Of a stretch of 33,883 nucleotides of DNA, positions 1 through 33,883 are shown in pieces. Every line of letters begins with the position of its first letter. Position 1 is the stretch's first letter. This DNA is from Parasitella parasitica NRRL 2501 (Eukaryota; Fungi; Mucoromycota). The stretch is from assembly GCA_025201805.1 (NCBI GenBank), contig MU619382.1:47311-81193 (forward strand), given 5' to 3'. A model generated the notes under the pieces. It ran no database searches. It saw only the letters and a program-made list of their open reading frames with translations, and was not told the origin of the DNA. The translations under genes were made by a program, and so were the position numbers.

Positions 1-66
1 AAAAAAAAAAAAAAAAGGCAGGCAATTCAGTATCACACGCGTTGCCGTAAATGTAGCAACACTTAC

Positions 67-1212
67 ATTCTTCTAAATCAACTTCTTCGGACAGATTCAT
101 TTTTGATGTGATGGTTTGGAAAATAAGACGTTTTTGACGGCGATCGGGTGTGGGGAATTCAATCTTTCTGTCAAGACGGCCAGGACGCAACAAGGCAGGA
201 TCCAAGGTGTCAGCGCGATTTGTGGCCATAATCACCTTTACATTTGACGTCTGATCGAAACCATCCATTTGATTCAGCAGTTCAAGCAAAATACGCTGTA
301 CTTCTCTATCGGCACCAGTCTGTGCGTCGAAACGTTTGGTAGCAATAGCATCGATTTCATCAATAAAGACAATGGAGGGGGAGTTTTCACGGGCCAATCT
401 AAACACATCACGGACCATGCGAGGGCCCTCACCAAGGTATTTCTGTACAAATTCGGAGCCAACCACACGGATGAAGCTGGCAGTTGTGTGATGTGCAACA
501 GCCTTTACCAGCATAGTTTTACCTGTACCTGGAGGGCCATACAATAACACGCCGCGAGGAGGATCGATACCAATTTGGCGGTAGAGATCGAAATGTGTCA
601 GAGGCAGTTCGACGGCTTCACGAATCTCTTGCTTTTGAATATCCAAACCACCAACATCTGCATATGCCACCTCGGGTCTCTCGTCAGCTCCCAAGAGACT
701 GATGCTGCTATCGGCCTCTGGTGGCAGAACATCAACAAGAGCATTTGAATGACGATGTAAAGCGACGGAAGAACTGGGCTTCAATAGCTCACGATCAATG
801 GTGCTGAGGATGCGAACAACGTAATTAGAGCCTGTGGTTGAGCCGACGATACCCGTATGCTGATCAATAGGTTCAAGGAACTGGCCAAGAACAAGCGGAA
901 CCGACTTGATTCTCTTTACCTCCTCCTGTGCTCTGACCAACTCTCTCTTCAAGTTCTTTTGCTCGTCTTTGATGTATTCTTCTTGGAGCTCAATGAATTC
1001 CAAATCTCTTTGAAGCTTCTTTAATTTGACGTATAAATCCCCCTCTGATAGGTCTTCCAACTGGCCGACTTTGGAGAGAATGCTTGTAGGCTCTTTTACC
1101 TGCTGCAGAGAATCTTTTTTGTCAGCATTCTGAACATATCGAATTGGCCACCATGGTCGGCTTTGTGTGCACAACTTACTTCAACTTTGGGACGAATTCC
1201 GATTTCTTCCAT
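67..1212 (-). CDS. RPT3: 26S proteasome regulatory AAA-ATPase subunit Rpt3 (6B/PSMC4); 3' end lies beyond the window's left edge
   Basis: Exon 1 1212-1180 ([11 protein letters not shown]), intron GTAAGT..CAG, exon 2 1129-67. Exon 2 encodes ...[14 protein letters not shown]...[23 protein letters not shown]...[22 protein letters not shown]...[13 protein letters not shown] (Walker A)...[40 protein letters not shown]. Another GTAAGT donor at 66. Confidence 0.96.
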
Positions 1213-1591
1213 GGCGTCCACTACTGTGTCTTTTTTGTTGGTTTGAAAAGAAAAACAATAGTAAAGAAAAAAAAAAAAAGATTTAAATAGAGGGTTTCTT
1301 TTAGAATGTCAAGGCAACGCGTAATATATATAATATAAAGCCCACAGAAGAGGTGCGTATGTCTTGATCACCAACGTCATCTATTTCCTTCACGTCACGG
1401 AAGCGTAGATTCAAGCACTGCTACTGCATCCGGACATAGTGTTGGGTGATTATACATGCAAGAGCCAATCTTCCTGCTTTCAGCTCTTTCGGACCGGATA
1501 CAAATGTGTGCCCTGAAGCGACGAGCTGCCGCTCCTCTACTGCTTGCACCTTTCTTTTTGCTCGACATTTTACAGTCAAAACCGTTGAAAC

Positions 1592-3027
1592 ATGTCTTTT
1601 CGCAAGTTTGTGGAAAAGGCCGCAGTCATTGATGCTTTCCCCAAAGTTGAAGATGATAACCAGCAGCGAAGTGAAAAGGGTGGTCTTTTGACTGTGCTAG
1701 TCGCGCTGTGCTTGTTTCTATTGACGATGAGCGAGTTTTCAGAGCAAGTATTCCTTGCACACATATTACGACGAAAGACGTATTAACTCGGCAAAGACAG
1801 CTATCGCAAGATACAAACAAGCTACAAGTTTCTGGTAGACTCGACCATTGACACAAAGATGCAAATTAACATTGACACAACTATTGCAATGCCTTGTCCT
1901 TGTGAGTCCAAACGCCTGATGGTGCACATCACCCAAACTAACCCTCTAAGAACATGTAGCCTTGATGGTGCATGTCGTCGATGCTACTGGTCAGCGTACA
2001 AGGCTTACAGATGACCTCAAGCTGATTCCTGTTTGTATATACTCTACACAACATGCGCACGAAGCTATGACTGACTTGAATCTATTGATATTACAGGCTG
2101 AATTCTCTGCTCGCACTGCTACCAAATACCGGTATAAAGCCTGTTCCAAGATCTGTATCTGTAGTGTGCTTATACTCACTCTTTAGCAGACAGGTAGACG
2201 ATCCCAGATACATCCACGAAATCATTCAGGCTGCAAGTGGAAAGCAATACAACCATGAGATTGCCAGTATGTATATTCATATATAAACCAAAAGATTTTT
2301 TTGTGTTTTGTAACAGTTGTTATATCAGACGATATGGGCGCTTGCAGACTGTATGGCTCGCTCAGTGTCAACAAGGTCGCTTCCAATCTTCACATTACAT
2401 CCGATGGCCATGGCTACGCTAGCACCCAACACACTAGCCATGACTGTAAGTATCCCCATATGAATTTTCATGGATGGAGGATATCCCATAACATTTGCTC
2501 CCTAGTGCTTAATTTCACTCATCGCATCGACGAATTCTCCTTTGGCCAGCTGTATCCTGATCTGGTCAATCCTTTAGATAACAGCATTGAAATATCGGAA
2601 ACCCGTGCGTTTGCTCTGCCCAGCTGTTTCGATGTACCGTTACTAATTATATGCCATTGCTATTTATATGACAGATTTTGAGGTGTTCCAGTACTCTATT
2701 TCCGTCGTTCCAACCACCTTCATCGACCGTAGAGACAACGTTCTGCTCACAAACCAGTATGCAGTAACCGACTCGCACAAGAGATTTGGAGAAGTACAGA
2801 CAATTCCAGGAATCTTTTTCAAATACGAGATTGAGCCCATTTCGGTGCAGATCAGTGAGACTCGTCAGCAGTCGTTCCTGCATTTTGTGGTTAGATTATG
2901 TGGAATAATTGGGGGTTCAGCAATTACAGTAGGCGCCATCTATAGATTGACCAACTTTGCTTTGACTGGAGGCAGAGAAGATCCAAAATTGTATACGGGT
3001 GCTCATAGTATGATACGAGGAGTTTAG
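1592..3027 (+). CDS. ERV41: ER-Golgi vesicle protein Erv41/ERGIC2 family (8 exons)
   Basis: Motifs DAFPKV..GGLLT, QINIDTTIAMPC, GACRLYGSLSVNKV.NLHIT, NFTHRIDEFSFG, FQYSISVVPT, NQYAVT, PGIFFKYEIEPI, RLCGIIGG. Frame-consistent exons approx. 1592-1743, 1801-1901, 1960-2030, 2097-2131, 2187-2266, 2317-2445, 2506-2604, 2676-3027. Confidence 0.9.
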
Positions 3028-3279
3028 CTCTACACGCTGTCCATGTTTGTTATTTCGGAATATATACAAGATGTCATATGGTCCGTAAATGTATCTTGCT
3101 CTTGAGCGTGCACTCTTTTTTTGTATTAAATAAAAAAAAACATGCTAGGTATGGTTCATGAAAGTATGACAACAAACAAATACAGCTATAATTTCCGTTT
3201 CGTTTGATAAAAATGATTGTATATCTGTGAGATGGTTTTTTTCCTTTTTACTCTTGTTGCATTACAATTGCTTGAAAAA

Positions 3280-3946
3280 ATGCCCAGTGCCTCTTATACA
3301 AGCTGCTGTGTTCGGTTCTTGGAAGACCCACTTTCGGCTGTCAAGGTTCTGGTTCCCTCTGTTGCGATTGAGGTGCTTCTACACAAAAAGCTATGGCAAA
3401 AGACATCCCTGAGAGACCTGACGCTGTATTTAGCCATTGTCAACACCTACTGGTTTGCAACTACTCTCAATCTGAGCTTCTTGGAAACGCCGCTATTTTT
3501 GCAATCGCCTCATTTGAGCGATCAGCAAAAGTTAGATTGCGGAAGACAGCGCTTCAACTGGCTCAACAAGATCGAGGTAATGTGTATAGAAAACAAGTTG
3601 CTGTTGTTTACACACAGCTTACTTATGCCCGAGCACAATCATTTAGATTATGGTTGGCGTCTTTGGGCTGGATCTCTACTGCGAATGGCGCAAGAGAATC
3701 ATTGATAACCACGGATTTGTAGATGGCTGTCTTGCCAAGGCTATCTGGATCCCTGCCACCGTCACTGCCATCCAAGCCGCCTACCTGTTGCCTACATTGA
3801 ATAAAAAGGCAAAGCAAATCGATCGCACTGGCCATGAAGACGAGCAGTTCCCCAAGGCTCATCGCGCTTACATTGGGTTTGAGACAGTCAAGATTGTTGG
3901 GTTGGCTGTAGCAGGCCTTCGATTTGGAAAGATGCTCACACTATAA
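3280..3946 (+). CDS. Small multi-pass membrane protein, DUF4149-like (2 exons: 3280-3576, 3647-3946)
   Basis: A phase-0 intron GTAATG..TTTAG joins two ORFs. The product has hydrophobic helices and the pattern LSFLETPL..GRQRFNWLNKIE..LLPTLN..AHRAYIGFETVKIVGL, recalled from DUF4149-type membrane proteins. Confidence 0.75.
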
Positions 3947-4101
3947 AATAACTCGTTCCTCCATTTTTTTTTTTTTTTTTCCTCCCCTTTACGTTTCCAT
4001 CCAAATAAATGACAAGGTCCATTCTGCCATACTCGCATGTAAATTTTGTCGTCGTTTTTTTATTCAAGAAAAAAAAAAAAAAGAGAGTAAACAGGTAGAA
4101 T

Positions 4102-4866
4102 TTAAGCATCCTTGATCTTCTTGGTACCACGGAGGAGACCAGTGCGACGAGCAGCAATCAAACCGACCTTTTGACCAGCAGGAGAATCACGAGCCATAGT
4201 AGAGGCCTTACCAATGTGTTGATGGTTACCACCACCGTGAGGATGGTCAACGGGGTTCATGGCTACACCACGAGTCTTCGGCCAGCTGTTACGCTTGACT
4301 CTGTACTTGTGGAAAGCACGACCAGCCTTCAGGAGAGGCTTGTCGATACGACCACCACCGGCAACGATACCGATGACGGCACGAGAGGTAGAAGGGATAA
4401 CCTTCTTGGAGCCAGAGGGAAGACGGATACGGGTCTTGCCATCATCGCCATGACCAATAATAGTAACATAGTTACCAGAGGCACGGGCAATGGATCCACG
4501 GTCACCGACCTTTTCTTCAACATTGCAGACGACAGTACCTTCGGGCACAGAGGCCAAGGGCATGACGTTACCAATGTTCAAGGTAGCCTTCTTACCGGCG
4601 TAGATGAATTGGCCAGTGTACATACCTTCGGTGGCGATGAAAGTCTCGGTACGGAGCTTGTATTTGTAGGGATCGCGGAAGACAACCTTGGCAAGAGGAG
4701 CACCTCTTCCAGGATCATGAACAATATCCTTGACAATACCACGAACATAACCGTGGCGCTCAGCAAAGTCGAAAACTCTCAGCTTGGCGGCACCCTTACG
4801 GCCAACGGTGTGGGAGCGGAAAATGGAACCGGCACCCTTTCTCTGAGCACGAATAACACGACCCAT
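4102..4866 (-). CDS. RPL2: 60S ribosomal protein uL2 (yeast L2 / mammalian L8), 254 aa, no intron in the CDS
   Basis: [16 protein letters not shown]...[10 protein letters not shown]...[25 protein letters not shown]...[11 protein letters not shown]. Confidence 0.98.
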
Positions 4867-4868
4867 AC

Positions 4869-5151
4869 CTGCATTATCGTGAATTGACAAGTCGTTGATT
4901 ATGGCGAAATGAAGGTTGATGGCAGAAATTGTGTTCAAGTGTTGAAAAAGGTAATGTTGTATGCGAATATATATATAAAATGTTGACAAAGAAAAAAAAG
5001 GAAAAAAAAAAAGGAATTGTTAGCATCGGTCTATCATTCATTCAATCCAGTCAAAACGTGAATGAATCCATCTCATCTGGTCAACATAGTGTGCGTACAT
5101 CGATGCATAGATAGATGCAATCATTCATCCTTTCAACGTTTATAAACTTGC
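4869..5151 (-). other. Putative 5'-UTR GC-AG intron of RPL2
   Basis: Donor AG|GCAAGT at 5151 lies just downstream of a pyrimidine tract (CCTTCTCTTTTTCC, 5161-5174). Branch-like TGCTAAC at ~5019-5025 is followed by a polypyrimidine run. Acceptor CAG at 4871-4869, two nt before the ATG. Confidence 0.55.
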
Positions 5152-5520
5152 CTAACTAGTGGAAAAAGAGAAGGATTATCAGACCTGCTGTGATTTGGAT
5201 GCCCCATATGCACCCCATTTGCAGTTGGGATTCTCCAAAGCAAGAGTTGCGACATGGATTCGGACCGGACCCAAGGGGTAGTTTATGTAATAATGTGTTA
5301 TCGACTTTTTCCAAGTGTCTTGTATCGCATGGACATTGCAATATCTTACAACTCTTTCTCTGCTAAAAAAAATATAGTTACAAGATGATGAAAGACACTT
5401 GAAAAGTGTAACAAAAGGTTGTTTCTTTTCAAGAAAAGAAAAGAAGAGAATGCGATTTAAAACGATCCAGCATATGTAGTTTTGATAGTGAGACTTTATT
5501 ATCAACCACTCAAGAGACAT

Positions 5521-7883
5521 CTACGCAGTGGGGGTATTTTCAATCCAGTTGTTTGCTTGCATGATGACATTGGAATCAATTTCAAAAAGCCGCAGCGAAT
5601 CCATAATCTTGTTCATATAGTGCAAATCGTGCTTTTCAATAACAAAGGTAAACTTGTAGAGGGAGGCGGCTGCTTTTTTGATTTTGCAAACAAAGCTCAT
5701 TGTATGGGTGCAAAACTCGGTAGGCCCTATTGTGGATTCAAAAATACATGTGTTGTTGGCTTTCTTGTGCAATTACGGTATATATCTACAAAGCTTACCT
5801 AGTTTGCCAGACCAGATTATTCTGCCATCAGGATACACGCATCCGCTCATTGTGCCCTGAAAGTACTATGTATACATGCATGTAATTTAGAGGCAAGAGC
5901 GCATTTCGAGGTGCAATCATTCTTACCTGAGAAAGTACGTAATGTAGTTTGCCAGCAGCTGCATACTCTGATGTCGCAGTACAGCATGTAGACACCTTTT
6001 CCCTTCGATGATGTCTCTTTTGCTTGTATTTTTGAGACAAAAAGAAGGATCTCATCTTGTAGCCAAACGCTTTCAGATTCGAGGCAAAGGATACGGTCGC
6101 AGCCGCCAGCGTTGCATGGAATCCTTTTTTTTGTTGACAAGATAGATGCAGTAATTTTGGTTCTAGTGAGAGTATAGTTGGCGTTGATAAATGCGTGTGA
6201 GGTCTAATTTTGGTTGAATGCTGAATTACGGTGGGTATAGTGCTGTAATAAGGATATTTGTACATTGGTTTGACGCTGCAAATATCGGATGATTTGGATA
6301 CATGATGATGATGGTTTGATTGCACCTGTGGTGCGACATCAAAAGATTGGTTGGGCTCCAGTGGGGGCGAAAGAAGGCTATTATCGTCATTATAAAAATA
6401 CGTGTGCTGATCACACGGTGAGCCATTGTTTGGCGGTGATGGAGGTCCTATTTGTTCTGTGTTACAGTAACTCAATTTTTTGGAATTTGTCAATCTTTCT
6501 AAACGTCGTTGTTGCAAAAGTTGGTAGGTGAGTTTTTGTATATTTGGTCTATTATAAAAAAAAAAAGGCATTATTATAGGTATGGGTGAAACAAACATGT
6601 GAGGGGGGCATATACTCACTCATTCTCTTGTAAGGCGCTTATGATTTGGTCATGACTGAGGTCCCGCCACAGCACTTTCAAGGTTTCTCTTGTAGGGCCG
6701 TCCAGATCATTTGACTGTAAAAGAGTAGGTGATTTTAGCTTTTCATCATGCCAGGGATTATTGTCTTGGAACGAGAAAGAGTGCATTGTAAATGGAGTGT
6801 CAGCAAGATGGATCGACTGCATCCAAGGATGGAGCAAGATATCGTTAAACTAGCAGTAAAATTAGTGTCATGCCTCACGAATACACGAGCAAAACCCGGG
6901 AAACTCACATTTATGCGTTTGTTGGGATCAACAATCAGCATTCTATAAATAAGGTCCTTGGCGGATTCAGAGACCCATTCCGGTATAGGCCTGAAACGGC
7001 CAGTCTTTATCTTTGCAAGCAGTTTCCCAACGTGATTGTCATCAAACGGCAGCTTTCCCGTCAATAAGACATACAGAATGATACCAGCAGACCAAACATC
7101 TGCGGCTGGGCCATAATAAGGAATTCCCTAATTGAGTAGACTTGTCAATTTGTGCTGTTGAATTTGTTGGCTTTACATGCCAACTTACCCTCACGATTTC
7201 CGGGCTAGCGTAGTGGGGCGACCTAAGTATTAATTTCATTAATATAAACATCATAATAATGATATCATCGTGTTACCCGCAGCTTGTCTGTAGCAGTCTG
7301 TTTGTCGGCTGCATAATTGCCATTCCAAAATCAGCAATCTTGATGCTCTTTTGGTCGCTGTCGAGGAGGATGTTTTCTGGTTTCAAATCACGATGGCTAT
7401 ATGTAAAAAGAAAAAGGGAGAGGAAGAGGGTGGTTAGATCAGATCAGCACAAGAGCATATACGGCATTCATACCAGATATGTCGGGCATGGCACCATGCT
7501 AATGCACTCGCAATTTGAGAGAACAGCTCTCTTACTTTGATTTCAGGAATGCAGCCTCTTTTATTACCAAGAAGCACTTGGTACAGTTCACCACCAGGGA
7601 CGTACTCTGTTATAAAGTATATGTTGCTCGAGTCCTGCAAGATCTGGTACAAGTTGATGAGGTTTGGGTGGTTCAGCAGTTGCAATACAGCCAATTCTCT
7701 CTCGACTGCTTGGGTGATCTTTAATGATATCGACAGCTGCTTTCGAGGGATGATTTTTATGGCTACTTTGATTCCAGATTTTCGGTGAATTCCAAGCTTA
7801 ACTTGGCCTGTGGATCCATAGCCGATAGTGTGAGATATTACAAACTCTCCAATGGCAAATAAACTATCGTCTTTTCTAGACAT
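5521..7883 (-). CDS. CAMK-group Ser/Thr kinase of the GIN4/HSL1/Cdr2/BRSK type (~8 exons)
   Basis: [72 protein letters not shown]. Exons approx. 7883-7474, 7396-7277, 7222-7189, 7127-6909, 6849-6620, 6548-5927, 5856-5799, 5726-5521 stay in frame. Confidence 0.9.
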
Positions 7884-8364
7884 TTTGTATTCTAAAAAAT
7901 GCAAGAAAGAAATGTGAAATTTTATTAAACTAAAAAGAGGAAACTTAAATATGCCCAAAGAAAAAGAGAGAAAAAAAAAAAAAGTATAATACCAAACCAA
8001 TGAGAAAAACCATCATCATGATATATATGATCACCAAACTGCTGCCTGTTTCTTTTTTACACACACACACATACGCACGCACACACCACACATCACATGG
8101 CTTACAGCCTATTATTCCTTTATCTGTGGACGACATCTCGATGAGAGAAGGAGCAACAGAATTTCATTCGAGATATAATATATATATAAAAGGGGAAAAT
8201 CATCAAAAAAAGCAATATATAATACACAATGCACCTGAAGGAAAGGGGGTTGGGTGTCTAATTGTTGATAAGGGAGCATGATAGAAAGCAGGAGAGACAT
8301 GTATCCAGGACCCTTTTTTTGGTTTGATTTTGGGTGTCATGTAACACACACACACACACAGCAA

Positions 8365-9311
8365 TCAATCCTTCTTTCGAAGAGGCTTCTTCTTTTTTGG
8401 AGCAAACGAGGTAGAATCGCTCTGTTTCCTCTTTTTGAACGTCAATGGCTGTTTGTGGTCTTGGCCCGCTTCGAGCGCAATGTCCAAATCTGCAGGGTAT
8501 TCTTTTTCCTTGATCTTGAAATGATGTAAATCTTCTTGGTCCTCATCGTCATCTTGGAACTCTGCATTTTGATCGTGAGTTGCAGTGGAGCCAGCATTGT
8601 TTCTCCGTACGTTGATATCGGTATCATCAAGTGCGAGATTGGCTGCAGGCTGCGCAACTACAGTTTCCCATTCCCCAACTTTGGCAATCTCTTTGTTCAA
8701 GGCCCATTCTTCACGTCCTTGCACAAGCTGCTTTTCTGCTGTCTGCGATTGTTGACGCAATTCTTCAATGGTGGGGACATTGGGAGCCGTGTAGTACTCG
8801 GTAGTAGCTTTTCGAATTGGCTTGTCTGCAGTGCTTGATCCAGAAGGGACTTTGTATCTATCTTGGATACCGACCGAATTCAATGCTGCCTAATCGACAA
8901 AAATAGATTTAAAAAGGGGGGGGGGTTAGATTGATAATAATGCTGCTGATGCGATGCTGTGGCATTTACCTGCTCAATACGAGCTAATTCACGACGCACG
9001 CTTTCTGCATCCTCTTGGTCTTTTCTTCCCTTCTGATAAACTCCACGCAAGAATCTCTCGACTTCATCTTTGTGTGATCTACCGTTCTCATGAAGCTGGA
9101 TAGACTATACATGTATAGTTGGAGAATTAGCTGATTTGTGTCTTGTGTTCTTTTACTTGAAAGTTTTATTTATTTACAGGTTTATTATTAGCAACGTATT
9201 TTTTGCAGTATTTGCACCAGTGTCTTTGCTGAGAAACCCAAAAGTCAGACCTACAAGTACAATTAATATTGATGCTCTTTGTCGTATTGCGTGTTTTAAC
9301 AACGCTTACAT
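8365..9311 (-). CDS. U1-type (matrin) zinc-finger spliceosomal protein, WBP4/FBP21-like; no WW domains seen
   Basis: Spliced product MSDFWVSQQRHWCKYCKKYVANNKPSIQLHENGRSHKDEVERFLR...ELARIEQAAL...VGEWETV...LTFKKRK. Exons 9311-9310, 9250-9178, 9104-8970, 8889-8365. Confidence 0.85.
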
Positions 9312-10507
9312 ATTGTTATGACGAAGAAAGAATTACGATGAAAAATTAATGGCTCCCAAGTTTCATGGCTGCTGATCTCAAAAATAGTCAAATAGAACTA
9401 CATAGCAAACAAGATGGCTCAGGGGGGGGGGGAAAGACATGCCATACAAGCATTTTCTACCAACATACCTAGAAAAAATAAAGATACACGGCTTGCAATT
9501 CAATGCAATGCATGCGTTTAAGGATACCACATAAAAACTTGTCAAAAGTGGCTAAATTCTCATTGCTTTTGTATCATGATACTGTTTCAATGAGGTATTG
9601 ACTACGCGTGATAACGCCTGCTTTTTTTTTTTTTTTTTTTTTTTNNNNNNNNNNNNNNNCAAATATGGTACTATCATGAGATAGTCATTATGAATTGTCG
9701 AGTAAACAGACAAAATAGATTTGAATTATAAAAGACTTGCAAAGAGGCTGCTCTTGGTCTAACGTGAGTGCACTGTCCGCCAAACAATAATTATTCGAAC
9801 TGCAAGGCTTCTGAGCATTGAGATACGTACACGTGCTATACAGTTAGTAGAGAGGAAATGCTATTATAGTAACATAATACATTCGGCTTTAACTTACATG
9901 TTACGATACTTTTTCTCTTCTTGATATTGGCTTAATTGATATTGCGAGCTTCTTCAAATTGTATCCCAAAGAGCGCTCAAGATTCCATAGTGCTCACACC
10001 TCTTAGCATGGATTTTCTACCTATAGGCAATGTCTTTTGTGAAGAATCTCATTGCATGTAATTTTCAGCTCTGTAATTTTCATCCGCACATCTGATAGCT
10101 TGGAATCTTGTCTAGTAGCCATCGGAACCAAGAGCGATATAAATACCTTGCACGCTGAATGCTCTTGCTGTCTAGCATTTAACAGATATGCTAGAACTAG
10201 CGGCATGCATGGACACCTACGTGGATTTCAAATGGAATGTTAATGCCTTCAAATTTCAAGCCGTAAAAAAAGTTTCTACATATCGTTTACCTTTGTGTGC
10301 TGCTGTAGCTAGCGAGCCTTGTATATATATATACAGTCGACATATGATAAAAATAAAGTCAAAAATAAAATATTCGGTGTACTGTACAAGAATCTATTTT
10401 GCTTTATTATCATATAAAGGACAAGAAAAAAAATGATGCAACTCATCACAAAAAGAAGGTGGAAGGTGGGGAAGGGGATTATAAAAGGTAGAAAACTCCT
10501 AGTGGTT

Positions 10508-11701
10508 TTAGTTGGCTTTCTTGGGAACCGGTAAAGTGTAAGAAGCAAAAAGCTCTTCGTCCTTCTGGATATCCTTGATGGCGGTAACTGAGACAGTGTC
10601 GTTTTCAAAAGTCAATTTGACATTGGCATTGTCGTCAGATTGGCCAATATAGGTCGAGATCTTGTAAAGACCGGCACCAATATATTTAGCATTGGGATCG
10701 GTCGATCTCACATGTTCATCGGAAGGACGAACTTGAGTTTCCTCTGTCGATGGAGCAGGGATACCATAAGCGTTGTACAGCATCTTGCCCTTGAGCATCA
10801 AATAGATCTCATCAGACAAAAATTCGCTAATACCTTGCACCTTGGGGCCGAGAACTTGCTTCAACAAGGCAATTTCAGCAGTAGATTCAGGGCTGGCAGT
10901 AGTCTCCAAATATCTAAAACGGTCGACATGATCCCAGGCACCAAAAGTAGTTTCGCCAACAGTTTCTGTTGTCTTTTGCTTCTTCAATTCCTCGGCAACC
11001 ATAGCAGACAAAAAGCGGGCAATCATGTAAGGATACTTTGTATTGCTAGTCTTGGAGCTTTCATGGAATTCCAAAGCAACGTTCTTCTCCTCTGCCTCAT
11101 CAGCTTCTTTGATCTCTGTAGATTTGTTGTGAGAACAGAGATATTGGTGGTAATCGGTATCAGCACTTTGACGACATTCCTCACTGCAAAAAGCGACTAG
11201 GTCACACTTGGGACATTCAACCTTGTTTTCGGAAGTGACAGGCTTCAAGCAAAAGTTACAATGAGATCCCTCCAATTCAGGATACAATGCAGATACGAGA
11301 GGACGCTCGGAAAAGATGACTTGATCCTGGGCAATGTCCTTGTCGGCAGCAAGAGAGCGACGAACGACAGGAGTGCCTTCCTCACTGACACCAGCAGGAA
11401 ATTCAGCCAGTTTAACATTGGTCTCCTTGGGAGGAAACTTTTCGTAATACAGGTTTTGGCGCTTCTGTTGCTATAAACGAATGAATTGGCATCGTTTTTT
11501 TTTTTATGAAAAAAAAACCTCCCCCCCTTCAAATCCCGGATAAATCGCTAATACTTACATCAAGAGCCATAATATTGATGATCATTTGGAAAACTGGTTC
11601 AGGGACAGTCTTTTGATAAATCATGATCAACTCCATAGGAGCTGGATAGACTCTCAAAGCCAGATAGAAGGGTAAAACAGCATCGTTGTAGAAAGCCTCG
11701 C
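10508..11701 (-). CDS. Tom20 (MAS20) receptor domain fused to a MYND zinc finger and split SET domain (SMYD-like); 5' exons presumably in the gap 11736-12205
   Basis: Exon 11701-11559 encodes GEAFYNDAVLPFYLALRVYPAPMELIMIYQKTVPEPVF (Tom20 core). A phase-0 intron 11558-11471 (GTAAGT..TAG) joins in frame to exon 11470-10508 (963 nt). That exon carries RRSLAADKDIAQDQVIFSERPLV (SET-N), CNFC..CPKC..CSEEC..H..C (MYND) and GAGLY..VTAIKDIQKDEELFASY (SET-C). Confidence 0.85.
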
Positions 11702-11735
11702 CTGATAGATGCATTATTCAATATGCAGCCATTTT

Positions 11736-12205
11736 NNNNNNNNNNNNNNNNNNNNNNNNNNNNNNNNNNNNNNNNNNNNNNNNNNNNNNNNNNNNNNNNN
11801 NNNNNNNNNNNNNNNNNNNNNNNNNNNNNNNNNNNNNNNNNNNNNNNNNNNNNNNNNNNNNNNNNNNNNNNNNNNNNNNNNNNNNNNNNNNNNNNNNNNN
11901 NNNNNNNNNNNNNNNNNNNNNNNNNNNNNNNNNNNNNNNNNNNNNNNNNNNNNNNNNNNNNNNNNNNNNNNNNNNNNNNNNNNNNNNNNNNNNNNNNNNN
12001 NNNNNNNNNNNNNNNNNNNNNNNNNNNNNNNNNNNNNNNNNNNNNNNNNNNNNNNNNNNNNNNNNNNNNNNNNNNNNNNNNNNNNNNNNNNNNNNNNNNN
12101 NNNNNNNNNNNNNNNNNNNNNNNNNNNNNNNNNNNNNNNNNNNNNNNNNNNNNNNNNNNNNNNNNNNNNNNNNNNNNNNNNNNNNNNNNNNNNNNNNNNN
12201 NNNNN
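11736..12205. other. Assembly gap (470 N)
   Basis: Run of N. A second, short gap lies at 9645-9659. Confidence 1.
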
Positions 12206-12794
12206 TGTGGAAACGAAACGAAATGTCTCGAAGCGTAGAAATGACTAAATTGTTGCATCCCAGTCACTCACTACCGTTTCACTAGTCCAAGAGGTAGATT
12301 CAAAGCTGCTGATCTATAGTCAATCTATTGTAACAGATACATTATGGCACATATCTATATCCTTGGCCAATTTTTTCAGTTAGACACCACAAGATTCCTA
12401 TGCGCCTATTAGCATAGCATTATATTCCCAAGTGTCAAGCTGCATACAAATTGCCAGCATTGTAGACTTCTAAGCAGCTCTTTTAAAAGCAGCCAGTAGC
12501 TGAATTCTGGTTATCTATTGATTCAAATGGGGTTAGCTGGAACTGGCTAGTATGTTGACAACTAAATTTATGGCAGGGACTATGTAAGCATCATTTATAT
12601 ACATCCTGATCTGGATACCCTTAAATTTGTCCATATAACAAGCGATTATCTATTGGTTTCAAATTATAATGGTGAAATCAACATGTGTACTCTTTGTATT
12701 CTTTGTGCGCACATTTCAATAATGAGCATGTAGCCTATATAAGTACATATAAGATGCTCACATTGACTGATTGACGTTTTTTTTTTTTTATCAA

Positions 12795-13538
12795 ATGGGT
12801 TTATCGAGTTTGCGTATACAAACATTTCGTGCCTGTTGTTGCTCTGTTATCGTAATCTGTTTATTATACACTTTGGTTTATAATATCCTGTTTTTCGATG
12901 ATTGCGTGTCTGATTTCCACAGCCGTTCAAAGTTTGGCCATGTACCAATAAAGTTTTGTAAGTACCTGACAACAACAAGACAATGCTCAACATCAATTAA
13001 CATGTACACTGGACAGTTGGCAAAAATTGCAAGTTTCAGAGCCACTCTTTTTCATCAGTCAACAATTCCTTAGCTGTATTAAACGGCAGTAATAACAATA
13101 TAGATGCAGCAGTTTATTTCAGTATCCACACTATGAACTGTAAGCAAATCACCATATCTGTGCGTATGTGTATCTCACATAAACTTTGTAGTGGAAAACT
13201 GCAAAATCAAAAAAGTGTTGTTTCATCGTTTCAATGAATTAAAGGACAACTTGGACTCTGGTCGTCCCGAGGTAGAACACAAACTTATTAAGCGGCAATT
13301 CGACATTATGACAAGCAGCGAAGATGATGCTTTCAGACTACTTCGCGCTACAGTTCTCTGGGCTTTTCTTAGATATATAATACCTAGTGATTTAATCGTC
13401 GAAGCGAGCAATGTTCCTAGAATGCTGTATATTTTTTTTGGATACTTGATAGATTATCGTGGAAATTATGCTTTGGCAGCTAATGCAATGACAGTGCATG
13501 CCATTATCCGAGTGTTACGAGCGCTGCAAGTTTTTTAG
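12795..13538 (+). CDS. Hypothetical 3-exon protein (~210 aa) with an N-terminal hydrophobic segment
   Basis: Exons 12795-12957, 13017-13139, 13192-13538 are joined by two phase-1 introns (GTAAGT..CAG, 59 nt; GTAAGC..TAG, 52 nt) into one open frame. TATA-like TATATAAG at ~12736. No family recognised. Confidence 0.6.
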
Positions 13539-14327
13539 ATGACCATACACGCAACTACTATATTCAATAATTAAGCGATACTTGTTCAACACCATCAACA
13601 TGTCTTGTGAAAAAAACCAGGGCGGCTAGAATAAGATGTGTACTATATTTAAATCCAACGTGGAAATGATCCGCTACCGCTATTATTAATGTCCAGTTTG
13701 AAGGTTAATAAAGCTAACGCTTTGTCTAATTGCTGAATGGGCATTTTCTTATCAGTATAAGCTTTGCGTTGTAAAATTATTATTTACTTGTTCAAGACAG
13801 TAAACGGAACATTTTACCAGCTAAAAGGTTTTCACCAATAATGAGGCTCAACATTACAAAACCCAATTGACTTGGAGCATATGCCAAAAATATCTACCAC
13901 TTCTAAAATGCTGCATTGACAGATGCATTTGTTTTGCTAACCTCATACTCAGAAGAAAAAAAAAAAAAAGAGATTCTAGACTTCTAGTCGTCCTCTTCAG
14001 AAGAGAAAGTGTAATGCAATCAAGCGATCCTAGTGAATGATATTTTCTATTGGTCTTCTAATCGACTATTGCAAGTATATTTTGCCATGCTATTCTGGCG
14101 ATCTTTAAAGCTCTTAGCCCAGTGAACTATTCGCAATGAGGTCATTTCCCCCCGGGCATGAGAGTCAATTCCGCGAGTTGAATACAATATCTTGACACTC
14201 TAAAAAAAAGTCTTCGAGGCCTCTAACAATGACGTTAGTATGAGGTTATGGCCAGTCTCTATGATTATAAATAGAGATCAGATTTGGCAATGTCTTTTCA
14301 TGTGCATTGTCTAAATAATTAAGAAAA

Positions 14328-14708
14328 ATGTACGCTAAAACTGCCGCAACTGAAGTAACCAAAGCTTACCGGTCCACTTACGTTACCACATTGTTGTCCA
14401 CCTCTGTCACAAACTCAACTACCACAAGAGCAATGTCTGCTTTTTCACACATGTCTGATAACGATCCCGAGGTTCTGGAGAAAGAAAAGCAAAAAGAATT
14501 GAAAAAGAGAGACAAGGAATGGAACGAAAAACTGGCATCTCATAGCGAGGCAGCTGTAAGACTTTCTGTTTGAATGAATATACGTACATTGCATATTTAC
14601 AGACTTGTCATTTAGGTAAAGGCTGATAAAGAGCACGATAAACCATTTCAGCATTTGCAAAACGAAACCATCGACTACCTTGACAAGAAGGAGAAGGAAG
14701 ATAAATAA
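14328..14708 (+). CDS. Small conserved fungal protein, likely mitochondrial (WNEKLASxSEAxVKAD motif); exons 14328-14555, 14616-14708
   Basis: S/T/R/K-rich presequence-like N-terminus, then SDNDPEVLEKEK..EWNEKLASHSEAAVKADK..LQNET. Intron GTAAGA..TTTAG, phase 0. Confidence 0.75.
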
Positions 14709-15132
14709 CTTGTAAACATAAATGTGAATAAAAAATGAAGAGGGCTAGAATATTTATAAAGCACTCTTGATAATCGATTGCGATAATGTATGCTTGCGGG
14801 GCTGCTTGATCGAAATGTGTGTTTATATGACGGCCAACAAAGTATATAGGCACAGGCTTTGTTTGGGTTAATAAAAATACAATTTGTATCGTGATATATA
14901 TTATATATATAAATATATATATTGCTGTTTCTATCACTAACTGTGCCGTATAGCATAGTAGAAGACTAGACAACTGTTTTAGAAACGTCTTTTACTTTGC
15001 AACTGTGAGAAGACCAAGACCATCTGTCATGATGATCGTGACGTTACCTGAAGGGGTCCCTTTCTGGACAAAAGGGAGTCAAACTGCATTTGCAAGTTGA
15101 AAAATCTTTCTTTACCACCAAGAAAACAAGCC

Positions 15133-15857
15133 ATGAAATCTTCCACTATTGCATTGATTGCTACCGGTGTAATTGCCTCTGCCGGCCTCGGTTATTTAGT
15201 CTACTTTGACTCTATGAGACGTAACAATCCTGAATTCAGAAAACAATTGAGTAAGAAAAAGGAAGAAAGAAAAAAAAAAAAAAAAGACATGGGTGTTAAT
15301 GTAGACTAAAACATAAATCTCATCTACCCATCAAATTCAGGACGTGAGCGCAAAAATGCAGCAAAGGCATCCCAGAACGCCGAAAAGAACGAAAAGGAAT
15401 CCAGACTACAGTTAATTGAAAACGTTATTGTTGAATGCTCAAAGGAAGAATTGCCTACTTCTGCTGAGGCAAAGGAAAAGTACTTCATGGAGCAAGTTGC
15501 TGCTGGTGAAGCTTTATGTGGAAAAGGTATGGGATTTACTGCAGTGACATGACACGGATTTTGTTCTTATGCTGTGTGGTTTAGGTCCTGCTTACTATGA
15601 CGAGGCTGTTTTACCCTTCTACAAGGCACTCAAGGTGTACCCTGCCCCCATGGAATTGGTCATGATATACCAAAAGACGATCCCTGAGCCTGTATTCAGC
15701 ACCATCACCACTATTCTAGCCATTGAGGTAAGTCGTTTGCTGGATAACAGATGACATGCAAACTAAAAAGCTATGACAGCAAAAGGCAATGGAAGGGCAG
15801 CAAGCAGAGACTCCTGAAGCAGCAGCAGCCTCTGCTACTGGCGTTGATATCGAGTAG
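15133..15857 (+). CDS. TOM20: Mitochondrial import receptor Tom20 (canonical short form)
   Basis: N-terminal TM followed by GYLVYFDSMRRNNPEFRKQL; KEKYFMEQVAAGEAL; FYKALKVYPAPMELVMIYQKTIPEPVF. Exons 15133-15250, 15341-15526, 15585-15727, 15780-15857. Confidence 0.95.
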
Positions 15858-16049
15858 GCACTTTGGTAGACTGATTGTACTTTTATTATGAATAATTTTA
15901 GATATATATTTGTGTATGTGCACGGAAATCAATTGAAGGTTCTCTGATTGCAGTCTCCATGTGATACCAACAGAGATGCTCAAGTAAAAGCAGTGACGAT
16001 ATTAGCATTATTTCTGTTTCTCTTTCTTTTCTTGTTTCATGAATTTTCA

Positions 16050-16878
16050 ATGGCACATTTCGATAAAGCAGAATCTATTGCGACAAACACACTATTGATC
16101 CCTGATGTGCCAGCCAACTTTTTTGGCTGCGATGATGCGATGTTGATACTGCATGACGCATTTGCATCGTTTGGCTCTATATATACCTTTGTCCCTATGA
16201 AGGGATTTCGAAGAGTGATGGTCATTTTCCAAGAGACTGCGCATGCCATGAATGCAAAGAAATCACTAGATAAGCATTCCATCGTGTACGGAGAAAGAGA
16301 GCCATTTCCTGAGATTGTTACTTTTGCAAAGATAGATGTAAATGGTGTGCAAGTGTGGAGAGATGCTGGCAAGGTAGTGCTGCAATTGCGAGTGTACTAC
16401 GGACAGGTAAAGTTTTTATTACTTGCCCAAGTTGAAAACTTACACATTCAGCCGGCAGCATTTTGCCATAAACGTAGACCCAAAATCCAACTCTTTACAA
16501 GTTCCACAGTTTCAGCGAAATCTGCTTATTTCCCCACCAGGCTCGCCATTTGACGGGTGGGAGCAAATCGAAGAAGATGCGCCTAATCAAGCCGTATTAG
16601 CCTCGGACTTGATTCATGCTGCCGAGATATCAGATTACGAATTGGACGATGATGAGCTGGAACTCGAGGCTATTCACAAGGAGAAGATGGAGATAAAAAA
16701 GCAACAGAAAGCTATATCAATTGTTTGCTCAAAAGGATTTGAACAGCCAGAGCATTTACCATCCATCACGGTGCAAGATTGGGACGGACACGTTACACTG
16801 GAAAGTAAAGACAGCACAACGAAAAAGAAGACTGTGAACGACATTGTGCCAACAGCAATGCCACCACGAAAAATTTAG
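16050..16878 (+). CDS. RCN1: Calcipressin / regulator of calcineurin (RCAN family); exons 16050-16406, 16459-16878
   Basis: N-terminal RRM-like TNTLLI..MKGFRRVMVIF..LRVYYG; LLISPPGSPFDGWE (FLISPP signature); PSITVQ (PxIxIT-like); C-terminal PTAMPP. Confidence 0.92.
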
Positions 16879-16948
16879 GTTGTTATTTTGTTTCGAGAAA
16901 CTGGATTTTAGTTTAAAAAAAAGATGCATGAATAGTAAAATAAACAGT

Positions 16949-18742
16949 CTATGATTTGATACAACTTCCAGGAATTGGGTCTTCTCTTTCAACTGGAGTA
17001 GCAGGAGGGGTTGAAGCTTGGGCCACGGAAGCAATAATGGGCATAGCAGCTGCAGCTGTGCTGGAGGCAGTATTACGGTTATGGGCCATGTGGGCTTTGA
17101 CTAAATGACCAGCAGCCAAAGCAGCACAAAGGGAGAGTTCACCAGCCATGACAGCAGCGCAAATAATGCGGGCAAGACGACGAGCATTGGCCCCAGGCTC
17201 AGTGGGATGAGGACCACGAACACCCAGGAAATCTAGCATGGCTTGCTGAGGAGGTAGGATAGTGCCGCCGCCAATTGTACCTACTTCGATGCAAGGCATA
17301 GTACACGAAATGTTCAAGTCCTTTTCATTATTGACCGCCTTCATCAACGTAATGCAGTTGGAGCTTTCGACATTTTGCGCTGGATCTTGTCCTGTAGCAA
17401 GATAGACGGCGGTCAGGATATTAGCCGCATGAGCATTGAATCCACCAACAGATCCAGCCATGGCAGAACCGACCAAATTTTTCGAGATGTTAAGCTCCAC
17501 CAAGGCAGAAACGGATGTTTTAAGCACTTTCTCGACAACAGAGCCAGGGATAACCGCTTCTGCTACGACAGACTTGCCACGACCTTCAATCCAGTTGATA
17601 GCAGCAGGTTTTTTATCAGTGCAGTAATTGCCAGATAGAGAGATAATTTGCATTTCAGGATATCTTTCGGCAATCTTGGACAATGCCTTTTCGCAACCTT
17701 TTGAAATCATGTTCATGCCCATAGCGTCACCTGTGGTTGTAGAGAAACGAATGTACATCAAACAGCCAGCAAGAGCAACCTTCATTTTACGAACACGGGC
17801 AAAGCGAGATGTGGAATTAAACGCCTCAGTTACTACCTTTTCTCCCTCCTGTTCAATCCAACGTTTGCAATCTGCTGCACGAAGAATATTGGGAAACTCA
17901 ACACAGGGTCCACGAGTCATACCGTCTGCAATAACAATGGTTGTAGCTCCACCTCCAGCATTGATGGCTTTACAGCCTCTAGCTGCTGAAGCAACTAGGC
18001 AACCTTCTGTAGTAGCCATGGGAATATGAATAAGATCACCGTCAATATTCAGTGGGCCTAGACAGGTGAGTGACAGGATGTGTTTGTCAGTATACCTTCC
18101 CATGTTTATCTGTTTATGTTTGTGCTTACCTGCTACACCTACTGGAATAGGCATGTAGCCAATCACGTTTTCACAACATGCACCCATTACCTTATCATAA
18201 TGATAATTCTTGACAGGAAGTAGGCTACCTTCCAGCGATTTTGTAATAGAATCACGCGAAACCAAAGCCCTACGGATATGCACAGCGCGTTCGAAATCGC
18301 CAAGTACCTTTTCAAGAGCGTAGGCAGCCATCTTTCCACTTTGAACAACAGAGATGATCTCTTCGTCTGTCAGTACTTCAGGAGTGCCGATTAAGCTGAA
18401 AACTTCATCTAAAGGACGCACAATATCAGAGTGGCGGTGATGGTTCTGCTGTTGTTGTTGTTGTTGTTGCTGGTGATGGTGATGGTGATGGGTTTTCTTG
18501 TTAATCTTGGCAATGGGAGGAGACGAGATCCTTCTTTCCTTTTTCGCTGGTTCTTGCACAGGCACTTGGACCTTTTCAATAACTTTTTGTACAACTATTT
18601 TTGGCTGTTGTTTGGCAACGTTGAATAGATAGGTATTTAGGAACAGAGAAATAACGAGCGCAATAGTCAGCCATTTGGATATAACGGGATGTTGAGTATA
18701 GACAGTATAGATATCGAATAAACTCTCGAAAGGCTTCATCAT
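16949..18742 (-). CDS. HMG1: HMG-CoA reductase (class I): catalytic domain plus one TM helix; intron 18129-18058; 5' end uncertain
   Basis: [106 protein letters not shown]. Confidence 0.95.
18431..18490 (-). repeat. CAC/CAT and CAA/CAG trinucleotide tract encoding H6-Q9 in the HMGR linker
   Basis: [21 protein letters not shown]. Confidence 0.9.
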
Positions 18743-20160
18743 AATATAACAATAAAGAGGTTGTGATAAGGGAGGAGTAGCAGTTGTAGTCGTAGTAGTA
18801 GTAGTCGCTGGTATTACAACATAGAGATATAATGCGATGGAAATATGATTTTAAGTTCTGTATCAACTACAACAGTGCAGCTACAGAAATGCAAAATACA
18901 GTTTGGTTGTTTAGTAGAGTGAATGAAAGAGTTTACAACCTAAAAAGATATGCATTCCTAATATAAAACCAATGATTCACCAATAAAGCCAAAATCTGTT
19001 ATTGGTGCGCTTAGTAAACTATGAATAACTGTAATCAGCTACAAAGAAAAATTTTCTTGATTTATAGATGCAATTCAAGCATTTTAACAAAAAAAAAAAA
19101 AAGAAAAAAAAAAGTATTTACCAAGAAGCTTACGTGCAATATGCTTGTTTTTTTCCTATCGACATCGACGATCTTTTACAGCCTGGCTTCATCTTTTACA
19201 CCCATCGAAGCAACTCGATGAGAATAGATGTTACATAATACCTGAACTTGATGTAACACAGGATCAGCCATCACCGGTTTTGAAGACGATATTTCATGTT
19301 CCTCTTGTATTGCCGAAAAAGATATATAAATATATTTACATCATGTATACAAGTCTAGACAGCGAATACACCTGTTAGTCAAGATTATATTTTAGAACTC
19401 TATGATCAAGTATACTTACAACACAAGCTAGAATCACCAAATCAAAAACAAGACATCTATCAAATGTTGAAAAATGGAAGCAGTAAAGATGGAACATGGC
19501 CAATCAAACATTTTGATTTATAGAACTTCCATTATTGTGGTCTTTTTCATTGCAAGTAACGAGACGACATTAATAGATGCAGAAGTGCTGTTTAAATTGG
19601 AGAGTGAAGTGTCAACAGAATTTTGCCACAAGCTGTAACTTTGATTGGAAATATAACATTTGCCTAACACGATCTTCAGATAGGTGACCATAACATCATT
19701 TCTGGCAATCTTCAGCTTTCTGCCACTCTGGCGAAACATTAACGCTCATGTGGGTTTGGTTAGTGAATGAAAGCAGCTACTGTGCTTCCACTCTCAATTT
19801 ACCGACTTTTTGAAAACACCAACCACTTTTTTGAGAAAAATTGCGCACTTGTGCGAGGCTACATTGCCCAGAAAAAGGAAATAAGTTGACCAACTTTTTG
19901 AATTTTTATAATCATAACTATTGTTCACAAAAATGAACGTCTTTCATGAAAACGGAAAACATCTCTTATAGAAAACACGAAAATGCATAATAGTAGAGAG
20001 GATTGGGCATTTTTCTTTCACTTCACATTCGGAAGTAATAAAACGACGTATACCTTTGCGATTTTCACTGTATTGGTTTTTCCCAAACAACTCGCGCTTC
20101 TGATTTTTTTGTTTTGCACATTGAATTTTTTAGTTTGCGTATGAAAAAACACATAATTTA

Positions 20161-20784
20161 CTAAAGCATTGGCTCAAGGGCCAAACACCTATCAAAAAAT
20201 GAAGCAGAATGCTTAGTCCAGTCCACAGTTGCCCGTTCTACTGACTCAATAACTCTAGCGCTCAAATTATCTGTTGCAGTGAGACAGTCTTCTCTCTTTA
20301 CGCTAGCTTTGACTTTCGACCAACAAAGTTTAATTGGATTTACGAAAGGTGAGTAAGGAGACAAGTAAACAGCTTTGTATCCACGAATTTTAATGAGTTC
20401 TTGGACAGCAGGGACCTTGTGTATAACGGCGTTATCTAAAATAAGATAGCGACCAAACATTCCATGCTTGTTAAGTGTATCCATAACGTTACTGATAAAT
20501 TGCATGAAGTGCTCGCTTTGCGTACCAATTCTTGCATTTACCTCCGGTACTTCAGCTGCTCCACCATCATCTCTCTTTCTCTTTTTATTAGAAGCGCTTT
20601 TCTTCTGAACAGCCTTTGGCTTGCGCAAGTTGAAGTCAATTACTCCTTTCTCACATATCGCCCCAATTATAGTGAAGATAATTCCTCTGTTTGAAGGAGG
20701 CACAATTTTAGCTGGTAATATCTTTTTGGTACCTAGCAAACGCTTCACTTCATCATCTTTATAAGTGCTGCTTTATTTACGCAT
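20161..20784 (-). pseudogene. Internally deleted Tc1/IS630 DDE transposase remnant 1
   Basis: YLILDNAVIH...RGYKAVYLSPYSPFVNPIKLCWSKVK. The third catalytic E of NPIE reads K. The region with the first Asp and most of the DNA-binding domain is absent, and there is a stop just after the apparent start (MRK*SSTYKDD). Confidence 0.85.
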
Positions 20785-21335
20785 AAAATTATTTAAATGT
20801 TTTTTTTTTTTAATTTTTTACTGCTCCTATTCGAAGTCTCTGAGTTGGTGCTGGCCTCAGACACAAGAACCTTTGTAAATTACACGGGTAAAAAAGGTAT
20901 GAAAAAGGTATGAAAAAAGGGTTTATTGTGAGCCAATGGTGTTTATTATATGAGTTTGTAAATTATGCATCTATACAAAGGGGTCTTATGAAAGTCCAAA
21001 GTAACATATAGATTGATAATGGATAAGTCATAGAGAGTGATAAAATGGAACTCCATTTAATTACACTCATTAAGTGTCAACAGTCTCCAATATTTAATGA
21101 GATGTGTAAGGGATCCTCTTCGTCATCACTGGCTTCATATGGCGAGGAAGTTGATCGGTCGTTGGTAATCGTGTTGAACCAATGATCCCCAGAAAAGGTC
21201 CAACCGTTTTCATCGAACACACAGTCTTTGTACGTAGGATTCAGGCCTTGTTTTTTCTCGTGCGATAAACTTTACAATTTATTCATGATTGATGACGGAT
21301 GTAATGTCTGAGATCCTCCGTAGTTATCGACCTAT

Positions 21336-22481
21336 TCAAGCTCCGGCTATGGCACAGCCAAACAGGTAAGTAGGTAAAGCAGGTTTTGTGTTTGAAGGAG
21401 GGGTATAGTAAGAGTCACGAATCCAATAGATACGTGGATCAAGGTTCTTTTCATCATTATTGGCTCTTCCAAGAGCTGTTTCCACAGAGTGTTTGGTAGC
21501 CAGAGACTCTTCAATGGTATCGGCAATACAGTACATAGACTTTCTGAATGTTAACAGATTACTCAAGACATCAGTATAATTATCCAAATCAGCAATCGTA
21601 GAGGGAAGAGCAAACTGAAAATTGGGAACCTTTAAGTATAGACCATCAGCATCCAAGTGAATACCACTAAAGAAACAAGAAGAGCCACCAATTTGAACAG
21701 ACCAGCCCATACTAACATTTGATTTGTTTCGAGGAATTATTGAAATAAGGTTGTCCAGTATGTCCTTTGATTCTCTGTTTAGTTTTCCTTCATCATCTAT
21801 GATTTTATTGTCTCCATCGTGGCTTGCAATTTCACCAGCGCATATATCAATGTCGCGATTGTTATGTCTAAATAGCAGCCTAAGATCAATTTTGAAGCCT
21901 ATTATTTTAGATGTACTGGGCAAATGTGCATAAAGTTGAGATTTGTTTTCAGCAGATTTATAATGTAGTTTCCCCACTAATAACAAACCAGTGTTAGTCA
22001 TTTATGTCTACAAGTCATTTACTATTACTCACGTTTTAATCTTGATGTTTCCAGAGGCGGGGAAGAGATACTCAAAGAAATTGGACCATACTACACGTAA
22101 ATAATCATTTTCGGAGAAAGCAGGAGGATCAACTTTAATCAACATAGTGGGATGCATCTGTATGAGGTTTAGCCTAACACCAATTAAATCAATATACTGA
22201 TTAAATTATTAAAGTATCCTATTATCAGAGACTTACATATGTTCACATAATTTCAAACAGAAGAAATGTTGTTTTTTAAGGTGTTTTGGGAATATTTGGT
22301 AAAGATACTTCAATCCAAAACCAATGTCTCTTGTATTTGTAATGCTCTAAAAAAAGGAACGAGTTATTTTGCGTTCTATTTAGCTGCTGTTACTGTTTAC
22401 TTACATTTGTCACAATTTTCCAAGTAGAAAGGATCAGACCATAAACGGGAATCAAGGTAATATCATATTTTTTAGTATAAA
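21336..22481 (-). pseudogene. Multi-exon PD-(D/E)xK nuclease-like gene of a Mucorales-expanded family; frameshifted and Helitron-interrupted
   Basis: FSENDYLRVVWSNFFEYLF..IKIKTGETTL*, then a frameshift at ~21960, then GFKIDLRLL..DIDICAGEIA..DEGKLNRESKDILD. Introns have GT..AG ends. The Helitron 3' end abuts at 22482. Confidence 0.65.
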
Positions 22482-23618
22482 CTAGCTGACCTGCTCGCTT
22501 CGCTCTCGACGGCCATCGTCGCCCTACCGGGAGCTCAATCTTTTGATAAGTGCTAATCAGATATTCAATGCTCTTTTATTGTTGTTTATCTATAACTTAA
22601 AATATATTGTTAAACAGAAATAAAAATATAGATGTAGTAACGCACAATAGGAAAAAAACGTAAAAATCAGTAGAGTTATTTGAATACTTCATGGAATACA
22701 ATATTATCGGTGTATGATCCAGTATAGTTTTTGGTAGTTGAGGTATTTCTATGCAGAAGAATTTTGATTGAAGATAGCTGCTTAATGCGCGAGAAAGCAA
22801 CATATAAATGACCATGTGAGAAAAAGAACAAGAAAGTCGAGTGTTGAGCCTTGATGGTCATGGTGAATACCGGTCTAACAGAAAATTAGCAATCAACTCA
22901 GGACAGGACAAAGAGAAATCGGGGTTTGCACTGGTGCCTCCATTTTTCTCTATGTCCACATGCGTGCTTGACAATGGCGACAGATGCTGTTCCTTCCACC
23001 AAGATCATGGCGTTTGGTGAAACAGGGTGTACTTCTTCTAGCCATGTTATGAGTATTGTTGTGTATTAATTTGGCACCCAATCTACTGATAGATCGCAAA
23101 TGACTTTCTTGTCCACAGCCTGAACAAATACGACTGCTGGTTGTTGCATCATTAACGCTGATTGTTTCTGTTTGCTGATCTACTTTCATAGTTTCAGATT
23201 GAGATCCCAGTTTATATAAAGAGCTCGATTATGATTGTAAAGTGAAAACAAATTTGAGTCATACGATTAACAATGTTGTTAGCGCAATGACGATAAGAAG
23301 ATCGATGATGGCCTATAACACCACAGCTCCCGCAAGTGTTAGTATTAGCACGGGTATTATTGAGGCAAAGCCTGCTTGCAGAACGCGAATGGCCTTCTTG
23401 ACCACAGCTTGAGCAGATTCTAATAGCAGGCACTTTGTGTTTGTAATAATAAAAAATGTCAACATACTTGTATTAAATAAAACAGAGTGTGCAGCTTAAA
23501 AAGTCGCCTTTGCTGGTTAGACCATGTCCAATTTCGAAAGATTCAAGATTTTTCGCCCGAATTTCGACATTATTCACTTTGTTTAGAGAGTTTTTTAATT
23601 TTAAATTAATGTACATGA
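22482..23618 (-). mobile_element. Non-autonomous, internally deleted Helitron
   Basis: 3' end ...CTAG|T at 22482, preceded by a GC-rich hairpin-like segment (22486-22536). Pif1 helicase C-terminal remnant PVFTMTIKAQ..FSHGHLYVAFSRI..YTDNIVFHEVF. N-terminal zinc-knuckle-like CxxCGxxGH.R...C repeats and RHDLGGRNSICRHCQARMW. Tentative 5' end A|TCATGTACATTAAT at 23618. Confidence 0.85.
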
Positions 23619-24177
23619 TCATCTATTTCATGTTTTGTTTCATACGCACATATTTTACTTATAATTTTCTGACGTGTTAAAGTGTAAATTCCCAATGTCT
23701 ACCAGTACATGTGAATATGCTGCTTTCATAGGAGTTACAATGGATAGTGGTATACATGTTTCTCACGTTATTATTCATCATAATGAGAAGTTTGTCATTA
23801 TTCATCAATTTTTTATTATTCCATTTGAAGTAATTTGAAATAATAACTTATTTAAACTTTCATTCCAAAGGGTCTACCTTAGAGTATACAACTGAGGCTT
23901 TATAGAAGTATTTGTATAACCGGAAATTCAAGTTTTCAAAGAAGGGCATGCAATCACTACTGAAAGTCAATTGAGGATGGCTATTCTTTTGATCCAGTAT
24001 TGACCTTTGATGAAGTTTGATGAAGTTTCAATTCTGGTTCAAGAACCTCAATGCTACCATTTTATTTACAAGGCAACTGTAGAAAAAGTGAATTATGTTT
24101 TAATGAGGTAGAATTGTCGGTTTTTTTTAACCAAATTAACGTCTTTGAAATGAGCATAGTATTACTTGGAAACATAT

Positions 24178-24472
24178 TTAAAATGGAACTTTATTATAGC
24201 AATTGATTATTTGATGTTTAGAATGACTAGCGAAGCCATAAAGATCACTTATGAGCACCTGATTGCAAGCATTGGTAATTCTACAGGTTCTCCTCAGTCA
24301 ACAGTCGACCACGCTTCATTTTCCCTTTAACTAGCAACCAAAACTGCTCAACGGGATTGAGTTCGGGTGAGTAAGGAGGCAAGTACATAACTCTGTATCC
24401 TCTGCATTCAATTTTCCGTTTCATAGGTTTGCCTGAGAAGGCTCTCAATGATATCACACCCGTTTTCTGCAT
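24178..24472 (-). pseudogene. Tc1/IS630 DDE transposase remnant 2 (C-terminal fragment, different from remnant 1)
   Basis: RGYRVMYLPPYSPELNPVEQFWLLVKGKMKR..EENL*, then in a shifted frame ACNQVLISDLYGFASHSKHQIINCYNKVPF*. Confidence 0.85.
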
Positions 24473-25291
24473 CTAGCTTAGTAGCACCATTTTTTAAAAC
24501 CTATGAAATTGATGAATTGCTTTTCCCATCTTAAAAATATAGTTCTCCTTGAAAAGGAGTGGTATCAACGCCTACTTTTAATATGGCGCTTGGAAATTCA
24601 TAGCTCCATGCTATATATTATATTGAAGATGTATTTATATACTACATTTGGTTTCAATAAGGTGATTCTCACTGAATGCCACTTCATTATAGTAGTCTTT
24701 TTAGGTGATAGTATTGTTGGGTTGTGATTTTTAATGCCTCATACTATGTACCGAATAAAGAAGTTGTCTTCTCTGATCGCTGATTCTTGGAGCAAGCTGG
24801 AGGTTAGTTGCAGAACATAAAGAACCAACGGAATCTTTCTAAGGGTTTTTTATTCTGTAATCTATGTATGATAAATATAATGTTGATCTTCGAGACTTTT
24901 CTTTTATTATTGTAAAAGACGTTAATTTTGTAATAAATATTTAACAATCATTTTGACATTTGACCAGAAATTGGGCAACTTATTTGAAAAAGGTGGTCAA
25001 TTTATTTCAAATATCTAACCAAATTAACCTCAAAAAAGTGGTCGGTGTTTTCAAAAAGTGGGTAAATTGAGAGTGGAAGCACAGTACACGTATTTTTGTG
25101 ATATTTTGATGTTTATGGCAGACAAAAGAGGTGGACCGCCAACACTCTTTGGCTTGATTTATTGTATAACAAGAACATTTTTGTAAACGTGCAATGGGTA
25201 TTGTCTGCAGTAGTCTAAGAGATGCCACATGGAAATTACATAGCTTCATTTTCTACAGATGGCTTTTAATTACGTTTCAAGTAAATACAGA

Positions 25292-28200
25292 TCAAGTAAA
25301 TACAACAGGAGGAACAGCTTCCTGAATCACAGATGCTGTCATGCTGATATTCTTGAGATATTCCGTTGGAAACTGGACTAAATGACCTTGAATGTCGTCT
25401 AACTTTGCTTGGATTTGTTCATTATTGCGATTCCAGGGTTCTGCTACATGCCCAGGTAAAACTCGAGTAGGGTCTGGTACAAACTGGCGATGTTGTTCAA
25501 CGGAATGTACTAAGTATATTTTTTTTTTTCATTTAGTGAGACGCTGTGCAGACCAGCTCATTATATAAATCAAAACTCTTACCTGTATCATCAGGAACGC
25601 ATCGAAACACATCTCTATACACCAAAGTATTTTTTTCTGCAGTTTTGCTCCAAATGTCATAGTAAAACTCGTTATCTAATGGGTCCATGACTACCACATC
25701 TTCCCTTCTCATCCCTCTATAGCCATTCACATTATATTCATTGCTCGTTTGAACATTTAATAAGCCCAAGTGCTCCTTGAATAGCTGCATTCGTAAACTC
25801 AGGGCATATTTGGATGCTTTATACTGTTGCAAAGCGATTAGGTACACATGCAAAATGCTCACCAGTTCCTGTACTTTACCGGTCGTCCGTCCATCCGAGA
25901 ATCCACCATGTCTGTATCTTCAATGACTACAGCAATCTCTGAATCTCGATTCCCCAACTGGGATCTACGTATAAGCACCTTAATTTTCTGTTGCTTATCA
26001 AGACGTTTACTATAGAATAAATACCTGTCATTTAAATTCGCTGTACAAAAAAAGCCGATCTAGTTAATCTTCAAGCCAAAGTAAACTGTTCCAATATCTA
26101 ACGTACCTGACCCGCAAATCACAGTTCTGTCGTCGACAATCATCAGTTTAGTATGAATATAAACCTGCTCCGTAACAAAATCCATTCTGCCGTCGTTATA
26201 CTGTTGTTGTTCCAACAAGGCACGTTCCAATTGCACCTGCTGCTGGAAATCCTCGTTTGATTTGTTCTGACTTGACGATCGGGATTTTACTTTTCTTTTA
26301 CTACGAGGTGGTGGAGGTGGAGGTGGAGGTGGAGGAGGCGGCGGTGGCGGCGGAACAACATGGCTAAACTCATCTCTCACGGCAGGTTTGATATTAGGAA
26401 TGGATTTCTTGACTTTGCCCCAATTTCTCAAGCTGTAAAAGCCAATATAGTCTTTTATAGGAATGTTGGCTTTTCGTAATTGTTCAAATACGGAGTGCTT
26501 TCCGCGCGAGATAGATCTATACTGGTATTGCGCAACGGATCTACACATACGCTCATTTAATAACTGTTTCATAAAGCCAGCAAGATATTTGAATCCTAAC
26601 CTTAATGGCATCGATCTACGGTCGACTTGAACGAAATCACCTTCAAATCCAGGTGCTACGGGGATAACTACAATTATCCTGAATTTCTGCTTTTCTTGAT
26701 GTGCTCTTTTGATTCTTTCCACGATAGCTTGTCCGATCTTGTTTTTGATGAGCTTATCATGAGGGCTCGTTGTTGTTACTATAAAATCTGTCACTACTCT
26801 GTGCTGCCTGCATACAAAGGAATACAAATTACATACTGAAGAATTGGTTCTCGATATAGATGAAATGTTTTGCCTTAAAGATACACTCCATATAAGCGCT
26901 GTAGATGGAATACTGAAAAGCCAGATTAACAGATTGATGCATGAAAAAGAAACATAACATATATACATATATATAGCACATACTTCTCGTGTTATGCCCA
27001 AACTCCATTCGGCACTGCTTCTTAATACTTGAATACGACATGTTCCTTTGAATTTGGTCTCATCTCTGGCTGCTACATATTCACCTTTGGGTAGCAAAAG
27101 CGGCACTTCACTTCTTTCTTTTGCTCTATTTGATTTAATAAAGTTCCATCGTTGTATGAAATGGCGTGCTATGTCTCTTGCAGGTGGTCCAACCTAGGAG
27201 AGCAGTGAGTATTGGTGGATATATTTTCTTGGAGCACAGACTCCACATACCATTGCCGTGTGAACGTCATGCCAAGGCATCCTGGCTACACATTGCTTAT
27301 CAATCAACTCCATATCATATTGGCTGACTTTATAAAAATCTTTGATCCTTGGGTTAGAATAATCTTGCCCTGGATACACTTCTCTTTCGTCAAATGATTT
27401 ATAATCTGTCAAATCATGCTTGGATGTATCATAGCGGCCAAAGCATAGATCTAATCCGCCAACGAAAGCAAGTCTACTATCAACGACCAGAATTTTCTAT
27501 TTTGTATATTCACATGAGTGTGCCTATAAGATAATGAAAAAATTGAATTTCATTCCTACGTTACCTCGTGATGAGCATAAAACGGCGAAGAAGTAAGGTT
27601 AGCATGCCTTTGAACAATGATGTTGGGATGAACATGATGCATCCAGTCTCGTGTATGTTGAGAGTCTAGAGGTAGCGCTACAGATACATTTTTGTATATC
27701 ACAATGTAAATCATCACTCCTTCAGTAGCTTTTCTTTTCAATAGTCTATCCAGTCGATATTCTTCATTTCCTTTAGATGGTCGTCGCAGATACTGTGTAT
27801 ATAAAAATGAAGGTTAGTAGGGTTATATGTATATACATGAAAAAGAGTAATTCACTACCAACTGAGGGCTCTAGGTAAACGTCAACTTTTTTTTTTAGTA
27901 TTATGTAGTAATAGTAGTAGTAGTCGTAGTATAGAGTCAAATACGCAACTTACCAGCCACCAATCTTCAATATATATCTCTGATTTTGCTGATAAAATAG
28001 CTTGAGCAACGGCTTCAAAATAATCTGTGGCATGAAAACGTCAATAAAACAACAACCCCTTGTATAGACACACCTCATACCATGCCCGTCAACAAACCAT
28101 TTCGCTTTGGCATTCTCCCTGACAGGAGCATAAGAACCAAATCGATGATTCATGATCCACGGCGATTCTTTTTGCACCTTGTCCAAGTTTTCTATCCATT

Positions 28201-29908
28201 CCTCAATGTGTTTGGAAGTTGGTGCCTTTACTTCAATTCTTCTCGATGAATTAGAAATGATAAAATGTGTTTGGTGAATGGAGCCAAATGTGCTTTGCGT
28301 TCGCACCACTTTTAAATGCTTATCAAAGAGCAAGACGTCTGCTGGAGCGGTGGATCCAATGTCTTTACAGAAGGAAATATAAGAATCACGCAGAATCAGC
28401 CATTCCTTCTGCCATCGATGCCATCGAAACAGACGAATAGAGGCCGGGTTCAAATTATATTCTAAATAACCTTCTTTTCCCTTCCACCCCATATCTTTGA
28501 CAATCGAGATGGCACTCAGCTCCAAAAACTCGCAAAGTTCATAGTTGACAAGCATGCTGGCCCCCTGAATTAGCGCTTTGAGGTAGACTTCAAGCGCATC
28601 TCGTCGTTTGAGCGCCACGTCTCGCCATGCGCTATCTTCCTCTTCGCGCGTTATACGCATAGACGTCAATGCAGCGTTAGTGAGATGTGCGAGTTGACTC
28701 GGAAATGAAGGCGGGGGGTCTGAGATAAAACCAGAAATGTATTTGAACTTGAGTGTAAGATGCAAGTTGTAGAATTCAATGATTGTTCTGTTGATCACCC
28801 ATTTGATCTCTCCATACTGAAGTTCGATACGAAATGTCCATAATCGGTGAACAGCGTTGTGGTCAATTTCTGAGTCTGTGATCGAAACCTATACAAGCAG
28901 CATGAATACGACATGTTTTGACATTACTAGCCTGAACTTACATTTAAAGCGTCAAACAGAATAGGGGGCTGTCATCACAATTAGTAAACTATGTCTAGTA
29001 GTCTCAGCACAAACATACCGCTTTTCGTCCATGCTCGTCCCTGCACATCAACGCAAGATATCCTGGTGAGAAAGCGGATGGATAATATGGAGCTAATGGT
29101 TGCTTTGTCGTCGTATAATAGGCTGAACTTGATCTTCTCTGGTTTGAGCCGCTTAAGCTGTTGACAATTTTGATTTTTTCAAATGTTTTTGCCCATTGCG
29201 TTTTTGCTTTATTATTTGCATCTATTTGTATGAATAGTTTAGTAAAAAAATACAGACCTCCTTCCCACTACGCAATTTACTCTGTACTGTATCATTTTTC
29301 GTAAGACTCTCAGGGCTTGATTTGAACCTGGCGCCATACACTTTTTTCTTTTCTGGTGTGAATCCATGGCTGTTTTCATTATTAGCGGCAAGAGCATTAT
29401 TGAGTGGATGTATTTGTACATTTTTAATTTCAGGTACTGTCACTGCAGTGGCAGCCACATACATTGTATCGTCTGTCGAAGTTGAATCTGACTCAAAAGG
29501 GTTCTCGAAATATCTTGAAGAGGGAGGGTTCTCGACATTGACAATATCCCCCACTACTTGCTCGACTGTTGGCAGAGTATCATCCTCAAACGTTTCACAT
29601 ACTTCGCTGCCATCACTGTGCGGTATGTTTAGCATCAGAGTCCTTTCATGATCCGATGGATTGACGGCTGTTCCTGTAACAATATCTTTGTCTGGCGTGC
29701 CCTCATCCCGCTGAATATTTATGGACATTTTGCGAAAGATAGAGTGCCATTTACTGGCTGTTGCCTCTTCTTCAGTGTCGTCTCCCTCCATGTCACTATG
29801 CTCATCATCTTGTTCATATCCCCCTCGTTCAAAATAAGACGTTTTGATCTGATCATTGTCGTGGGTTTTCTTGAAATATTCCATATTGGCAGATATGGGA
29901 TGTGACAT
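25292..29908 (-). CDS. SPO14: Phospholipase D (PLD1/Spo14 family; PX, PH, two HKD motifs), many exons
   Basis: HKD1 [55 protein letters not shown]; HKD2 [34 protein letters not shown]; PX (LCEFLELS..KGKEGYL); C-terminus GHLVQFPTEYL..PPVVFT*. Start at 29908 is likely but unverified. Confidence 0.93.
26306..26353 (-). repeat. CCN repeat encoding 16 prolines in a PLD loop
   Basis: VV-P16-RSKRK. Confidence 0.9.
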
Positions 29909-30616
29909 TTTGGTAAAGCTTGGAAGAGAAAAGATGAAAAAGATGAAAAAGAAAGAGAAGAGAAAAAAGATTAAAAAAATTCTGTCAGCAGTAAGGAGGG
30001 GTTAAATGGCTCTGGCAGCATGTACAATAGTCAGCCCGAAAAGAGTATGATACGCGAACATGACTTTTTAGGAATTTGTTTGTTGCAGAAATTGGTGTCC
30101 GTTGACCATTTAAGCCCGCCTTGCATACATGTCAACATCAGCTCTCAGGTCTTTGATCATGTATACAAAATGTGATGCTGTAAATGCTTACCATGATTTA
30201 CATATTGATGCCTATATTAAGCATGCTCATTCTATAATTTCAGCGTTTCTAGTATGCAGAACAGCAGGCATTATGTAACACCATATTCTTTATTCTTCAT
30301 TGATAAAAGCACAATTCTTAAACACACAATCTTTCATAATCGCTTGTTCAGTCAAGAAGAACCAATTTAGCCTTTTACTATAGGCTTAATGCTATGCGTT
30401 TTAGTTTAGAAAGGTATATAGACGTCAAAGAATAGTAAGTACTTGTACATCCAAAGCAACATTTACTATGCGGTTGCGACGGAAAACGCTTTTCGACAAA
30501 AGAATGTCCTACTAGGCAGCAGTAAACAGACCGCTGCTCTTTATTTATCGCTTCATATTTATAAACTTTATAAAACACACTTGATTTGTACATTGTGCAA
30601 ATCGACAAATAAAATA

Positions 30617-31711
30617 TTATTTGTTGTGTTTTCTAATCTTTTCTCGCCTAGATTCTAAATAAGCTTCAAATTCCACAGGATATTTTTTTGCCCATGCACG
30701 TCTTGATTGTTGAGCTTTTTCATGATAAGCTTGCTTTTTGGTCTTATCTAATTGTCTCCATCCAACACTAACAAAAGCAGAGGTATCCTTAAGAAGCGAC
30801 GGACCTTTCAGTTTGTAACGGTCTCGAATAATTGGAAGTTGCTCCTTATAAAACAACAAATATCCATTTCCAGAAGGTGGCTTCATTGGAGATTCTGTGT
30901 TTTCAGGTTTTATGTATTGATTTTTTTGCTCCTGAATCCCGTCTTTCTGTTTTAGCATCTTTGCACAATGTAATATGAAAGGATTCTATGCGTATTTACC
31001 TTACTCATTGAATTCCATATGTTCGATACGAGCTTACTGAGCTCTCTTTGAGACAGATTCTTGTTTTCTTTTGCTAATTTACCACGTACTTGTTTATTGA
31101 AGTTGACAAAAATCCCAGGCAGTCGTTTTTGTTTCGCCTCATCTGCTGTATTTTCTGGTGCCTTATCATCTTCTGACTCTTCTGACTCTTCTGACTCTTC
31201 TGACTCTTCTTCATCTAGCTCTTCATCATCTAGCTGTTCTGACTCTTCAGCTTCTGATTCATCATCTACTGATTCATTATATTCCGTTTGTTCATCGTCT
31301 GATTTATTATCTTCTAATTCCTCGCCTTCTGCTTCTTTGCATTCTGTTTCTTCACTGTCTGATATCGAGGGCCCAAAGGGAAATAATTCTGTAGATCGAA
31401 TTTGAGTTTTATAATGATCGTTTCTCGTTTTTTTTCTTGGATTCATCTCAACATTGATTGAAGGTTTTCGTTTTGACTTTGTAAATTGATTTCGTAGCTC
31501 TATTTCATCATAATTCATATGTTTCGTGGTTTCTCTTGAGCTACTAATTTTGTGGTTTTCTTTGTCATTCATTGCACAAGTTGAGCATTTTCTAATATCT
31601 TTGAGTACTCCAAGATAAATAGAGTATAGAAGAAAAAACTAACCTTGATTGGTTGTGTCGTAGCATTGCTTTGTTGCATTTGAGGCATCCTGGTTTAGTG
31701 TGGGGCGGCAT
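30617..31711 (-). CDS. Protein with two HMG boxes, an acidic linker and an N-terminal CxxC..CxxC motif (3 exons)
   Basis: Exon 1 31711-31644 (MPPHTKPGCLKCNKAMLRHNQSR). Exon 2 31591-31000 (KCSTC.., E/D/S-rich tract, IFVNFNKQVRGKLAKENKNLSQRELSKLVSNIWNSMS). Exon 3 from 30958 or 30946 to 30617 (PSGNGYLLFYKEQ..GWRQLDKTKKQAYHEKA). Confidence 0.8.
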
Positions 31712-31952
31712 TGTTAAAGGAACTGAAAAAAAAAAAAAAAAAAAAAATGTCTTTGCCCTATACACCCTAATTTGACTGTCCTGTATGCTTTGTTTAGAAT
31801 ACTTGCGTAAATTTTATCATGAACGAAAAAAATGTGAGAAAGAGTGGTTTTTTTTACTTCATCTAATCAACATTTTCACGGCTACCTTTCATTTAACTCT
31901 ACTTTTATCCAGACCTTTCATTTTTAAAATCTAAACAAAATACAATGAATTA

Positions 31953-33138
31953 CATTTGTGCTGAAGTGATCGAACTTCCCACAAAAAAGTAATTGAATGT
32001 CATCTCCTATGGAGCTACCTTGGAGATTCCAAATCAAGCTCCTAAATATCTAACCGTGAAACCGCGAAGCATTTATAATTGATTGAGAACCAACTAAAAG
32101 AAATCGAACCACAAACCACATTTGGAACGCATAGACCAATATAAGGACTGGTCCATGCATGTCATTTACAAATGTTTTAGAAACATCGATATTATAATGG
32201 CTTACTTCGATTTGTAAAATTAAATACAGAAAAACCTGACTGACAGTTACGGCGTAACTGACAGACAGACCGTTTACAACAACGAATATAAATAGAGTAG
32301 AAATGTCTAACCTTTGTATGTTATCCTATTTCAAAAATGAAGAAGGAATTAAATTGTATCTATTGTTGTTTTTACACCTTTTTTACTACAACATTCACTA
32401 CAATCTATTTGAGGATCTTCTTTTGGCAAATCATACGCATGTGGAAACCAAATACAAATAAGATAGCCGTCATCATACGCCTGTATTATTTAAGCTTAAA
32501 ACAGACCCTACTTGGCTTATATTGTGCCAGAAAGTCATGAGATTAAGTAATAATTAGATTGATAGTTCTTTATATACAATGAAAAGGAATAAGCTATTAA
32601 CGTCCAATAGCATGCAATTAATTTGGTATTACATTTAATTATTTTGATCGAGTCAAGCTTATTTTTGCTAAAAGATATTTAGTGATGGATGTAATAAAAA
32701 GCGTAAAACAACAATATATACAATTTAATTCCTTCTTTATTTTTTGGAATAGGATAACGTGCAAAGGTTAGACATTTCTACTCTATTTATATTCGTTGTT
32801 GTAAACGGTCTGTCTGTCAGTTACGCCGTGACTTTCAGTTAGGTTTTTCTGTATTCGATTTTACATAATCAAGTACGGTATTCTAAGATCGATGTTTCTG
32901 ACACATTTGTAAATGACATGCATAGACCAGTCATTACATTGGTCTATGCGTTTTTTAAATGTGGTTTGTGGTTCGATTTCTTTTAGTTGGTTCTCAATCA
33001 ATTATAAATGCTTCGCGGTTTCACGGTTAGATATTTAGGTAATCTGTTTATTAGCTTGATTTGGAATCTCTAAGGTAGCTCCGTAAGAGATGACATTCAA
33101 TTACTTTTTGTGGGAAGTTCCATCACTTCAGCACAATG
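31953..33138. mobile_element. Non-coding foldback / long-TIR non-autonomous element (~1.19 kb)
   Basis: Arms at ~31953-32400 and ~32680-33138 are reverse complements, with long exact blocks (e.g. TATCTAACCGTGAAACCGCGAAGCATTTATAATTGATTGAGAACCAACTAAAAGAAATCGAACCACAAACCAC) and one ~13-bp indel. Spacer ~280 bp. No clear TSD and no credible ORF. Confidence 0.88.
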
Positions 33139-33883
33139 GAAACAAAAAAAAAAGATAAAAGCAGAAGTTAACGAGCTACAAAAACTTTATGATACTTTAT
33201 TCAAGATTAAAATCGCATCTGCTATTTATATCATTTACAACTACATAAATTTATGGTGAATTATTAAGAGTAGTAATTGACAAGACTAATTTTTTTTAGT
33301 AACAATCTACTTGACAAGATAAGATGTAAGATTATACAAAAAGGACCACACGTCTTTGAACTGGCAGTGCCTTAGCCATTATACTGGTGCTAATATTTGT
33401 GCTAATTTCAAGAATATCCTTCTTCATTAAAAGAAGAATAACCTTCAATTTTCCAAATGAAGTGTATTTCCATGATCTCCTATACACAGTTGAGGAAGAG
33501 CATTCCTACGCTTTACACTTTAAAAAGCCGAATTTAAAAATCACGTGCTTCATATTTCAAACTCCGATACTAAAAACCGAAAAACGTTTTTTGCAGAAAA
33601 CTTTTGATAGAGACATCGCCCAGTGGAAACCAAGGTATGCTCAGATAGCGATGATCATGCCTGTACTTATGGCGCATAAGACAGAGTTTATTTTGCTGTT
33701 TATCGAAGCCTATCATCGATTATATGCAATTCTGATATGAGAATTTGTGATATCATGTGATAACTTTATAGATATCAGTAAAGACATGGAAGCCAATGTT
33801 GTTGCCAGATAGCGCCAAGTCAATGCTAAGTTTTCCAGGTTAGATCTCGGTTCTACGGTCATTTTAGCAAAAGTTATAAGCAA

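What the first reader, a model, noticed from the sequence alone, without database searches (positions are those of the whole stretch)
10508..11701. Tom20 import receptor fused to a SMYD-like MYND-SET module
A clear Tom20 core exon splices in frame to a 320-aa exon with a split SET domain and an intact MYND finger. Tom20 is the N-anchored, cytosol-facing presequence receptor of the TOM complex (established). The fusion would place a methyltransferase-fold/MYND interaction module at the mitochondrial import site, where it could bind or modify precursors, chaperones or ribosomes (inference; animal SMYD proteins interact with Hsp90). I recall MAS20+SET architectures in automated annotations of some fungi but know of no functional study.
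Basis: partly seen in the sequence, partly recalled or inferred. Interest (0 to 1): 0.85.

Follow-up and report, generated by a model that had tools for sequence, protein, structure and literature searches.

The report
Tom20 receptor fused to dead SMYD domain
This Mucorales gene really does join the mitochondrial import receptor Tom20 to a SMYD-type SET/MYND module in one spliced mRNA, but the architecture is old, widespread in non-ascomycete fungi and already catalogued, and this copy has lost the methyltransferase's catalytic motifs.

Summary
On the minus strand, exon 11701-11559 is the C-terminal core of a Tom20/MAS20 domain (Pfam E 6.5e-13). An 88-nt GT..AG intron joins it in frame to exon 11470-10508, 320 aa with a split SET domain, an intact MYND finger and a SMYD2/3-like predicted fold.

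It is one gene:
- A public 1498-nt contig skips exactly that intron and runs 355 nt on into the N gap.
- The paralog in the same genome encodes both parts in one continuous exon.
- More than 30 Mucorales gene models, and many from other fungal phyla and from Sphaeroforma, show MAS20+SET(+MYND).

The architecture is not new. PMC9692433 lists it as SET 'Group 25', absent from Ascomycota, with no function assigned.

New here:
- All 35 Mucorales copies lack the HxC of the NHSC motif (here GQSD) and the post-SET CxCxxC. Most non-Mucorales copies keep both.
- The domain is nevertheless under strong purifying selection (dN/dS 0.046).
- A canonical 174-aa Tom20 lies head-to-head at 15133-15857, with its last intron at the same position.

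Best reading: an outer-membrane-anchored Tom20 paralog carrying a pseudo-methyltransferase/MYND binding module. Notes s1-786811 and s1-786880, written earlier in this scan on this same stretch, agree.

The parts
11736..12205 (.). Run of N (470 letters) that hides the 5' exons of the fusion gene: start codon, transmembrane anchor, basic stretch and first half of the Tom20 domain.
   Evidence: One search shows the N run. The spliced contig continues 355 nt beyond 11703 into it, and the first 30 of those letters encode VAAGESLCN(R), as in ortholog P0001. In M. circinelloides the ATG lies 469 nt upstream of the equivalent exon.
11559..11701 (-). Exon encoding the C-terminal core of the Tom20 (MAS20) receptor domain (..GEAFYNDAVLPFYLALRVYPAPMELIMIYQKTVPEPVFQMIINIMALD).
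   Evidence: Pfam MAS20 E 6.5e-13, profile 94-131/132. Fungal Tom20 9i7s_K E 3.4e-7. Covered by the spliced contig. dN/dS 0.011 against M. circinelloides.
11471..11558 (-). 88-nt intron (GTAAGT...TAG) at the Tom20/SMYD junction. It falls between codons (phase 0).
   Evidence: Sequence. Skipped exactly in contig X1, 'skips 88, CT..AC' on the + strand. An intron at this position is also present in M. circinelloides and Lichtheimia, and absent in the paralog on contig C30.
10508..11470 (-). Terminal exon: 320-aa SMYD-like core (linker helix, N-SET, MYND, I-SET, C-SET) plus the TAA stop at 10510-10508. There is no post-SET and no C-terminal lobe.
   Evidence: 91% identical to M. circinelloides P0001. 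dN/dS 0.046.
11135..11260 (-). MYND zinc finger, C-x2-C-x11-C-x2-C-x5-C-x3-C-x8-H-x3-C, with all eight ligands present.
   Evidence: Translation. Pfam zf-MYND E 3.6e-5. C71 C74 C86 C89 C95 C99 H108 C112 are invariant in 34 Mucorales sequences.
10634..10645 (-). Degenerate cofactor/pseudoknot motif: GQSD where SMYD enzymes have NHSC.
   Evidence: Translation. Alignment to SMYD2 'LMNHSCCPNV'. 0 of 35 Mucorales copies keep HxC, against 39 of 51 other fusions.
10473..10507 (-). The part of the 3' UTR that is present in the spliced contig.
   Evidence: The contig piece ends at 10473.
15133..15857 (+). Divergently oriented neighbour: a canonical stand-alone Tom20 of 174 aa in four exons (15133-15250, 15341-15526, 15585-15727, 15780-15857). 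Its last intron is at the same position as the junction intron of the fusion, and its last exon is a 25-aa tail.
   Evidence: Its exons match protein P0212, an annotated 174-aa Tom20 on a contig of 81,193 bp, which is this window's contig. Pfam MAS20 E 8.4e-44.

Best explanation
The gene encodes one protein of about 470 aa. It has, in order: an N-terminal signal-anchor helix with a basic stretch, a Tom20 presequence-receptor domain, a helix that runs through the exon junction, and a SMYD-type core (N-SET, MYND finger, I-SET, C-SET) that stops just after the SET domain.

It is one of three Tom20 genes in this genome, which is probably Parasitella parasitica. The others are a canonical stand-alone Tom20 next door and a second fusion paralog on another contig.

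Shown:
- the splice and the single reading frame;
- the domain identities;
- conservation of the gene across Mucorales and strong purifying selection on both halves;
- loss of the HxC motif and of the post-SET zinc cluster across Mucorales.

Inferred:
- The protein sits in the mitochondrial outer membrane, anchored by its N terminus and facing the cytosol, like Tom20.
- Its SET domain no longer transfers methyl groups. It works as a binding module: the former substrate cleft plus a MYND finger, which in animal SMYDs binds PxLxP motifs.
- That module recruits or holds cytosolic partners or particular precursors at or near the TOM entry site, alongside the canonical Tom20.
- In other fungal lineages, where HSC and CxCxxC are retained, the same architecture is probably an active lysine methyltransferase at the mitochondrial surface.
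For: Single gene:
- A contig with 0 mismatches skips exactly 11471-11558 and runs 355 nt further upstream.
- Paralog L001 has the Tom20 core and SET-MYND in one continuous exon.
- About 35 Mucorales models of 446-560 aa carry MAS20+SET(+MYND).

Domains:
- Pfam on the exons and on the full-length ortholog, where MAS20 scores E 1e-44 from residue 13.
- Tom20 structures are found by the family profile.
- The predicted SMYD fold has pLDDT 88 and Foldseek E 1e-13 to SMYD2/3/1.
- The full-length ortholog model (pLDDT 85.5, pTM 0.75) has helix 5-33 and helix 138-162 running across the junction.

Pseudo-enzyme:
- GQSD stands in place of NHSC, and the protein ends 9 aa after ELFASY.
- 0 of 35 Mucorales copies have HxC or CxCxxC. 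Among other fusions, 39 of 51 have HxC and 36 of 51 have both.

Still functional:
- dN/dS is 0.046 over the SMYD exon, 0.051 in its C-SET quarter and 0.011 in the Tom20 exon, at dS about 1.
- The MYND ligands are invariant.

Canonical Tom20 coexists:
-.
- Stand-alone Tom20s of 161-184 aa occur in about 30 Mucorales genera.
Against: - No localisation, interaction or enzymatic data exist.
- The N-terminal anchor of this very gene is hidden in the N run.
- The run that gave the contig is only guessed to be RNA, although a GT..AG-bounded skip argues for cDNA.
- A contig does not prove that one molecule spans all exons.
- Several catalytic-core features survive: the Tyr of ELxxSY (Y311) and the I-SET Asn (N233) are invariant, and two Mucorales members keep the His (GHS). 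An atypical activity is therefore not excluded.
- The strong conservation of the C-SET region would also fit retained cofactor binding.
- The MYND-PxLxP analogy rests on my memory of animal SMYDs and was not tested.
Confidence: 0.6

Rival explanations
1. The Mucorales SET domain is still an active, atypical methyltransferase. It would methylate precursors, chaperones or TOM subunits at the import site and compensate for the lost NHSC/post-SET elements with other residues.
For: - Y311 (catalytic Tyr position) and N233 are invariant, and C-SET is very well conserved.
- Two members retain His.
- Relatives outside Mucorales look catalytically complete.
Against: - The H of NH and the C of NHSC are lost in 33 and 35 of the 35 Mucorales copies respectively, and no post-SET CxCxxC remains.
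- The protein ends 9 residues after the SET Tyr, so the lid of the lysine channel and cofactor pocket seen in SMYD structures is missing.
- Similar degenerations occur independently in other lineages, such as the Smittium group, P0103 and P0118. That suggests the family has a function that does not need catalysis.
Confidence: 0.15
2. The Tom20 part serves only as an outer-membrane tether. The protein does not take part in import and instead acts as a surface scaffold, for example for signalling, organelle contacts or quality control, through its MYND/SET module.
For: - A canonical Tom20 exists in the same genome and across Mucorales, so receptor duty is covered.
- Two fusion paralogs have been kept since before the Mucorales radiation.
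Against: - The receptor core, not just the anchor, is under the strongest constraint (dN/dS 0.011).
- The hydrophobic positions that align with the rat and human Tom20 helices stay hydrophobic (calling these the groove residues rests on my memory of the structure).
- A mere tether would not need them.
Confidence: 0.2
3. Artefact: two neighbouring genes (Tom20 and a SMYD-like gene) wrongly merged, or a misassembly at the gap.
For: An N run interrupts the gene. The only expression evidence is a contig from a run of uncertain type.
Against: - The in-frame GT..AG splice is seen in the contig.
- The paralog has both domains in one uninterrupted ORF.
- The same architecture appears in independent assemblies of more than 40 genera from six fungal phyla and one ichthyosporean.
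- The stand-alone Tom20 next door has its own separate terminal exon.
Confidence: 0.02

Closest known systems
Fungal SET-domain 'Group 25' (MAS20 upstream of SET), Phylogenomic and Evolutionary Analyses Reveal Diversifications of SET-Domain Proteins in Fungi, J Fungi 2022, PMC9692433
   Same: Same architecture and same distribution (none in Ascomycota). The window's gene is a Mucorales member. Its M. circinelloides ortholog is a deposited 471-aa model with MAS20+SET.
   Different: The paper records only the domain combination. It gives no transcript evidence, does not note the MYND finger for this group, and makes no statement on catalytic residues or function. Here the Mucorales branch is shown to lack HxC and post-SET.
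Animal SMYD1/2/3 lysine methyltransferases (for example PDB 3TG4, 3MEK, 3N71)
   Same: Split SET domain with a MYND finger inserted after N-SET, a helical I-SET, and the same fold over about 300 aligned columns (Foldseek E 1e-13, TM 0.58 normalised to the query).
   Different: 15-18% identity. It has no post-SET zinc cluster and no C-terminal helical lobe, NHSC is replaced by GQSD, and it carries an N-terminal Tom20 domain and membrane anchor that no SMYD has.
Canonical fungal and animal Tom20 (PDB 9I7S chain K; rat/human 1OM2, 7VC9)
   Same: N-terminal anchor, basic stretch and receptor domain. The family profile matches 9i7s_K over positions 7-160 (E 1.9e-36). The motif YPxPxELIxIYQKTVPxPVF is conserved.
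   Different: Canonical Tom20 ends in a short acidic or low-complexity tail after the last helix. Here that tail exon is replaced by a 320-aa SMYD-like exon at the same intron position.
Yeast Set5/Set6 (fungal SMYD-like SET proteins, Groups 21/26/27 of PMC9692433)
   Same: They fall in the same cluster of fungal SET proteins (Cluster 3) in that paper.
   Different: They are soluble nuclear/cytosolic proteins without a Tom20 domain. Set5 is an active H4 methyltransferase according to the paper's citation. No direct comparison was run here.

Membership tests
Tom20 / MAS20 (PF02064) | Significant match to the MAS20 receptor-domain profile | tested here: met
   Exon A scores E 6.5e-13, 49 bits against a cut-off of 27. 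Ortholog P0001 scores 152 bits over profile positions 1-131.
Tom20 / MAS20 (PF02064) | N-terminal transmembrane signal-anchor followed by a basic stretch | tested here: inconclusive
   Hidden in the N run 11736-12205 of the window. It is present in the 91%-identical ortholog (hydrophobic residues about 8-27, then DHKRRNDP..KKK; helix 5-33 in the model).
Tom20 / MAS20 (PF02064) | Outer-membrane localisation, association with Tom22/Tom40, presequence binding | not testable with these tools
   Needs localisation, co-purification and peptide-binding experiments.
SMYD lysine methyltransferases | SET domain split by a MYND zinc finger; SMYD N-lobe fold | tested here: met
   SET spans residues 39-311 and MYND 71-112 of exon B. 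The eight zinc ligands are invariant. SMYD2/3/1 are the top structural matches.
SMYD lysine methyltransferases | NHSC cofactor/pseudoknot motif | tested here: not met
   GQSD at 10645-10634 aligns with NHSC of SMYD2. 0 of 35 Mucorales members keep HxC.
SMYD lysine methyltransferases | Post-SET cysteine cluster (CxCxxC) closing the active site | tested here: not met
   The protein stops 9 aa after ELFASY. The cluster is present in 0 of 35 Mucorales copies and in 36 of 51 non-Mucorales fusions.
SMYD lysine methyltransferases | C-terminal helical (TPR-like) lobe | tested here: not met
   No sequence follows the SET domain. Foldseek alignments cover about 300 of 428 target residues.
SMYD lysine methyltransferases | SAM-dependent lysine methylation | not testable with these tools
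   Needs a biochemical assay.
Fungal SET 'Group 25' (MAS20-SET fusion) | MAS20 domain upstream of SET in one protein; found outside Ascomycota | tested here: met
   Spliced contig, single-exon paralog, orthologs, paper.

The most novel reading that the evidence does not exclude
The Tom20-SMYD fusion, not the short Tom20 of yeast and Neurospora, may be the ancestral fungal (perhaps opisthokont) form of the receptor. On this reading it was an active lysine methyltransferase built into the import receptor, methylating precursors or import factors as they arrive, and it is still the only Tom20 in lineages such as Mortierellomycota and Zoopagomycota. The stand-alone Tom20 of Mucorales would then be a secondary derivative made by duplication and replacement of the SMYD exon at the shared intron. 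The Mucorales fusions would have become non-catalytic binding receptors once a free Tom20 existed.
Probability: 0.25. Interest if true: 0.8.

Novelty: new member of a known kind. Interest (0 to 1): 0.5.

Why it matters
Models of mitochondrial protein import rest almost wholly on ascomycete and animal Tom20, a short receptor with no enzymatic partner.

This gene documents the following, with transcript support:
- Mucorales, and by homology most other non-ascomycete fungal phyla and an ichthyosporean, carry a Tom20 welded to a SMYD-type module.
- Outside Mucorales the module looks catalytically complete. That would put a lysine methyltransferase at the entry gate of mitochondria.
- Inside Mucorales it has decayed to a conserved pseudo-enzyme next to a free Tom20.

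This gives a natural active/inactive pair for asking what the module does. Mucorales are genetically tractable (M. lusitanicus) and medically relevant, so the question can be tested.

The value lies in the biology still to be found. The architecture itself is not new, because it is already in the databases and in one phylogenomic paper.

Tried and rejected
- Misassembly or two-gene read-through: rejected.
- A bacterial-style ORF reading of the region is meaningless here. The window is eukaryotic, with GT..AG introns.
- My first coordinates for the exons of the stand-alone Tom20 were off by one or two bases. I corrected them by hand and checked them against P0212.
- Literature: four full-text searches (Tom20/MYND/SET/Mucorales; MAS20+SET domain+fusion; SMYD+Tom20+fungi; MAS20+MYND) gave one relevant paper and no functional study.
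- The look-up of sequencing runs returned a single run of uncertain type, so there is no independent second study and no strand or abundance information.
Only quick trees are reported.
- The idea that fused and stand-alone Tom20 domains form two ancient separate clades is not supported. Tom20 domains group by taxon instead.
- A conserved head-to-head arrangement with the free Tom20: present in M. circinelloides (about 7.5 kb apart), and no MAS20 gene within 8 kb of the fusion in Lichtheimia ornata. It is therefore not a general feature.
- No complex prediction was run, because I claim no specific binding pair.
Exons were searched by reference, and the full-length view comes from ortholog P0001.

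Full report
**What is in the sequence.** The feature lies on the minus strand of a eukaryotic (Mucorales) window.

- From 11701 down to 11559 there is an exon reading ..GEAFYNDAVLPFYLALRVYPAPMELIMIYQKTVPEPVFQMIINIMALD.
- It matches the C-terminal end of Pfam MAS20 (E 6.5e-13, 49 bits against a cut-off of 27, profile positions 94-131 of 132). Its best solved relative is a fungal Tom20 (9i7s_K, E 3.4e-7).
- A GTAAGT...TAG intron of 88 nt follows (11558-11471).
- Then comes an open frame of 320 codons from 11470 to the TAA at 10510-10508.
- That frame scores SET (E 4.9e-7, spanning residues 39-311) and zf-MYND (E 3.6e-5, residues 71-112), both above Pfam's cut-offs.
- By sequence it finds only SMYD2, SMYD3 and SMYD1 among solved structures.
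- An AlphaFold model built on 34 homologs is confident (pLDDT 88, pTM 0.87). Its best Foldseek matches are SMYD2/3/1 (E about 1e-13, about 300 aligned columns, TM 0.58 on the query).

**Is it one gene?** Three independent lines say yes.

- **Spliced contig.** The one public run that holds this stretch yields a 1498-nt contig with no mismatches. It covers 10473-11470 and 11559-11703 and skips exactly the 88-nt intron, with GT..AG ends on the coding strand. It then continues for 355 nt into the N run. The first 30 letters of that continuation encode VAAGESLCN and join in frame to (R)GEAFY, exactly as in the ortholog. The apparent overlap to 11703 is the usual AG ambiguity, and the exon starts at 11701 behind a CAG acceptor.
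  - Caveats: the run is only guessed to be RNA, and a contig is not a single molecule. Still, a precise GT..AG deletion at depth about 900 is what cDNA gives.
- **Single-exon paralog.** The same genome has a paralog on contig C30. There the Tom20 core and the SET-MYND part sit in one uninterrupted exon (L001 1501-2514), so no splicing is needed to fuse them.
- **Orthologs.** A protein search with the SET exon alone returned about 35 Mucorales gene models of 446-560 aa whose precomputed Pfam content is MAS20 + SET (+ MYND). The best is a 471-aa Mucor circinelloides protein at 91% identity.

**Identity of the genome.** The paralog is 99-100% identical to a Parasitella parasitica protein (P0043). 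The neighbouring free Tom20 matches exon for exon a deposited 174-aa protein, with a name beginning 'Para', on a contig of 81,193 bp, which is this window's contig. The genome is therefore Parasitella parasitica or very close. The fusion gene itself seems to lack a deposited model in this assembly, presumably because the N run 11736-12205 removes its first exons.

**Anatomy of the protein.** The full-length view comes from ortholog P0001.

- Residues about 8-27 are hydrophobic and are followed by DHKRRNDP and a lysine-rich stretch, the Tom20 type of signal anchor.
- Pfam MAS20 covers residues 13-145 (E 1e-44).
- In the full-length model (pLDDT 85.5, pTM 0.75) helix 5-33 is the anchor. Helix 138-162 runs straight through the exon junction into the SMYD part, so the two halves are connected by a helix rather than a floppy linker.
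- The SMYD part has N-SET strands, a MYND finger whose eight zinc ligands are invariant in all 34 aligned Mucorales sequences (C71 C74 C86 C89 C95 C99 H108 C112), a helical I-SET with long invariant runs, and C-SET.

**Catalytic competence.**

- Where SMYD2 has LMNHSCCPNV, this protein has YIGQSDDNAN.
- It ends nine residues after the ELFASY motif, so it has neither the post-SET CxCxxC zinc cluster nor the C-terminal lobe of SMYD enzymes.
- I aligned 86 fusion proteins to a profile of the SMYD part. None of the 35 Mucorales members has H-x-C at the NHSC position or a CxCxxC in the C-terminal half; only two retain the His.
- Of the 51 members from elsewhere, 39 keep HxC and 36 keep both elements, for example ..HSC.. 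followed by FKCMCPLC or FACECERC.
- The Tyr of ELxxSY and the I-SET Asn remain invariant.
- The domain is not decaying. Against M. circinelloides, dN/dS is 0.046 over the exon at dS about 1.0, and 0.051 in the quarter that holds the degenerate motif. It is 0.011 in the Tom20 exon.

This is the signature of a pseudo-enzyme kept for a non-catalytic job. Similar motif losses in a few other branches (the Smittium group, P0103, P0118) point the same way.

**Context and paralogs.** Searching the whole assembly with MAS20 finds three genes: this one, the C30 paralog, and a third at 15133-15857 on the plus strand, head-to-head with the fusion.

- The third gene is a canonical four-exon, 174-aa Tom20.
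- Its last intron falls after ..TILAIE, the position homologous to ..IMALD in the fusion. Its last exon is a 25-aa tail instead of the SMYD exon. The two genes differ essentially by their terminal exon.
- The junction intron is shared by M. circinelloides and Lichtheimia and was lost in the paralog.
- M. circinelloides also has the free Tom20 divergently upstream, about 7.5 kb away. Lichtheimia ornata has no MAS20 gene within 8 kb of the fusion.
- Free Tom20s of 161-184 aa are present in about 30 Mucorales genera.
- In a quick LG+G4 tree of Tom20 domains, all Mucorales copies (free, fusion 1 and fusion 2) form one clade (SH-aLRT 99) apart from the Tom20 domains of other fungi. Within it the free genes (85) and fusion 2 (97) are each one group. 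A larger quick tree likewise groups domains by taxon rather than by architecture.
- This fits duplications at the base of Mucorales. Because the nearest outgroups sampled are fused, it hints that the free gene derives from a fused one. The trees are quick and unrooted and rest on about 150 columns, so this is a lead, not a result.

**Distribution and literature.** A profile search of 1.8 billion representatives found 178 proteins at E below 1e-30. Of the 191 proteins then in hand, 102 match both halves, including most of the roughly 50 new representatives that lie outside the close Mucorales set. Named examples:

- Mortierellomycota: Podila, Mortierella, Haplosporangium.
- Calcarisporiella.
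- Zoopagomycota: Basidiobolus, Piptocephalis, Dimargaris, Tieghemiomyces, Dispira, Smittium.
- Blastocladiomycota: Paraphysoderma, Allomyces.
- Chytridiomycota: Fimicolochytrium.
- Agaricomycetes: Botryobasidium, Tulasnella, Rhizoctonia, Galerina, Sphaerobolus, Tephrocybe.
- The ichthyosporean Sphaeroforma arctica.

Pfam confirms MAS20 and SET above cut-off in representatives of each group, including Sphaeroforma.

Full-text searches found one relevant paper. PMC9692433 (J Fungi 2022) states that its SET 'Group 25' carries MAS20 upstream of SET and is absent from Ascomycota, and assigns no function. Three other searches found nothing. The architecture is therefore known at catalogue level and functionally unexplored.

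Among the 120 best Tom20-profile hits, the members from Mortierellomycota, Zoopagomycota and Blastocladiomycota are all fused. Free Tom20s come from Mucorales, Ascomycota, Pucciniomycotina, Malassezia and Synchytrium. This is suggestive, but not proof, that the fusion is the only Tom20 in some phyla.

**How it most likely works.**

- Shown: one mRNA and one frame; a Tom20 receptor domain under very strong constraint; an intact MYND finger; a SET domain without the cofactor/pseudoknot His-Cys and without post-SET, yet under strong constraint; and coexistence with a canonical Tom20.
- Inferred from established knowledge of Tom20 (an N-anchored, cytosol-facing presequence receptor): the protein is anchored in the outer membrane with everything after residue about 30 in the cytosol.
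- Inferred from SET enzymology and my recollection of animal SMYDs (MYND binds PxLxP motifs; SMYDs engage Hsp90): the SMYD core here binds rather than modifies. It would serve as an extra docking surface that brings particular clients, chaperones or ribosome-associated factors to the import site, or holds particular precursors there.

I put about 0.6 on this composite. The alternatives are a still-active atypical enzyme (0.15), a pure tether with an import-independent role (0.2) and an artefact (0.02).

**Verdict.** The interpretation needs two corrections: the methyltransferase is almost certainly dead in this lineage, and a normal Tom20 sits next door. The kind is already catalogued, so novelty is modest, but the biology behind it is untouched and testable.

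Notes s1-786811 and s1-786880, written earlier in this scan on this same stretch, reached the same two points, and I verified both here.

Noticed in passing
window 15133-15857 (+): Canonical stand-alone Tom20 (174 aa, four exons), head-to-head with the fusion gene. Its last intron is at the same position as the fusion's junction intron, so the two genes differ by their terminal exon.
   Followed up: yes
G000 contig C30, locus L001 1301-2791: Second Tom20-SMYD fusion paralog, 99-100% identical to Parasitella parasitica P0043. It has no intron at the domain junction. Its motif at the NHSC position is also degenerate (FVGKSD), and the protein ends at the SET Tyr.
   Followed up: partly
window 11736-12205: A 470-letter N run sits exactly where the first exons of the fusion gene should be. 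The gene appears to have no deposited model in this assembly, although both neighbours and the paralog do.
   Followed up: partly
window 15948-16878 (+): Calcipressin (RCAN) gene directly downstream of the free Tom20. Two overlapping ORFs both hit PF04847 (E 4e-7 and 4.6e-18), so it probably contains an intron or a frame change near 16420-16550.
   Followed up: partly
window 16949-18742 (-): A 597-aa ORF with the HMG-CoA reductase catalytic domain (PF00368, E 1.6e-139) and only a short N-terminal region in this ORF. Upstream exons were not examined.
   Followed up: no
proteins P0100 (Synchytrium microbalum, 329 aa, SET only) and P0176 (S. endobioticum, 256 aa, Tom20 only): In Synchytrium the two halves appear as separate gene models. 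This could be a true fission or a split annotation.
   Followed up: no
protein P0166 (Sphaeroforma arctica, 489 aa): An ichthyosporean protein has the same MAS20 + MYND + SET order, with NHSC and a post-SET CxCxxC. This suggests the fusion predates Fungi or was transferred. It sits on a very long branch in the tree.
   Followed up: partly
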